Positions 1 through 64,000 of a stretch of 64,000 nt of DNA are shown one piece after another. Positions within the stretch are counted from its first letter, which is position 1; the number at the start of each line of letters is the position of its first letter. The notes beneath the pieces were generated by a model that made no database searches, was not told the origin of the DNA, and was given only the letters and a program-made list of their open reading frames with translations. The translations under genes were made by a program, and so were the position numbers. Source of the stretch: a bacterium (GTDB lineage Bacteria; UBA8248); contig OZ241875.1 in the NCBI GenBank assembly GCA_965203325.1, positions 3,904,001 to 3,968,000 on the forward strand, written 5' to 3'.

Positions 1-36
1 GCCCTCATCGACCCGTGGGTTCGCTCGCAGACATGA
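1..36 (+). CDS. 3' end of an upstream gene, possibly a peptide/nickel ABC transporter permease (partial)
   Basis: Frame 1 reads ALIDPWVRSQT-stop, resembling the 'xxDPRIR' C-terminus of DppB/OppB-type permeases; only 11 codons visible. Confidence 0.3.
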   Translation, partial: ALIDPWVRSQT

Positions 37-146
37 GGACTCGCGCTTCATGGCGGGGGAGGGGGTGAGGTAGGCGGACGCCGCCGTCATCTCGCGCCGG
101 ATGCCGTTTCCCGCCGCCGCGCCCCATGCGCCGGAAAGGAGAAGCC

Positions 147-1199
147 ATGCGCAGGCCGTTTTCCCTCTCGCCCGGACGCCGGTTTTTCGCCGCCTGCGCC
201 TCGGCGGCTCTCCTCGGCCTGGCGGCCCCCGCCTTCGCCGCGCCTCAGGCGGCCTGCACGAGTGACGGACGCCCTCTCAAATACGGTTTCTACGCCTTCT
301 TCAAGCCCGTGAGCTACAGCGCCGAGACCGATCCGAAGTCCGACGGCTTTCACGTCCATCGCGGCTACGAGGCGGACCTGCTAAGCGCCCTGGAAGCCAT
401 GAAGGGCGCGGGGCTCGCCTTCTCGCGCCGGGGGGTCGGAGCCTGGAAGGACATCTGGCTGCGCGCGGCCGGCCCGCAATTCGACATGGTGGGCGGGGGC
501 ATCACGATTCTCGAATCCCGAACCCTGGACGCGGCCGGGAGGAAGGCCGTCGTTTTCACCTCGGGGCACGTCGCGTTCCGCCAGTCGCTTCTGGTGCGGG
601 CGGAAGACGCCGGGCGCATCCGGGGACATGAGGACCTGGGGAGCGATGCGCGCGTCGGCGCCCTGGCCGGGACGACGGGGGAGGCGCGCCTTTTGGTGTT
701 GACCGGACTCGCGAGTCCTTCCGGCGTTCTGGCCGCGGGCGTCCGGGTGAGGACGCCGCGCGGGAAGGTCGCAGCCGACGGGAGCGGGGATTACGTCATA
801 GGCGCTGCCGGCGCGTCGCCCGTCCTCGCCGGGCGGACCTCCATCGATCCGCCCTCGGCGAACATGCCCCGGGTGGTCTATCTCGGCGCGAAACTCGGCG
901 AGGCGGAGCTTCTGGCCGCCCTGCGCGAGGGGCGCATCGACGCGGTGGCCAGGGGGGAGATCGGCAACCGCGACGCGGCCCACGCCTCGGGCGGCGAATT
1001 CGCGGTCACGGCCCTGGACCCCGCCGCCGAACACGGCGGTTTCGCTCTCGCCGCCGGGGACGCCGCGCTGGCCGCCTGCATCGGCCGCAAGATCGACTGG
1101 CTGACGGACGGGCGGCGCATCGGGTATCGGGAGTGGCGCGCGGACCCGTCCGTCTTCATGCGGCGCGCCCGGCTGTGGCGGGCCGGACCCGGGCGATGA
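147..1199 (+). CDS. ABC transporter substrate-binding protein (amino-acid-binding family 3-like), exported
   Basis: Signal peptide with RRFF (Tat-like) and AFA cleavage site; GYEADLL, GGGITI and GRIDAV motifs; AAAGGA upstream of ATG 147. Confidence 0.75.
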   Translation: MRRPFSLSPGRRFFAACASAALLGLAAPAFAAPQAACTSDGRPLKYGFYAFFKPVSYSAETDPKSDGFHVHRGYEADLLSALEAMKGAGLAFSRRGVGAWKDIWLRAAGPQFDMVGGGITILESRTLDAAGRKAVVFTSGHVAFRQSLLVRAEDAGRIRGHEDLGSDARVGALAGTTGEARLLVLTGLASPSGVLAAGVRVRTPRGKVAADGSGDYVIGAAGASPVLAGRTSIDPPSANMPRVVYLGAKLGEAELLAALREGRIDAVARGEIGNRDAAHASGGEFAVTALDPAAEHGGFALAAGDAALAACIGRKIDWLTDGRRIGYREWRADPSVFMRRARLWRAGPGR

Positions 1200-1281
1200 G
1201 ATCAATCGCGACCAGGGAAGGTCAATCCCGATGGAAGAGGGGTTGGTGGAAAAGTCCCCTGACGAGTGAGATAAAAGAAAG

Positions 1282-1548
1282 CCCCCCTGACAAGGGGGAG
1301 ATGGGAAGACGATTTTCCTGCGTCCCTCGATACGGCCCTAGCGGGCCTACTCGGGATGAGGGTGTTTTTCGGTTTCCTCACCCTGAGTCGCCGCCGGAGG
1401 TAAAACACGACTGAGAAAGGAGCGTTTGTATCGAAGGGCGAGGACCCGCATCCGTCGGGGGGGCGTCGTTTTACCCCCCTGTGAAGGAGGGGACAGGGGG
1501 GTTGGTTTCAAGTCGATGACAAGGGCGGACACATCGGTCCGCCCCTAC
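1282..1548. repeat. Intergenic mosaic of REP-like palindromes
   Basis: C-run/G-run hairpins at ~1282-1298 and ~1474-1501; inverted pair CCCTCGATAC (1324-1333)/GTATCGAAGGG (1428-1438) enclosing ACTCGGGATGAGG/CCTCACCCTGAGT; GTAG-type REP GGGCGGAC-N6-GTCCGCCC-CTAC at 1523-1548. Confidence 0.65.
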
Positions 1549-1667
1549 GGGTCAAACCCGGTCGAGGAGCGAGGGATTGTTCGCCGAGCGAAGCAGGAGG
1601 AATCGCCCGGGGGCGGCGCGCGCTCCCGCCGGGATTCCTCGCGTTCTTTCCACCGAAAGGAGAGGCC

Positions 1668-2042
1668 ATGATCTTTCAGAAGTGGGACGACATCCCCAGG
1701 ATGCGCATCATCCACGAGAACATCCCGCCGGAGAGCGTCATTGAACTCCAGATGATCGTGGGCGAGAAGCAGACGCTCGCGCTCTGGACGTTCTCGGAAG
1801 GCTCTGAGGTCGCCTCCCATAAACACCCCCACGAGCAGATGTCCTTCATCCAGCGCGGGCGTTTTCTGTTCCGCGTCGAAGGGGAAGAGGAGCGCGAGGT
1901 GGGCGCGGGCGAGGTGGTGGTGTGCAAGTCGAACGTCGAGCACTGGCTGAAGGCGCTCGAGGACGGCTCGCAGGACCTCCAGATCTTCAGCCCCCGGCGC
2001 GATGACCTGCTGGAGTTCCGGGGGGCGTATATTCCGGTGTGA
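1668..2042 (+). CDS. Cupin domain protein
   Basis: HKHPHEQ and second-motif His (NVEH); AGGAGAGG RBS. Confidence 0.85.
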   Translation: MIFQKWDDIPRMRIIHENIPPESVIELQMIVGEKQTLALWTFSEGSEVASHKHPHEQMSFIQRGRFLFRVEGEEEREVGAGEVVVCKSNVEHWLKALEDGSQDLQIFSPRRDDLLEFRGAYIPV

Positions 2043-2090
2043 GGGGAGGGGGGATGCGTGTTCCCCGTCACGGAAGAAGAAGGTTTGTTC

Positions 2091-2302
2091 ACTCCCCCCT
2101 TGAGGGGGAGTCGATGAAGCCGAGCGGTTTGTGCGAAGGCTGAATCGGTGGGGGGTCAATCGCGACTGATGAAGGAGTGATTGCTTACGGAACAGGGAAT
2201 CAACGATTCGCAAAACCTCCCTTCTCGGTCGGTTTTGACCCCCCACCGAATCGCTTTCGGGCTTACGCCCTCAGTTCTTCGACTCCCCCTCAAGGGGGGA
2301 GT
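2091..2302. repeat. MITE/REPIN-like element with nested perfect inverted repeats
   Basis: 24-bp perfect terminal IR ACTCCCCCCTTGAGGGGGAGTCGA (2091-2114 / 2279-2302) and 15-bp perfect internal IR TCGGTGGGGGGTCAA (2145-2159 / 2235-2249). Confidence 0.8.
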
Positions 2303-2345
2303 TGATTGCGGATGCTCGATATGTGTGTTTCCCGAGGAAAGGTGA

Positions 2346-3272
2346 ATGCAGCAAACTGACAACAGCTATAAATACACAATTGATGAGTGTGATGTCTTAG
2401 ATAAAAAATCGCTGGAAAAATTCCGTGAGAAGCGAGCGGAATGGGTAAAATGGTTCGGTGTGGACGATGCGAATACCATTGCAGAACAAATCTATTCGAT
2501 GATGTGGGGTGATGCGGCTTCCCGCTCTCTGGTTGAAGCTTACCGTTTCTCTTCCACGGACAAGCCTACGGCGCATGAAAACGGAATGCTGGCGGGGCTA
2601 TTGTATGACGGCTATCTGGCGAACCAGATGCTCGCCATCGGAAAACTCATCGACAAAGATAGAGAAGTTATATCTCTCAGGCGGTTGTTCGATGAAATCA
2701 AGGAAAATCATTGCCTTTTCACTCGTGAAAATTTCGTCTCACACGACGGACTGCCATACGACTACGCTGAAGAAAAACGAAAGGCTTTGGAGCGCTTTGT
2801 CGCTGAGAAAAAACCCGGGGAAGTAGTATCTGGGCCTATGCCATCATATGCGATATCGGAGTCGATGCACATTCAATTCGATAGAATTTCAGGCATCGCA
2901 ACCGATAATAGGTGCAGAGAAGATCTTATTCCCGATGATGTGTTTGAAAAAATTGAACGCTTGTTTGGTGATTCTGTATTTAGGAACATAAAAACCTATC
3001 GAAACAAATTTATCGCTCATTCGGCCAGTGAGAAATCTCGTGGGAACATTGAATATCCGCATCACGATGATTTGAGCAAAGCGCACAAAATAATCCTTAA
3101 AATCACAAGAATGATTGCGGATATTTTGGGGACGGGAATCGGATATCCCGTTCCAATAGCGCAATATGACGTGTTCGAGAACCTGGACAAGCCGCTTATT
3201 CCTTCCTCTAAAATGCAGGAAATGACGGAATGGTGGCATGAGCATTGTCAAGAGCGAAATGGTTGGTATTAG
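2346..3272 (+). CDS. HEPN (AbiU2-like) domain protein, putative RNase/toxin
   Basis: RNKFIAH (R-x5-H) motif in a helical protein; visibly AT-richer than flanking genes. Confidence 0.6.
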   Translation: MQQTDNSYKYTIDECDVLDKKSLEKFREKRAEWVKWFGVDDANTIAEQIYSMMWGDAASRSLVEAYRFSSTDKPTAHENGMLAGLLYDGYLANQMLAIGKLIDKDREVISLRRLFDEIKENHCLFTRENFVSHDGLPYDYAEEKRKALERFVAEKKPGEVVSGPMPSYAISESMHIQFDRISGIATDNRCREDLIPDDVFEKIERLFGDSVFRNIKTYRNKFIAHSASEKSRGNIEYPHHDDLSKAHKIILKITRMIADILGTGIGYPVPIAQYDVFENLDKPLIPSSKMQEMTEWWHEHCQERNGWY

Positions 3273-3332
3273 AGACTCGACAAGGAACCTGCGAATGAAT
3301 GACGGTCTATTCTTTGAGTGAGGAGACACTCC

Positions 3333-4403
3333 ATGCTCCGCCGAATAATCTTCATGGCTCTTGCGGTTTGCCTGTGCGCCTCCTCGGCAAATGCCGCGGC
3401 GCAAGGGGCTTCATGCGCCGATTGGGGCAGCTCGGGCCCGGCATTCTTCCGTGCGGCGAAGGTCAAGGACGTGAAACGCTGCCTCGCGGCCGGCAAGGAC
3501 GCGAACGCCCACAGGATAGGGTGGACCGTCCTGCACTCCGCCGTAACATACGGCGCCCCGCCGGAAGTGGTCGCAGCGCTCTTGGGTGCGGGGGCGCGGC
3601 TCATACCCGAGGTGCGAAGCGTCGTGCCGGAGCCTCTCTTCATGGCGGCGTCCAGAGTCACGAATCCCGAAGTGGTGCGGGTGCTTCTTTCGGCGATGGC
3701 CGCCGACCCGCCGGAAGGCATACGGGAACGGTTGAGCTTCGCCCTGCGTGGGGCGGTGTACTCGAACAATAAACCGGCGGTCGCCGCCGCCCTGATCGAG
3801 GCGGGCGCGGACCCGAACGCTCGCGGCTGGGACGGCGGCACCGCCCTGCACACGGCGGCCTTGACGAACGCGGAACCCGCCGTCGTGAAGGTGTTGCTGG
3901 ACGCGGGCGCGGATATCGCGGCCCGCGACGAAAACGGCGCAACGCCCCTGCATCTGGCTACTGACGAGGAGAACCCTCTCAACCGGAGTCCGCATTCGGA
4001 AAGCCCTCACGTGCTCGGGGTCCTGCTTGCGGCCGGGGCCGACTTGTCCGCGCGCGACGGGAAAGGCGACACGCCCCTGCTTGCGGCGCTCCGGATAGCA
4101 CGCCGTCTGGAGCGCGAAGACCCCAGGCTGACGAAAGCCGTCAGGACCTTGCTGGAGGCGGGAGCCGACCCGGATGCGCGGGACCGCCGCGGCCGGACGG
4201 CCCTGCATATTGCGGCTCGTCGGGGCGGCCCCAAAATGGTCGCCGTTCTATTAGACGCCGGGGCCGACGTTAACGCGAAGGACGAGCGCGGCAGGACGCC
4301 TCTCGCGCATGCCCGGCTCCGCCTGAATGCGCCCGGTGCGAACAAGGAGGCGATTCAGGGGATGATCAAGACGCTCGAAGCCCGCGGCGCACGCAAACCA
4401 TAG
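3333..4403 (+). CDS. Secreted ankyrin-repeat protein
   Basis: Signal peptide; repeated GxT(A/P)LH...LLxAGAD(P/V)NA units; GAGGAG RBS before ATG 3333. Confidence 0.9.
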   Translation: MLRRIIFMALAVCLCASSANAAAQGASCADWGSSGPAFFRAAKVKDVKRCLAAGKDANAHRIGWTVLHSAVTYGAPPEVVAALLGAGARLIPEVRSVVPEPLFMAASRVTNPEVVRVLLSAMAADPPEGIRERLSFALRGAVYSNNKPAVAAALIEAGADPNARGWDGGTALHTAALTNAEPAVVKVLLDAGADIAARDENGATPLHLATDEENPLNRSPHSESPHVLGVLLAAGADLSARDGKGDTPLLAALRIARRLEREDPRLTKAVRTLLEAGADPDARDRRGRTALHIAARRGGPKMVAVLLDAGADVNAKDERGRTPLAHARLRLNAPGANKEAIQGMIKTLEARGARKP

Positions 4404-4437
4404 TTCACCGTATCGCTCTTTCTTTGAGGAGATATCC

Positions 4438-5202
4438 ATGCTCCGCCGAACGATTTTTCTCGCTCTTATCGCCTGCCTATACGCCTCTCCCGCCCTCGCC
4501 GCGCCGCTTCACGACGCGGCGCTCAGGGGCGAAGTGTCGCAAATCAAGGCGCTGCTCAAAGGCGGCGCGGACGCCAACGAGCGGGACCGCCTGGGCATGA
4601 CGGCGATTTTTTATGCGGCGATAAAAGGAGACGCGGCGGGAATCGAAGCCCTCGTCTCGGGCGGAGCGGACCCGAACGCGAGGGACAAGATCGGCAAGGC
4701 CCCGCTCGACTGGGCGGCCTTCCGGGGACACGGGGCGGCGGTGGCGGCGCTGATTCGCGGGGGCGCCAAGCCGGACGGGCGGGACAAGGCGGGCCTGACC
4801 GCGCTCCACGGCGCCGCGATGAAAGGGAGCGCGGCGGGGGTCCGCGCGCTGCTCAAAAACGGTGCGGACGTGAACGCAGCGGGCGCAAACGGATTGACGC
4901 CGCTTCACGTGGCGGCCGGAAACGGGCGTACGCAGGTAGTGAACCTACTCCTGAAGAGCGGCGCAAAGCTCGAGGCCCGAGACGCAAAGCACTGGAAGAC
5001 CCCGCTCCATTGGGCGGTTTTTGGAGGAAGTGCGGAGGCCGCCCGGGTTCTGCTGGATGCGGGCGCCGATGTGAACGCGAAAGACGCTCGCGACCAGACG
5101 CCCCTGAGAGCGGCCCGGTTCCGCATCAAGGCGCCGGGCGGGAACAAGGCGCCGTTTCAAAAGGTGATCGAGGTCTTGAAAGCGCGCGGCGCCAGGGAGT
5201 GA
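4438..5202 (+). CDS. Secreted ankyrin-repeat protein
   Basis: Signal peptide ending ALA; about 6-7 ankyrin repeats (TPLH, GADVNA); GAGGAG RBS. Confidence 0.92.
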   Translation: MLRRTIFLALIACLYASPALAAPLHDAALRGEVSQIKALLKGGADANERDRLGMTAIFYAAIKGDAAGIEALVSGGADPNARDKIGKAPLDWAAFRGHGAAVAALIRGGAKPDGRDKAGLTALHGAAMKGSAAGVRALLKNGADVNAAGANGLTPLHVAAGNGRTQVVNLLLKSGAKLEARDAKHWKTPLHWAVFGGSAEAARVLLDAGADVNAKDARDQTPLRAARFRIKAPGGNKAPFQKVIEVLKARGARE

Positions 5203-5262
5203 GGGGCGGTTCACTCCTCACTATTCTTGATTTATATCTAACTCCTTGATTGGTATTGGATT

Positions 5263-5437
5263 GTAGGGGCCGCATATATGCGGCCCGTCGCCGGAGGGCG
5301 AAAAATCAGGGTCGCATGTATGCGACCCCTACAAACGCTTTTCATTGCATCGCTCGGGTTGACCACCCCGCCGTCATTCCGGCGCTCTCGCAATGGTGGA
5401 GAATAAAACGTAGGGACAGGTCGCGACCTGTCCCTGC
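5263..5437. repeat. GTAG-family REP doublet (REPIN) plus a third REP
   Basis: GTAGGGGCCGCATATATGCGGCCC (5263-5286) and inverted GGGTCGCATGTATGCGACCCCTAC (5309-5332); GTAGGGACAGGTCGCGACCTGTCCCTGC (5410-5437). Confidence 0.8.
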
Positions 5438-5482
5438 AACTTCATCGGTCGGCAATAACCCTCGATCAATGCGCGTTTTTCG

Positions 5483-5510
5483 TGGACTCGGACTCTCCTT
5501 GCGTTATACT
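5483..5510 (+). promoter_or_regulatory. Possible sigma70 promoter for the DUF4399 gene
   Basis: TGGACT-16 nt-TATACT about 90 nt upstream of ATG 5598. Confidence 0.35.
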
Positions 5511-5597
5511 GACAGGGAATTGTTCTCATCACTTTCGGGCGTCGCGCCCTCAACAAATTTGCAGGTTCTTGAATCAGGAGCCGGAGAGGAGTCTGAA

Positions 5598-6035
5598 ATG
5601 AGCAGAGGAATGTTTTATGGATTGTTCTCTTTCGTTATGGCGGCGTCTTTTGCGTTTGCGGGGTATGCACAGGGGGCCGAGAAAAAGGAGATGAAAGCGG
5701 GCGTCTGGTTCATCGAACCCAAGGACGGCGCGCAGGTGACGAGCCCCGTCAAGGTCGTGATGGGCATGAAGGGCATGACCATCAAACCCTCGGGCAAGGT
5801 GGTGAAAGGGACGGGACATCATCACATTATCATCAACGGAGGTCCCATGCGCAAAGGTTTGGTGATACCCACCGACGACATGCACCCGCACTACGGCAAG
5901 GGGCAGACGGAAGCGTCTCTCAAGCTCGCGCCCGGGGACTACAAGCTCACGATGCAGTTCGCCGACGGCCTCCACCGCTCCTTCGGGAAGAGATGGGCGG
6001 CGACCATCTCCATCAAGGTGCTGCCGGGGAAGTAG
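5598..6035 (+). CDS. DUF4399 domain exported protein
   Basis: Signal peptide; FIEPKDG...TGHHHIII...HYGKGQTE...LQ/MQFADG.H pattern; the ORF-track start at 5250 runs through REP DNA and is unlikely. Confidence 0.85.
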   Translation: MSRGMFYGLFSFVMAASFAFAGYAQGAEKKEMKAGVWFIEPKDGAQVTSPVKVVMGMKGMTIKPSGKVVKGTGHHHIIINGGPMRKGLVIPTDDMHPHYGKGQTEASLKLAPGDYKLTMQFADGLHRSFGKRWAATISIKVLPGK

Positions 6036-6383
6036 GCGGAAAGACGCGAGAGGCGGAGAGGAGACTCACGCCCCTAGTGCGCATTTGCCCGCATTTGGCG
6101 TCATCGGGCGGAACCCAGCGTGTGGCAGGATTCCTCCGCCCGAGAGGGGCGCATGAACGTCCCGCCTTGCTGGGTGCACCATCGTCTGTGCAGCCCAGGG
6201 CCGGGCGGGATTGAACATGGTGCGAGTCGATCCTTCCGGGGCATGCAAAACCCCCCTGCGGAATTCCTGAAAAATACGATAAAATACGATAAATTCACGG
6301 GGTATTTCTGAAAATTAACGTGCGCCCGCGATCCCTCGAAACGAAATCATATACCCCTCGTAAGATTTTGTATTATATGAAGA

Positions 6384-6400
6384 AATGAATCTGTTTCATT
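6384..6400. promoter_or_regulatory. Palindromic operator candidate upstream of the SDR pair
   Basis: AATGAA-TCTGT-TTCATT in an AT-rich stretch; direct repeat AAAATACGAT x2 at 6271-6290. Confidence 0.35.
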
Positions 6401-6512
6401 AGCCGTGAGCGCGGGGCTGGCCGGATGGGCCTCTCTCGCGTATGATGTCTCGCGCAGGGCCTTTGATGAGGCCTAACGCATTGAATAATCAACCTTTGGA
6501 GGATCGCGCACT

Positions 6513-7319
6513 ATGCTCGAGGGCAAGAAGGTCATCGTCACGGGAGGCGGCAGCGGCATCGGCCGCGCCACGTGCGTTCTCGCCGCCGCAGAGGGAGCCA
6601 CTGTCGCCGTCGCCGACATCAACCCCGAAACCGCCGCCGAGACGGTCTCGATGGTTGAAAAACAAGGCGCTAAGGCGATCCTGATCGAGATGGACACCTC
6701 GCAAAAAGCGGATGCCGAGCGCATGACGGCGGAAGCCTTGGACGCCTTCGGGACGATAGACGGCCTCGTATGCTGCGCGATCAAGCTCGTGCCCGGAAAG
6801 CTCGAAGACCTGCCCGAGGCCGACTGGGACATGGTGATGGACATCGGGCTCAAGGGCTATTTCCTCTGCGCCCAGGCGGCGGGAAGGGTGATGCTGGAAA
6901 AGGGGAGCGGTTCGATCGTCTTCGTCTCCTCCATCGGCGGGATGCAGACCTACCCCCTCGCGGGTGCATACAGCATATGCAAGGCGGGGGCGATCATGCT
7001 CAGCAAGCTCTTCGGCGTGGAGTGGGGCGATCGCGGCGTTCGCGCGAACACCGTCTCGCCCGGTCAGGTGCGCACCCCGATGACCGAGGCCATGTTCCAG
7101 GACCCCGAAATCGCGGCGGGCCGCGCCGCCGTGGTGCCGATGGGCCGCGTGGCCACGCCTGAGGACATCGCGGAGGGATGCGTGTTCCTGCTCTCGGACC
7201 GGGCGAGGTACGTCACGGCGGCGAACCTGCCGATTGACGGCGGGCAGGTGGAGAGCAAGATGATTCATACGCCCGGCAGGAACTGGGGCGGCAGGAAAAT
7301 CGAGTATAAGACGACTTGA
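6513..7319 (+). CDS. Short-chain dehydrogenase/reductase (NAD-preferring)
   Basis: TGGGSGIG, Asp after beta2 (VADIN), YSICK catalytic motif. Confidence 0.92.
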   Translation: MLEGKKVIVTGGGSGIGRATCVLAAAEGATVAVADINPETAAETVSMVEKQGAKAILIEMDTSQKADAERMTAEALDAFGTIDGLVCCAIKLVPGKLEDLPEADWDMVMDIGLKGYFLCAQAAGRVMLEKGSGSIVFVSSIGGMQTYPLAGAYSICKAGAIMLSKLFGVEWGDRGVRANTVSPGQVRTPMTEAMFQDPEIAAGRAAVVPMGRVATPEDIAEGCVFLLSDRARYVTAANLPIDGGQVESKMIHTPGRNWGGRKIEYKTT

Positions 7320-7334
7320 GGAAGGAGGTTCCGC

Positions 7335-8114
7335 ATGGGCCGTTTCGATGGAAATGTCTGCATCGTCGCCGGGGGCGCCCGGGGTATCGGCGAAAAGACG
7401 TGTGAGATGTACGTGGAACAGGGCGGACGAGTCCTCATCGGCGACGTGAACGAGGAGTTGGGCGTCGAACTGGAGGGCAGGCTTGGCAAGGATAAGGCGG
7501 TGTTCCAGCGGCTCGACGTGACGGATGAGGGGTCTTGTCAGGCGGCGGTGGAGCGCGCGGTGGGCGAGTTCGGCGGCCTGGACCACCTCGTGAACTGCGC
7601 CATCAAGATGGACCCCGCCCCGCTGGTCGATCTGCCTCTGGCGAGCTGGAAAATGGTGCTGGACGTGGGTCTTACGGGCATGTTCCTGATGTGCCAGGCG
7701 GCGGGCCGCTGGCTGATAGAGAACGAAAGGCCCGGCGTCATGGTGAATCTGTCGTCGAACGCGGGAGTTCAGCCTTACGGGATGTCGGGCGCGTACAGCA
7801 CGGTGAAAGCGGGCATCATCATGCTCTCCAAGCAATTGGGCATCGAATGGGCGCGCAAGGGTATTCGCGTGAACGCCGTGTGCCCCGGTCACACCGAAAC
7901 GCCGCTGACCGCCTATCTGCAGGACCCCGAGATCAAAAAGGGCAGAAGCGACGTGACGCCCCTCGGGCGCGTGGGCCAGCCGGTGGATATCGCGCACGGC
8001 ATACTGTTCCTGCTGTCCGAGGAATCCGACTGGATCACGGCTTCGCGCCTCGACATCGACGGAGGCATCCTGAACAGCGTCTACAACCACATGCCGGGCA
8101 GGAGATGGGACTGA
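7335..8114 (+). CDS. Short-chain dehydrogenase/reductase
   Basis: AGGARGIG, YSTVK, RVNAVCPG. Confidence 0.92.
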   Translation: MGRFDGNVCIVAGGARGIGEKTCEMYVEQGGRVLIGDVNEELGVELEGRLGKDKAVFQRLDVTDEGSCQAAVERAVGEFGGLDHLVNCAIKMDPAPLVDLPLASWKMVLDVGLTGMFLMCQAAGRWLIENERPGVMVNLSSNAGVQPYGMSGAYSTVKAGIIMLSKQLGIEWARKGIRVNAVCPGHTETPLTAYLQDPEIKKGRSDVTPLGRVGQPVDIAHGILFLLSEESDWITASRLDIDGGILNSVYNHMPGRRWD

Positions 8115-8190
8115 AACGAGCGATTGAGATAATGAACACGCCCTGCTAGGCTGTTTCCGTAGTTTCGACCGCCCCTGCTGCGAGGACGCA

Positions 8191-8622
8191 TTGAAAACAG
8201 CGTCATATTTGTTTCGCCCCGTTTATTGTCTCTCGGTCGTCGTTGCAGGCGCATTCATTGCGCTTGCCCCCGCTTCGTTTACGCCTGTCGCCCGCGGCGC
8301 CGTGGGGGTCTCCGCCGTCACCGCCGCCCTTGTTTTGAGTCCGGTCATTGCGGAAGCCAGACGCTTCGGCGGGGGCCGTTCGTTCGGCGGATTCGGGCGT
8401 ATGCGTTCTTTCGGCGCGCGTTCTTTCTCCAGACGAGGCTACGGCAGGGGCTACAGCCGGGGGTTCGCGGGCCGGCGCGGATTGGGCGGTTTCGGCATGG
8501 GAATGGGCTTGGGAATGCTGGGAGGATGGGGATTCGGCGGGCTCGGTCTTTTCGGACTGGGCCGGATGCTGCTCTTTCCGCTCCTCTTGCTCTTTATCTT
8601 GAGGATGATGTCTCGACGTTGA
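8191..8622 (+). CDS. Gly/Arg-rich low-complexity membrane protein
   Basis: Hydrophobic N-terminus, AEARRFGGGRSFGG..., Gly-rich segment then C-terminal hydrophobic helix; start uncertain. Confidence 0.55.
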   Translation: MKTASYLFRPVYCLSVVVAGAFIALAPASFTPVARGAVGVSAVTAALVLSPVIAEARRFGGGRSFGGFGRMRSFGARSFSRRGYGRGYSRGFAGRRGLGGFGMGMGLGMLGGWGFGGLGLFGLGRMLLFPLLLLFILRMMSRR

Positions 8623-8654
8623 ATACTACCTTTACTCGACAAGGAGTTTCTCAC

Positions 8655-8936
8655 ATGAAAAAAATCGCGATTGCAGCCGTTTTAAGTCTCATGACGCCGA
8701 CATTGGCGTTCGCCCAAGGGATGCCTCGTATGGGCGTCGGCACGGGTCTCTTGCTTTCGATTGTCTATGGCCTGGTCGGCATCGCCTTGCTGATGATCGG
8801 GTACAAGATTTTCGAGTGGATCACGCCGTTCTCGGTGAACGATGCGCTGTCGAAGGATCAGAACAGGGCGGTCGGAATCGTCGTGGGTGCGATATTCATC
8901 GGCGTGGCGCTCATCGTGGCGGCGGCGCTGGGGTAA
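8655..8936 (+). CDS. DUF350 family small membrane protein
   Basis: AAGGAG RBS; 'FEWITPF...L...QNRAVGIVVGAIFIGVALIVAAA' pattern. Confidence 0.8.
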   Translation: MKKIAIAAVLSLMTPTLAFAQGMPRMGVGTGLLLSIVYGLVGIALLMIGYKIFEWITPFSVNDALSKDQNRAVGIVVGAIFIGVALIVAAALG

Positions 8937-9005
8937 TTGATGAGAAGTATTTCGGCGTTTGCATCGAGAGCCTGAGACCATGTGTGGGGAAGCGGGCCTG
9001 ACGTG

Positions 9006-9707
9006 ATGATTCAACTCAAGGAAAAAGCGGATTTCCGGGTATCACTTGCGGATCCGCTTTTTTTCTCGTTGCAGGGCGAGGGTGCGACAATCGGCCGCCC
9101 GTCCGTCTTCATCCGTCTCATGGGCTGCTCGGTGGGTTGCGTTTGGTGCGATACGAAGTATTCCTGGTCCGGGCCTCCGGTGGAAGAAGTTACGATCGCG
9201 GAAATTCTGGATTTTTGTCGGGAACATGAAGGCGCCCAGGTGGTGGTGACGGGAGGAGAACCGCTCGAATCCCCGCAATTCCCAACGCTGATCGAAGCGC
9301 TTCATGATGCGGGTTTACGGGTGGAGGTGGAAACAGCGGGCCATGTGCCGCCGTCTGCAGACGTTCTCGAACGGGTGGATCAGTGGAACGTCTCGCCCAA
9401 ACTTCAGTCGGCCCGAATTTCGGAGGAAAAACAGCCGAAAACTCTCGACTGGCTGTGCCGAGCAAAGGAACCCTACCTCAAGTTCGTGGTTCACCGCGCG
9501 GATGAACTCGATGAAATTGAAGCAGTTCTCGATAAATACAGCCTTGGTGATTTCCCGCGAAGCCGCGTCATCATTTCGCCTGGAGGCAAAACGCGCGAGC
9601 AGATGGCGCACAGATTGTTCGCCTTGGCGGAGGCTTCGATGAATCGAGGCTTTCGGTTCACCCCCAGGCTGCATGTGATGTTGTGGGGGGACAAGCGCGG
9701 GGTGTAG
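9006..9707 (+). CDS. queE: 7-carboxy-7-deazaguanine synthase (radical SAM)
   Basis: FSLQGEG, FIRLMGCSVGCVWCDT (CxxxCxxC), TGGEP, VSPK, PRLH. Confidence 0.9.
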   Translation: MIQLKEKADFRVSLADPLFFSLQGEGATIGRPSVFIRLMGCSVGCVWCDTKYSWSGPPVEEVTIAEILDFCREHEGAQVVVTGGEPLESPQFPTLIEALHDAGLRVEVETAGHVPPSADVLERVDQWNVSPKLQSARISEEKQPKTLDWLCRAKEPYLKFVVHRADELDEIEAVLDKYSLGDFPRSRVIISPGGKTREQMAHRLFALAEASMNRGFRFTPRLHVMLWGDKRGV

Positions 9708-9746
9708 CTTCAGGCTAAAGGGAATTCCATAGTGTTCGATGAAAAG

Positions 9747-9780
9747 AAAACCCCCTCCGGTAGTACCTGGAGGGGGTTTT
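9747..9780. terminator. Bidirectional intrinsic terminator
   Basis: AAAACCCCCTCC...GGAGGGGGTTTT between convergent queE and AOR genes. Confidence 0.8.
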
Positions 9781-9797
9781 AGATTTCACTCAGGAAC

Positions 9798-11696
9798 TTA
9801 GGCCGGAAGAGCGATTCCCTCTTCCTCCGTGAGCCTGTCCCAATTCGCCTCGGTTCGCTTTTTGAGCTCATCCATGAACTCGCGCGTGATGAAACTGGGC
9901 ATTTTGACGTTCTCATTCGCCCCTTCGTACACGCGGGCGGGAACATCGTATTCTTCATCTGTATAGCCCACTTTTTTCTCCAGTAAACGCCCTCTCAGGT
10001 AAGAACGCCTGATAGCCTGATTTACGTCTTCTTCGGTCAACGACATGCCGAACATGTCGTTCAGGCTGTCGACGATATTCTCGTTGGGCGCGCCTGCGAA
10101 TTTGCAGGTGCCGATGAGGTCATCCCGAGTATAGTAGATGCCGTTCAGGATGGCGTTTTCCCAGTAATCGATGTCTGTCTGCTGGCCATCGAGAATGAGA
10201 AGCAAGAACGTGCGCATGCTCATGTGGCCGCCTGCCAGCGCCCAGGGGTAGCCGGGGTTGGTTTCGGGCAGATAGGCGGGGTATTCGAGGCCCTTGCCCT
10301 GCATGGCGAAGGAGAGGTCACCGCATTGCTGGGCCAGGCGCATGGTGCCTTGCGCCAGTTCTTCACACTCGCCCGCCGCCGCTTTGCGGATCAATTCATC
10401 CATCTTTTTGGCGTCGCCGAAGCAAATGCCGTCGAGCACGGGTTTGTCCGGGTTTCTTTCGTTCCACTCCATGGCGTAGCTGATCGTGGCGCCCAGGCTG
10501 ATGGCGTCGTAGCCCATGCGATCGCCCAACTCCACGAGATCCAGGGATTCTTCCGCATCATAGACGCCGCAATTCGCCGTGATGAGGTCGAGCGGCTCAT
10601 AGTCGAATTTGACCCTGAATTTTCCTTTCTTCGCCCTTCTGCCTTCGGCCGTTTCTCCCTCGGGCCTGTCGTAGATGTTTTTATGGCACGCGATGCCGCA
10701 TTTGAAGCAGGACTCATCTTTGATGACGTAGGGTTCTTCAAAACTGCCGCGGTAAAGTTGAACGGCGTCATCATTCCCCGGCGCCCAGAAGTTCCTCTCG
10801 GGGAGACAGCCCATGGGGTGCAATCCCGCGATATTCCGCCAGGTACCGCCGCCGCCATCGGCCTTATAGGCGTCGCGGTAGTTTTTGGAACCGGCGCCCC
10901 GGGAGATGACCTTGTTCGCTTCTTTGACGACGTTCGTTACGGCAGATTTGTCATCAGGAGCCTGTGCAACGATGGCGATGAGATTTTTAGAACCCATCAC
11001 GCCGCCGAAGCCGCCGCGTCCGCAGAACCTCGGCTTGCATTCCCTCGTTTTGAGCTGGTTTTCCGTGCTCAGGACGATGGACGCCATGCGGTTCGTTTCG
11101 TAGTTCTCCCCAGGTGGGCCGATGACGGCAAAGTGCGCGTCGTCATATTCATCGGCGAGCGCCATCATCTTCTCGTGCGAATCCTGTCCCAGAAGAGGCG
11201 AAGCGTCCACGAGTTCCAGGCTCGGCGGGCCGCCCAGGGTATCGCTCTTTATCACCAGGGTGACGGGCTTCTCACTCCTTCCTGTAAAGATGATTTCGTC
11301 TATGCCCGCACAGGCCACCTTGGTTCCGAATTTACCGGAGCCTGCCGAGTACATGGCCGAAGGCGCACCGGCCAGCGTGCTCTTGAGCGGGCTGTAGCCG
11401 CCAAAGAACGTTCTCAGCCCCGTCATCAGGTTCGTTCCCGAGAAGCAGCCAAGCTCCATAACGAGCGGTGAGGAGGGGGCGTAGGGGTCCGTTACATCGT
11501 GGTGGGCGAGGATTTTGAAAAGCCTACCGATCCCGCCCAGAAAATCTTCCAAATCCTCACAGGATTTATCCACGATCGCGATGCTTCCACTGCCCAGATC
11601 AATAGTAGCGCTTCTGTACTTGTAATCAGTTGCCGAGTTGTTCCCGTTTTTGGCGTCGGTCCACATTTTTCTGCCTACCTCCGATAAATATCCCAT
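9798..11696 (-). CDS. Aldehyde:ferredoxin oxidoreductase family (W/Mo-pterin, 4Fe-4S)
   Basis: LGGIG, SPL, GRGGFGGVMGSKNLIAI, CFKCGIAC, DRMGYDAIS, KGLEYPAY motifs. Confidence 0.85.
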   Translation of the reverse strand: MGYLSEVGRKMWTDAKNGNNSATDYKYRSATIDLGSGSIAIVDKSCEDLEDFLGGIGRLFKILAHHDVTDPYAPSSPLVMELGCFSGTNLMTGLRTFFGGYSPLKSTLAGAPSAMYSAGSGKFGTKVACAGIDEIIFTGRSEKPVTLVIKSDTLGGPPSLELVDASPLLGQDSHEKMMALADEYDDAHFAVIGPPGENYETNRMASIVLSTENQLKTRECKPRFCGRGGFGGVMGSKNLIAIVAQAPDDKSAVTNVVKEANKVISRGAGSKNYRDAYKADGGGGTWRNIAGLHPMGCLPERNFWAPGNDDAVQLYRGSFEEPYVIKDESCFKCGIACHKNIYDRPEGETAEGRRAKKGKFRVKFDYEPLDLITANCGVYDAEESLDLVELGDRMGYDAISLGATISYAMEWNERNPDKPVLDGICFGDAKKMDELIRKAAAGECEELAQGTMRLAQQCGDLSFAMQGKGLEYPAYLPETNPGYPWALAGGHMSMRTFLLLILDGQQTDIDYWENAILNGIYYTRDDLIGTCKFAGAPNENIVDSLNDMFGMSLTEEDVNQAIRRSYLRGRLLEKKVGYTDEEYDVPARVYEGANENVKMPSFITREFMDELKKRTEANWDRLTEEEGIALPA

Positions 11697-11791
11697 TTAG
11701 GATGCTGAAAACACATTTTTTGGTTAATTTTCTTGATGTGATTATTCCGCGTTTTAGCCGCTTGGGCAAGCGGACAAACGAGGTAAAGCCG

Positions 11792-13378
11792 CTAGAAGGC
11801 TACAGGTTCTTGAAATTCTCCAAAAACGCTGCGTAGCACATCTGTAATCTCCCCGATGGTGGCATATGCTTCCACCGCCTCGGAAATTGGCTCCATGAGG
11901 TTCTCATCGCCTCTGGCGGCGTCTTCGAGGCGCTTTAGGCTTTGTTCCGCCCGCGAGGAGTCTCGCTCTTTCTTCAAATTGTTCAGTTGTTTCTTCTGGC
12001 GTTCTTCAAGTTCAGGATCGATCGTGAATATCTCTTGTGAGGGAGGTTCCTCCCGTGCATATTTATTCACGCCGACGATAGTTTGTTCCTGTGCATCCAC
12101 CGCTTTTTGCCAGCGAAACGCGCTCTCTGCTACCCACTTTTGCACTACGCCCCGTTGGATACACTCGACCATACCGCCGCGCTCTTCCACATCTTCGATA
12201 ATCTGCGCCATCTCACCTTCCATGCGGGCAGTCAAATTTTCCAGGTAATATGAGCCGCCGAAGGGGTCCGCCACGTCGGGTGCGCCGCTCTCATGAGCGA
12301 TGATTTGCTGGGTGCGCAGGGCGAGAAGGGCGCTTTCTTCGGTCGGTAACGCGAGCGCTTCGTCGTAAGCGCAAGTAAAGATGGTTTGAGCGCCTCCGAG
12401 CACGGCGGACAGCGCCTCATAGGTGACTCTGACGATATTGTTTTCGGGTTCTTGCGCAGTGAGTGTGCTGCCGCCGCAAACGACACCGAAGCGGAAGAGC
12501 CAACTTCTCTCGTTTTGGGCGCCAAAGCGCTCCCTCATTAGTTTGGCCCATAGCGTTCGCATGGCTCTGTACTTGGCGATTTCTTCGAAAAAATCCATGT
12601 GGGTGTAAAAATAAAAGCTGAGTCTAGGGGCGAATTCGTCGATATCAAGCCCGCGCTCCAGGCATCTTTCCACATAAACAATTGCATCCGCGAGGGTAAA
12701 GCCGCCTTCTTGGACAGCAGTTGCGCCGGCATCCCTGAAATGAGCACCCGCAGCGCTTATGGTGTTGAACCTCGGGGTGTTTCTCGCTCCATATTCGACG
12801 GTATCGACGATCAGCCGTAGTGAAGGCTCGGGCGGGAAAATCCAAGTACCGCGGGAAACGTATTCTTTCAGGATGTCGTTCTGGATGGTGCCGGTAAGCT
12901 GAGCGGGCGAAACGCCTTGTTTCTTGCCGACCGCGACGTACATGGCAAAAAGGATGGCGGCCGTTGAGTTAATGGTGAAGGACGTGCTGATCTTATCGAG
13001 CGGGATGCCTTGAAAAATGGTTTCCATATCCGCCAGCGAGTCGATGGCTACACCTACTTTACCGACTTCACCGGCTGATTTTACGTTGTCGCTGTCGAGT
13101 CCAAGTTGTGTCGGAAGGTCGAGAGCGACGGAGAGCCCGGTGTTTCCCTCGTCAAGCAGAAAGCGGTATCGCTGGTTCGTATCTTCAGCGGTTCCGAAAC
13201 CCGAGTACTGGCGCATCGTCCACAGGCGTTTTCTGTACATCTCAGGATGAATGCCACGTGTGAGAGGATATTCTCCGGGTTTACCCGGTTCATAGCTCTG
13301 AGGCATATCTCCAAGGTCGTAAGTGTTTTCCAAGGCGAGGCCTGAGCGAGTTTTTATCTGTGGGTCATCGTTAGTCAT
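11792..13378 (-). CDS. B12-dependent acyl-CoA mutase large (substrate-binding) subunit, methylmalonyl-CoA mutase family
   Basis: TRG.HP.MYR..WTMRQYSGFG, GLSVALDLPTQLG.DSD, GEVGKVGV, GTIQNDILKEY, DPFGGSYY; no B12-binding domain. Confidence 0.9.
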   Translation of the reverse strand: MTNDDPQIKTRSGLALENTYDLGDMPQSYEPGKPGEYPLTRGIHPEMYRKRLWTMRQYSGFGTAEDTNQRYRFLLDEGNTGLSVALDLPTQLGLDSDNVKSAGEVGKVGVAIDSLADMETIFQGIPLDKISTSFTINSTAAILFAMYVAVGKKQGVSPAQLTGTIQNDILKEYVSRGTWIFPPEPSLRLIVDTVEYGARNTPRFNTISAAGAHFRDAGATAVQEGGFTLADAIVYVERCLERGLDIDEFAPRLSFYFYTHMDFFEEIAKYRAMRTLWAKLMRERFGAQNERSWLFRFGVVCGGSTLTAQEPENNIVRVTYEALSAVLGGAQTIFTCAYDEALALPTEESALLALRTQQIIAHESGAPDVADPFGGSYYLENLTARMEGEMAQIIEDVEERGGMVECIQRGVVQKWVAESAFRWQKAVDAQEQTIVGVNKYAREEPPSQEIFTIDPELEERQKKQLNNLKKERDSSRAEQSLKRLEDAARGDENLMEPISEAVEAYATIGEITDVLRSVFGEFQEPVAF

Positions 13379-13385
13379 TTCGGGG

Positions 13386-14165
13386 TCATCTCCCCTTGAA
13401 TACGGGTCTTCGCTTTTCAAAAAACGCTTTTACCGCCTCATCATGGTCTTCTGATACCCAAAGATCTGCAAATCGGGACGATTCCCAACTCGTCGTTTTC
13501 TCCAGTGTATTTTCTAATCCGAACAAGAGCAACGCCTTTAATGAGCGGATGGCTCCCGGAGCGCTTTTAGAAATTTCTTCCACCATCGCCCTGGCGACGC
13601 GAAGACCGTCCCCTTTGGGCACTACGGCGTTTGCAAGTCCCATCTTGAGCGCATCTTCCGGGCTCAGTTCTTTGCATGTGGTCAAAAGTTCCAGCGCTCG
13701 CCCGTATCCGATTGTGCGGAGGAGGCGCCCCCCGCCTCCCCAGCCCGTCATGAGGCCCACGCGGGCTTGCTTGAAACTCATGTAAGCGTGCTCCTCGATG
13801 ATCCGCATGTCACAGGCCATGGCGATTTCGGTTCCACCGCCCAGGGCGTATCCGTTCAAAACGGCTATGACGGGTACAGGTAATGCGGACAGACGCCCCA
13901 TGATTCCCTGCATCCGTCTGCTCATGCCCAACCCGGCCTCGCGAGATTCAAAAGACTGTAGCCATTTCAAGTCGCCGCCCGAGCAGAACGCCTCTTCACC
14001 TTCACCCGTGAGGATGACGGCTCTTAGTTCATTCGAAGTTTCAAGAGAGTCGAGTGCCTCGGTAAGACCCTGCATGATTTCTTCGTTGACGGCGTTGCGA
14101 ACGTCTTTTCTGTTGAACTTGAGGATGGAGAATACGCCCTCGGCTTCATGAATGAAATCGGGCAT
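13386..14165 (-). CDS. Crotonase-superfamily (enoyl-CoA hydratase-like) protein
   Basis: AFCSGGDL, NGYALGGGTEIAMACDMR, AFFEKRRPVFKG. Confidence 0.9.
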   Translation of the reverse strand: MPDFIHEAEGVFSILKFNRKDVRNAVNEEIMQGLTEALDSLETSNELRAVILTGEGEEAFCSGGDLKWLQSFESREAGLGMSRRMQGIMGRLSALPVPVIAVLNGYALGGGTEIAMACDMRIIEEHAYMSFKQARVGLMTGWGGGGRLLRTIGYGRALELLTTCKELSPEDALKMGLANAVVPKGDGLRVARAMVEEISKSAPGAIRSLKALLLFGLENTLEKTTSWESSRFADLWVSEDHDEAVKAFFEKRRPVFKGR

Positions 14166-14222
14166 GGGGCCTCCTGCAGATTTTTGTCTACTAAAGCCGA
14201 GGTGAGGTCTGAGATGCAGGTG

Positions 14223-15167
14223 TTACCAATATTTCTCGTAGTGGATGTTCCCCTTCGTCCGGCCATAGTCCATCGTGAAGCCGCGATCTTCCATGATCTG
14301 GATAACGCCCGGCGCGCCTTCCGGCCATATCTTCTCGCCTTCACGAACTTTCGGGATGCCGATCATGTCGGGGTTTCCGCACAAGAACAGATGCGTGTTC
14401 GCAGGGTCCATCTTACGGCCGAGGCTTTCCTCGAACATGCCCGTTGCGAGATAATCCTGAACATATACCTTGTTGTTGATAGTATCCGCCTCGCGCGTGG
14501 TGAGCGCGTGATATGTGAGTTGGGGATATTTCTTTTCGAGTTCTCTATAGATGGTTTCGTATGCGAGATCGTTATTGTAGCGCACGACGTTGATGCTGGC
14601 GATTTGGCCTTTGTAACCCGTACGAAGCAGTTCCCATATCATATGATTGTGCGGGCCTTCTCCCGTTCCCGTGCCTGCGAAAACGACGAGAGAGTTTTCG
14701 TCACCCCGAATATCATTCATGCAGTCGAGCGTGTATTCACCGGTAAATTTTTGACCCATGTGGATACGGTCGCCGGATTTCAGGAGGAAGAGTCTCGGAG
14801 TGAGCAGGGGCGCAGGTTCGCCTTCCTCGCCGATGACCAGGACGATGTAGAATTCCAGGAAATCCAGGTCGTCCGGTGGAAATAGTTCTCCTGCTCCGTT
14901 GACAACCGGATGAGAGACGGAATAGGCGCGCCTGCCCAATCGCCGAATTCTTTTCTCGTCGAGCTCTTTCTCCTTGACGGCGTCTACATGACGGGGCTCC
15001 CAGTTACCCAGCCCCAGCGTCGTGTATTGCCCCGATTTGTATTCGGGAAAATCGAAATCGGGTTTTACCCGAAAACATGCGAGCGACTCATGCTGCCAGA
15101 CGATATCTGTGACAGTAGCGTTGTAATGTTTTTCCCTTAACTCTCGTTTTGTTGCATCATCAAGCAT
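14223..15167 (-). CDS. Ferredoxin/flavodoxin--NADP+ reductase
   Basis: GQYTTLG, RRAYS, GTGTG, LCGNPDMI, C-terminal EKYW. Confidence 0.85.
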   Translation of the reverse strand: MLDDATKRELREKHYNATVTDIVWQHESLACFRVKPDFDFPEYKSGQYTTLGLGNWEPRHVDAVKEKELDEKRIRRLGRRAYSVSHPVVNGAGELFPPDDLDFLEFYIVLVIGEEGEPAPLLTPRLFLLKSGDRIHMGQKFTGEYTLDCMNDIRGDENSLVVFAGTGTGEGPHNHMIWELLRTGYKGQIASINVVRYNNDLAYETIYRELEKKYPQLTYHALTTREADTINNKVYVQDYLATGMFEESLGRKMDPANTHLFLCGNPDMIGIPKVREGEKIWPEGAPGVIQIMEDRGFTMDYGRTKGNIHYEKYW

Positions 15168-15286
15168 TCAGTCCCTCATCGGATAGACGAATCTATATAA
15201 CAATGTGCATTACAGCCCAACCGCAGGCGAATACTACCCAATCCGCTTTGGAAGATATAGCCTTGAGCGGGGATTTTTTCAGATTT

Positions 15287-16012
15287 TTATATCGAAATCG
15301 CCTCGAATGATACCGCATATTCAAATCCGGCGAGTTTCCCTGTTTCGACGGCTGCCTGGGTGAGGAAACCGACGGGGTCGAACCCTTGCGCGAGATTATC
15401 GATATAAAGCCTATGCGCTTGCAAAGATTCAATTCCTTTCTCGAGGTACCCGCTGACGTCAACGGCATATGTAGGTTCAGGAGAACCGCTGAGCAACACC
15501 ATGCGCACGCCTGCCCAGGGATTCAGACCTTCATCCAGCAATTCTGGAAAAATCCAGCGGTTTCCAGCATCGCGGCTCGCATCCATCACGCCATAAGCGA
15601 GCCAGCGGTGATCCGCCATGTTCAAGGGGCCACCAGGCCAGGTGAGGTGATGGGAAAGCGTGATTACGATTTCAGGGCGATAAACTCTGATTTTCCGCGT
15701 GAGATCGCGTCTTAAATCCAAATTGTACTCAATCACCCCATCTGTATAGCCCAAGAATTCCACTTTTTCGACGCCGACGATGGCGGCGCTTTTTATTTCT
15801 TCCTCTTCTCTTGCAGGGCCAGTCTCTTCCGGGGGCATGTCATCGATGCCCGCTTCGCCGCTTGTCATGAGGATATAGGAGATTTCCTTGCCTTGCGCCG
15901 TCCACCTGGCGACCGCGCTCGAGGCGCCGAATTCCATATCATCTGGATGCGCCACTATGGCAAGCGCACGCTGCCAATTTTCATCGAGAGTGGGTAGTTT
16001 GTCCGTCGTCAT
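15287..16012 (-). CDS. PIG-L/LmbE family deacetylase
   Basis: AHPDD, TSGEAG, ADH motifs. Confidence 0.88.
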   Translation of the reverse strand: MTTDKLPTLDENWQRALAIVAHPDDMEFGASSAVARWTAQGKEISYILMTSGEAGIDDMPPEETGPAREEEEIKSAAIVGVEKVEFLGYTDGVIEYNLDLRRDLTRKIRVYRPEIVITLSHHLTWPGGPLNMADHRWLAYGVMDASRDAGNRWIFPELLDEGLNPWAGVRMVLLSGSPEPTYAVDVSGYLEKGIESLQAHRLYIDNLAQGFDPVGFLTQAAVETGKLAGFEYAVSFEAISI

Positions 16013-18234
16013 TTTTTCACCCTTTTTACAAAAATAGGACTGCTCCAGGCCAATGCACCGTCTTCTTGCATCAACCTGATGAAATAGGGGTTCCAGCCAT
16101 CGTGAAAATCGCTTTTATCGATGTCGAACGTGACGTTCGCGTAAGGGTTCCCTGACGTTGGACTGATGCGCTGCACTTCCACCTGTTGACGAACGCCTCC
16201 TGCCTCGACCACATATGGAACGGTGCCGATGTCATCGAGTTTTACCTCAAAGGAAACGACTTCGGTTTCGAAAAAGAGCGTTGCATCGTCTCCGCCTGTA
16301 TGGCGGAATTCGACGCCGTCCGCATCTCCGGTCGTTCGGCTCAGCCACTGGATACTTCGCTCATCGGCCGCCTGTATGCCTTCTTCCAGGTTGTCCACTT
16401 GCCAGTTTCTCGGTTCCTCGATCCTGCCTTTATCGACCCGCAAACCGCCGTGCCAATGAGTCTGGCGGTTGCGCTGGTGTATTCGGGCGCCGCTCCAAGA
16501 TACACGAAACCAATCTGAATTCCGGGCAATTGCATCTTTGGGGCGATAAGACAAAATGGTCTGCGAAGCGCGCTTGAGTTCTATCGACTCGATGCCGCAT
16601 TCGCCCATGGCCCGGACCTTGAACACAGGGGGATCGGTAGATTCAAATTCCTCGCCCATGAAATGGTTTCCAGCCGAGAAGGAGAGATGAATCTTCTTCC
16701 CGGTTGTTGCATAGACGCGCCTGGCTTGAATCGCCTCCCACAGGCTTTCGCGCGTGAGTTCTTCCGAATAAATGCAGGCGTAACCGCCATAGACCCCGAA
16801 AATGGCGGCGCCCGGATAGCTGGCTCCCGGTCGTCCCTTGTGTCCATCGCTTCCGGCCGTTATGCCCACGCGCCAGCCTTTTTCTAGAGCTTCTTCCACG
16901 AACCATTCAAAACGGCCCCAGGAAGAATAGATTTCCATAACGCGCTCAAGTCCTGCGTGGTGATAGTCCAGGCTCGCCCGCCGGCCTCCGATGTGGGGGA
17001 TTAGGGTGACGTCGCTACGCCCTTCCATTGCGCCGTAAAGCTCATCAAGGGGGTATCTGTCCGTCACCTGATCAGTCCAATCCTCTAGTTGCCAGTGGCT
17101 GGTTCGGTGTAAGGGGCCGTCATCACCGAGGTACATGACGTTTCTGTCCCCGCCCATTCCCGTCACGGCGGACCATTCGACCCCCAGGAACGTGACGAAG
17201 CGACCCGGTTCGTTGTATTTCTTCGTGGCCGCTCGAACGGCGTCCCAGGTATTTTTCGTGACTTGAAAATCATTCCCCTGGTGGCAGGAGAATTGCGCTC
17301 CGGCCATATCGCGGGCGAAAGCAAAGTAATCATCCGCGGTGTTTGTGCCCACTGTCTCTTCGCTCTGGCCGTGAAGGTCGCCCCAGAATGGCCGCCAGTG
17401 GTGGATTTTCTTCATGGCGTGCACGTAATTACTGTAAGCCGGGAGAATGTTTCCTCCGGCGTCGCCTCGTATGCGCCCCCATCTGCCGGGTTCCCAACTT
17501 AAGTTTTCCAGGCGAACTACAGTGGGTTTACCGCGCTCGAAACGAATTGTTTTTGGCAATCCTTCACAACTCACGCCCTCTGGTGTGAGTGAGACTTCCG
17601 CGTCTACGCCATGGCACGGATTCCCCCATATATCCTCGAGTTTCACCTGTACCCAGGATGTCTCATCGGGTGCTTGTTCCGTCGCGCCATGGATGACGAG
17701 GCGGGCGGGTTTTCCCGGGACAATGGAGAAGGCGGGCGTATCGGCTGCTTCGATGAAGCGATTCGAGCCGAAACAATCGACGAAGAGCCGGAAGCGAAAA
17801 TTTTTTTCGCAAAAGGTTTGAGCACGGGTTCCCGCGCCGTCTCCGCTTCTGTCTCCCAGAACGATAGTTACCGTATCTCCTTCCGCCAGATAGCTGTCGA
17901 ACACGTCGATGGCCAGCCCTTGCTGCCAGGGCCTGACGTTCGATTTCGGGTCCCATCTTACCCTGAGGGAGGCGCTTCCACTCGTGGTTACGCTCGCATA
18001 GTGAGCCTCAGCAGGTGCGTCGGTTTGCGGTTTGGCCCAATCGCTGGCAAAGCGGCGAGAGAGCACAATCGTTCCCCCATCGTCCACCCCATATCTGCCG
18101 ACATGGTAGATGATCGTCCAAGTGCCCCATGCGCCCGCTTCCACGTTCCCGGCGGGAGTGAGTTCACTCCATCCCACCCATTCGCGAACCCAGGATTCGC
18201 TCTTGCCGTGTCTGCCGTCTGGTGTCGTATCCAT
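16009..18234 (-). CDS. DUF3604 (PHP-like metallohydrolase) domain protein
   Basis: WGDLHGQS, GVEWS, IPH, GSDGH, WSSPIF motifs; stop overlaps next start. Confidence 0.8.
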   Translation of the reverse strand: MDTTPDGRHGKSESWVREWVGWSELTPAGNVEAGAWGTWTIIYHVGRYGVDDGGTIVLSRRFASDWAKPQTDAPAEAHYASVTTSGSASLRVRWDPKSNVRPWQQGLAIDVFDSYLAEGDTVTIVLGDRSGDGAGTRAQTFCEKNFRFRLFVDCFGSNRFIEAADTPAFSIVPGKPARLVIHGATEQAPDETSWVQVKLEDIWGNPCHGVDAEVSLTPEGVSCEGLPKTIRFERGKPTVVRLENLSWEPGRWGRIRGDAGGNILPAYSNYVHAMKKIHHWRPFWGDLHGQSEETVGTNTADDYFAFARDMAGAQFSCHQGNDFQVTKNTWDAVRAATKKYNEPGRFVTFLGVEWSAVTGMGGDRNVMYLGDDGPLHRTSHWQLEDWTDQVTDRYPLDELYGAMEGRSDVTLIPHIGGRRASLDYHHAGLERVMEIYSSWGRFEWFVEEALEKGWRVGITAGSDGHKGRPGASYPGAAIFGVYGGYACIYSEELTRESLWEAIQARRVYATTGKKIHLSFSAGNHFMGEEFESTDPPVFKVRAMGECGIESIELKRASQTILSYRPKDAIARNSDWFRVSWSGARIHQRNRQTHWHGGLRVDKGRIEEPRNWQVDNLEEGIQAADERSIQWLSRTTGDADGVEFRHTGGDDATLFFETEVVSFEVKLDDIGTVPYVVEAGGVRQQVEVQRISPTSGNPYANVTFDIDKSDFHDGWNPYFIRLMQEDGALAWSSPIFVKRVKK

Positions 18235-18240
18235 GATGCG

Positions 18241-19251
18241 TCAACTACCTTGCTGGTTGTTCCCAGGATGAAGACCGGCTCGTTTTTCGCTCTCATCTTG
18301 CGCCTTGGGCGGTTCATTGGTTTGGGGCAAATGGTTTTTGAGGAAAATCAAGGCGAGCCGAATCGAGTCTTCTCTTTCTCGAGGAGTTCTCCTCCTGAGA
18401 ACGAAATTGTGGCCAGTACCCTCGTAAAGTTTCAATTGAGCGTAGCCCGATTTTCTCGCTCGCAGCTTTCTCATCATCGTGAATGATTGCTGGACGGGGA
18501 TTATCCCGTCCGCTACGCCATGAAACATCAAGGTGGAAGCTTTCGTGTTCTGTATCTTGTTGGCGGGGCTGTGTAGTTCCAGATATTCTTTCCAACGCAG
18601 TAGATCCTCGGTCGCCAGGGCGAGCACCACGGCATTGATGCGCTTTTTGATGAGAGCCTCATAATCATAGGGGCCATAATAGGCTACCACGGCCTTCACG
18701 ACTGGAAGCGACGCGGCCGCGCGAAACGCCTTGTCCGCGCCGAGTGAGAATCCGATGAGACCGACCTTGTTTTGTATGCAATGCGCGCTATTCGCAAAAG
18801 CGGAAACGGCTCGGTTGATGTCTTCATTCTGGCGCTCGAAATTCGATTTTCGTTGAATGAAAGGTGTCCTGAGACCCTCGAGGTCCACCTGGTGCACCGA
18901 GTAATAATTGATGACCAAGGATGAGAATCCATGGCTCGCGAGTTTTCGGGCGTAGCGGGTGTATGCCCGCCACCAGCCGCCTTTACCGTGAAGCAATACG
19001 ACGCAAGGATATCTCCCATCTTTCGATGGACGCACCAGGTATCCTGTCATTGAGGCGTTTTCGATGCTCGATGGCAGTTCGACATAGTTCTCCTGGTGAT
19101 CGTAGCTTCCATCAGGAGCAGGAGCCAGGTTCAAGGTTCGGGGCCGGGTGCAGCTTGTCACCATCAGCATGGCGAAGATGAAAAGCAAGAGGGCTCTTAT
19201 GCGGATGATCTTGAAGAAGCGATGAATTATGCTAAAAATGGATCGAATCAT
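18241..19251 (-). CDS. Dienelactone hydrolase-like alpha/beta hydrolase, probable lipoprotein
   Basis: VTSC lipobox-like, LLHG, GFSLG, HG..D, GHNF. Confidence 0.8.
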   Translation of the reverse strand: MIRSIFSIIHRFFKIIRIRALLLFIFAMLMVTSCTRPRTLNLAPAPDGSYDHQENYVELPSSIENASMTGYLVRPSKDGRYPCVVLLHGKGGWWRAYTRYARKLASHGFSSLVINYYSVHQVDLEGLRTPFIQRKSNFERQNEDINRAVSAFANSAHCIQNKVGLIGFSLGADKAFRAAASLPVVKAVVAYYGPYDYEALIKKRINAVVLALATEDLLRWKEYLELHSPANKIQNTKASTLMFHGVADGIIPVQQSFTMMRKLRARKSGYAQLKLYEGTGHNFVLRRRTPREREDSIRLALIFLKNHLPQTNEPPKAQDESEKRAGLHPGNNQQGS

Positions 19252-19373
19252 GCGAAATCCAATTTTTGCTCGGCGGCAAAAGAATTGGCAGGTTCATACC
19301 ATCTCTGAGAATAATCCCGGGAAACGATTTCGGCAACATCTCGGCGAATATAGCTCATGTGAAGGAGAATTGA

Positions 19374-20714
19374 ATGTCGGCGGTGATTGATTTTTTGCGA
19401 TCGAGAAGAGAACAGAGTCTGGAAGAACTTATTGAATACCTCGAAATACCCTCCATCAGCACATTGGGGGTCGGTGTCGAGGAAGCGGCAGCGCATCTGG
19501 CGGGATTGATGAGTAGCGCAGGCATTCAGGCGCAGATTCTGCCGACTGAGGGCATTTCGCTCGTATACGGCGAAGTGAAGGGACCTCCGGATGCTCCGAC
19601 GATGCTGATCTATGGACACTACGACGTTCAGCCGGCCGATATTTCCGAGGGCTGGAGTTCCGAGCCGTTCGAGCCCCAGGTGCGAGATGGCCGCCTCTAC
19701 GCTCGTGGGTCGGGAGACAACAAGGGCCAGCATTTCGCCCAGATCAAAGCGGTACAAGCCTATCACCAGACGAACACGAAAATGCCCATCACCCTTAAGT
19801 TTTTGATTGAGGGGGAAGAAGAGATGGGTTCCCCCAATTTGAGGAAATTCATCCAATCAAACAAGGAGTTGTTGAAAGCCGATATCGCCTGCTCATCCGA
19901 TGGCTCGTTACACCCATCGGGCAGGCCGACGCTCTCTATGGGATGCAGAGGGCTACTCTATATCGAACTTATCTCACACGGCGTCGGGAAAGACCTCCAT
20001 TCCGGGTCTTATGGCGGAGCGGCCCCGAATCCGTTCTGGCGGCTCATGGAGGCCGTTCAATGCCTGCGCGACGGAGAGGGAAGGGTGCGCGTGCCGGGAT
20101 TTTATGAGTCCGTGCTCCCGGTCGGTGATGCGGACCAGGATGCGCTTGAGGGAATTCCCGACCCGGAAGCGGAACTGCGGGCTGTCATCGGAGAAGGCGC
20201 CTCCCGGATACCGGAACTTTCGGCCTTTTATGAGAAAGTTCTCACGCAGCCGAACCTGAACATCTGTGGATTCCAGGGGGGATATTCCAACGATGGCATG
20301 AAAACAGTTTTGCCGGGTTCCGCAAGCGCCAAGCTGGATTTCCGCCTTGTTGTGGCGCAGGACCCGGACAAGCTGTTTGATGATGTGTGTTCGTTTTTGA
20401 ATGCAGAGGGTTTCGATGACATCGAAGTGCGCAAGATGGCCACGTTCGACGCCAGCAAAACGCCGGCGGACGATCCCTATGTGCAGAAGGTCATCAAGGC
20501 TGTCAGTGGTTTCGGGGTCGAACCCGTCATCTACCCGAACTTCGGCGGCAGCGTTCCCGACAGCATGTTCACGAGAGACTTGGGGCTCCCGTCCGTCTGG
20601 TTCCCGCTCGCCAATGCGGATTCAAACGCTCATGCCCCGGATGAGAATATCGACGTGGAGATATTTCATCGTGGTTGCGAGATTGCAGCGACTCTCATGG
20701 GAGGTCTCGCTTGA
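19374..20714 (+). CDS. M20 family metallopeptidase/amidohydrolase
   Basis: YGHYDVQP, RGSGDNKG, EGEEEMGS, DLHSG, HAPDEN. Confidence 0.92.
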   Translation: MSAVIDFLRSRREQSLEELIEYLEIPSISTLGVGVEEAAAHLAGLMSSAGIQAQILPTEGISLVYGEVKGPPDAPTMLIYGHYDVQPADISEGWSSEPFEPQVRDGRLYARGSGDNKGQHFAQIKAVQAYHQTNTKMPITLKFLIEGEEEMGSPNLRKFIQSNKELLKADIACSSDGSLHPSGRPTLSMGCRGLLYIELISHGVGKDLHSGSYGGAAPNPFWRLMEAVQCLRDGEGRVRVPGFYESVLPVGDADQDALEGIPDPEAELRAVIGEGASRIPELSAFYEKVLTQPNLNICGFQGGYSNDGMKTVLPGSASAKLDFRLVVAQDPDKLFDDVCSFLNAEGFDDIEVRKMATFDASKTPADDPYVQKVIKAVSGFGVEPVIYPNFGGSVPDSMFTRDLGLPSVWFPLANADSNAHAPDENIDVEIFHRGCEIAATLMGGLA

Positions 20715-21214
20715 AGCACCCGCTCTGGACGATAGGCCACAGCAACCACAGCGCGGAGAAATTCCTGAGCCTGCTGAGCCGCCACGGCATCGCATGCGTG
20801 GTGGATGTGCGCAGCATCCCCTACAGCAGGAGAAACCCTCAATTCAACAGAGAAAGTATAAGCAAAAGCCTCTTGTCGCGAGACATTTTATACGTCTGGG
20901 AAGGGGAGGCGTTGGGTGGGAAGCGCGATTTCAGACAACATCCAGAATTTTTTGACCCCCAAGGACGCATCGACTGGATGAAGATAAGGCGCGGTGAAAG
21001 TTTTATCCTTGCGATGGAGCGCTTGAGAGCGCGAGTGGGCAAGGAACCCACGGCGGTTCTTTGTGCGGAGGAGAACCCGAGAAACTGTCACCGCCTGCAT
21101 CTGGTATCCGCGGCTTGGGCGGAGAGTTGCGATGAAAATATATCGCATATTCGTGGGGACGGGCGTGTGGAGACACACGCGCAAATCTTCCCCCAGCCTG
21201 AATTGTTTTGTTGA
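20711..21214 (+). CDS. DUF488 domain protein
   Basis: TIGHSN, DVRSIPYSR, LCAE...CHR; TTG start overlapping the upstream stop. Confidence 0.85.
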   Translation: MKHPLWTIGHSNHSAEKFLSLLSRHGIACVVDVRSIPYSRRNPQFNRESISKSLLSRDILYVWEGEALGGKRDFRQHPEFFDPQGRIDWMKIRRGESFILAMERLRARVGKEPTAVLCAEENPRNCHRLHLVSAAWAESCDENISHIRGDGRVETHAQIFPQPELFC

Positions 21215-21287
21215 TCATTCTCCCATACCCTGTCGATAGGCATATTTTCGTGGCCAGCGGACTTTCACCCACTCATCTGAGGAATTC

Positions 21288-23360
21288 ATGAATCACCCCC
21301 GTCAGCAGAACCGCCTCGCACAGGAGACAAGCCCGTATCTCTTACAGCATCAATACAATCCGGTGCAGTGGTACCCATGGGGTGAGGATGCGCTCCGTAA
21401 ATCAAGAGAAGAGAACAAGCCCATTTTCTTGTCCGTCGGCTATTCTGCCTGCCACTGGTGTCATGTGATGGAGCACGAGAGTTTCGAAGATGAGGAAATT
21501 GCAGAAATCCTGAACGAGCATTTCGTCTCCATCAAAGTGGACCGCGAAGAACGTCCGGACATCGACGGCATCTACATGGAAGCGGTGCAGATGATGACGG
21601 GCCAGGGGGGCTGGCCCATGAGTGTCTTTTTGCTCCCGGATTTGAGGCCCTTCTTCGGTGGCACGTATTTTCCGCCACATGACAAATGGGGCAGGCCCGG
21701 TTTCAAGAACGTGCTCTTGAGGCTGGCCGAAGTCTACCGGACAAGACAGGACGATTTGCAGGATAACGCGGAGAGCATCACGGCGAATCTGCAGCAAATG
21801 GGAGTCGTTACGTCAGCAGAAGGTGATTTGAAAGCAGAGTGGATCGACCAGGCCGCTAAGGAACTGAAAGAGCGATTCGACTCGACATGGGGCGGCTTTG
21901 GGAGCGCTCCCAAATTTCCACCCTCGATGGCATTGATGCTGTTATTGAGAAAATGGAAGCAGTCCCCGGATCAGGAATTACTGAAGATGGTCGAGGTAAC
22001 GCTTCAAAGAATGGCGCTGGGCGGGATGTATGATCAACTCGGCGGAGGCTTTCACCGCTACAGCGTGGATAATTATTGGCTTATCCCGCACTTCGAGAAA
22101 ATGCTTTACGACAACGCTCTGCTTACCAGGGTTTATCTCGAAGCATATCAGGCGACGGGAAGTGCGTTTTACCGCTCCGTGGTGGCGGATACGCTCGATT
22201 ACGTTTTGAGGGAGATGACCAGCCCGGGAGGAGGATTTTATTCCGCGCAGGACGCTGACAGCGAAGGAGAGGAGGGCAAGTTCTTCGTTTGGCGTCCTGA
22301 GGAGATAGAAGAGGTTCTCGGCAAAGAAGAAGCCGACATATTCTGCCGGTTCTACAGCGTGACGGAAGAGGGGAACTTCGAGGGCAACACCTCCGCCTTG
22401 TTCATTCAGAAACCACCCCGCGTTTTCGCCGAAGAACTGGGAATCACGGAAGAGAAGCTCTTTGATGTCTTGCAAAGAGGGCGCGCAAAACTCTTCGCCG
22501 AGCGCGAGCGGCGCGTGAAGCCGGGCCTGGATGATAAAATTCTCACGAGTTGGAACGGACTCATGATCGGCTCGATGGCTTTGGCGGGCAGGATTCTGGA
22601 GCACCGTCCCTACGTGGAAGAAGCGGGCAAGGCGGCGGATTTTATTTTGAACAACATGCGCGATGAGCGCGGCTTGCTGAGAAGCCATCGGGAGGGCGTG
22701 AGCAAGTTCAACGCGTATCTGGATGACTATGCTTTTCTGATCGTGGGTCTGGTGGATTTGTACGAGGCGAGCTTCGAGCCCCGGTGGATTCGAGCGGCCT
22801 CTGATTTGGCGCGGGAGATGATATCTCGATATTGGGATGACGAGGCGGGCGCATTCTTCTTTACGGCTCACGATCATGAACAACTCATCGTGCGGAAGAA
22901 GATGACGCAAGACGGCGCCGTTCCGAGCGGGAACTCGATGGCGGCGCTGGGTTTATTGAAACTGGCGAAACTCTCGGGTGAGGCGGAATTCGCAGAGCAT
23001 GGCGAGGCGGTTTTGCGCTCGTTCGGAGATTACCTGAGCCGCGTGCCGGCCGCTTTCCACATGATGCTGGTGGCGCTGGACTTTCATCTTGATTCCCCGG
23101 TGGAAGTGGCGATTGTCGGAGAGAGGAACGCAGAAGATACGCGCGCGGCCCTTAAAGTCGTTGATTCGCGCTTCATTCCCAACAAGGTTTTGGCTCTCAG
23201 AACCGAATCGTCTGACGAAGAAACAGACGCTGCAGTGCCCTTGCTTGATGGGAAATCCATGGTGGATGGACAAGCCACGGTATATCTTTGCGAAAATTTC
23301 ACATGCAAGGAGCCGCTCACGGACTTGGAGAAGATAGAAAAAGCGCTCGAGAGGGATTGA
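21288..23360 (+). CDS. Thioredoxin-domain protein, YyaL/SSP411 (DUF255) family
   Basis: [40 protein letters not shown]. Confidence 0.92.
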
Positions 23361-23365
23361 GTCTC

Positions 23366-24028
23366 TTATTTCGCCCGCACGATGAATGCCCCGTAGCCGT
23401 TGCGCTGCAGCTTTTCCACTAATCGTTTTGCTTTACCCTCGCCGGCCAAGCCTTTGATCTGCACGTGGTAGTGTTCGTAGTTTCCGTGCCAGCCGGGCCG
23501 GATCTCCGAAATCGTGCCGTTTCTATTAAAGTAATCGGCGAATTCTTGGGCTTCCGGTTTTTCCATGAACCCGCCTACTAGGATCATCCATTTCGGGTTC
23601 GGCTCCCGGGGAATGTAGAGGGGTTCGACGGAAACCTCGGTGGTGCCCTTGCGCAGCATACCGATTCTTCGGGCCGCTTCCCGGGAGAGGTCGATGACCC
23701 GGTTTATGAAAAAGGGACCCCGATCGTTGATTCGCACTTGCACCTCCCGCCCGTCATCGCTTCTGCTCACCCGTACGATGGAACCAAATGGAAGTGTGCG
23801 GTGCGCGGCGGTGAGCGCATGCATGTCGTAAGTTTCGCCATTCGCCGTTTTGCGCCCATGGTAGGGATTTCCGTACCAGGAGGCGATGCCGTGCAAATTG
23901 TCCCCCTGGATGTCGTAACTCTTCTGAGTAGGTAGAAAGCCGCAGCTACTCAAAGAAATGGAAAAAGCGACACTAATGATAAGACCACGCAAGGAGACTA
24001 CATATAAAGGATTGTTTTTCGCGTTCAT
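23366..24028 (-). CDS. rlpA: Septal ring lytic transglycosylase RlpA family lipoprotein with SPOR-like domain
   Basis: LSSC lipobox; GIASWYG, TAAHRTLP, RINDRGPF, IDLS. Confidence 0.85.
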   Translation of the reverse strand: MNAKNNPLYVVSLRGLIISVAFSISLSSCGFLPTQKSYDIQGDNLHGIASWYGNPYHGRKTANGETYDMHALTAAHRTLPFGSIVRVSRSDDGREVQVRINDRGPFFINRVIDLSREAARRIGMLRKGTTEVSVEPLYIPREPNPKWMILVGGFMEKPEAQEFADYFNRNGTISEIRPGWHGNYEHYHVQIKGLAGEGKAKRLVEKLQRNGYGAFIVRAK

Positions 24029-24132
24029 CGGGATACATCGGGGCGGATTTCGTAAATAGACGAGGTAATTATATCAGTTTCATCCGGTGCCGCCAGATGG
24101 ATATGAAATTTAAGTGGCTAGCGTGGTTTTAC

Positions 24133-24774
24133 CTAGCCTCGATACTTGGCGAATGTTTCACCGATGCTCACGCCTTTTTCCAGTTCCGCGGTAATTTTTT
24201 CTTCGATTTCCGCCAGTTCATCCATCTTGCTGATGACATCCCCGAGCATTTCCCTGGGGATGACGACCACACCGTTGACGTCTCCCAGAATGACGTCTCC
24301 CTGCCTCACCGCGATGCCCCCGCAATTGATCGGCTCTCCAACGCTTATGGGGACCGTATATCCGCCGCTGCCGTGAACAGACACTCCTCTGGCGAACACG
24401 GGAAACCCCATCTGGCGGTGTTCCTCGATATCTCTGGCCCTGCCGTCAAGAACGACTCCTCCGAGGTTCATCACCTTCGCCCGCGTGGTCATCATCCCGC
24501 CCCAGTTGGCTGTCGTGACACCGGGCGGGATGCTGATGACAACGATGCTCCCCTCGGGCGCCGCGTCGATGTGATGCACCTCGCGCTTGGGCAGGGGGCC
24601 GCCACCGGCGGGAACCATTCGCACGGTGTGGGCCTCTCCCACCATCCGGTAATCCGGGTCGGGCGATAACAGGATGATGTCTGGCATGTGGCCCCTGATT
24701 TTCAGTTTGTCAAAAGCGTCCGCCGCCTGACAGGTCGAATAGCTTCCCAAACGGTTCAACAATTCGTTGCTCAT
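24133..24774 (-). CDS. RraA family / HMG aldolase-like protein
   Basis: ADA, WGGMM, DGRARD, GDVILGDVNGVVVIP. Confidence 0.85.
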   Translation of the reverse strand: MSNELLNRLGSYSTCQAADAFDKLKIRGHMPDIILLSPDPDYRMVGEAHTVRMVPAGGGPLPKREVHHIDAAPEGSIVVISIPPGVTTANWGGMMTTRAKVMNLGGVVLDGRARDIEEHRQMGFPVFARGVSVHGSGGYTVPISVGEPINCGGIAVRQGDVILGDVNGVVVIPREMLGDVISKMDELAEIEEKITAELEKGVSIGETFAKYRG

Positions 24775-24859
24775 GAAATTCTCCGCAATCCGTTGTCTCC
24801 AAATACGTCGGCGTCATGTGGCGAATGGGGCGTTCATATTCTCTTTGAAGGCCTGCGAT

Positions 24860-25612
24860 TTATACACGGAATTCCGAAAATCGCACACCATCCGGATCGA
24901 GCTCCTCCAGGGCGCTCAGTTCTTCGGCGCTTGGCGCAGGAGTTTGCGCCACAATGCTCGGGCGCTCCAGGTCGAAGCCTGTTTTCTCGACCACTTCATC
25001 CATCGAGTGGCCAGGGTGAACGCTGGCGATCTCGAGCCCGGTGGATTTTTTCTCGAACACGGCGATGGGCGTCACGACGTGGCTCAGATTGCCTGATTGC
25101 GTCGAGAAATCGACCCGGGGCACGAGAAATCGTTTGTCGTGAACTGTTCGCCATATGACGGTTCGTTTCACCTGCGGCATGATGACGGCGCCTCCCCCGC
25201 CGCCGGGGAGTCTCACTTTCGGGTGGAACGGGTCGCCGATGTAGCTCAAGTTGGCTCGTCCCTGCTTGTCGAGTTGGGCGGCTCCCAGAAAAGCCATGTC
25301 CACCCCGCCGCGTGCAAAGAGATCATACATATCCGGGTTGTAGAACATAGAGGCGGCGCCGTGGCAGAGTTCGGGATCGGCCGTGCTGTTCGGCATGAAG
25401 CGTGGTTTGGGGTCCACCGAACCCGCGACTTCTATGAGCGAGCAGTTGGGGGCATGTCGTTTCTTGGCCAGGAAGATCGCGACCATCGGAAGTGGGGAGT
25501 TGACCCCGTGAAACACATTCTCGCCGTCTTCGATAAGGCGCGAGAGTGTTACGGCCATCTGGTTTCCGGCGCGGATCACATACTCGGGCAACGAAGCCAG
25601 GCGGTTGCCCAT
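24860..25612 (-). CDS. Class I CoA-transferase-fold beta subunit (GctB/CatJ/IpdB-like)
   Basis: FLGAAQLDKQGRANLS, RLPGGGG, FLVPRVDF, SVHPG..V...TGF. Confidence 0.88.
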   Translation of the reverse strand: MGNRLASLPEYVIRAGNQMAVTLSRLIEDGENVFHGVNSPLPMVAIFLAKKRHAPNCSLIEVAGSVDPKPRFMPNSTADPELCHGAASMFYNPDMYDLFARGGVDMAFLGAAQLDKQGRANLSYIGDPFHPKVRLPGGGGGAVIMPQVKRTVIWRTVHDKRFLVPRVDFSTQSGNLSHVVTPIAVFEKKSTGLEIASVHPGHSMDEVVEKTGFDLERPSIVAQTPAPSAEELSALEELDPDGVRFSEFRV

Positions 25613-25614
25613 CG

Positions 25615-26442
25615 TTATTTCGTCACCGCGTCTTGTGTGTGTGTTTCATCGGTACTCGCCAGATATTCCCGAAGCCCGTCCTGGCTTTGGGTCAAGGCCA
25701 TGTAGCGCCTCATTTCTGTTTTGTCGACCCCGTAAAATGGATGGCAGCTACAAGGAGACGCGCCGCCCGGCGTTTCCACGACTGCTTTGACGAGAAAGCC
25801 TGGAATGGTGGTTCTCTCCGGTTCCGCCGCGATTTCTTCGGGGTCTACGATTTTCTCGGTCGTGAGAATGACCCCTTTTTGCGCCGCGCGCGTCATTTCA
25901 ACGTCGAATTGCTGATTGCCCAGGATTTGTGCGTTTCCCTGCGCATCTGTTTTCTGGACGTGGATCAACGCCCAGTCCGGCTTGAGGGCGGGAATCGCAT
26001 AGAGTTCCTCTTTCGTGTAGGGGTCTTCAATCGTATAGATGCCGCTTTGCTCCGGAATGTCGCTCCCGTCGAATCCTCGAATGGGTTGGAAGGGAACGCC
26101 GTAGGCTGCGGCCCGCAGCCCAGCAAGTACGCTGGCTCAGGCGTGTTCGGTCAGGCCGGCCAATCCTTTCTCTATCGCCTTTCGATAGTGAGGTGCCAAT
26201 CCGAATTCCGCCTCGAATGTAACAATGCCGCTGATGATTTTCTTCACGGCGCCTGCGGCGCAAAGGAGATCGGCGTCGTAACCGGGAGACGGCTTGATGA
26301 GCGTGAGGTCCTGAAGACCCGCGCGCGCAATTTCGCGGATGAGGGCGGCGGGTGTTCTGTGCAATAAGGTTCCGCCGGGACTGATCGCGTCTCCCTCCTC
26401 GATGAGGGAAGCGGCTTCTCGCAAGTGAACTTGTTTGCTCAT
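25615..26442 (-). CDS. Class I CoA-transferase-fold alpha subunit, probable selenoprotein (Sec102 at TGA 26139-26137), 275 aa
   Basis: ORFs 26137-26442 and 25615-25968 are in one frame separated only by a TGA; readthrough gives EHA-U-ASVLAGLRAAAYGVPFQPIRGFDGSD...DPY...IPALKPDWALIHVQKTDAQGN, a continuous GctA/CatI/IpdA-type sequence; SECIS-like hairpin follows. Confidence 0.8.
26098..26136 (-). promoter_or_regulatory. Candidate bacterial SECIS element
   Basis: After UGA: perfect 7-bp stem GGCUGCG/CGCAGCC with G-starting loop GGC at nt +24; lower pairings GCC/GGC and GUA/UAC. Confidence 0.65.
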
Positions 26443-26675
26443 GGGCAGTTTTCATCCCTTTGTTTAGGGCGTATGCAACAGGAAAAAGAAACCATGGGCA
26501 TAGTTTAGCAAAAGTAGATGTTTTGTGCTTGCGCTCATACGCCTTTTTGCAGGCAGAGAGGTGATTTCGACGCATTCATTGACCAGCGGCCTCGGTGTGG
26601 CGTAAATATCGGTGAAATGACACTTTCTATAAAGTGCCGGCATACATCCAGACGAATCTATTAAAGGAGCATGGA

Positions 26676-27188
26676 ATGCCACGGATTTCCTTGTTAGAAC
26701 CCGAGCAGGCGGAAGCATCCGCGAAGCGCATCATGGAGAATTTGCAAAAACAGTTCGGCGTCGTGATTCCACCGGTGAAGGCACTGGCCCACAAGCCGGA
26801 TTTCTTGCGTTCTTTGCTGAGCCTGACCACGGTGGCAGATGGCCCTGGGGAGATTGACGTCGGCTTCAAGGAAATCTTGAACATTCGCGCGTCGGTTCTC
26901 AACGGGTGCCATTTTTGCGCCAACATGCATTCCAACATGGCGAAGATGCATAAGGTGGGGGATGAGAAGACGAAAGCCGCGCAAGAGGGTTCCTCAAGCG
27001 ATGTCTTCGATGAGAAAGAAAAGGCGGCGCTTCGCCTTTGTGAGGAAAGCACGCAGGGGGTGAGCGTTTCAGACGAAACGTTTGAAGCGCTGAAGATGCA
27101 CTATTCGGAAGCGCAGATTGTGGAGCTTTTGGGCGCCATTGCGCTCATCAACACCTGGAATCGATTGATCGTCGGAATGGGTTTCTAG
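26676..27188 (+). CDS. AhpD/carboxymuconolactone decarboxylase family protein
   Basis: E...R.S..NGCHFC..H, IVEL...IA..N.WNR; AAGGAG RBS. Confidence 0.88.
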   Translation: MPRISLLEPEQAEASAKRIMENLQKQFGVVIPPVKALAHKPDFLRSLLSLTTVADGPGEIDVGFKEILNIRASVLNGCHFCANMHSNMAKMHKVGDEKTKAAQEGSSSDVFDEKEKAALRLCEESTQGVSVSDETFEALKMHYSEAQIVELLGAIALINTWNRLIVGMGF

Positions 27189-27229
27189 GCGCGGTTTTCT
27201 CGTGCGCTTGGGTTGTCGAAAAGAGAGGT

Positions 27230-28408
27230 TTAGAGACTCAGCGCAGCCCGGCTGACCGTAAGTTCGGTTTCTCCCAGAAGTTCCGATGTCGAGAGTTTTC
27301 CGCTCATGACGTCGATGAGTTCTTTTTCGAGCATATCCCTCGCCTCATCTATGCGCATCGTCCCCTCCATGACGCCGCTGATGTCCACGTCGATGTTCTC
27401 GGCCATCGTCCGCGCGGTTCGGGGATTGCCCGTCACCTTGATGGTGGGAGAGACGGGATGCCCGATGGGATTACCGATTCCGGTCGAAAATATGATCGCC
27501 TGCGCCCCGCTGGCCGCCAGGGAGGATATGTTCTCCACGCCCGCGCAGGGAGCGTCGGCGAAGATGGCGCCTTTTTTCTTGGGGCGTTCACCCACGCCGA
27601 CGACTTCGACGATGGGATGGCTCCCCGCTTTCTTGACGGCTCCTAGGCTTTTCTCCTCGATGGAGGAAAGTCCGCCCCTGATGTTATCGGGCGCAGGATT
27701 GGAACCGATGAAATCGACGCCGATGCTCTCGGCGTAATCGACGGCGCGCCTGGCGGAATCGATGATTCTCCGCGCTGTTTTTCTGTCCGCGGCACGGCGG
27801 GCGAGAAGGTGCTCGGCGCCGACGATTTCCAGGGTTTCGGAAAAAATGACCGAACCTCCCGCTTCCACGACTCTGTCGGCGACCATGCCCGTCACGGGGT
27901 TCGAGATGACGCCGCTGGTCGTATCCGAACCGCCGCATTCGGCCCCGATGGTTAGTTCGTCCAGTTCACAGCGGACGCGCTTGGCGGATGCGAGGTGCGC
28001 GGAGAGTTTCGTGGCGAGTTCCACGACGTGCGAAGTGGTGCTGAGCGTGCCCCCAATTTCCTGAATATTCACGGCTTCTATGGGCATCCAGGGAGATGTT
28101 CTCGCGGCTACTTCCGCGATGGCGTTGGCGCTCTTGGGTTCGAGGCTCACGATAATGGCGGCCCCTACGTTCGGGTGGGCGGCGGTGTGTCCCATCACCC
28201 GCCAATGTTGCGCCTCGTCCTCACCCATCAGGGCGCGTCCGAACGAGGTGTTGACGGGCGTGGCGTCTCTTACGAGCCCGCCGATTCTGCGGACGATGGG
28301 ATTGGAATTGTCCATTCCGCTGACGATAGCGAGGTGGTTCCGGCCGCCTGGAGGACCCTCGGGTCTCCTGTAGCCCCAGAAGGTAGGAGTGCCTCTTTTA
28401 CGGGCCAA
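27230..28408 (-). CDS. UxaA-family dehydratase/sulfo-lyase large subunit (altronate dehydratase / SuyB-like)
   Basis: GYRR..G..G.RN, HPNVGA, ECGGSDTTSG..SNP, GNPAPDN..GGLSSIEEKSLG, FSTG.G. Confidence 0.85.
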   Translation of the reverse strand: MARKRGTPTFWGYRRPEGPPGGRNHLAIVSGMDNSNPIVRRIGGLVRDATPVNTSFGRALMGEDEAQHWRVMGHTAAHPNVGAAIIVSLEPKSANAIAEVAARTSPWMPIEAVNIQEIGGTLSTTSHVVELATKLSAHLASAKRVRCELDELTIGAECGGSDTTSGVISNPVTGMVADRVVEAGGSVIFSETLEIVGAEHLLARRAADRKTARRIIDSARRAVDYAESIGVDFIGSNPAPDNIRGGLSSIEEKSLGAVKKAGSHPIVEVVGVGERPKKKGAIFADAPCAGVENISSLAASGAQAIIFSTGIGNPIGHPVSPTIKVTGNPRTARTMAENIDVDISGVMEGTMRIDEARDMLEKELIDVMSGKLSTSELLGETELTVSRAALSL

Positions 28409-28410
28409 AC

Positions 28411-28683
28411 CTAACCCCTGGTGCTCTTGATGTTATGGACGTGGACGTGACTGCCGGCGGATATCTCTTGTGTGGCAGTGCCGATGACCTCGCCGTATTT
28501 GAGCACTTTTGCGTTTGAGCGGATCTTGCGCAGCGCGATTTTGTGTCCGAAAGGAATCGCTTGCGTTGCGGAAAGCGTGAGTGACTTGTCATCGCCTTCG
28601 ATTTCTACACTCTGCTCGGGGGAGATGTCCTCGAGCACCGTGGCCACGTTGTCTTTCGGGTGCATCACCAGCGCTCGGCTCAT
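28411..28683 (-). CDS. UxaA-family SAF-domain small subunit (SuyA-like)
   Basis: HPKDNVAT, IPFGHKIAL, KYGEVIG, HVHVHN. Confidence 0.88.
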   Translation of the reverse strand: MSRALVMHPKDNVATVLEDISPEQSVEIEGDDKSLTLSATQAIPFGHKIALRKIRSNAKVLKYGEVIGTATQEISAGSHVHVHNIKSTRG

Positions 28684-28704
28684 CAGGGGTTCTCCATGGC
28701 GCGT

Positions 28705-29046
28705 CTAGTCGTCGTCGCCGACATTTCCGGGGAGCCTCAACCGCAGCCGCTCGACGGGGCGTCCGTTTTTCAGATGCTCCTCGATGAGTTCGGGAACGTC
28801 TTCCACCTTCACGCCCGTGTACCAGACCCCCTCCGGGTAGACGACCAGGGTGGGACCCATCGTGCACGGACCCAGACAAGTGGCTCCAGCCATGGCTGTA
28901 TCCGCAGCGAGTTCGTCATTCGAGCCTATTGCCTCTGTTATCGCTTGCGCGACTTCGATACTGCCCTTGCTCTGACAACAGCCCATCGGGTGAGTGGGCG
29001 GGCGTTGATTGATGCAGACGAAAACATGTCTTTTAATATGTTCCAC
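28705..29046 (-). CDS. Thioredoxin-like [2Fe-2S] ferredoxin
   Basis: HVFVC...GCC...CLGPC..GP..VVYPEGVWY. Confidence 0.9.
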   Translation of the reverse strand: MEHIKRHVFVCINQRPPTHPMGCCQSKGSIEVAQAITEAIGSNDELAADTAMAGATCLGPCTMGPTLVVYPEGVWYTGVKVEDVPELIEEHLKNGRPVERLRLRLPGNVGDDD

Positions 29047-29245
29047 AATTATCCTCTTTTCGAATATGGTGGTTTCTTTTGGAATTTCTCAGAGCGAGGT
29101 TTCAGAATCTTCCAACATCATCCCTGAATGACTTTGCCAGAAGAGGATGATACGCTCCGCTCACTAGAAGTCAAGGGATTCGACGCTTTCAGATTGACTG
29201 CACGTCGGATTGGTCGTCTTGGCCGGGAGTGAGCCTGTTTCGATA

Positions 29246-31993
29246 ATGTTCAAGAAATTTCCAAACGACGCGGGTGAAGCGTTTTCTGAAGACAAAAAAC
29301 CTCTCGTCTACCGGATGAAGGGTGGCCCTGCCTGTCTTTTTCTGCCGGACTCCACCGCTCCCGCCGTGAGCGTGCAGGCATGGTTTCGCGTCGGCAGTCT
29401 CACAGAAACGGACCAGCTTGAGGGCATCTCCCATTTTCTGGAGCATATGATATTCAAGGGTTCGGAAAATCTGGAAGTAGGGGAACTTGCCTCTTTGGCC
29501 GAGTCTTCTGGAGGGGACATCAACGCCTATACGACGAATGAATCCACCCATTACGATTTGATATCGATGCCGGATAAATTTGAAGAATGCCTGGAAGCGC
29601 TACTCGATGCGCTTTGGTGGCCACGGTTTGAGGATAGCGAAGTTCGCCAGGAAAAACAGGTCATTCTTTCCGAATGGAACCGCACCTATGAACAGCCCGA
29701 CCAAGTGCTTCAATATCATCTTTATCGCGAAGCTTACGGCCCCCGGCATCCTTACGGCCGCGCCATTCTGGGTACGCGGCAGACGCTCAAGAACATTGGC
29801 GCGGCAGAGTTGAAGAAATATCATAAGCAATTCTATCCGCCTTCATCCGCCGTCTTGGTGTTTGCCGGAGCTTTCGACGTTCCCCGGGTAAAATCCATTT
29901 TGAGAAAGAGGCGAAAAAATTTTTTCGCCAAATGGCCGAAACTTCAGGGAAGGAAAATGCCGAAAGTTCCCCGGTCGGCTCCTCTCAATGCAGGGCCGCG
30001 CATCGTCGTGCGGCGCGGCCGTTCGGGAACGGCGCACGTGGAACTCGCTTTTGCAATTCCTCCCCTGACGCACCGGGACGCTCCCGTGCTCGAGGTACTC
30101 GGCATCGTCCTGGGAGCAGGCGAAAGCTCCCGCCTGTATGAACATCTTTGTATGAACACGTCGCTGATGTTCGATGTTTCCGCCGATGTCTATCTCTCCA
30201 GCGGGCCGGGGCTGCTTTTCCTTGGTGGATACGCGGCGCCGGGAAACATCGAGAAGGCCATCGAGCAAATCCTCCAGGTAGCGAAACAAATTTTCGAGGA
30301 GAAGACCGTAAGCCCAGATGAATTGGATAGAGTGCGCATGAATTATCTGACGGGTCTGGAATTCAGGCGAGAGGGAATGACGGGCCGCGCTCGTGTGGCG
30401 GGCTATTCCGAGCTGATTACCGGAGACCCGAATTATCATTTCAAGTACATGAAGAAGGTGATGAAGGTAGACGCGAATGACGTATCGGACGTAGCGAGGC
30501 GCTATCTGTCACCATCAAGATTGACAGCGGGCGTATTCTTCCCCAAGGGAGAAGCGCCGCGAGTCGGCGTGCGAAGGATTCGAAATGCGATATGGAGCGG
30601 ATTCGAAAATCATCTTGAGCGAAAACGAAATGACGCGAATCGAAACCAGGGCACAGGGGAGAAATCAGCCGTGTCTAGTCGCACCCGCTCCGTTTCACAA
30701 AAAAGAAGCTGCCTCAAAAATACGAGGTGCTCCGGAGTCAAGAACACACCGATGGAGAGACAGCTTCCGGGTGGCGGGCGGTTGGTTATGCTCCCAGATG
30801 GCGGCCCGCGCGTTTTCTCTTTACGCGCCGTATTCCCTGGAGGGCAAAGAAATGAACCCGCCCGCCAGGCCGGACTTCACGCCCTGATGATGTCCGTCGC
30901 CCCCATGGCGACGGAGAGATGTCCATCGTCCATTCATACCAAAGAAGTGGAAGGTTTGGGCGCCAGTATGGATGGATTTTCGGGGCGAAATACTTTTGGG
31001 CTGACGGCTTCCGGCCTCAGCGCGGTTTTACCCGAAGTAGTGGAAAGATTCGTGGAACTCTTATCTGCGCCCGCTTTTGATGAGGAAGATGTTGAATTCA
31101 CTCGCACGGAACTTAATGCGGAGCGCGACAGCGAACTCGATGACTTGGGGCAATGGTGTCGGCTCAAGGGGTATCAACTCTTGTATGGCAAACACCCTTT
31201 GGGCCGTCATCCACTTGGGACTTCCAAGACGATGGCCACCTTTAATCAGAGGGCGTTGAGGCGAGAATGGCGGAAAAGGACATCGCCTGCGGATCTTGTC
31301 ATCGCGATGGCCGGCAATTTTGATGTTTCGTATCTGGAAGAACGTCTCCCCAAAATGCTCAAGCCTTGGGCCGCAAGCGCTCCCCGGGAAACACTCATTT
31401 CTCGGCCTGCACCGCCTCGAACTCCCTCCAGAAACCGGTTTCGTTCATACACGCTCGAAGGAGCTTCGCAAAGCCATATTCATATGTCGTTTTTAGGGAC
31501 GACTTTTCATGATCCGGCCAGACATGCGCTTGCCATTATAACAGCTGCATTGGGGAGTCAGGGCGGAGGATTCTTCCTTGAGTTAAGGGAAAAGCGCGGG
31601 CTTGCCTACGATGTGAGCGTTTCCTCGCACGAGTCTCTAGACCCGGGCCCAATTTCGATGTATGCGGCCACGCCTGCGGGCAAGGAAAAGCTCGTTGTTG
31701 ATCTCATGCGGCAAGAAATTGCCCGCATTAGCGCGGTGGGGCTCGGTGAAGAGGAATTCGAGCGAGCGAAGGCTTATATCGTCGGCGGATTGCATCGCAC
31801 TTATCAGAGGGCCTACGTGAGGGCAGCCGACTTGGCGGGTAGATTCGTTCATGGACTAGGATGGGAAACGCTTGAAGAAACAAAGCGGCAGATTGAACAA
31901 GTGGATATGGGTTCCGTAAGAGAAACCGCGTGTCACTTTATGAAGCCCAGCACAGAATGCCTGGTGATAGTATCGGGCAATTCTTTGAACTAG
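29246..31993 (+). CDS. M16 (pitrilysin/insulinase) family zinc peptidase, two-module
   Basis: GISHFLEHMIFKG (HxxEH), NAYT, LREKRGLAY; start uncertain (29210 or 29246). Confidence 0.88.
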   Translation: MFKKFPNDAGEAFSEDKKPLVYRMKGGPACLFLPDSTAPAVSVQAWFRVGSLTETDQLEGISHFLEHMIFKGSENLEVGELASLAESSGGDINAYTTNESTHYDLISMPDKFEECLEALLDALWWPRFEDSEVRQEKQVILSEWNRTYEQPDQVLQYHLYREAYGPRHPYGRAILGTRQTLKNIGAAELKKYHKQFYPPSSAVLVFAGAFDVPRVKSILRKRRKNFFAKWPKLQGRKMPKVPRSAPLNAGPRIVVRRGRSGTAHVELAFAIPPLTHRDAPVLEVLGIVLGAGESSRLYEHLCMNTSLMFDVSADVYLSSGPGLLFLGGYAAPGNIEKAIEQILQVAKQIFEEKTVSPDELDRVRMNYLTGLEFRREGMTGRARVAGYSELITGDPNYHFKYMKKVMKVDANDVSDVARRYLSPSRLTAGVFFPKGEAPRVGVRRIRNAIWSGFENHLERKRNDANRNQGTGEKSAVSSRTRSVSQKRSCLKNTRCSGVKNTPMERQLPGGGRLVMLPDGGPRVFSLRAVFPGGQRNEPARQAGLHALMMSVAPMATERCPSSIHTKEVEGLGASMDGFSGRNTFGLTASGLSAVLPEVVERFVELLSAPAFDEEDVEFTRTELNAERDSELDDLGQWCRLKGYQLLYGKHPLGRHPLGTSKTMATFNQRALRREWRKRTSPADLVIAMAGNFDVSYLEERLPKMLKPWAASAPRETLISRPAPPRTPSRNRFRSYTLEGASQSHIHMSFLGTTFHDPARHALAIITAALGSQGGGFFLELREKRGLAYDVSVSSHESLDPGPISMYAATPAGKEKLVVDLMRQEIARISAVGLGEEEFERAKAYIVGGLHRTYQRAYVRAADLAGRFVHGLGWETLEETKRQIEQVDMGSVRETACHFMKPSTECLVIVSGNSLN

Positions 31994-32002
31994 CCCGACC
32001 CT

Positions 32003-32695
32003 CTAGCGATTGGTTTGTTCAATCTCGGGCAAATCTTCTTGTAGTTTTCTCAACCGGCGGCGTAATTGAGTCATTTCCTCGATGATGTTTTCTTCTTTTT
32101 GGTAAGTGAGTAGCGTTCGCTCCAATTCTCTCGCTTCGGCAGCCAGCCTGCGTCTTTCCGAAGGATTTCTTGAGCGGATTTGCTGTCGTTCGATATCTCG
32201 AATGCGTTGTCGCAATTCTTCGAGAGTCATCGTCGTACGTGGTGGCAGAGGCATTTCTTTTGAGGTTGTATTTCGCGTAATTTCCCTGGCTGTTTGCCGG
32301 GCTTGACCGGGCCTCAGGTTTTCCTCCACTGCAGCAGGAGTTCTAGATGGGAACCGGTCCTGCGAGCGCGGCGTTTCAGGAATACGGACTGCGGGGCTTT
32401 TTTTGTCTTCAGTACTCTTATCGTTTGCAGGTTGTTTTTCTTCGGTGTCATTTCGCCCGTATGCGTGGTTCCGCTGATAATTTCCGATCGTGATCAGCGT
32501 ATTCGTAACGGCTCGCTGAGTCTTGAAGTATGCGGACCGAGCAGTGGATTTCGTCTTCTCCCAAATTTCTTGTGAAGAAAAGCTGCTTCCGGTACAACCC
32601 CCGGCCAGAAAGCTCAGCAACACAGCGGATAAAAGAATCAGTTTTCTTGCAGAATAGAAATCAGTTTGCGATTTGCTCGAATTCAGGCGTTTCAT
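32003..32695 (-). CDS. Hypothetical lipoprotein with coiled-coil C-terminus
   Basis: LAGGC lipobox-like; charged heptad-like C-terminus. Confidence 0.55.
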   Translation of the reverse strand: MKRLNSSKSQTDFYSARKLILLSAVLLSFLAGGCTGSSFSSQEIWEKTKSTARSAYFKTQRAVTNTLITIGNYQRNHAYGRNDTEEKQPANDKSTEDKKSPAVRIPETPRSQDRFPSRTPAAVEENLRPGQARQTAREITRNTTSKEMPLPPRTTMTLEELRQRIRDIERQQIRSRNPSERRRLAAEARELERTLLTYQKEENIIEEMTQLRRRLRKLQEDLPEIEQTNR

Positions 32696-34376
32696 CTTGT
32701 CTGTCCATGCTCAATAGGCGGTGGGCTGCCTCCTCCACTAGGGGGATAAGGCTTTCGGCGTCTATGCCGCTTACGGGGATACCGTTGAATCGACGACACA
32801 GATTGGCCAGACGGATGTCATCCGTCTGGTCCATTTTGTTGAAAACCCGAATGAGAGGCGTGCCTTTCAGCCCAATCTCATCCAGGATTTTCTCCACAGC
32901 AAGAAGGTTGTCCTCACAATGCTGAGAAGAGGCGTCGATTACGTGAAGGAGAAGGTCCGCTTCGCTCAGTTCCTCCAATGTCGAGTGGAACGCTCCTATC
33001 AACTCCTGAGGGAGGTCGTGAATGAAACCGACGGTATCGGTGATGATGACTTCCTGCTCGCGCGGGAGTCTGAGTCTTCGGCTCGATGTGTCCAGGGTGG
33101 CGAAGAGTCGGTCTTCGGCCATGATATTGCTGTTCGTTAAAGCGTTCAGCAATGTGGATTTCCCCGCGTTGGTATAGCCCACTAGGGAGAGAATCGGCAC
33201 CTGGCGACGCTGGCGCAGCCTTCTCCCCTGAGAGCGTTTTTTTTGTAAATTTCCGAGTTCTTTCTCCACTCTGCGAATGCGCTCGAACGCGCGACGGCGA
33301 TGAATTTCCAGCTTCGTTTCGCCCGGCCCCCTGCCGCCGATGCCGCCGGTGAGTCTGCTCAAGGCCGTGTGTTGGGAGGAGATTCGGGGCAGCGTATATC
33401 GCAACAACGCCAACTCCACCTGAAGTTTTCCCACGCGGCTCTTTGCTCTTTGGGCGAAAATGTCAAGGATGATCTGCGTCCGGTCAAGGATTTTCAGATC
33501 GGTGAATTCGGATAAATTCTTGATTTGCGAGGGCGTCAACTCGCTGGAGAAGAACAGGGCTTCGGCTCCCACCTGCATCGAATTCATCAGGACATCCGCC
33601 AGCCGGCCTTTGCCAATCACGAAGCGAGGGTCCGGCTTCTTGCGGCGCTGCAGTATTTGTCCGCAGGGGATGAAACCGGCCTCACGTGTGAGAAGGGACA
33701 ATTCCTCGAACTCGGTCTCAGGGGAGCGGTTCGAGTTCTGCCCGGTATCGAGATGCACCAATATGGCGCGCTCACCCTCTTCGAGTTCAATGGATGTTTT
33801 CTGTAGTCGGGCGAACTCACTCTCAAGAGAGTTGATGAGGGCCTCGATGTCGATTCGGGTCGATTCGAGATTCGGGAACGACTGGATTTCCCATGGAGCG
33901 CGATTCTTCTCTAAGGTCAAGTGGCCGTTGGCTTGCCCACTCTCGTCAGGAGGCCGGGGTGTAATGTGGGCGAATTGGAAGCGGCCCGTATTCCCGTCAT
34001 CCACGACTTCAATGACTCCCATGGCGTCGAGGCGGAGGAGGGCCATATCCGTCAGGTCTTCCTGGGATAACGGGGAGGCGTTTAAGTGGGTGTGTACGCA
34101 CCGAAGGCCTCTGAGTCTGGCCGTTCCGGCCCGTGCGCGGCCCAGTTCCGGGATTTCGATCCCCCGCGCGTCCCCGATGATCACGTAGCGCACGACGCCG
34201 AGCCGATCGATGAGCAAACCGATTTGACGCGAGATTTCATGAGATAAAAATGCCAGTTCGCGGCCAAGCTCTAAATGAATGAATTGACCGGGTGGAATTT
34301 TGCGGCGGTAAAGCCTTTCCAGAACTTTCATTTGCTTAGGCTTCAGCCCGGTGAGGCGACCATGAAGTCTAGCGAT
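32661..34376 (-). CDS. hflX: GTPase HflX, long form with N-terminal extension; probable ATC start
   Basis: GYTNAGKST, LFATLD, DTVGF, NKMD, GPGETKLE; N-terminal 'G..TGLKP.Q.K.LERLY' begins upstream of ATG 34331. Confidence 0.9.
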   Translation of the reverse strand: MARLHGRLTGLKPKQMKVLERLYRRKIPPGQFIHLELGRELAFLSHEISRQIGLLIDRLGVVRYVIIGDARGIEIPELGRARAGTARLRGLRCVHTHLNASPLSQEDLTDMALLRLDAMGVIEVVDDGNTGRFQFAHITPRPPDESGQANGHLTLEKNRAPWEIQSFPNLESTRIDIEALINSLESEFARLQKTSIELEEGERAILVHLDTGQNSNRSPETEFEELSLLTREAGFIPCGQILQRRKKPDPRFVIGKGRLADVLMNSMQVGAEALFFSSELTPSQIKNLSEFTDLKILDRTQIILDIFAQRAKSRVGKLQVELALLRYTLPRISSQHTALSRLTGGIGGRGPGETKLEIHRRRAFERIRRVEKELGNLQKKRSQGRRLRQRRQVPILSLVGYTNAGKSTLLNALTNSNIMAEDRLFATLDTSSRRLRLPREQEVIITDTVGFIHDLPQELIGAFHSTLEELSEADLLLHVIDASSQHCEDNLLAVEKILDEIGLKGTPLIRVFNKMDQTDDIRLANLCRRFNGIPVSGIDAESLIPLVEEAAHRLLSMDRQDETPEFEQIAN

Positions 34377-34496
34377 GGTAAGGTACTCCCCAAATCAAAT
34401 GGGCGAAAATGAAGGGACTGCGCCAGCGATTTTTCCCATAGCATAAACGACAATCTGCCACCAAGATATGCTAAGTTTGCCCCTAACACAAGATGA

Positions 34497-34525
34497 TTGA
34501 CACTCCCCATAGTGTTCAATAGACT
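34497..34525 (+). promoter_or_regulatory. Sigma70 promoter upstream of mgtE
   Basis: TTGACA-17 nt-TAGACT. Confidence 0.6.
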
Positions 34526-34572
34526 CTACGCCCTTTGGACGCCATGTTTACTTGATTATTTGGGGATCAGCC

Positions 34573-35940
34573 ATGGTAAACGAGCGTGATCCGAGACTTC
34601 TTCGCGTAGAAGACATGGTGCGTCGGCTTTTAAGGCACAAGGCCGACGCTAACCTTTCCAATGCGCTGGAAAAAATGCACGCGGCCGAAGTGGCGCAGAT
34701 TTTTCAGCATTTCCTGCCCGAAGAACGCCAGGAAGCGTTTTCCCTCGTCCAAAATCGTGAGCACCGCGCCTCCATTCTGACGGAATCGGATTCTCACATC
34801 GTACGGGAACTCCTGGAGCCGGTGTCGAATCAGGACGTCGTCCCACTGATCAAGGAATTGGACAGCGACGACGCGAGATACATTCTCGAAACCCTGCCAG
34901 ATGAGCGTTCCCAGGAAATCGTTGCGCTCCTCGATGCGCCGGAAACAGAGGCGATACAGGACATGATGGCGTATATGCCGGAAACCGCCGGCGCCATCAT
35001 GACGGATTCCTATGTGGCTCTTCCCGAGGAGCTTACTGTGAATGAGGCCATCTCCCAGGTGCGGAAAGCGAGCGAGGTGGACTATATATTCTATGTGTAC
35101 GTCATCGATTCGAATGGTTGCCTGAGAGGGGTGATTACTCTTCGTCAACTCTTGCTGGCGGATCCGTCCAAAAGCTTGTCCGAAATCATGATTACCAACG
35201 TCTGGAGCGAAAACGTACATGCCGACCAGGAGCACGTCGCACGCGTCGTCTCTCGCTACAACATTTTGGCCATACCCGTTGTGGATGACGACAACGTCCT
35301 GGTCGGAATCATCACGGTGGATGACGTGCTCGACGTCATCAGAGAAGAAGCGACCGAGGATATCCTGAAAATGGCGGGAACGCACTCCTATCAAGACGAG
35401 GTGACGTCGCTTTCCGCAAGGCGCCTTGCGTGGATTCGTTTACCCTGGCTGTTCTTCAGTTGGCTGGGGGGCATTCTCGCCGCCCAGTTGATCCATCAGT
35501 ACTCAGACCAATTGAGTAAAATTGTGGCTCTCGCCGCGTTCATGCCGGTTATCATTGGTATGGCGGGCAACGTGGGCACACAAAGCGCCACCATCGTGGT
35601 GCGTGGCTTGGCGACAGGGCGCATCGATCCCAAATCATGGCTTCGCGTCATCTCGAAAGAGGTGGCCGTCGGGACGCTTCTGGGCATTTGCTATGGCTTG
35701 TTGTTGGGGTTGTTGGCAACGTACCAGTTCGCCTCCGTCGCCTGGTTGGGCTTCGTCGTGGGTCTTGCGATATGCGTGGTGATGATGTTCTCTGCCCTTC
35801 TGGCCTCGTTTTTACCGTTGCTGCTTCATCGTTTTCGGGTGGATCCCGCCGTGGCGACAGGGCCTTTCGTCACGACCGGGGTCGATGTCCTGGGACTTTT
35901 GATTTACTTTAACATCGCTCGTTTCTTTCTTTTTTCATAA
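34573..35940 (+). CDS. mgtE: Magnesium transporter MgtE
   Basis: TAGAIM, CBS pair, RLPWL, GNVGTQS, DPAVATGPFVTT..D. Confidence 0.95.
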   Translation: MVNERDPRLLRVEDMVRRLLRHKADANLSNALEKMHAAEVAQIFQHFLPEERQEAFSLVQNREHRASILTESDSHIVRELLEPVSNQDVVPLIKELDSDDARYILETLPDERSQEIVALLDAPETEAIQDMMAYMPETAGAIMTDSYVALPEELTVNEAISQVRKASEVDYIFYVYVIDSNGCLRGVITLRQLLLADPSKSLSEIMITNVWSENVHADQEHVARVVSRYNILAIPVVDDDNVLVGIITVDDVLDVIREEATEDILKMAGTHSYQDEVTSLSARRLAWIRLPWLFFSWLGGILAAQLIHQYSDQLSKIVALAAFMPVIIGMAGNVGTQSATIVVRGLATGRIDPKSWLRVISKEVAVGTLLGICYGLLLGLLATYQFASVAWLGFVVGLAICVVMMFSALLASFLPLLLHRFRVDPAVATGPFVTTGVDVLGLLIYFNIARFFLFS

Positions 35941-35961
35941 CCGCTCATAGGTTAATCCGGC

Positions 35962-36387
35962 TTGGCTCTTTCCATCGATTTCCGTGTAAGGTATGCCGAA
36001 ACCGACCAGATGGGCGTGGTGCACCACGCGGTCTATTATGTGTGGTTCGAGCAGTTGAGAACGGAGTATTTTCGTAAAATCGGGTTTCCCTACGGGCAAC
36101 TCGAAGAACAGGGCGTTTTCTTTCCCGTGGTGGAGAGCCGTTGCGAGTACAAGGAAGGCGCCCGGTATGATGGCGAGGTGAGGGTCACCGGCTGGTTCAG
36201 AGAGCCCGAGGGCGTCCGGGTCCGGATCGATTATCTGGTGGAGCAGGAGGGGCGGATTCTGGTGAAAGGCTATACGCTTCATGCGAGAACCGATGCGGGC
36301 GGAAAACCAAGACGCATTCCGCCTGAAATTCTCAAAAAGATAAGAGAGGAGGCCGCGCCCGTCCCAGAGGGGGTGCATCTGAAGTAG
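35962..36387 (+). CDS. Acyl-CoA thioesterase, YbgC/4HBT family
   Basis: RVRYAETDQMGVVHH..Y..WFE..R. Confidence 0.9.
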   Translation: MALSIDFRVRYAETDQMGVVHHAVYYVWFEQLRTEYFRKIGFPYGQLEEQGVFFPVVESRCEYKEGARYDGEVRVTGWFREPEGVRVRIDYLVEQEGRILVKGYTLHARTDAGGKPRRIPPEILKKIREEAAPVPEGVHLK

Positions 36388-36461
36388 CGCAAGTATTTTG
36401 AAACAGCCGCAGTGCCTGTATAAGAATTCAAGAGACATATACCGGAAAATTGAGGAAATTG

Positions 36462-39074
36462 ATGCTCGGCGAATATAGTCCATCAAGTTACGAGGAAAAG
36501 TGGCAGAATCATTGGGCACAGGAGAAGATTTTCGAAACCTCCGATCATCCCGGTGAGAAGCCCACCTATTATTCCCTGATGATGTTTCCCTATCCGTCGG
36601 GTGACCTGCACATGGGCCACGCCTGTAACTACACGATGGGCGACGCCATCAGTCGTTACCGGAAGATGCGCGGCTTCGAAGTCTTACACCCCATGGGCTG
36701 GGACGCCTTGGGGTTGCCCGCGGAGAACGCCGCCATCAATGCCGGCGCGCACCCCGCCGAGTGGACGAAAAAAAACGTCGACAACATGAGACGCCAGCTT
36801 CGCATGGCGGGTCTCGCCTATGACTGGCCACGCGAGATTTCCACAGCGCATCCGGGCTATTACAAGTGGACGCAGTGGATATTCCTCAAAATGTTGGAGA
36901 ACGGCCTGGCGTATAAACGCGAGGCCCTCGTCAATTGGGACCCGGTGGATGGCACGGTTCTCGCGAACGAGCAGATTCACGACGGCATCGCCTGGCGCAG
37001 CGGGGCCAAAGTGGAAAAACGCTGGCTCAGCCAGTGGTTCTTGAAGATTACCGACTATGCGCAACGCTTGCTCGACGATCTGGATGGCCTCGTCGGCTGG
37101 CCCGAGCACGTCAAGCAGCAACAAAGAAACTGGCTGGGGCGCAGCGAGGGTGCGCGAATCGATTTCAAACTCGAATCGACCGGCGAGACGCTCTCCGTGT
37201 TCACCACCAGACCGGATACGGTATACGGCGTCACTTTTATGGTCTGTGCGCCCGAGCATCCTCTCATCGATCAACTGCTGGAGGGCAATCCGCGCGCGGA
37301 TTCCATCCGCGAGGCCGTGGAGGTCATGCAGGCCCAGAGCGCTGCGGAGCGCATGAGCGAGGAGAGCGAAAAAACAGGCGTTGAAACGGGTCATTTCATC
37401 ATCAACCCCGTCAATGGTGATCGCGTGCCCTTGCTCGTAGCCGATTACGCGCTGATGGAATACGGCACGGGCATCGTGATGGGCGTGCCCGCGCACGATC
37501 AGCGCGATTTCCTTTTTGCCAGGAAATACGGCATCCCCGTCAAGGTGGTCATCCAGCATCCCGAGGGGGGGCTCGCTGGCGACACGATGGAGCAGGCCTA
37601 CACCGAAGACGGCGTGATGGAGAACTCTGGTCCCTTTGACGGGCAGCCGAACCGCGAAGCGTATCCGAGGATGATCGATTATTTCGCAGATAATGGTTTT
37701 GGGGATAAGACCATCAACTGGCGCCTGAGAGACTGGCTCATTTCGCGTCAGCGTTATTGGGGGGTGCCGATTCCCGTCATTTATGAGGAAGACGGCAGCA
37801 TCACTCCGGTGCCGGACGACCATCTGCCCGTCATGCACCCACGCGACGTCGAGTTCACGGGCCGGGGCGGAAATCCTCTGGATCAGAGTGAAGATTTCGT
37901 GAACGTCATCAGTCCGAAAACAGGCAGGCCCGCGCGCCGTGAGACCGACACGATGGACACTTTCGTGGATTCGTCCTGGTATTACCTGCGATACGTGAGC
38001 CCCCGCGATGATGACGCCGTATTCCAGTCGGAAAACGTGAACCGCTGGCTGCCGGTGACGCAGTACATCGGGGGGGCGGAACACGCCGTCATGCACCTGC
38101 TGTACTCGCGGTTTTTCACAAAAGTGCTCTACGACCTGGGGCTCGTCTCCTTCGAAGAGCCGTTCGAAAATCTCTTCACCCAGGGAATGGTATGCAGGAT
38201 GGCCTATTATGTGGCCGATGCGCGTGGCCGCATCTGGGTGCCTTATCAGGATGTGGACGAGGAATCTCTGGTCGTCACGACGGACGGCCCAACTGGCAGT
38301 GGCTACGAGGCCGGGCAAAAAGTGCTCACCGAGATGGCCTCGATGAGCAAATCGAAGATGAACGGAGTCTCGATTGAAGAATGCACGGGGAAATACGGGG
38401 CGGATGCGGGCAGGCTCTATACGCTGTTCATCGGCCCTCCCGAGCGCTCGAAGGAATGGCGCGATGACGGCCTGATCGGCGTGCACCGCTTCCTGCAAAG
38501 GCTTTGGAGCACGTTCTCAGAGCGCCTCGAAGGCTGGCGGGAAGCGGAGGCCTATTCAGGGGATGGGGATGGACTATCCGCTTCAGGGAGAAAACTCAGG
38601 CGGGACGCCCACGCCACCTTGAAGGCTGTGACGGAAGTTTATGCGCACTCCTTCTCGTTCAACACGGCGGTGGCGCGCATCATGGAACTGGCCACGTCGC
38701 TTCGTGCAGAGGCCAATGCCGAAAATGCGGCGCAGCGCGAAGCGGCCCAGATTCTGCTTTGCTGTATGGCGCCCATGGCGCCTCACGTTGCTGAGGAGCT
38801 CTGGCAGGCCCTGGGCACGGGTGGGGGAGAGGCGAGTATCTTCCGTGAAACATGGCCGGAGGTGAACGAGGCGGCCATTGCCGCCGAGGAGAAAGAATTC
38901 GCCGTACAGGTAAACGGAAAGACGAGGCGCACGTTCATGGCGCTGCCGGACGCGTCGGAGGAGGAATTGAAGAAAAAGGCGGAAGCCGTAACGGCCGGCT
39001 ATATCGGCGATAAAGAGATCGTGAAGCACATCGTCGTGCCCGGTCGTCTGGTGAACCTGATTGTGAAGGGGTAG
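36462..39074 (+). CDS. leuS: Leucine--tRNA ligase
   Basis: MFPYPSG.LHMGH, FTTRPDT, GTG..MGVPAHDQRD, SRQRYWG, SMSKS, VQVNGK. Confidence 0.97.
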   Translation: MLGEYSPSSYEEKWQNHWAQEKIFETSDHPGEKPTYYSLMMFPYPSGDLHMGHACNYTMGDAISRYRKMRGFEVLHPMGWDALGLPAENAAINAGAHPAEWTKKNVDNMRRQLRMAGLAYDWPREISTAHPGYYKWTQWIFLKMLENGLAYKREALVNWDPVDGTVLANEQIHDGIAWRSGAKVEKRWLSQWFLKITDYAQRLLDDLDGLVGWPEHVKQQQRNWLGRSEGARIDFKLESTGETLSVFTTRPDTVYGVTFMVCAPEHPLIDQLLEGNPRADSIREAVEVMQAQSAAERMSEESEKTGVETGHFIINPVNGDRVPLLVADYALMEYGTGIVMGVPAHDQRDFLFARKYGIPVKVVIQHPEGGLAGDTMEQAYTEDGVMENSGPFDGQPNREAYPRMIDYFADNGFGDKTINWRLRDWLISRQRYWGVPIPVIYEEDGSITPVPDDHLPVMHPRDVEFTGRGGNPLDQSEDFVNVISPKTGRPARRETDTMDTFVDSSWYYLRYVSPRDDDAVFQSENVNRWLPVTQYIGGAEHAVMHLLYSRFFTKVLYDLGLVSFEEPFENLFTQGMVCRMAYYVADARGRIWVPYQDVDEESLVVTTDGPTGSGYEAGQKVLTEMASMSKSKMNGVSIEECTGKYGADAGRLYTLFIGPPERSKEWRDDGLIGVHRFLQRLWSTFSERLEGWREAEAYSGDGDGLSASGRKLRRDAHATLKAVTEVYAHSFSFNTAVARIMELATSLRAEANAENAAQREAAQILLCCMAPMAPHVAEELWQALGTGGGEASIFRETWPEVNEAAIAAEEKEFAVQVNGKTRRTFMALPDASEEELKKKAEAVTAGYIGDKEIVKHIVVPGRLVNLIVKG

Positions 39075-39151
39075 ATGACTCCGGTATCATTTTTGGAGCG
39101 ATATAACGGGAATGATTCATAATGTCATGACTTATGGAGAGGAGATGGAAA

Positions 39152-39604
39152 ATGGCCGAGCGCCCGACCGAAATGGATGAATTTTTACAAGAACCACACA
39201 TGGCGAGAATCGCCACCACGAATGCGGATGGCTCACCGCACGTCGTCCCGCTTTTGTATCTGTTCAATCCCGAGGATGCGAGTTTTTTCATCAGCACGGG
39301 TGAAGATTCGGTTTCGGTGAGAAACTTAAAGCGCAATCCGGCCTTTGCGATTTGCATCGATGATGAGAATGCTCCGTTTCGCGCTGTAGTCGTGGAAGGG
39401 GAAGCGCAGGTTTCCGAGACGATGGGAACGGACCACGAGGGGCTGAAAAGTGTGGTGGACCACTTCTTCGGGCCTGAAATGTGGGCGAATTACGTCAATA
39501 CGCCCATCGCGCAGAAAATACGCGTGCGCATCACCATGGTGCCCAAGAAGTGGAAATGGTGGGATTACCGCAGAATGTTGATGGGTTCGGTGACGGTAGA
39601 CTAG
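39152..39604 (+). CDS. Pyridoxamine 5'-phosphate oxidase-like (split beta-barrel, flavin/F420-binding) protein
   Basis: ARIAT...DGSPHVVP, RNLKRNP, VVVEGEA. Confidence 0.82.
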   Translation: MAERPTEMDEFLQEPHMARIATTNADGSPHVVPLLYLFNPEDASFFISTGEDSVSVRNLKRNPAFAICIDDENAPFRAVVVEGEAQVSETMGTDHEGLKSVVDHFFGPEMWANYVNTPIAQKIRVRITMVPKKWKWWDYRRMLMGSVTVD

Positions 39605-39620
39605 GTTAGCTGGCGACAGG

Positions 39621-39654
39621 AAAGCCCCGGAGAGTTATCTCCGGGGCTTTTTTT
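39621..39654. terminator. Intrinsic terminator between convergent genes
   Basis: AAAGCCCCGGAGA-GTTA-TCTCCGGGGCTTT followed by T-run. Confidence 0.85.
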
Positions 39655-39658
39655 CGGT

Positions 39659-40486
39659 TCATTTCTTTCTCGCCCGTTGAATCATGCGGGCTAGCTGAGC
39701 CGAGGTGAGCGCGCCCGGGAACATTTGTTCGCCGATGACAAAGGCGGGTGTGCCACGTATGCCCAGAGAACGCGCCAGGGCGCGTGTCTTTACGATATAG
39801 GCATGGATGTCAGGCGCTTGCATGTCTTTTTTCAGGCGGGCCGTGTCGATGCCCACCGACGTGGCGATTTTCATAATGCTCGTTTCATCATAAGAGATTT
39901 TGGCCTTCATGAGAGCCTTGTGAAAAGCGAGGTATTTACCCTGTGCGCGCGAGGCGAGCGCCGCCCGGGCCGCCAATACCGAATTTGGACCCAGGACAGG
40001 GAATTCCTTGTAGACGATGCGGATTTTTTTGTCTTTTGCGAGCGCTTTCTCTACGACGGGGGCCACCCGCTTGCAAAACCCGCAGCGGTAATCGAAAAAC
40101 TCCACAATCGTCACGTCCCCGTTTAGGTTTCCGCCCACGGGGTCTTCGGGGTTTTCGTAGATTTGTTTCCTATTTTTCTGGATGGAAGCCTGAGCTGCCT
40201 GCGCGCGTTGCGCCTGTCTCTTTGCTTGTAAGGCTTGGATGGCCTCCTCGAGCACTTCGGGGTTGTTGATGAGATATTCTCTGATGATTTTCTCGATGCG
40301 CTTTTTGTCCAGGTTTTGCGCCACGAGGGCGGGGGAGGGCGCTGCTTTCGGCTTGACTTCTTTCGAGGCGAGTATGATTGCGGCGGGTGTATCTTTTTGA
40401 CTATTAGCGGATGGAAGCAGGAAAACGCCGGAGAAGAGTATGGCGCCGGCAAGCAGCACGGCCAGAAAACCTGTTTTTTTCGACAT
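39659..40486 (-). CDS. DsbA/Com1-like thiol:disulfide oxidoreductase
   Basis: Signal peptide; EFFDYRCGFCK, KEFPVLG, GTP. Confidence 0.92.
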   Translation of the reverse strand: MSKKTGFLAVLLAGAILFSGVFLLPSANSQKDTPAAIILASKEVKPKAAPSPALVAQNLDKKRIEKIIREYLINNPEVLEEAIQALQAKRQAQRAQAAQASIQKNRKQIYENPEDPVGGNLNGDVTIVEFFDYRCGFCKRVAPVVEKALAKDKKIRIVYKEFPVLGPNSVLAARAALASRAQGKYLAFHKALMKAKISYDETSIMKIATSVGIDTARLKKDMQAPDIHAYIVKTRALARSLGIRGTPAFVIGEQMFPGALTSAQLARMIQRARKK

Positions 40487-40631
40487 TCGAATCCCCTTTC
40501 ATTGGGGTATGAAGCGGCTGATATACAAACGGGACTCGCGCGCGCCAACCACGCTTGCGCATGTTATGATGCCGCACCATTTTAGGCAAACGAATTTATT
40601 CTGCTCTGCATACGCTCTTGGAGGGATAGGA

Positions 40632-41141
40632 ATGGGTTGTAATGTCGCAAGGCTTGGTCACATGGGTATCCATGTGAGTGACGTGGAGCGCTCCATCAAG
40701 TTCTATCGTGACGTGGTAGGGCTCAAGCTGACGGGCAAGTGGGGTCCGCCCGATTTTTTCTGCCCGATTTGTTTTATGCGCTGCGCGGAGAAACACCACA
40801 CCCTGGTCCTTTTCGAGTTGCCCGAAGACGCTGTGAAAGCGGGCCTGACGACGACCGACTCGGAACATCGAACGGACGTGGGGCTCCACCATATCGCTTT
40901 TGAAGTGGATGACCGTGAAAATTGGCTTCTCGCCCAGGAACACGTGAAATCCTGCGGCGTCGAGTTCGTCTCGGGTCCCTATGTCCATGCGCATGAAGGG
41001 CTGGATGAGAACGGGTTCATCGGCGGAAGCGGAAGCCATGCTTTCTACTTTCTGGACCCTGATGGCAATCGGATAGAAATCTATTGCTGGATGATGCGTG
41101 TCACCAAGGCGAGCGTTTCCGCTCCCAACCCCGATCTGTAA
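40632..41141 (+). CDS. VOC (glyoxalase/extradiol dioxygenase-like) protein
   Basis: LGHMGIHV, HH, GLHHIAF, YFLDPDGNRIE. Confidence 0.85.
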   Translation: MGCNVARLGHMGIHVSDVERSIKFYRDVVGLKLTGKWGPPDFFCPICFMRCAEKHHTLVLFELPEDAVKAGLTTTDSEHRTDVGLHHIAFEVDDRENWLLAQEHVKSCGVEFVSGPYVHAHEGLDENGFIGGSGSHAFYFLDPDGNRIEIYCWMMRVTKASVSAPNPDL

Positions 41142-41159
41142 TGAAAGGTTTTTCCGCAC

Positions 41160-42212
41160 ATGAGTCAAAGTGAAGAGCGCATCGTCAACGCGGACGCTCT
41201 GCGCGATTTGATGGAGCGTATCCTGGCGGCCGCGGGTTGTTCGCACGAGCAATCGATGACGACGGCCGACCTATTGATAGAAGCCGATCTCAGGGGGTAT
41301 TCCACCCACGGCCTGATTCGCCTGCCCAATATGATCAGGAGAATCCAGAGCGGGATGATCAACGCCCGGGCCAGACCCCACGTCGTGCACGAGCGGGAAG
41401 CGACAGCGCTGGTAGAGGGCGACCGCGCCATGGGACCCGTGGGCGCGACTTATGGCGCGAGCCTCGCGGCCAGGAAAGCGGAAAAGGCGGGTTCCTGCGC
41501 CGTGGGGGTCGTGAACAGCGATCACATCTGCATGACGGGCTATTATGCCGAGCGCATCGCCCGTGCCGGCTGCGTGGGAATCGTCCTCGGCGTCACGCAG
41601 CCGCTCGTGCATCCATACGGGGGAGTGGAGCGCCTGATGGGCACGAATCCCTTTTCAATCGCCGTTCCAAAGAGCGGGGACGAACCCGTACTCCTCGATT
41701 TCGCGACGAGCGCGATTCCTTATGGGATGATCTTGAAGGCGAGCGTCACGGGAGAGCCGATTCCAGAAGGCGTGGCGGTAGGGCCGGATGGCGAACCGAC
41801 GACTGACGCCAAAACAGCCGCCGCGGGCGCAGTTGCGCCTTTTGGGCAGCACAAGGGTTACGGTCTTTGTCTGTTGATCGGCCTTTTGGCGGGGCCATTG
41901 CTAGGAGCCAAGGTCGGCAAGCCGCTCAGCCAGTCGGTGCAAGAGGGGCATTACGACAAGGGGGATTTGTTCATCGCCATCGACCCCTCCGCTTTCGGCG
42001 ATACGAAAATGTTCAGGGAGATGGTCGATTTCCACGTCGCCGAGGTAAAGAACACGCGCAAGGCGCCTGGCGTGGAGGAGATTCGCGTTCCGGGGGAACG
42101 CAGCTTCAGGGAGAAAGAAAGAAGGCTGCGGGAAGGAATCCCGGTGGGCGATGGTGTTTGGAAACAGGTGACGGAAATTGCCGGCGAACTCAAAGTAGCG
42201 ATGCCCGTCTGA
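41160..42212 (+). CDS. Ldh_2 family oxidoreductase (malate/sulfolactate/ureidoglycolate dehydrogenase-like)
   Basis: ADLRG.STHG, GTNP, LDFATS, HKGYGL, RVPGE. Confidence 0.9.
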   Translation: MSQSEERIVNADALRDLMERILAAAGCSHEQSMTTADLLIEADLRGYSTHGLIRLPNMIRRIQSGMINARARPHVVHEREATALVEGDRAMGPVGATYGASLAARKAEKAGSCAVGVVNSDHICMTGYYAERIARAGCVGIVLGVTQPLVHPYGGVERLMGTNPFSIAVPKSGDEPVLLDFATSAIPYGMILKASVTGEPIPEGVAVGPDGEPTTDAKTAAAGAVAPFGQHKGYGLCLLIGLLAGPLLGAKVGKPLSQSVQEGHYDKGDLFIAIDPSAFGDTKMFREMVDFHVAEVKNTRKAPGVEEIRVPGERSFREKERRLREGIPVGDGVWKQVTEIAGELKVAMPV

Positions 42213-42270
42213 TTCTTGTATGCGGGAATTTTCTGTCTCACTTAACCATGCGTAAGGGCGCAATTTCATA

Positions 42271-43092
42271 ATGGCTGAGTTCTTTGCTCACACAACATCT
42301 TGGGTAGAGAAGGAGAACCACAGGTTCATCGAAATCTCGAGAGGTTTGAGCGAGCAAGAGTGGCGCGCGTCCACCTTTTGCCCCGGCTGGTGCGTGGCCG
42401 ACGTGGTGGCGCATATGACGCTGGGAGCGCGTTTTTATGCGCACGTCATCCCTGCCGGCGCCGCAGGGCGCCTGGAGATGCCTTTCGGCGCTTCGGATCT
42501 GGAATCGTTCTGGTCGTATCGAAAAATAGCGGGAGATGAGCTCGTCGCGCTTCCTGACGATGAGCGAATAGACACCTTTGCAGAAGCCGTATGGCGGTTG
42601 CAGGAAATCCTTGAAGAAGTGCGCTCCGAAGATATGGATAAAAAGGCTTGGCACTGGCTTGCACCGTGCCCGATACGCACGTTTCCCGGACAGAGGCTCT
42701 ATGAACTGATCCTCCACGATTGGGACATTCGCAATCAGCCCGGTGGCGATTTACATTCCTCATCGCTTCCCACTGCCGTGGATTGCCTGCCCGAGCGTTT
42801 CATCATCTTCTTCGGTGCGCGGGGGGATAAGGATTTCAGCGGAACCATCTGCTTCGAGACGAAAGAGCCTGACCGGAAATGGGTGTTGCGAATCGAAAAG
42901 GGGCGTCCTGAAATCTTGTTTTCCGACGAGGGGGATTGCGACGCGCGCGTCATATGCGGCGGGAGCGACCTAGTTTTACTCACCACGGGCCGGGCTATGC
43001 TGGAGGAGAAGGAAGGAGGTGATCGCCTGCGCATCGAAGGCGACAGGGCGATGGCTGTCAAGGTGCTCGAGGTACTGAGCCGTCCCTTTTAA
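42271..43092 (+). CDS. Maleylpyruvate isomerase (MDMPI/DinB) family protein with SCP2-like C-terminus
   Basis: W...T.CPGW.V.DVVAH, E...H.WDIR. Confidence 0.82.
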   Translation: MAEFFAHTTSWVEKENHRFIEISRGLSEQEWRASTFCPGWCVADVVAHMTLGARFYAHVIPAGAAGRLEMPFGASDLESFWSYRKIAGDELVALPDDERIDTFAEAVWRLQEILEEVRSEDMDKKAWHWLAPCPIRTFPGQRLYELILHDWDIRNQPGGDLHSSSLPTAVDCLPERFIIFFGARGDKDFSGTICFETKEPDRKWVLRIEKGRPEILFSDEGDCDARVICGGSDLVLLTTGRAMLEEKEGGDRLRIEGDRAMAVKVLEVLSRPF

Positions 43093-43098
43093 CAACCG

Positions 43099-44382
43099 CT
43101 ATGCTTCAGAGGTTCCTCGTGGCGTTTCATAGACGAACAGGCACAAGAAGATGCAGAACACCAGGCCGATCGCTATCCCGACGAAGGGGATCACGTAGCT
43201 TCCCGTGTAGTCGAAAATAAAACCCGCCAAAGGTGGGCCGATGAACCCCCCCAGCCCAAAGAAAATTTCGAGCAGTCCGATGGTGGCGCCGAACGAGGGG
43301 CCCCTGAACGCATCCGCGGACATGGATGAGTAGCATACGCTCATTCCGCCGAGACCCATACCGTAGACGAATATGAAGACCCATCCCATCAGAAATTTCA
43401 ACGATATATGAGGGATGGAAAGCAAAATAACGATTCCGCAAATTGTCATTAAAGACGAAAGCGCCTGGGCGCGCTGCCGACCGATGATATCGCTCAGCCA
43501 GCCCATGGAAAACGTGGCGAGCATTCGGATCGCGCCCAGCATCCCGAAGAAAAAAGCCGCCAGAGCCGTGCTGTATTCGGCATCGACCAGAAAAAGCTGG
43601 AGCTGGCTCAATATCGAATTATTGTTCAACCCCATAAAGAAGACGACGATGAGTAGCGTCCAGAAGTTCTTTTTCCGGCAGACCTGCCGAAACACCTTGA
43701 GCAAGGAAGGGCTGGACGATTTTTCGCTTGCTCTGGACGGTGAATAGGCGGGAGGCTCGGGTTCCCCGTCAAGGTATTGCCCCACCTCCTCGGGGCTTCT
43801 TCGGAGCAGCAATGCAGTCAGGGGGACGACGATGCAAAGGATGGCCAGACCGAAAATCAAATAGGTCAGGCGCCAGCCTTGGGAGGAGATGAGCCATTCA
43901 ATAAGGGGGATGAACAGCAGGATTCCCGTCCCGCTGCCCGAGAGGGCCAACCCCGTGGCGAGGCCCCGTTTTTTCTGAAACCACTGCGGCATGAGGGCGC
44001 TGTGCAGCGCAAAGCCGCTCAGCGCCATCCCGAGACCCACGAACAAGCAGGGAACGAAGTAGACGTGCCAGAGTTCGCTGATGAAATAGCCCAGCGTGAA
44101 GCCGACGCCAACGAGAACCGACCCCCAGGGCATGACGGCGCGCGCGCCTTTTTTGTCGAACAGGTTCCCCGTGAAGGGGCTGACCAGCGCGTAGCTGCCC
44201 AGCATCAGGGCGTAGGCCCCGCCCAGGGCGCCGCGCCCCCAGCCGAACTCCTGGATCAGAGGAACCTGGAAGATGGAAAAAGAAAAACGCGCCGTTTGAT
44301 GAAACGCCATGGCGGTGAAGGACGTGCCGACGATTACCCACCCGTAATACATCCAGGGGCGGGTGGTTTTTCCTCCTCTCAT
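43099..44382 (-). CDS. MFS transporter (OFA/MCT-like)
   Basis: YYGWVIV, WF.KKRGLA.G, GWLSD.IGR, D.TGSY; about 12 hydrophobic segments. Confidence 0.9.
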   Translation of the reverse strand: MRGGKTTRPWMYYGWVIVGTSFTAMAFHQTARFSFSIFQVPLIQEFGWGRGALGGAYALMLGSYALVSPFTGNLFDKKGARAVMPWGSVLVGVGFTLGYFISELWHVYFVPCLFVGLGMALSGFALHSALMPQWFQKKRGLATGLALSGSGTGILLFIPLIEWLISSQGWRLTYLIFGLAILCIVVPLTALLLRRSPEEVGQYLDGEPEPPAYSPSRASEKSSSPSLLKVFRQVCRKKNFWTLLIVVFFMGLNNNSILSQLQLFLVDAEYSTALAAFFFGMLGAIRMLATFSMGWLSDIIGRQRAQALSSLMTICGIVILLSIPHISLKFLMGWVFIFVYGMGLGGMSVCYSSMSADAFRGPSFGATIGLLEIFFGLGGFIGPPLAGFIFDYTGSYVIPFVGIAIGLVFCIFLCLFVYETPRGTSEA

Positions 44383-44388
44383 GGCGGT

Positions 44389-45690
44389 CTATTTCTCGGT
44401 GCTGTAGACGAATTGACAGACGAGGAGCGCAACCGCCTGGAAAAGGACCACGATGCAGAAGGGTAGAACATAGCTTCCCGTGTAGTCGAACATGAAGCCC
44501 GCCATCGGGGGGCCGATAAATCCCCCGAGACCGAAACAGACTTCCAGTATCCCGACGATGACGCCGAACGAACGTCCGCCGTAGGCGTCTGCGCACATGG
44601 CCGCATAAGAGGTCGACATGCCGCCGACGCCGAAGCCGTAGGTGGCGGCGAATAAGAAGGCGAGGACGACGCCGTCGCCCGCGTGCGGCACGGAAAGCAG
44701 GATGAGGACGCCGAGTCCGGAGAGGAAAAGGGCGATGGCCTGGGCCCTTTTGTGCGACATGCGATCACCCGCCCAGCCCATGACCACGCTGCCCAGAATC
44801 CGGATGGCGCCCGTTAGCCCGAAAACAAAAGCGCCGAACGCGGTGCTGAAATTCGCGTCGACGAAGAATATTTGAAGCTGGCTCCAGATGGAGTTGTTGT
44901 TCAGGCCGATGACGAAAACGAGGATCATCAATGCCCAGAAATTCTTCTCCCGCATCACATGCCGGAATACTTCTCCCACTTTCTGGGAGCTGGAGGCGGG
45001 TGGTTTTGGAAACCCGGCGGCTTCTTCGTCCGATGCGCCGTCGATGTTCTGTCCGACGTCGGAGGGGTGATTTCTGAGCAGGAGCAGTTTGAGAGGCAGG
45101 ATGATGAGGAGTATCGATGCGCCGAAAATCAGGTAGGCGTAGCGCCAGCCGAAGAGGGCGATGAGTCTTTCGATGGTGGGCATCAGGATTAATGAGCCGA
45201 TGCCGATGCCCGAGAGGGCGATGCCCATCGCCAGTCCCCTGTTCCTGAAGAACCATCGCGGCATGAGCGCGCTGTGCGTTACGAAACCGCTCATCGCGAT
45301 CCCCACGCCGATCATGACGCCGATGAACACATACACGTGCCAGAGGGAGGAAATGAAAAAACCCAGCGCGAGTCCCACCCCGATCGACACCGAGCCCCAG
45401 GGGATCAAAGCTCTGGGACCTTTCCGCTCGAGGATAGAGCCCGCCTTTGGGCTGCAGATGGCGTAGAGGCTCATGCACAAGGCGAATGCGCCTCCCAGGG
45501 CGCCTCTGCTCCAGCCGAATTCTTCAATGAGTGGAACCTGAAACAGGGAAAAGGAAAAGGTTGCCGCCATGTGGAAGGCCATGGCGGTGAACGATACGCC
45601 GACGATCACCCATCCATAATATAAGCCGCCTGTTCGCCCGCGCCTGGCGGAGCGGCCCGAAGCCGGAGTGGAACCACCGGATTTGTTCAA
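44389..45690 (-). CDS. MFS transporter (OFA/MCT-like), paralogue of neighbour
   Basis: YYGWVIV, WF.RNRGLA.G, GPP.AG..FDYTGSY. Confidence 0.9.
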   Translation of the reverse strand: MNKSGGSTPASGRSARRGRTGGLYYGWVIVGVSFTAMAFHMAATFSFSLFQVPLIEEFGWSRGALGGAFALCMSLYAICSPKAGSILERKGPRALIPWGSVSIGVGLALGFFISSLWHVYVFIGVMIGVGIAMSGFVTHSALMPRWFFRNRGLAMGIALSGIGIGSLILMPTIERLIALFGWRYAYLIFGASILLIILPLKLLLLRNHPSDVGQNIDGASDEEAAGFPKPPASSSQKVGEVFRHVMREKNFWALMILVFVIGLNNNSIWSQLQIFFVDANFSTAFGAFVFGLTGAIRILGSVVMGWAGDRMSHKRAQAIALFLSGLGVLILLSVPHAGDGVVLAFLFAATYGFGVGGMSTSYAAMCADAYGGRSFGVIVGILEVCFGLGGFIGPPMAGFMFDYTGSYVLPFCIVVLFQAVALLVCQFVYSTEK

Positions 45691-45787
45691 GAAATCGCCT
45701 TTCTCTTCGTTTTTTTCTGAAGCATGGGTATAATGGCGCTACTCTAAAGGGTTTTCGTTCATTCAGAAAGCGCCGTGGGGATTCGAG

Positions 45788-47233
45788 ATGGATAGCGCCG
45801 AGTTCATTCAAAAATTGACGGATGCGGTGGGGGAGGAATTCATCCACACCGATCCGGTAGCGCTCAGGACGTATGATTGCGACGGCCTCACGATTTACAA
45901 GGGCATCCCCTCGGCCGTCGTTTTGCCGGAAAGCACCGAGGAAGTCAGCCAAATCGTGGAAATCTGCCGCGAGTATCGCGTACCCCTGATCGCCAGAGGA
46001 GCGGGCACGGGCCTCTCCGGTGGCGCGACGCCCCTGCCGGGCGGCGTGCTCATCGTTTTCACGCGGATGAACAAGATTCTGGAACTCGACTACGTGAACC
46101 GCCTCGCGCGCGTGCAGCCGGGGGTGGTGAACCTTCATCTGTCTCAGGAGACGCTGCCGCATGGCTTTCATTACGCGCCCGATCCTTCCAGCCAGGCGGC
46201 CTGCACCATCGGCGGCAACACGGCGGAAAATGCCGGCGGTGCGCATTGCCTGAAATACGGAATGACGACGAACCACATTATGGAGATGACCGTCGTCCTG
46301 CCGACGGGCGAGGTGGTGCATCTGGGCGCCGACGGGGAGGATGCGCCGGGTCTGGACCTGCGCGGTTTCTTCGTTGGTTCCGAGGGCACGTTCGCCGTCA
46401 TCACGGAACTCACCGTGCGGCTCACGCCGAACCCCGAGAGCGTACGCACCATGCTCGCTTGTTTCTCGCAGGTGGGAGACGCCTGCCGGACGGTGAGCGA
46501 CGTCATTGCCGCTGGAGCCGTGCCCGCCGCGATGGAATTGATGGATCGCTACACTATCGAGGCTGTTGAGACTGTGGTTCAGGCTGGTTATCCCAAGGAC
46601 GCCGAGGCCGTCTTGCTGATCGAACTCGACGGCCTGCCGTCTTCAATAAAGCCGCTCGAGACACTCATTCGCGATATAAGCGAGAAGAACAACAGCTCCT
46701 CGTTCCGGATCGCGCAGACGGAAGAGGAGCGCGAGGGCCTTTGGATGGGCCGGAAAAAGGCGTTCGGCGCCTTCGGGGTCATTGCGCCTACCTACTACTG
46801 TCTCGACGGTACTGTCCCACGGTCTAAGCTGGCGCAGGTGCTCGAGGAATTCGATGAGATATCCGCCCGCTATAATTTACGCATCACCAACGTGTTTCAT
46901 GCCGGAGACGGGAGCCTGCATCCCAACGTCTTGTTCGACGACCGGGTGCCCGGAGAAACGGAACGGGCAATTGAGTGCGGCTCGGAGGTGCTTCTCGCTT
47001 GCATCCGGGCCGGGGGCGTTCTTTCTGGCGAGCACGGCATCGGCATTGAGAAGATCAGAGAGATGAAGGATCAGTTCGACGAACCTACGCTCGAGATTAT
47101 GGAGCGCGTGCGCGACGCCATCGACGAAGATGGCTTGATGAACCCCGGCAAACTCATACCCGATGAGGAAAACGTGTTTCCGGTCGCTCTCAGCGGCACC
47201 ATCGCCCGGATGGGCGGGGGAATGACGAAGTAG
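45788..47233 (+). CDS. glcD: Glycolate oxidase FAD subunit GlcD
   Basis: RGAGTGLSGG, PDPSSQ.ACTIGGN, GSEGT, HAGDG.LHP, GEHGIG, NPGK. Confidence 0.88.
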   Translation: MDSAEFIQKLTDAVGEEFIHTDPVALRTYDCDGLTIYKGIPSAVVLPESTEEVSQIVEICREYRVPLIARGAGTGLSGGATPLPGGVLIVFTRMNKILELDYVNRLARVQPGVVNLHLSQETLPHGFHYAPDPSSQAACTIGGNTAENAGGAHCLKYGMTTNHIMEMTVVLPTGEVVHLGADGEDAPGLDLRGFFVGSEGTFAVITELTVRLTPNPESVRTMLACFSQVGDACRTVSDVIAAGAVPAAMELMDRYTIEAVETVVQAGYPKDAEAVLLIELDGLPSSIKPLETLIRDISEKNNSSSFRIAQTEEEREGLWMGRKKAFGAFGVIAPTYYCLDGTVPRSKLAQVLEEFDEISARYNLRITNVFHAGDGSLHPNVLFDDRVPGETERAIECGSEVLLACIRAGGVLSGEHGIGIEKIREMKDQFDEPTLEIMERVRDAIDEDGLMNPGKLIPDEENVFPVALSGTIARMGGGMTK

Positions 47234-47240
47234 GAAAGCC

Positions 47241-48620
47241 ATGGCCCTCAAACTCGATTCGTTCGCCCAAACCATAGAAGCAGACTTAGGCGATTCCGTT
47301 CTGTTGTCGGATGCGAGGGTGGAGTCGTACAGGCTGGGCGGGAAGACGCCCTCGGTCGTGGTGAGCCCCGTCGACCATGAAGCCATATGCCGCGTACTCT
47401 CGCGCGCGAATGAAGCGGGACTGGCCGTATTCCCCTGGGGGGGAGGCACAGGCAGGGCAACGGGATATGCGCCCCAGAGGTACGACGTGGCTCTCTCTCT
47501 GGAGCGCATGTCGAAGGCGATGGAGTTTTTGAAAGACGACCTTACAGCCGTCGTCGAGGCGGGAATGAGCGTCGAGGACCTCAATAAATTGACGGGGGCA
47601 GAGGGCCAGACGGCGGGTCTCGACCCCCCGCATCCGGGAACCTCCACGGTGGGGGGAGCCGTCATCGCGGATCGTTCGGGTCCCATGCGGGTGCGCTGGG
47701 GCAAGGCGCGCGACCGCGTGATGCGCATGAAGGTGGCGCTGGCCGATGGCGCGACCCACACCTACGGCGCGCTGGTGGTGAAAAACGTCACCGGCTATGA
47801 CATGAACCGCCTCTTGTCAGGAAGTTGGGGGACGCTGGCTGTCGTTACCGAGTTGGCGATTCGTCTCTACAAGGCTCCCGAGTACATTGGAGCGAGAGCG
47901 GCCTCTTTTTCATCCACAGACGCAGCGTTCAAAGCGGCCAGGGCGCTGATGGCCTCGCCCCTCATGCCCGTTTGGGCAGAAGTGCTGGACGATGTGCGCA
48001 TCGCCGCTCTGGCGCCAGAGGACGGGGCCGCCTTGCCCGGCCCGGTGTGTCTCGTGGCTTCTTTCGGGGATTTTGAGGAAGGGCTGAACGATCAATTGGC
48101 CCGCTTCGAGGAAATCCTCGCGAGAGAGGGCAGAGACGACATCTTTCACCTTGATGATGAGGCGACCTCGCGTCTCGGTCACGCCATAGCCGATCCGCCG
48201 GGAGGGGATTTCTCCGGCCCCGAAGTGCTCGCTCTCAGAGCCTCGGGCCGTCTCGATCAGCTGCCCCGCTTCGCTGAAGCAACGAGACGAGCCGCTGAAG
48301 CGGGGAAATATCGCTCCGCCATATCGGCGCACGCGGGAAGCGGTGTGCTGCGCTCTTGGCTAACGCCTGAGGATGAGGAATCCTCTCCGCTTGAGGCGTG
48401 GCGCATCTTCTCTTCACTTTGCAGGGAAGGCAGGAACGAAAGCGAGGCCCGCTCTGTACACCTGCGATTGGATTCGGGGCCGGACTCGCTGAAAGAACAG
48501 GTATACGTGTGGGGTGAGGACGCGCTCGAACCTGCGGCGCTGCAGGTGATGCGCAACATCAAGAGAACCTATGACCCCAATGGGATTTTGAGTCCCGGCC
48601 GTTTCGTGGGCCGGACCTAG
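47241..48620 (+). CDS. glcE: Glycolate oxidase FAD-binding subunit GlcE
   Basis: GGGT, VVKNVTGYDM..L..GS.GTL, DPNGILSPGR; lies between glcD and glcF. Confidence 0.82.
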   Translation: MALKLDSFAQTIEADLGDSVLLSDARVESYRLGGKTPSVVVSPVDHEAICRVLSRANEAGLAVFPWGGGTGRATGYAPQRYDVALSLERMSKAMEFLKDDLTAVVEAGMSVEDLNKLTGAEGQTAGLDPPHPGTSTVGGAVIADRSGPMRVRWGKARDRVMRMKVALADGATHTYGALVVKNVTGYDMNRLLSGSWGTLAVVTELAIRLYKAPEYIGARAASFSSTDAAFKAARALMASPLMPVWAEVLDDVRIAALAPEDGAALPGPVCLVASFGDFEEGLNDQLARFEEILAREGRDDIFHLDDEATSRLGHAIADPPGGDFSGPEVLALRASGRLDQLPRFAEATRRAAEAGKYRSAISAHAGSGVLRSWLTPEDEESSPLEAWRIFSSLCREGRNESEARSVHLRLDSGPDSLKEQVYVWGEDALEPAALQVMRNIKRTYDPNGILSPGRFVGRT

Positions 48621-48634
48621 GAGGAAAGCCCTAA

Positions 48635-49990
48635 GTGGCCACGGACCAAAAAGCAGGTTTCGCGCAGGTTTTCCCCGAATACGAGAATCCCTTCGTCGGC
48701 CCGGATGCTCCCGACAGGGAGATGATTCAGCGCTGCATCCATTGCGGGTTCTGCGGCACGAGTTGTCCTACTTTTACGCTGCTCGGCAACGAGATGGACT
48801 CCCCACGCGGGAGAATCTATCTCATGCGCATGGTGACGGACGGCGAGATGGCGCCGAACGAGACGGTGATGAAACATCTTGATCGCTGCCTGGACTGCCG
48901 CGCCTGCGAGACGGCGTGTCCATCGGGTGTGCCCTATGGTTCTTTGATCGAGGCGGCGCGCGAAGGACTCGAAAAGGTGCGAAAACGCCCCTTGTCGGTT
49001 CGGATTTTGAGAAGAATCCTCTTCCGCTGGCTTTTACCGAACAGGGCGTTGCTCAATCTGGCGGGTGTGGCCACCCGGCTGTATCAGACCACGTTCTTGA
49101 AAAATGTTGTGAGGGGCCTGGGTCTTTTGCCCAAAAAGCTGGCCGAGCTCGAGCCCATGATGCCCGAAGCCCCGCCCGTATCCTCGATGAGAGCCCTTCC
49201 TGCGGAAGTCGCGCCCATCGGGAAAGAAAAATACCGCGTCGCCTTTTTCGGCGGGTGTATTCAATCCACCTTGTTCGGAGACGTGAACAGGGCCGCCATA
49301 CGCGCCCTGGCGGCGAACGGAGTGCGCGTCGTGTTTCCCGCCTCGCAGACCTGCTGCGGCGCGCTGCAGGCCCATGCCGGAGACAGGGAGGCAGCGAGAA
49401 TCCTCGCGCGCGAGAACCTGGACGCCATCGACACAGGCGGGTTCGACGCCGTCGTCCTGGCCGTCTCCGGTTGCGGGGCGATGCTCCATGAATACAAGGA
49501 TTTACTCGCGGAGGATCCCGTATACGCGAGCCGGGCCGAGGTGTTCAGCGAGAAAGCGATGGACGTAACCGTGTTCCTCGCGAGAATCGGCGTTAGAGAG
49601 GCGCATCACCCTTCGCCCCGGAAAATCGCGTATCACCACCCCTGCCATCTTTTCCACGCGCTCAAGGTGCGCAAGGAGCCGCTCGAAGTTCTTTCCGCGA
49701 TCCGCAACGTCGAGTCGGTGCCTCTCAAGGAGAGCGATTGGTGCTGCGGCTCCGCCGGCAGCTACAACCTCACGCAGACGGAAATTTCCATGCAGCTTCT
49801 CGACAGGAAGATGGGGCACGTGAAAGACTCCGAAGCGCCTGTGGTCTGCACGGGCAACCCCGGTTGCCAGATTCAAATCGCGTTCGGCGCCCGCGAGCGG
49901 GACATGGACCTTCGGGTGGTGCATCCCGTCGTCCTGCTCGATGAGGCGTATGAGGCGGAAGGCGTATACCGGAACGCGACCCTTCCATAA
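48635..49990 (+). CDS. glcF: Glycolate oxidase iron-sulfur subunit GlcF
   Basis: CIHCGFC..SCPT, DSPRGRI, CLDCRACETACPSGV, two CCG domains. Confidence 0.9.
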   Translation: MATDQKAGFAQVFPEYENPFVGPDAPDREMIQRCIHCGFCGTSCPTFTLLGNEMDSPRGRIYLMRMVTDGEMAPNETVMKHLDRCLDCRACETACPSGVPYGSLIEAAREGLEKVRKRPLSVRILRRILFRWLLPNRALLNLAGVATRLYQTTFLKNVVRGLGLLPKKLAELEPMMPEAPPVSSMRALPAEVAPIGKEKYRVAFFGGCIQSTLFGDVNRAAIRALAANGVRVVFPASQTCCGALQAHAGDREAARILARENLDAIDTGGFDAVVLAVSGCGAMLHEYKDLLAEDPVYASRAEVFSEKAMDVTVFLARIGVREAHHPSPRKIAYHHPCHLFHALKVRKEPLEVLSAIRNVESVPLKESDWCCGSAGSYNLTQTEISMQLLDRKMGHVKDSEAPVVCTGNPGCQIQIAFGARERDMDLRVVHPVVLLDEAYEAEGVYRNATLP

Positions 49991-50015
49991 CCTGATACCG
50001 GCGAGGTGCTTGAAG

Positions 50016-50963
50016 ATGACCAAACATATTTCCAGGGCCGTACCCACAACGATTATCCGTTTTGCTGAAATCATGCCCGATTGGGCATCGTCTCCCGATG
50101 CCCGCGAGGAGGGGCGCCACCGGGCCGTTTACCGTTATATTGGCGGACCTCGCGACAAAGAGCCCAAAGCGGCGCTCCCCGGATGGGAATTCGCCAACGG
50201 AATCGTGATGGCGCCTCCCGGAAACGGCGCCCCGATGCACAGCCACGGGTTCGAGGAAGTTTTCATGGTGTGGCATGGCGCGTTCGAAGTTTCGTGGGTC
50301 GATCCGCGCGATGGAGAGATAAAAAACGTCGATCTCGGGCTTTACGACGCCATCCGGATGCCGCCGGGCGTCATGCGCGGCTACAGGAACTCAGGCGATG
50401 AGGATGGGTTTCTTTACTACCTACATGGCCGCGGCGCGTATGAGCCGCCCGTGTTTCAGGGAAATGGGGAGGACGCGGCGAGCGAGAGTGCTTCTTTCGT
50501 CGATCCCCACACCCAGGTGGTGCGCTATGATGATTGCCCCAAGAATTTTCAGGTCTATCATGAAACCTCGCTGCCGGAGGGCGTTCGGGGGATTCGGCGC
50601 TATATAGGACACGTGGGCGGTGAACTCGAGGGCGTTGGTCCGCCTCCGTCTTTATCAGAGGGAGAGTTCTCCTTCGTCATCAACGAGAACCGGGTGGGCT
50701 CGGGCGCTCCGCTGCACGATCACTCAGACCTGGAAGAGGCCTTCATTCCTCTTGAGAGCGACTGGACGGTGTTCTGGACCGATGAGAGGGGAGATTCGTA
50801 TCAAGAGGTTCTCGGCCCATGGGACATGTGCTGGACGCCGGCGGGCGTACACCGCGGATTTCGCAATTCAGGCCGGGGATGGGGTAAGCTACACGTCATT
50901 CAGGGCCAGGGAGGCGCGCTGCCGCCCGCGTATGACCAAGATTATTCACACCTGAAAAATTAA
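50016..50963 (+). CDS. Bicupin protein
   Basis: Two repeats: GAPMHSH..EE...PPG..RGYRN and GAPLHDH...EE...PAG..RGFRN. Confidence 0.8.
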   Translation: MTKHISRAVPTTIIRFAEIMPDWASSPDAREEGRHRAVYRYIGGPRDKEPKAALPGWEFANGIVMAPPGNGAPMHSHGFEEVFMVWHGAFEVSWVDPRDGEIKNVDLGLYDAIRMPPGVMRGYRNSGDEDGFLYYLHGRGAYEPPVFQGNGEDAASESASFVDPHTQVVRYDDCPKNFQVYHETSLPEGVRGIRRYIGHVGGELEGVGPPPSLSEGEFSFVINENRVGSGAPLHDHSDLEEAFIPLESDWTVFWTDERGDSYQEVLGPWDMCWTPAGVHRGFRNSGRGWGKLHVIQGQGGALPPAYDQDYSHLKN

Positions 50964-50978
50964 GGGAATCTGGATTTA

Positions 50979-51989
50979 GTGGTTCCACCACGGAAGAATG
51001 TAAATTCGAAACGAGTGGAGCGAATCGATCACTACATCGACTCGCTTGACCCCGGCATCACTTTGCACCTGAGAGAAAAACGTCCCAGGGGCAAGAAGAA
51101 ATTCGAGGATCAGGCGACACTCCTCATGGTGCACGGGCGGATGGCGCCATGCCCCGTGGCCTACGACTTGCCGGTTCCCGGCTATTCATGGATGGATTAT
51201 ATCGCTTCCCGCGGGTTCGACGTCTTCGCGCTCTCGATTCGAGGTTTTGGGGAATCGACTTGGCCCCAGGAGATGCTCGCAAGCCCTAAGGGGAAGCCTC
51301 CAGCAATTCCGGGCAAGGTGGCCGTGAGGGACATCAAGGCGGCGGTCGACTTCATTTGCGAACGGCGTGGGGTGAACAAACTCGGCATCCTGGGCCGTTC
51401 GTGGGGGACGACGACGAGCCCGGCGTATGCGGCCGATAATATGAAGCAAGTGCATAAACTCGTTCTTTATGCGCCTTATTACGCCTATGACAACCCCCAG
51501 CGCGCGAGGCGGATGGAAGATCCCATTAAACCCGGGGTATTCGACGCGAGGCGAGGTGCTTGGTCCTGGTGTACGGAAAAAGACGTGCACCAGCGCTGGT
51601 GGGGCCATATCCCGGGGGATGCCCATCACAAATGGCGCGATCCCAAGGTACTCAAGACTTATTTTCGCGAACTGCTTCGCTACGATCCGGAAGGCGCCAG
51701 GCGCAAGACACCCGCGTTCCGGCTGGCGAACGGCTCCCTGGCTGATCTGTACGACAGGGCGAGGAACATACCGCTTTATGACGCGGGCAAGATTACGTGT
51801 CCCGTGTTGCTCATCAGGGGAGATCAGGACGGCGCCTCGGCTGACCCGGAAGCCTGGGGGCTTTACAAGGCGCTCTGCAACAGCCGGGGCAAGCGCTACG
51901 TCATCATCAACGACGGCACGCATTTCATGGAACTGGAAAAGCGCAGAATGGAGCTCTTGAGCGAGGTTCAGTTGTTCCTGGAAGGGTGA
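50979..51989 (+). CDS. Alpha/beta-fold hydrolase
   Basis: VHG, RGFGES, GRSWG nucleophile elbow, GTH. Confidence 0.85.
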   Translation: MVPPRKNVNSKRVERIDHYIDSLDPGITLHLREKRPRGKKKFEDQATLLMVHGRMAPCPVAYDLPVPGYSWMDYIASRGFDVFALSIRGFGESTWPQEMLASPKGKPPAIPGKVAVRDIKAAVDFICERRGVNKLGILGRSWGTTTSPAYAADNMKQVHKLVLYAPYYAYDNPQRARRMEDPIKPGVFDARRGAWSWCTEKDVHQRWWGHIPGDAHHKWRDPKVLKTYFRELLRYDPEGARRKTPAFRLANGSLADLYDRARNIPLYDAGKITCPVLLIRGDQDGASADPEAWGLYKALCNSRGKRYVIINDGTHFMELEKRRMELLSEVQLFLEG

Positions 51990-52100
51990 ATTCTCGCCCG
52001 CGTCGGCTCCGCCCTTGCGCTTTGAGAAGCGAACGACTAGATTAGGCCACCTTCGAGAAAACGGGAATTTTCATATCGTTTCCAATACAAAGGAGCATCC

Positions 52101-52553
52101 ATGTCTGCGATATCCGCACCCACGAAACAGCGCTGGTGTCTCATCGATTCGACGGCCATCGGCGTGGACAAGAAATACGAGCCGCCCCTCATCATCGCGT
52201 GGGGCGTGGACAGCAATGCCACCGGCACCCAGACCATCACGATGGGGCGCACCATCATTCCCCCCAAGGGCCGCAACCAGAGGCACTACCACGTCTGCGA
52301 CGCGACGTTCTACATCGTCAAGGGCCCGATCATCGTCTGGATGGGAGAAGAGAGGGAAGAGCATACCGTGCCCTCGGGTACGTTCGTCTATTGCGCGGCT
52401 GGCGAGATTCACGGTCTCTACAACCCGAGCGAAACCGAGGACGCCGAACTCGTCTTCACGTATGGCAATTGCCCCAACCGGGACGCCGCCAAAACCATCT
52501 ATGTGGAAAACGAGTGGATGGAAGAGGACAGCAGGGACAAGATTCCCGGCTAA
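52101..52553 (+). CDS. Cupin domain protein
   Basis: RHYH...D..FY...G and GEIHG..N; AAGGAG RBS. Confidence 0.8.
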   Translation: MSAISAPTKQRWCLIDSTAIGVDKKYEPPLIIAWGVDSNATGTQTITMGRTIIPPKGRNQRHYHVCDATFYIVKGPIIVWMGEEREEHTVPSGTFVYCAAGEIHGLYNPSETEDAELVFTYGNCPNRDAAKTIYVENEWMEEDSRDKIPG

Positions 52554-52571
52554 GCACCAAGCAAGAAAAAG

Positions 52572-52601
52572 AAAAAGCCGGCCCATGAGGCCGGCTTTTT
52601 T
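52572..52601. terminator. Bidirectional intrinsic terminator
   Basis: AAAAAGCCGGCC-CATGA-GGCCGGCTTTTT between convergent genes. Confidence 0.85.
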
Positions 52602-52614
52602 CGTCAGTGGATTT

Positions 52615-53151
52615 CTAGTTGAGCATCGACACAAGCTCGAGAAAATTCTTTTTCAGACCATCCACTTCGGGGGCGCGCCTGATGGCTTCGTAAATTTCGC
52701 CCTGCGCCTTGCCGTATTCTTTTTTCTGAAGGTAGATGCGTCCCAGGTTCATGTAGGGGAAATGGCGCGGCTCGTACCTCGGTGCGGACTTCGCTTTTTC
52801 GAGCCATCCGGCCGCTTCGTCGAGTTCACCCAACTGCATGAGATAACAGCCGATATCGTTGTATGGGTTTCCGAACTCATCGTCGACCTCGATGGCCATG
52901 TGGCACTCTTCGATGGCCTCCTCGAGACGTCCCTGCTTGCTGTACATCCAGCCCAGATAGGTGTGCGCGTCCGCTGTGGGGTAGTAGGCGATGGAGTCCC
53001 GGTACAACTCGATGGCCTTGTCGAGGTCTCCTTTCGCGTGGGCGACGCCACCCTGGTCCAAAAGATCCAGGGCGCGCTTGAGGTCGGAGTTGACCTTGGA
53101 TTCTTCCTCATACTTTTCGTCGAAACTCACGTCTTCGTTTTCATCCGTCAT
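52615..53151 (-). CDS. Tetratricopeptide-repeat protein
   Basis: AHTYLGW, GNPYNDIG, YMNLGRIY TPR helices; GGAG upstream of ATG 53151. Confidence 0.85.
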   Translation of the reverse strand: MTDENEDVSFDEKYEEESKVNSDLKRALDLLDQGGVAHAKGDLDKAIELYRDSIAYYPTADAHTYLGWMYSKQGRLEEAIEECHMAIEVDDEFGNPYNDIGCYLMQLGELDEAAGWLEKAKSAPRYEPRHFPYMNLGRIYLQKKEYGKAQGEIYEAIRRAPEVDGLKKNFLELVSMLN

Positions 53152-53393
53152 CGGATTACTCTCCAAGATCGAACCCCACGCCAGCTGAAATTATGCCACT
53201 TCTCGTCGGCGGTTTGTCAAGGGAAAATCGGCTTTGGGCTATGGCGATGCCGCCGGTTGATGTGAAAGAATAAAGGGTGCTTGCTTTGAGGTCAGGACGG
53301 CGGATAAGTTGTTTTAGATCAAGAAGAAGATGCGGTTCGGCGAGAATCGAAATCATCGTTTGAATTATCGTTATTTCCGGGAAGAAAGGACGT

Positions 53394-54269
53394 ATGGCCG
53401 ATTCGGTACGAAAAAAATTCAGAAAAATTCTTGAACGACCGGGGGCGACGATCATCCCTGGAGCGCACGACGCGTTGACGGCCAGACTCATCGCCTCCAA
53501 GGGATTCGAGGCCGTCTATATGTCGGGAGCAGGCGTGGTGAACGCCCTGGCGGGGTTGCCTGACAACGGGTTGGCGTCATTCAGCGAAGTGCTCATGAAT
53601 GCGAGGTATATGGCCGACTCCGTGGAGGTCCCGCTGGTGGTGGACGTGGATACAGGCTACGGCAACGCGGTGAACGTCGTGCGCACGGTGCGTGATTTCG
53701 AAAAAGCGGGTGTTGCGTGCATTCAGATAGAAGATCAGGCGCTGCCCAAACGCTGCGGCCATCTGGACGGCAAACAGGTGGTGAGCCGCGAAGAGTTTAT
53801 TGGGAAAATCCGCGCCGCCGTGGCCCATCGTATAGATCCGGATTTCGCCATCATGGCGCGAATCGACGCCAAGTACGTCTACGGCATGGATGAGGCCGTC
53901 GAAAGGGGCAATGCGGCACTCGAAGCCGGGGCGGACGTCATATTCATCGAAGCGCTCGAAACGCGCGATGAGTTCGTCGAGTATGCCGAGCGCTGCCCGG
54001 GGCCACTGCTCGCCAATATGACGGAGTTCGGCAAGACGCCCCATATCTCAAAAGCGGATTTCGAGGAGATGGGCTATAAACTCGTCCTGTTTCCGGTGAG
54101 CATCATGCGCGCGATGCTCAAGGCGGGCGAATTGCTGCTCGACGAGCTCAAGGAAAAAGGCACGATGTCGGATTATCTGGACAACATGATGACGCGCAAA
54201 GAACTCTACCGACTCCTCGATTATGACGCCTATCATGCGATAGAAGCAGAATATCTACCCAGGGATTGA
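53394..54269 (+). CDS. prpB: Isocitrate lyase/PEP mutase family lyase (2-methylisocitrate lyase-like)
   Basis: YMSG, D.DTGYG, IEDQ..PKRCGH, ANMTEFGKTP. Confidence 0.8.
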   Translation: MADSVRKKFRKILERPGATIIPGAHDALTARLIASKGFEAVYMSGAGVVNALAGLPDNGLASFSEVLMNARYMADSVEVPLVVDVDTGYGNAVNVVRTVRDFEKAGVACIQIEDQALPKRCGHLDGKQVVSREEFIGKIRAAVAHRIDPDFAIMARIDAKYVYGMDEAVERGNAALEAGADVIFIEALETRDEFVEYAERCPGPLLANMTEFGKTPHISKADFEEMGYKLVLFPVSIMRAMLKAGELLLDELKEKGTMSDYLDNMMTRKELYRLLDYDAYHAIEAEYLPRD

Positions 54270-54276
54270 GGTCAAA

Positions 54277-55641
54277 ATGAACGGCCACACGCGTGAACTC
54301 GCGCGATTCATCAGCGAAACTTCCTATGGTGATTTGTCCGACAACTTGCGCGCCTGCATGCGCAAGTATTTCCTGGACGCGGTGGGTTGCGGTCTCTACG
54401 GCACGACCACCGAATCGGGACGCATACTGTCTCGCCTCACTCAGGAACAAGGCGGAAGAGCGGAGGCCACCATGTGGAAGAGCGCCTGGCGCGGGCCGGT
54501 GGGGCCCGTGGCGCTTTGCCTGGGCACCTGGATGCACGCGTTCGAACTCGATGATTACCACAGCGGCGCGAAGTTGCATCCGGGCGCGGTGGTTTTCGCC
54601 GCCGCTTATCCACTCGCCGAGAAATTAGGGGTGGATAGCAGGAAGTTCATGACCGCCTGCGCCGTGGGCTATGAAACCATGATCCGCGCGAGCATCGCCG
54701 CCGACTGCCTGGAAGTGCGGAGGCGTGGGTTTCATCTCACGGGCCTGTGCGGTCCATTTGGAGCCGTCGCCGCAGCGGCGCACCTGATGGAAATGACTCC
54801 CGAACAGACGGCCAACGCATTAGGCCTCGCGGGAACACAGGGGGCGGGGACATGGGCCTTTCAGTGTGATGGCTCCGAGACGAAGCGCTTTCACGCGGGC
54901 CGTGCGGCCCAAAGCGGCCTCCTGGCCGCTGCTTTGGCCGAGGGGGGCTATACGGGCCCCAAGGAGATTTTCGAGTACGAAGACGGCGGGTTCATTCGGG
55001 CGTTCAGTGGTTGCGGGGACCCTGAGCCGCTGACGAGAGGCTTGGGTGATCATTGGGAGGCGGAGGGTGTCTCCTTCAAGCCCTATTGCTGCTGCGGCAG
55101 CACCCACTCGACCATCGACGCGGTTCTCGCCCTGCGCAGGGAGCATGGCGTCGCGCCCGATGACGTACAGGAAATGGAGATCATGAACCACAGCGTGGTG
55201 AAACAGCAGTGTTCCTGGCAATACGAGCCGGTGAGTTCGCTGCGCGCGCAGATGAACATCGAGTATTGCGCCGCGGTCGCGCTCACCGACGGGGAGGCGG
55301 GACCGGGACAGTTCACGCCCGAGCGAATCGCCGACCCCGAACTCGTGAGTCTCGCGCGTCGGGCGCGCTTCACGGTGGATCCTGAAATCGAGAAACTCTA
55401 TCCAAAAACCTTCCCGGCGAAAGTGGCTATCCGTACTCATGACGGCCGCGAACTTAAGAGCCGCGTCGCCGGCCCCAAGGGCTCGCCCCAGAACCCGATG
55501 GATTTCGACATGGTGGCGGGGAAATTCAGACAGATTACGGGCGGTGTTATTTCGTCCGGCGCACAGGACAAATTGGTGGAAGCCGCCTCGAGTCTGGATG
55601 AGATGGAAACGATGGGCGCCCTGGTGGCGCATCTCGCCTAG
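54277..55641 (+). CDS. MmgE/PrpD family protein
   Basis: HAFELDDYH, HPG, GYE, K.FHAG, KPYCCC, PKG.P.NP. Confidence 0.9.
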   Translation: MNGHTRELARFISETSYGDLSDNLRACMRKYFLDAVGCGLYGTTTESGRILSRLTQEQGGRAEATMWKSAWRGPVGPVALCLGTWMHAFELDDYHSGAKLHPGAVVFAAAYPLAEKLGVDSRKFMTACAVGYETMIRASIAADCLEVRRRGFHLTGLCGPFGAVAAAAHLMEMTPEQTANALGLAGTQGAGTWAFQCDGSETKRFHAGRAAQSGLLAAALAEGGYTGPKEIFEYEDGGFIRAFSGCGDPEPLTRGLGDHWEAEGVSFKPYCCCGSTHSTIDAVLALRREHGVAPDDVQEMEIMNHSVVKQQCSWQYEPVSSLRAQMNIEYCAAVALTDGEAGPGQFTPERIADPELVSLARRARFTVDPEIEKLYPKTFPAKVAIRTHDGRELKSRVAGPKGSPQNPMDFDMVAGKFRQITGGVISSGAQDKLVEAASSLDEMETMGALVAHLA

Positions 55642-55673
55642 GGCCGGGCCGGATTCTGGATCAGGAGACGAAC

Positions 55674-57053
55674 ATGGAAACGATGAGCGACAAACTGGCG
55701 CGTTTCGCCGCCGGTTTATCTTACGAGGACATTCCCGGGCAGGTGATTGAGAAGGCGAAACTTCATCTATTAGACGCCTTGGGGATAGGTTTGGCCGCAA
55801 CACGGGAGGCCTACGCTGACGCAGTGACGAAAACGGCGCGCGATTGGGGCGGCAATCCCCAGGCCACCGTATGGCGTTACGGAGACAGGCTGCCCGTCGC
55901 TCACGCCGCCATGGTGAACGGCAGCTACGTGCACGGGCTTGATTTCGACGATACGCATACGGATTCCATCACCCACATGAGCGCCTGCGTGGTGCCAACG
56001 GCGCTGGCCGCGGGCGAGGCCGCCGGCGCGAGCGGGCGGGATATCCTCGCGGCCATGGTGGCGGGCTATGAGGTCATCGCCAGAATCGGGGGCGCGGTGC
56101 CGGGGGCGTTTCACGCCGAGGGCTATCACGCCACCCCGATATGCGGCGCCTTCGGCGCGGCGGCCGTCATGGGGCGTCTGATGAACCAATCGCCCGAAGC
56201 CATCGCCAACGCGTTCGGCGTTTGCGGGAGCCAGGCGGCGGGGATTCAGGAGTTTCTCGACGATGGAAGCTGGGTCAAGCGTTTTCACCCGGGCTGGGCT
56301 TCCCATGCGGGTGTCACCGCCGCGCAGATGGCGGGCCACGGGTTCTTGGGTCCCCGGAAAGTCCTGGAGGGCAGGTTCGGCCTTTACGCCACGCACTTGA
56401 GCGACCCGGCCTACGACGCGGAAATCCTGGCGGGCGGACTCGGCGAGCGATGGGAAACGCTGCGCATTTCGTTCAAGCCCTATCCTTGTTGCCATTTCAA
56501 TCACGCGGCAATGGATGCGGCGAAGAATCTGGTGCGCGAAGCGGGCATTTCCATTGATGAGATCGACGAGATCGAAACCATTACGCCCGAACCGATCCTC
56601 CATATCGTGTGCGAACCCATCGAGCACAAGCGAAAGCCCAACACGCAGTATGCGGCCCTATTCAGCCTGCCTTTTTGTCTGGCCGTCAACGTGGTGAAGG
56701 GCCGGGCCACGCTCGATGATTTCGAGGAAGAACATCTGGGCGACGCGAAGGTGCTCGAACTGGCCGGGAAGGTGAGGTGTACAGGTGTGGATTCGGACAG
56801 GTTCCCCAAGTACCTGCACGGCGGCGTGAGGATGACGCTCAAGGACGGTCGTGTCCTGGAGTGCGATGAACCCGTCAACTGGGGCAACCCCGAAAACCCG
56901 ATGGAATGGGCGGACGTCGAGGCGAAGTTCCGCGGAAACGCGCGCCGCGTCCTGCCCGAGAGCAAGGTCGATTCCGCCGTGGGGGCCGTCATGGGATTCG
57001 AAGCGGCGCCGGATGCGAGCGCGTTGATGAGCGCTTGTAAGGCCGCTCGATGA
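55674..57053 (+). CDS. MmgE/PrpD family protein
   Basis: HGLDFDDTH, GYE, KRFHPG, KPYPCC, FSLP, G.PENP. Confidence 0.9.
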   Translation: METMSDKLARFAAGLSYEDIPGQVIEKAKLHLLDALGIGLAATREAYADAVTKTARDWGGNPQATVWRYGDRLPVAHAAMVNGSYVHGLDFDDTHTDSITHMSACVVPTALAAGEAAGASGRDILAAMVAGYEVIARIGGAVPGAFHAEGYHATPICGAFGAAAVMGRLMNQSPEAIANAFGVCGSQAAGIQEFLDDGSWVKRFHPGWASHAGVTAAQMAGHGFLGPRKVLEGRFGLYATHLSDPAYDAEILAGGLGERWETLRISFKPYPCCHFNHAAMDAAKNLVREAGISIDEIDEIETITPEPILHIVCEPIEHKRKPNTQYAALFSLPFCLAVNVVKGRATLDDFEEEHLGDAKVLELAGKVRCTGVDSDRFPKYLHGGVRMTLKDGRVLECDEPVNWGNPENPMEWADVEAKFRGNARRVLPESKVDSAVGAVMGFEAAPDASALMSACKAAR

Positions 57054-57745
57054 CGAAAGACGCCTGGGAGGAGGAGGGTTTCGCCAAAAGCTGGGACGCG
57101 GTGAACGCCGCACGGGACAATCCCGACCGGGCGAATCAACTCGATATGCTCATCTCCCTGCTGGAGGGTGTGAGGCCGGACGATGGCTGGATGCTGGATT
57201 TGGGCGCAGGGTCGGGACGGGTGGAAACCCTCATTTTCGAACGCATCCCCCATGCCAGGGTCGTATGCCTCGATAGTTCTGAGGAAATGCGGAAGCTCGC
57301 CTCAGAGCGCCTGATCGCTCATGAGGGCAGATATCTTCCGCTTCCAGGTGACATGAACGATCTGGAAGCGGTCGAATTTCCCCATACGCCATATGCGGCT
57401 GTTTTCAGCAGCCAGGCCCTGCATGAGATTCCCCACGAGAGCAAACAAGCGGTCTACGAAAAAATGTACGGGCTCCTGCGTCCGGGAGGCGCTTTCTATA
57501 TTCTGGATCGGATCGAGCCGCGCTTCGACGACCTGCCCGATGAATATGAGCGCGTGTGGAATCGTCTGAACCGGCGAATGGATGCGCCGATGACATTTCA
57601 CGAGTATCGAGAACGCTACGACGAGAAGGGGGATTACCCCGCAGGTCTGGATGAGCAGCTCGGGTGGCTGGTGGCCGCAGGCTTTGTCGCCGCGCCCCTT
57701 TATCTGCACTACAACCGCGCGCTCATTGCGGCGCGTAAGACCTAA
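57050..57745 (+). CDS. Class I SAM-dependent methyltransferase
   Basis: LDLGAGSG, LDSSEEM, ALHE, LRPGG. Confidence 0.88.
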   Translation: MTKDAWEEEGFAKSWDAVNAARDNPDRANQLDMLISLLEGVRPDDGWMLDLGAGSGRVETLIFERIPHARVVCLDSSEEMRKLASERLIAHEGRYLPLPGDMNDLEAVEFPHTPYAAVFSSQALHEIPHESKQAVYEKMYGLLRPGGAFYILDRIEPRFDDLPDEYERVWNRLNRRMDAPMTFHEYRERYDEKGDYPAGLDEQLGWLVAAGFVAAPLYLHYNRALIAARKT

Positions 57746-58170
57746 TCCCCTTTTCTCCGCAGGAATTCTTCGAGGACGCTCCTGAGTGTATCCCCGGAAA
57801 TGGTCTCCAGGGCGTCCTCGGGGGAGAGCCAGACGCGCCTTCGCTCATGACTCTCGGGCCAGTCGTCCTCGACGACGCTGACCTCGATTTCGAAGATGTC
57901 GACTTTGCACCTGCCTGCGCCGATGTCATATTCATAACGCGCGATGGGCTCTGTCGACACTACTCCGCGAACTCCCGCCTCCTCCCATGTTTCGGCGATG
58001 GCGGCCTCTTGGGCGGTCTGCCCCGGCTCCACGCCGCCCTGGGGCACTATCCACCAGAAATTGTCCTCGTCCAGGGGCTTGTCGCGCGCCGTGATGAGGA
58101 GGATCTCCAGCCCGTCTTCCGTTATTCGCCAGGGCACGGCCCCAGCCAGGTTGAATCTGTTTCGTTTCAT
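57742..58170 (-). CDS. NUDIX hydrolase (DIPP-like)
   Basis: GGVEPGQTAQEAAIAETWEEAGV Nudix box; WPE...RRR.W. Confidence 0.88.
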   Translation of the reverse strand: MKRNRFNLAGAVPWRITEDGLEILLITARDKPLDEDNFWWIVPQGGVEPGQTAQEAAIAETWEEAGVRGVVSTEPIARYEYDIGAGRCKVDIFEIEVSVVEDDWPESHERRRVWLSPEDALETISGDTLRSVLEEFLRRKGD

Positions 58171-58174
58171 GACG

Positions 58175-58558
58175 TCATGAATCTTCCAGCGTGCAGAACA
58201 CTTCCACGAGGTTGTCCGAGGGGTCTCTGAAGAACAGTTGCCGAAGTCCCAGCCCGGCGTTGATGCCGTCTTTCACGTCCACGCCCGCAATCTCGAGCCT
58301 TTGTTTCACGGGCTCCAAGTCAGACGCAGCGAAGGCGAAGTGGGTTTCGCCCGCTCCGGTGCCCGGGATAGTCGTTTCACTCGCACGATCCCGGCGCCCC
58401 GTGAGATGAAGCTGGCAGGCGCCCGCCTGGAACCAGTAGCCCGGATTCGGCAGGTCCGGCCGATCGATTTCCGCGAGTTCCAGCAGGCCAGCGTAGAAAT
58501 CACGCGCTTCTTCCAGGTCATCGACGCTGATGGATATGTGGTGCATTCCCTCCAGCAT
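58175..58558 (-). CDS. VOC family (glyoxalase-like) protein
   Basis: HHISI, QLHL, HFAF, DPSDNLVE. Confidence 0.85.
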   Translation of the reverse strand: MLEGMHHISISVDDLEEARDFYAGLLELAEIDRPDLPNPGYWFQAGACQLHLTGRRDRASETTIPGTGAGETHFAFAASDLEPVKQRLEIAGVDVKDGINAGLGLRQLFFRDPSDNLVEVFCTLEDS

Positions 58559-58574
58559 GCTCCGCCTCCGCTTG

Positions 58575-59468
58575 TCAGCTTGTGGATGAGGCTACGAATT
58601 CCGGCTCTATTTGTTCGGGAATGATGCCTGCCTCCGCCGCGCGGTTCAACAGCGTGGAGACGGCTTTTCGCCCGGCGTCGCCGTATGAACGCGTCCATTC
58701 GTTCACGTACATGCCGACGAATACGTCCGCCTTGTCACGCGGCAGATCCCTGGCGTAGGCCATGGCGTGGTCGAGCGCCTCGTCCCGGTTCTCGAGCGCA
58801 TAGACGATGCTCTGGTGCAGCAGGCGGCTCACCTCGCCCACCACTTCGGGGCCCAAATCTTTTCGGATGACGTTGCAGCCCAGGGGCAGGGGACCTCCGG
58901 TTTCCCGCATCCACCACTTGCCGAGATCCTCCACGAGATGAAAGCCCTCCTCCTCATAGGTGAGCTGGCCCTCGTGAATGAGAAGCCCCGCTGGCGAGGC
59001 GCCCTTCTTTACTTCGTCCATAATGTGGTCGAAATGCACCACGCGGTGTTTCGGCTCCTCGCCCCCCAGATAGAGGCGTAGCGTGAGATAGGCCGTCGTC
59101 AGCAGGCCCGGAATGGCGATTTCCGCGTCCCGGAGCGCCTCTGGCGTCATGGGCTCGCGCGAGATGATGACGGGACCGTAATTCTCCCCAAAACTCGCCC
59201 CGTGCGGCAAGATGGCGTAGCGGTCCGCCAGATGGCAATACGCATGAAAGCTGATGGCGCTCACCTCGTATTTGCCTTGGAAAGCGGCCTGGTTCAGCGT
59301 CTCGATGTCGTGGAGTTCATGGATGAATTCATACGTGCCCTGCGCGATCTTCCCGTTCGCCAGGGCGTGGAACATGAAGGCATCGTCCGAATCGGGGCTA
59401 TGGGCGACGCGAATGACTTTCGACACAGGCTTCGTTTCTCCTAAAGTGCGGTTTTTGTAGGATTTCAA
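58575..59468 (-). CDS. mqnD: MqnA/MqnD family protein, probable 1,4-dihydroxy-6-naphthoate synthase (futalosine menaquinone pathway)
   Basis: HSPDSDDAFMF, DIETLN, PG..TTA, IHEG, PLPLG, MYVN. Confidence 0.8.
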   Translation of the reverse strand: MKSYKNRTLGETKPVSKVIRVAHSPDSDDAFMFHALANGKIAQGTYEFIHELHDIETLNQAAFQGKYEVSAISFHAYCHLADRYAILPHGASFGENYGPVIISREPMTPEALRDAEIAIPGLLTTAYLTLRLYLGGEEPKHRVVHFDHIMDEVKKGASPAGLLIHEGQLTYEEEGFHLVEDLGKWWMRETGGPLPLGCNVIRKDLGPEVVGEVSRLLHQSIVYALENRDEALDHAMAYARDLPRDKADVFVGMYVNEWTRSYGDAGRKAVSTLLNRAAEAGIIPEQIEPEFVASSTS

Positions 59469-60594
59469 GCATCAGAGGGCGACAAATAATCCCGCCTCAA
59501 ATCCGGCGCTCCTCCCTCGGCGGCGGAGCGCAAAAGAGCGCCGATGAGCGCCGCCATGGCTTCCAGGTCCGATTCCATGAAAGTCTCCACCGGACTGTGG
59601 GAATAGCGTCTGGGCATATTGATCGGCACGGTGGGCAAGCCGCCCGGCCGGGATTTGCTCAAAGTCGCGGAATCGAGAAACGTGCCCACGAACACGTCTT
59701 CCTGCAGCGGCACATGGGCGTCGTTCGCCACGCCCTTCACCCACTGGATCAGCTCGGGCGGAGTGATATAGCCGTAAAGGCTCATGGGCTGGTGGTCGTA
59801 CCTGCGCAACACCGGCCCGGCCCCGATCTTCGACCCCCGTGCGTCGGAGCGGCCCGGACCGTCCGAGGGTACGTTGTCGAGCACGATGGCGAGGGAGGAC
59901 GGGATCGCTCCCCCCTTCATCCACCGAAAGAACCGAAGCGCCGCGTCCGCCGATTTCCTCCTGCGCGCAGAAGGCGGCGCTCAGGCGGAGCCTGTCCGAG
60001 AGGGAATTCGCCGTGTTGATGAACGCCTCCACGCACAGGGCGCAGCCCGAGCGGTTGTCCACCGCCTTCGATTTCCATGCTCCGCCGGGGAGTTGCGTGA
60101 AAGGGCTGTGGAACACGCCCGGCGTGCCTGCTTCTATCCCGAGCGCGCGGATCGGCGCATCGTCCGAAGCGCCTATATCTATCCACATCTCATCGACGCC
60201 GGGGTGTTCCTGTCCCTGTAGGGACTGGAGATGCCCGCTGCGGACGTTGACGACGCCCCGGTGAAGGTTCCCGTCCAGCGTCAGGAGGGAGACCTCGCGT
60301 CCGGGGAAAATCGAGTCCGCCACGAGACCCACTTTTTCAAAGCGGATCGCGCCGCCCGCCTCGACTTTCGTGACGATGAGGCCGACTTCGTCCATGTGGC
60401 ACTGAAGGACGATGTGAGGGGCCGCCTCGTTCGCTTCATGGCGGGCGATGAGGTTGCCGATATCGTCGCGCCGCAACTACGCTCGCGCTGTCTTTCAGCA
60501 TCTCTGTGATGGCGTCGCGCACGGCGCCCTCATGACCCGGCGGGCCGGGCAGGGCGCAGAGCGTCTTCATTCTCTCCAGCAAAGGCGATGGCAT
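59465..60594 (-). pseudogene. M42 family aminopeptidase broken by two +1 frameshifts (pseudogene or sequencing error)
   Basis: Three frames give PGPPGHE, HMDEVG, KAVDNR, QEEIG, AIVLD and RYSHSPVE; shifts at ~60479 and ~59895-59915. Confidence 0.75.
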
Positions 60595-60703
60595 TTGATG
60601 ATCCCGGAGTTGTGATGATTTTCAATACTCTCTTGAGCGGGGAGATACTCTCACGGAGGGGAACGCTTGCCAAGCCTGAGAGCTTTTGGGGCTTAAAAAT
60701 AAA

Positions 60704-60733
60704 TTGACCATGCAGGGGGGGAGCATGTAGGCT
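60704..60733 (+). promoter_or_regulatory. Possible sigma70 promoter for the glycosyltransferase
   Basis: TTGACC-18 nt-TAGGCT. Confidence 0.35.
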
Positions 60734-60797
60734 TTGGCGCGATACCCTCTTGAGTGAATAGTGAATGACGCGCCCGACCCTCGGATGGAGACCTGCG

Positions 60798-61503
60798 GTG
60801 AGCGATGACGGCCAGATGACGGATTTACTGAGCGTGGTGATGCCGTGCTACAACGAACGCGACACGATTCGCGAAATCGTAGCCCGCGTCCAGTCCGTGC
60901 CGATGAACATCGAACTCATCATCGTGGACGACGGCAGCACGGACGGCACCAGGGATATCCTGGCCGAGATCGAACAAAACGGCGCGCGCGTCATCTACCG
61001 CGAGAAAGAACGAGGGGAAAGGAGCCGCCCTGTGCGATGGGTTTGCGTCGGCGAACGGGGACGTGATCGTCGTGCAGGATGCGGACCTCGAATACGACCC
61101 CGCCGAATACACCGATCTCTATGACCCGATACGTCGGGGGGCGGCCGACGTGGTCTACGGCACGCGCTTCGGCGGAAAACCCCAGCGCGTGCACATGTTC
61201 TGGCACAAGGTGGGAAACCGGATGCTGACCACGCTGGCGAATCTGCTTTTCAACTGCACGCTCACCGACATGGAAACCTGCTACAAGATGTTCCGCCGCG
61301 AGGTGGTGAAGGACATGAAAATCCGCGCCAAGGGGTTCGATTTCGAGCCGGAATTCACCGCGAAAATCCTGAAACCCGCGAAATGGCGCATCTACGAGGT
61401 GCCGATATCCTACTACGGGCGCACCTACGCGGAGGGCAAGAAGATCACCTGGCGAGACGGCTTCATCGCCGTGTGGACCCTCCTGCGCGAGCGGTTTTCC
61501 TGA
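60798..61503 (+). pseudogene. GT2 glycosyltransferase (DPM1/polyprenol-phosphate type) with one +1 frameshift
   Basis: [18 protein letters not shown], then NEGKGAAL...[16 protein letters not shown] after removing one A at 61005-61007. Confidence 0.78.
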
Positions 61504-61504
61504 A

Positions 61505-62578
61505 TCATCCCCTCACGCGGGCGCACACCGTCTCGGTGATGGCCTTGGAGCCGTCGACGGCGCGCCCCTTGTCGTCGAGGCGGATTTCCCCGGCTTCGAG
61601 TGCTCCCCACACGCTGGTTTCAATCTGCTTCGCGGCCTCGCTCTCCCCGATATGGGCGAGCATGAGGGCGGCGGAGAGGATGAGGCTTAAAGGATTGGCG
61701 ATTCCCTTGCCGGCGATGTCGGGGGCCGAGCCGTGGACCGCCTCGAAAAAGGCGAATTTCTCCCCGATGTTCCCCGAGGGACACATGCCGAGGCCGCCGG
61801 CCGTGGCGCCGCCCAAATCGCTCAGCAGGTCTCCCAGCATGTTCTCCATCACGAGCACGTCGTAGTGTTCGGGGCGGATCACCAGATTGTAGGCGCAGGC
61901 GTCCGAATACAGGGTTTCCGCCTCGATATCGGGGAAATCGGCGGCGACTTCCAGGAAAATCTCGCGGAAAAACGCCAGGGAGCGCAGGACGTTGCCCTTG
62001 TCCACGCAGGTGACGCGCCGCACGCCGTCTTCGGGCGCGCCGTTTCTTTTGCGCGCGAGCTCGAAGGCGAATCTCGCCACGCGTTCCGCCCCTTTCCGGG
62101 TGATGATCAGGGTGTCGGCCACGGCTTCGGGGCCGCCGACCCCCTTGTCGCGCGAGGCGTAGAGCCCTTCCGTGTTCTCGCGGATCACGACGTAGTCGAT
62201 GCCGCCGGGTTCATAGCCCGCCAGGGGACTCCGGATGCCCGGGTAGAGCTTGACGGGCCGCATGTTGGCGAAGACGTCGAGACTGGTTCTGAGCACGCCG
62301 CCCAGAAGCCCTCCCTCGGTGCCCTCCGGCGTGCGGACGGACGGGTCGCCCACGGGCGATTTGAGGATGCCGTCCGCCTCGTGGCAGGCCTGCAGGGTTT
62401 CATCGCTGATGCGCTTGCCGTACTTGGCGTAGCGGCCCGCGCCCGCTTCGTGTTCTTCGAGGTTGAGTTTCAAGGCCCCGTTCACCTCCTGTACGGCTTC
62501 GAGAACCGCGATGGTGGACTCCATGAGTTCGGGGCCGATTCCGTCTCCAGGGATAGTGATGATGCGATATTCCTTCAT
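61505..62578 (-). CDS. Isocitrate/isopropylmalate/tartrate dehydrogenase family
   Basis: IPGDGIGPE, ANMRP, RENTEGLY, VDK.NV, NMLGDLLSD, EAVHGSAPDIAGKGIANP. Confidence 0.92.
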   Translation of the reverse strand: MKEYRIITIPGDGIGPELMESTIAVLEAVQEVNGALKLNLEEHEAGAGRYAKYGKRISDETLQACHEADGILKSPVGDPSVRTPEGTEGGLLGGVLRTSLDVFANMRPVKLYPGIRSPLAGYEPGGIDYVVIRENTEGLYASRDKGVGGPEAVADTLIITRKGAERVARFAFELARKRNGAPEDGVRRVTCVDKGNVLRSLAFFREIFLEVAADFPDIEAETLYSDACAYNLVIRPEHYDVLVMENMLGDLLSDLGGATAGGLGMCPSGNIGEKFAFFEAVHGSAPDIAGKGIANPLSLILSAALMLAHIGESEAAKQIETSVWGALEAGEIRLDDKGRAVDGSKAITETVCARVRG

Positions 62579-62694
62579 TTTCTCTCCTGTGGTGGTCTAT
62601 TTCAGGCGCCCGTCTCTTCATTCGAGCAGGTGAGCGGGTATAATCACCCCTCCAAGGGAGCGGCGTTCTCATCGGCATGGGAGTGTAGCGAAAA

Positions 62695-63462
62695 TTGTTT
62701 CGTTTGGAGAACCCCCATAGCGAATCTTTCCAGAAATTCCTGCGCGGACAGGGGCCGCTCCGGTTGCGCTTCTCAGAAGCCATCGCCGAGGGGGGAGAGT
62801 CCCTCGCCATTTGGGTGGACGATCTCACCGCGCCGCAACTGGCGGTGCACACCGGGCGCGGCTGGCTCGCGCCGCTGGGGCGGCCCGAGGCGATATTGGC
62901 AAATCTGGGAGACTTGGAACGCCTCTCCGCGCAGATGGAAGAGAGTGAGGGCTATCTCAAGTTCTCTTCCGTCACGGTCGAGGTTCAAAAGGCGGTCGAG
63001 AGGCGAAGAAAGCTCATCCGGGGTTCTCCCGTGGGCATGTTCATTCTGGAGAAAAAAGATTTCAGGCCCGTTTTCAGTTCGCACCGCATCGAAAGCCTTG
63101 AAAGCGAGGATGCGAAGACGCTGGCCGAGAATTCACCCTACGACCAGGGGGAGGAATACGCCTTGGCGAGAATCCGAAACGCTCCCACCGCGGCGATACG
63201 CATCGGGGGCGAACTCGCCTCCTACATGGTCGTTCATGCGAACGGCTCAATCGGCATGCTGCACACGATGGATCGCTTCCGCGGCCAGGGGCTCGCGCGC
63301 GTGGTGGTGTCCGCCCTGGTCGAGGCGCAATTCGCCAGGGGGCGCGAGGCGTATTGCTACATCGTGGAGGGAAACGAGGCCTCCGAGCGCGTGTTCGAAG
63401 CTGTGGGGTTCAAAAAGGTGATGGACGTCTACTGGAGCGCTTTCGAAAGGCGTGAGGCCTGA
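62695..63462 (+). CDS. GNAT acetyltransferase (FR47-like C-terminal domain)
   Basis: IGMLHT...FRGQGLA, N.AS..VFE.VGF. Confidence 0.82.
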   Translation: MFRLENPHSESFQKFLRGQGPLRLRFSEAIAEGGESLAIWVDDLTAPQLAVHTGRGWLAPLGRPEAILANLGDLERLSAQMEESEGYLKFSSVTVEVQKAVERRRKLIRGSPVGMFILEKKDFRPVFSSHRIESLESEDAKTLAENSPYDQGEEYALARIRNAPTAAIRIGGELASYMVVHANGSIGMLHTMDRFRGQGLARVVVSALVEAQFARGREAYCYIVEGNEASERVFEAVGFKKVMDVYWSAFERREA

Positions 63463-63578
63463 GCCTGACCCAGCAAGCGCTCGCGGCGCGAGGCGGTTCT
63501 CCTTCACAGAATCGACAAAATTATGGAAATACACTAGTTTTTCTTATTCGCTATTCATCTTTCATAGGAGGTTGATAG

Positions 63579-64000
63579 ATGCAGAAAGAAGACTATATCG
63601 ACAGGCCGCCCGGCCCTCTCGGAGGGTTGTGGAGCATGTGGTACCTGGATCCGTTTCTGATGATCAAGCGCGAGTTGAGCGGATTCAGAAAGGTCCGCCA
63701 CAAGGCGTTCGAGGATCAACTGAAACCAGGTCAGCCCGCGCCTGCGGTCAAGCTCCAGAGCACGTCGGGCGAAACCGTGGACCTGGCTGATTTCCGCGGG
63801 ACGAAGAACATTGTTCTCGAGTTCGGCGCGATCACGTGACCGCCCTTCCGCCGGCAGGTGCCGGGCATGGACGAGTTGCATGAGCGCTACAAGGAGGAGG
63901 ACGTCGAGTTCTTCGTCGTTTATTCCAAGGAACCTCACGCGCAGGAGCGCAAGTACTTCAAAAAATACACCCAGCACACCACCTTCGAGCACAAGATGGG
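63579..64000 (+). CDS. Iodothyronine deiodinase-like thioredoxin-fold selenoprotein (Sec87 at TGA 63837-63839), 3' partial
   Basis: VLEFGAIT-TGA-PPFRRQVPGMDELHERYKEEDVEFFVVYSKEPH; the frame stays open to the window end; matches deiodinase FGSxT-U-PPF and YxxEAH motifs; AGGAGG RBS. Confidence 0.9.
63840..63870 (+). promoter_or_regulatory. Candidate bacterial SECIS element
   Basis: Stem CCGGC/GCCGG (63851-63864) with loop AGGU starting 17 nt after UGA, similar to the E. coli fdhF SECIS apical loop. Confidence 0.75.

Follow-up and report, generated by a model that had tools for sequence, protein, structure and literature searches.

The alpha-subunit gene of a CoA-transferase-fold enzyme encoded in the window (the whole stretch of 64,000 nucleotides of bacterial DNA that was analysed, to which all positions refer unless otherwise stated) is, on comparative sequence evidence, almost certainly a selenoprotein gene, in which the in-frame UGA at codon 102 specifies selenocysteine (Sec). 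We consider it about an even bet (probability roughly 0.5) that this subunit and its beta partner form a heteromeric enzyme which acquires Sec102 by means of a downstream hairpin and employs the selenolate, or the thiolate in Cys-containing relatives, as a covalent catalytic nucleophile, and the data as a whole point to a previously undescribed, selenium-dependent reaction.

The UGA codon of the alpha-subunit gene

The features of the gene pair are as follows.
25615..26442, minus strand: alpha-subunit gene of the CoA-transferase-fold enzyme, 275 aa including Sec102 (coordinates include the stop codon)
26137..26139, minus strand: UGA codon 102, read as Sec; TGA is kept in orthologues and replaced by Cys in homologues
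26103..26121, minus strand: SECIS-type hairpin of 8 pairs (7 plus a G-U), with a GGC loop at 26113-26111
24860..25612, minus strand: beta-subunit gene, 250 aa, Pfam CoA_trans E-value 1.6e-20, with Val63 at the catalytic-Glu site

The alpha reading frame extends on the minus strand from an ATG at 26442 to a stop codon at 25617-25615, its sole interruption being the TGA at 26139-26137, and a single match to the Pfam family CoA_trans (PF01144; residues 7-223, E-value 2.8e-21) runs across this codon, bearing out the sequence-only reading, which had described one in-frame TGA with intact family sequence on both sides. Sequence data consulted for the codon itself gave the same result, as the TGA is unchanged, among the differences listed, in contigs from three public runs (X3, X22 and X23); stretches of the window that these contigs do not cover carry no meaning. 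Two of the contigs, X22 and X23, derive from RNA-seq libraries, the latter spanning 25943-26443 at approximately 93% identity, which is not in itself proof of transcription and carries no information on translation.

Tabulation of codon 102 across homologues, as had been proposed, revealed TGA in all 30 orthologue loci read and Cys in the nearest relatives. A survey of 51 genomes of the phylum yielded 35 matches with one TGA in 34 of the genomes, at 100-63% protein identity, and none with a TGA among the matches at 54% identity or less. In a second, metagenomic Sec lineage of about 53% identity all 10 contigs share this position of the TGA, and neither TAA nor TAG occurs at this position among the 33 distinct sequences of the two lineages. 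The closest family carries Cys at the Sec102 column in each of the 17 homologues that cover it; for the best 150 family representatives the column reads Glu in 62, Cys in 28 (including the 8 closest full-length ones), Gly in 15, Asn in 14, His in 7, a gap in 7 and other residues in 17, a mixture which indicates a functionally switching site. A scan of contigs with the single protein returned 20 close relatives and one archaeal match at 38%. In a FastTree phylogeny the two Sec lineages form separate, well-supported clades within an unresolved polytomy, itself inside a clade of 63 rows (support 98), and the change from Cys to Sec may represent one event or two, as both fit this topology.

The G-looped hairpin expected downstream of the UGA was located where the earlier reading had placed it. 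Its sequence, GGGCUGCG-GGC-CGCAGCCU at 26121-26103, comprises seven G-C or A-U pairs and a closing G-U pair, begins 16 nt past the UGA and occupies the interval 16-34 nt downstream. Codons 108-114 constitute the lowest seven-codon window of the gene in codon entropy (0.09 bits versus a gene mean of 1.16), the hairpin sites being nearly frozen synonymously; pairing is retained in 263 of 264 pair cells, and the one compensatory pair reads C-G in one Sec lineage and A-U in the other. No hairpin of this type was found in seven Cys-paralogue loci. The proposed folding check thus gave a divided outcome: the hairpin is conserved and covarying, and the folding energy of the 68 nt following the UGA does not go beyond chance (z 0.36, with 126 of 200 shuffles folding equally well), so that thermodynamics alone lends the hairpin no support. 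The comparative support far exceeds chance. An Rfam scan of 24000-27300 returned no SECIS or other relevant family.

The genome encodes selA, selB, selD and a tRNA-Sec, and its selD gene has an in-frame TGA of its own, followed by a comparable hairpin with a GGA loop. That the organism decodes Sec is therefore borne out by this machinery, and not by a second UGA-plus-SECIS gene in the window as had been suggested: Pfam screens of 107 read-through open reading frames (20 and 87, in which the TGA lay more than 8-10 codons from either end) produced no match across a TGA, and the second gene was not recovered. Retention of the TGA, Cys in the homologues, a conserved and covarying hairpin and the presence of the decoding machinery together uphold the assignment of the UGA as a Sec codon.

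If translation simply ended at the UGA, the locus would have to be regarded as a pseudogene or as a split gene with products of 101 and approximately 166 aa. Public gene calls do split it in this manner, with 50 N-terminal fragments of about 101 aa in one cluster and C-terminal fragments of 166-167 aa called 'hypothetical protein' or 'CoA transferase subunit A'. The stop is, however, invariably TGA in the 33 distinct sequences of two lineages, purifying selection acts on both halves even among sequences as little as 63% and 53% identical, the called C-terminal starts vary between lineages, and the break would, according to the structural model, divide a domain between a strand and its helix; the synonymously conserved hairpin and the Sec machinery likewise speak against termination, and we regard it as extremely improbable. 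The gene consequently adds a family to the selenoproteins, one that annotation pipelines at present cut in two ('hypothetical protein', 'partial CoA transferase'). It shares with catalogued bacterial selenoproteins the UGA/Cys pairing among homologues, a hairpin just downstream and a Sec positioned at the start of a helix. Keyword searching of a 2026 selenoprotein review, which deals with more than 110 families, gave no entry for PF01144, glutaconate or CoA-transferase, and within the selenoprotein catalogues as far as searched no selenium is reported for the CoA-transferase fold. NCBIfam contains no model that names the alpha subunit, the best match scoring 40 bits against a cutoff of 128.5.

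Sec102 in the fold and the missing beta glutamate

The AF2 model of the alpha subunit (pLDDT 94.1) finds its best Foldseek matches in IpdA (TM 0.89), GctA and AibA, and in this model Sec102 opens the helix 102-113 after the strand 96-99. HMMER alignments made with a profile and with the single sequence both set Sec102 on the glutamate of 6CON and 6CO6 that is Ala in 6COJ, an entry whose title in Foldseek is 'IpdAB E105A COCHEA-CoA complex', and Sec102 thereby aligns with IpdA Glu105, in agreement with the alignment to the IpdA catalytic glutamate that the sequence-only reading had proposed. The same column holds Gln in GctA and Gly in AibA; presumably it corresponds to Gln99 of pig SCOT, and IpdA Glu105 we take to be a catalytic base. 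Replacement of Cys by Sec in two lineages marks the column as the probable place of the catalytic residue of a large Cys family, and we infer a catalytic role for residue 102. The Nitrospinota and second-lineage forms have no further Cys within four residues of Sec102, while in the proteins of Nocardioides JS614 and Xanthobacter Py2 two adjacent cysteines (CC) occupy the site.

CoA-transferase-fold subunits pair as alpha and beta, and the beta gene starts 2 nt past the alpha stop codon. Beta Val63 aligns with AibB Cys56 and thus with the site of GctB Glu54, and the Glu of the beta LIEVAG motif (Glu62) precedes the canonical site by one position; the earlier description of this glutamate as out of register is hence correct. 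The LIEVAG-Glu position is occupied by Asn in five Cys-paralogue betas, in the second Sec lineage and in Caballeronia, by Ala in Xanthobacter Py2 and by a retained Glu in Nocardioides JS614, and none of the Sec- and Cys-clade betas compared has Glu at the canonical site. A third paralogue in the same genome carries the Glu in register (FEGG) together with a His at the alpha Sec102 column. Lacking the classical Glu on beta, the Cys/Sec subfamily is unable to use the classical glutamyl mechanism, though in the window lineage and in JS614 the shifted Glu might, strictly, still act as a nucleophile.

The closest structurally characterised systems illustrate how the pocket can be altered. IpdAB, which hydrolytically opens the ring of COCHEA-CoA in steroid catabolism (PDB 6CO6, 6CO9, 6COJ, 6CON), has the same two-subunit fold and, like the window pair, a beta subunit devoid of the catalytic Glu (Gly57 in IpdB) and its special residue on alpha at the same column; it differs in that this residue is Glu105 rather than Sec or Cys, identity is approximately 31%, and the steroid ring C/D genes (the crotonase EchA20, IpdC and FadA6) are not among the window neighbours. 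The IpdAB study reportedly describes acid/base chemistry that involves no covalent enzyme intermediate. The best sequence match in the PDB is AibA/AibB, the 3-methylglutaconyl-CoA decarboxylase of Myxococcus xanthus (5MZW-5N03; E-values 1.1e-31 for alpha and 6e-35 for beta), which is similarly a non-transferase of this fold with a cysteine in the acyl pocket. That cysteine, however, is Cys56 of the beta subunit (Val63 in the window), AibA has Gly in place of Sec, and AibB Glu72 aligns with Ala in the window beta. AibB Cys56 stands in place of the catalytic Glu of glutaconate CoA-transferases, GctB Glu54, and the AibAB paper sets out acid/base steps in which the enzyme forms no covalent intermediate. 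GctAB (PDB 1POI) and other family I CoA-transferases share the Pfam family and the fold of both subunits, but beta Glu54 is missing from the window pair and GctA has Gln at the Sec102 column. The window enzyme would thus represent a third rewiring of the CoA-transferase active site, after the Glu on alpha in IpdAB and the Cys on beta in AibAB: here an invariant Cys or Sec on alpha, with no beta Glu.

Gene neighbourhoods and Cys-containing relatives

Three loci flank the gene pair.
24133..24774, minus strand: RraA-like gene (class II aldolase/decarboxylase family), downstream; Pfam E-value 2.3e-32
26634..27188, plus strand: CMD/AhpD-like gene with a CxxCxxxH motif; Pfam CMD and NCBIfam peroxidase-related matches, sub-threshold
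27230..28683, minus strand: split UxaA-type dehydratase pair, SAF part 28683..28411 and catalytic part 28408..27230; Pfam

The RraA-like gene follows beta in seven of the eight Sec loci examined, across four genera, and probably belongs to one operon with alpha and beta; the CMD/AhpD-like gene is the divergent partner of alpha with the same frequency (7/8 loci, four genera). The link of the UxaA-type pair to alpha and beta is uncertain: it adjoins in 4/4 loci of the same genus, lies 3 kb off in one other genus and is absent from the stretch fetched in three further genera. Neighbours within approximately 4 kb of the gene pair are the RraA-like, CMD-like and UxaA-like genes and those for a ferredoxin, RlpA and a YyaL-like protein, and NCBIfam gave only generic sub-threshold matches for the alpha, beta, RraA-like and UxaA-like proteins. 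The Cys paralogue is adjoined by a PfkB kinase, a generic ribokinase-like protein, while in the second Sec lineage alpha and beta lie among housekeeping genes, and the CMD neighbour is missing from both this lineage and the Cys-paralogue loci. As the neighbours vary by lineage in this way (RraA/CMD, PfkB or housekeeping), no single pathway emerges.

Cys homologues are filed in public databases under glutaconate or family I CoA-transferase names. In one Nitrospinota genus the Cys form is found beside a CoA_binding_2 protein; that of Caballeronia NK8 is flanked on one side by a family III CoA-transferase and a crotonase and on the other by an acyl-CoA ligase; and the coenzyme-M epoxide clusters of Nocardioides JS614 and Xanthobacter Py2 combine the Cys form with genes for an SDR and for an acyl-CoA synthetase-like protein of the ADP-forming type. 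These four neighbourhoods suggest that the subfamily acts on CoA-linked acids. The coenzyme-M-associated pairs, CoATa/CoATb ('glutaconate CoA-transferase subunits A/B'), belong to the coenzyme-M-dependent ethene, vinyl chloride and epoxide clusters of Nocardioides JS614, Mycolicibacterium NBB4, Xanthobacter Py2 and Methylohalobius crimeensis, and are the top annotated plasmid matches, at 38-45% identity to the window pair. CoATa has an invariant Cys at the Sec102 column of the alignment and CoATb lacks the canonical Glu, with LVEGA or LVAGA against LIEVA in the window; the differences are the Cys itself, with CC at the site, and a genetic setting of etnE, SDR, acyl-CoA synthetase and CoM-biosynthesis genes, none of which flanks the window pair. 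CoA transfer by CoATa/CoATb is presumed in the papers on ethene and epoxide clusters, and in M. crimeensis both CoAT subunits (in which Cys is assumed from the family) are up after ethylene exposure. The Cys family therefore takes in the ethene, vinyl chloride and epoxide 'CoA-transferase' pairs, for which a part in the route to acetyl-CoA is only presumed, and this membership supplies a concrete residue and hypotheses for cultivable ethene and epoxide degraders.

Candidate chemistries for residue 102

The sequence-only reading had proposed an enzyme that is not an ordinary CoA-transferase and that uses a selenol as nucleophile or base, and the family-wide data set out above are in keeping with such a proposal. 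In the covalent version which we prefer, UGA-102 is decoded as Sec with the aid of the downstream hairpin; beta in the Cys/Sec subfamily has lost the Glu from which true family I CoA-transferases build their acyl-anhydride and CoA-thioester intermediates, and alpha supplies an invariant Cys, replaced here by Sec, at the start of a helix, in the position of IpdA Glu105. The selenolate or thiolate would then attack a substrate bound next to the CoA site at an electrophilic carbon (carbonyl or Michael acceptor), and the resulting covalent seleno- or thio-hemiacetal, or seleno- or thio-ester, would be resolved by CoA or water. Through such an intermediate the enzyme would form, cleave or rearrange acyl groups linked to CoA, bypassing the glutamyl-CoA route; both the nucleophilic role of residue 102 and the nature of the substrate are put forward here as our interpretation.

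AibAB, the closest relative whose chemistry was consulted, is described as working by acid/base catalysis, which counts against the covalent reading, as do the neighbourhoods that differ between lineages and the shifted beta Glu of the window lineage and JS614. In a non-covalent alternative, Sec or Cys at position 102 of the selenoprotein could serve purely in acid/base catalysis, as base or as acid, making the enzyme an acyl-CoA hydrolase, decarboxylase or isomerase that resembles IpdAB or AibAB. In favour of this, Sec102 replaces IpdA Glu105, the residue that the 6COJ depositors mutated to trap substrate, a proton-donating role has been considered for the AibAB Cys, which belongs to the same pocket but to the other subunit, and the crotonase next to the Caballeronia Cys form parallels the pairing of crotonase with IpdAB. 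Selection of Sec over Cys in two lineages, on the other hand, usually goes with nucleophilic or redox roles, and a selenol, whose low pKa leaves it largely ionised at neutral pH, makes a poor general acid, while it could still serve as a base; we therefore hold acid/base catalysis to be possible but rather doubtful.

Redox or thiol-exchange chemistry appears unlikely; here CoA or another thiol cofactor, bound in the CoA site as a disulfide, persulfide or thioether, would be the exchange partner of Sec102, which the divergently encoded AhpD-like CxxC protein would recycle. Such chemistry would suit the majority of selenoprotein families, which are thiol oxidoreductases according to the 2026 review, and the divergent CxxCxxxH gene of the Sec loci could furnish the recycling partner; in the clusters that handle coenzyme M, itself a thiol cofactor, moreover, pyridine-nucleotide-disulfide oxidoreductases adjoin the Cys homologues. 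Weighing against it are the lack of a nearby second Cys in the Nitrospinota and second-lineage forms (JS614 and Py2, with CC, being the exceptions), the loci in which the CMD gene is missing, and the fact that the closest solved relatives are all non-redox.

A more specific version of the covalent reading, which is decidedly speculative and which we would judge quite unlikely, is that the Cys/Sec subfamily carries out an internal-redox, leaving-group-expelling acyl transfer that yields acyl-CoA without a cofactor. The substrate in this scheme would be an alpha-substituted aldehyde or ketone, such as 2-oxoethyl-CoM in ethene degraders or a compound resembling sulfoacetaldehyde in the sponge-associated Nitrospinota considered here. 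Addition of the selenolate or thiolate to its carbonyl would be followed by departure of the alpha substituent (CoM or sulfite), and the acyl-selenoester or acyl-thioester so formed would be passed to CoA in the old transferase site. If true, this would constitute the first acyl-selenoester enzyme intermediate in the CoA-transferase fold, and would account for the conversion of 2-oxoethyl-CoM into acetyl-CoA, a step missing from the aerobic breakdown of ethene and vinyl chloride. A ComA homologue is encoded elsewhere in the genome from which the window was taken, at 669764-670489.

Selenocysteine codon and recoding hairpin in the alpha gene

The alpha gene reads from an ATG at 26442 to a stop at 25617-25615 on the minus strand and, as the sequence-only reading had claimed, is interrupted only by an in-frame TGA at codon 102 (26139-26137); the 275-residue readthrough product matches Pfam CoA_trans once (PF01144, E 2.8e-21), at residues 7-223, a span that bridges the TGA. 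No NCBIfam model names alpha or beta, the top match reaching 40 bits where the cutoff is 128.5. The genes assigned around it by Pfam are:

25612..24860, minus: beta subunit, CoA_trans (E 1.6e-20), 250 residues, beginning two bases past the alpha stop
24774..24133, minus: RraA-like gene, downstream of beta
26634..27188, plus: CMD/AhpD-like gene, upstream of and divergent from alpha
Farther out than the CMD/AhpD-like gene: split UxaA-type dehydratase, SAF and catalytic parts
With the UxaA-type pair: 2Fe-2S ferredoxin-like gene

One contig of the RNA-seq library run X23 stops at 26443, a single base ahead of the alpha ATG, and continues into adapter letters; this might be a sign that alpha is transcribed with little or no leader.

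When 51 genomes from the window's phylum were searched, 35 matches from 34 genomes contained exactly one in-frame TGA (genus g1, which includes the window's own genome, 21/23; g2, 4/4; g4, 1/1; g8, 3/4; g9, 5/5; remaining genera, 0/14). These matches span 100 to 63% identity, and all matches of 54% identity or less are stop-free; three g8 matches also contain one or two TAA within the matched span, the TGA position being confirmed for one of them (L037). TGA stands at the identical codon in 30/30 fetched orthologue loci, and Cys is found in all 17 database homologues that reach the column, the other six of the 23 aligned being C-terminal fragments of 152-170 residues that start just past it. 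Public gene calls split the gene at the TGA, giving 50 N-terminal fragments of ~101 residues that form one cluster, and C-terminal fragments of 166-167 residues labelled 'hypothetical protein' or 'CoA transferase subunit A'. One fragment family (P0113) led to ten metagenome contigs, all with TGA at the same column (HTENS-U-PVIYAGMRAAS) and an upstream frame open to each contig's limit, full-length members being 54-55% identical to the window alpha. That the UGA is a plain stop is scarcely credible; all 33 distinct sequences have TGA here, TAA and TAG being absent, and in contigs of three public runs covering the site, one from an RNA-seq library of a ~93% identical relative, none of 40 listed differences (61 in total) falls at 26137-26139 or in the hairpin described below. 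The genome encodes SelA, SelB, SelD and tRNA-Sec, and its selD gene carries an in-frame TGA of its own.

The G-looped, SECIS-like hairpin proposed downstream of the UGA was borne out by comparison. It begins 16 nt past the UGA (GGGCUGCG-GGC-CGCAGCCU, 26121-26103), and its folding energy is unremarkable given the GC-rich DNA (z 0.36). Across codons 108-114 of 30 orthologues codon entropy averages 0.09 bits, lower than in any other 7-codon window of the gene; the average over 123 four- or six-fold sites whose residue is conserved is 1.16 bits. The two hairpin variants among these orthologues retain pairing (U-A to U-G, G-C to G-U). In the second Sec lineage, that of the metagenome contigs (~53% identical), the hairpin is GGGAUGCG-GGC-CGCAUCCC. 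Here one C-G pair has become A-U, a compensatory change by which two amino acids are altered as well; since 8 sequences share it through one event, it was counted once. Across the 33 distinct sequences 263/264 cells are paired, against 34-50% in slid controls. At seven Cys-paralogue loci encoding the same GLRA(A/S)A peptide the codons vary and the hairpin is unable to form. Past the TGA of this genome's selD, at 13-27 nt, lies a similar GC stem with GGA as its loop. The alpha gene thus has both a selenocysteine codon and a recoding hairpin.

Among the literature matches listed for selenocysteine with CoA-transferase there was nothing on such an enzyme, and selenoprotein with glutaconate CoA-transferase gave nothing related. 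The main text of a 2026 selenoprotein review of >110 families (PMC13188914) has no PF01144, glutaconate or CoA-transferase entry, nor by keyword do the main texts of a 2022 review, the deep-Sep paper, the GOS paper and a 2021 deltaproteobacteria paper.

Three further observations were made. The selD TGA (L004, G000:C1:1726679-1727641) lies in the context AGG-U-GSK. In one metagenome contig (L085) alpha (621-1516) and ileS (2513-5314) are each split over two frames, probably by assembly frameshifts rather than biology. A 690-residue YyaL/thioredoxin-domain protein (window 21288-23360) has a faint NCBIfam match to selenoprotein TsoB at residues 25-86; its gene has no in-frame TGA here.

Position of residue 102 and the beta-subunit site

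Profile and single-sequence searches against the PDB placed Sec102 in a column that holds Glu in IpdA of M. tuberculosis (6CON) and R. jostii (6CO6; ...REMD-E-GM...), Ala in IpdA of 6COJ, Gln in GctA and Gly in AibA. IpdA was also the top Foldseek match (TM 0.89) of the AF2 alpha model (pLDDT 94.1), and as 6COJ is titled 'IpdAB E105A COCHEA-CoA complex' and has Ala at the column, the column is that of IpdA Glu105, so that the sequence-only reading was right to place Sec on the IpdA catalytic Glu. In the model Sec102 opens helix 102-113, past strand 96-99; Sec or Cys occupies the Glu105 column, at a helix N-terminus. In the best 150 representatives of the wider family (2616 matches, E <= 1e-3) the column holds Glu in 62, Cys in 28, Gly in 15, Asn in 14, His in 7, a gap in 7 and something else in 17, with Cys in the closest representatives; the column is one where subfamilies differ.

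For beta the best PDB match is AibB (E 6e-35), whose Cys56, standing in for the catalytic Glu of glutaconate CoA-transferases, aligns with Val63; Glu62 lies one residue earlier (LIEVAG), out of register as had been claimed. The catalytic Glu is Glu54 in GctB, and IpdB has Gly57 at the equivalent site. The canonical site reads LNIPGG in five Cys-paralogue betas, LNIGGG in the second Sec lineage, INVAGG in Caballeronia, LVEGA in Nocardioides JS614 and LVAGA in Xanthobacter Py2; none of these has Glu there, and the early Glu is not conserved. The canonical-site Glu is absent from beta.

Three alpha/beta pairs are encoded in the window's genome. Besides the Sec form these are a Cys form of 46% identity, flanked by scpAB on one side and a PfkB kinase gene on the other, and a His form of 37% identity; the paralogue loci lie outside the window (L047, L048; G000:C1:2656514-2657302 and 3250480-3251262). 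The His form has His at the alpha column and a beta FEGG with Glu in register, and is probably an ordinary, true CoA-transferase.

Relatives, neighbourhoods and the proposed role of residue 102

The best annotated plasmid matches are 'CoA-transferase' pairs of Nocardioides JS614, Mycolicibacterium chubuense NBB4 and Xanthobacter Py2. Alongside the JS614 and Py2 pairs are genes for an SDR, for an ADP-forming acyl-CoA synthetase-like protein and for CoM biosynthesis, the JS614 cluster additionally holding etnE-type transferase and alkene monooxygenase genes. These CoM-cluster pairs have Cys at the Sec102 column, in homologues L088 (8977-9891) and L089 (8932-9918) as a Cys-Cys (ESCC, DSCC), whereas the vicinal pair is absent from the Nitrospinota forms. 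Published accounts presume that they transfer CoA, and in Methylohalobius crimeensis both subunits of the corresponding, putatively Cys-bearing pair are reported to be up after exposure to ethylene. An IclR gene, a family III CoA-transferase and a crotonase precede alpha and beta of the Cys form in Caballeronia sp. NK8, and an acyl-CoA ligase comes next; a 3-oxoadipate:acetyl-CoA acetyltransferase whose score exceeds its cutoff is encoded nearby. Cys forms are associated with acyl-CoA and CoM-thiol metabolism.

We infer that residue 102 is catalytic. It is probably a nucleophile, given that at least two clades have exchanged the Cys for Sec, and would form a covalent intermediate beside the CoA site, a reading to which we assign a probability of about 0.5. 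Residue 102 might instead serve solely as a base or acid, the mode described for AibAB and presumably that of IpdAB, which is a weaker candidate. Less likely still is that it takes part in redox chemistry or thiol/selenol exchange together with the AhpD-like neighbour. 

A CMD gene divergent from alpha-beta-RraA was found at 7/8 Sec loci examined, in four genera. The second Sec lineage is flanked by smr and ileS, and a fifth genus (L044, G047:C378, 5351-9361) has RidA-like, alpha (Sec), beta, alpha (Cys) and CoA_binding_2 genes. At L044 one beta thus lies between two alpha genes, and RraA and CMD neighbours are absent.

The UxaA pair adjoins alpha/beta only in the window's genus (4/4 loci) and is 3 kb off in one other genus. 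In the window (27230-29046) it comprises a 90-residue SAF protein and a 392-residue catalytic part, adjoined by a thioredoxin-like 2Fe-2S ferredoxin gene. This small/large architecture is reminiscent of the sulfolactate sulfo-lyase SuyAB. A homologue of ComA (phosphosulfolactate synthase) is encoded elsewhere in the genome (C1:669764-670489).
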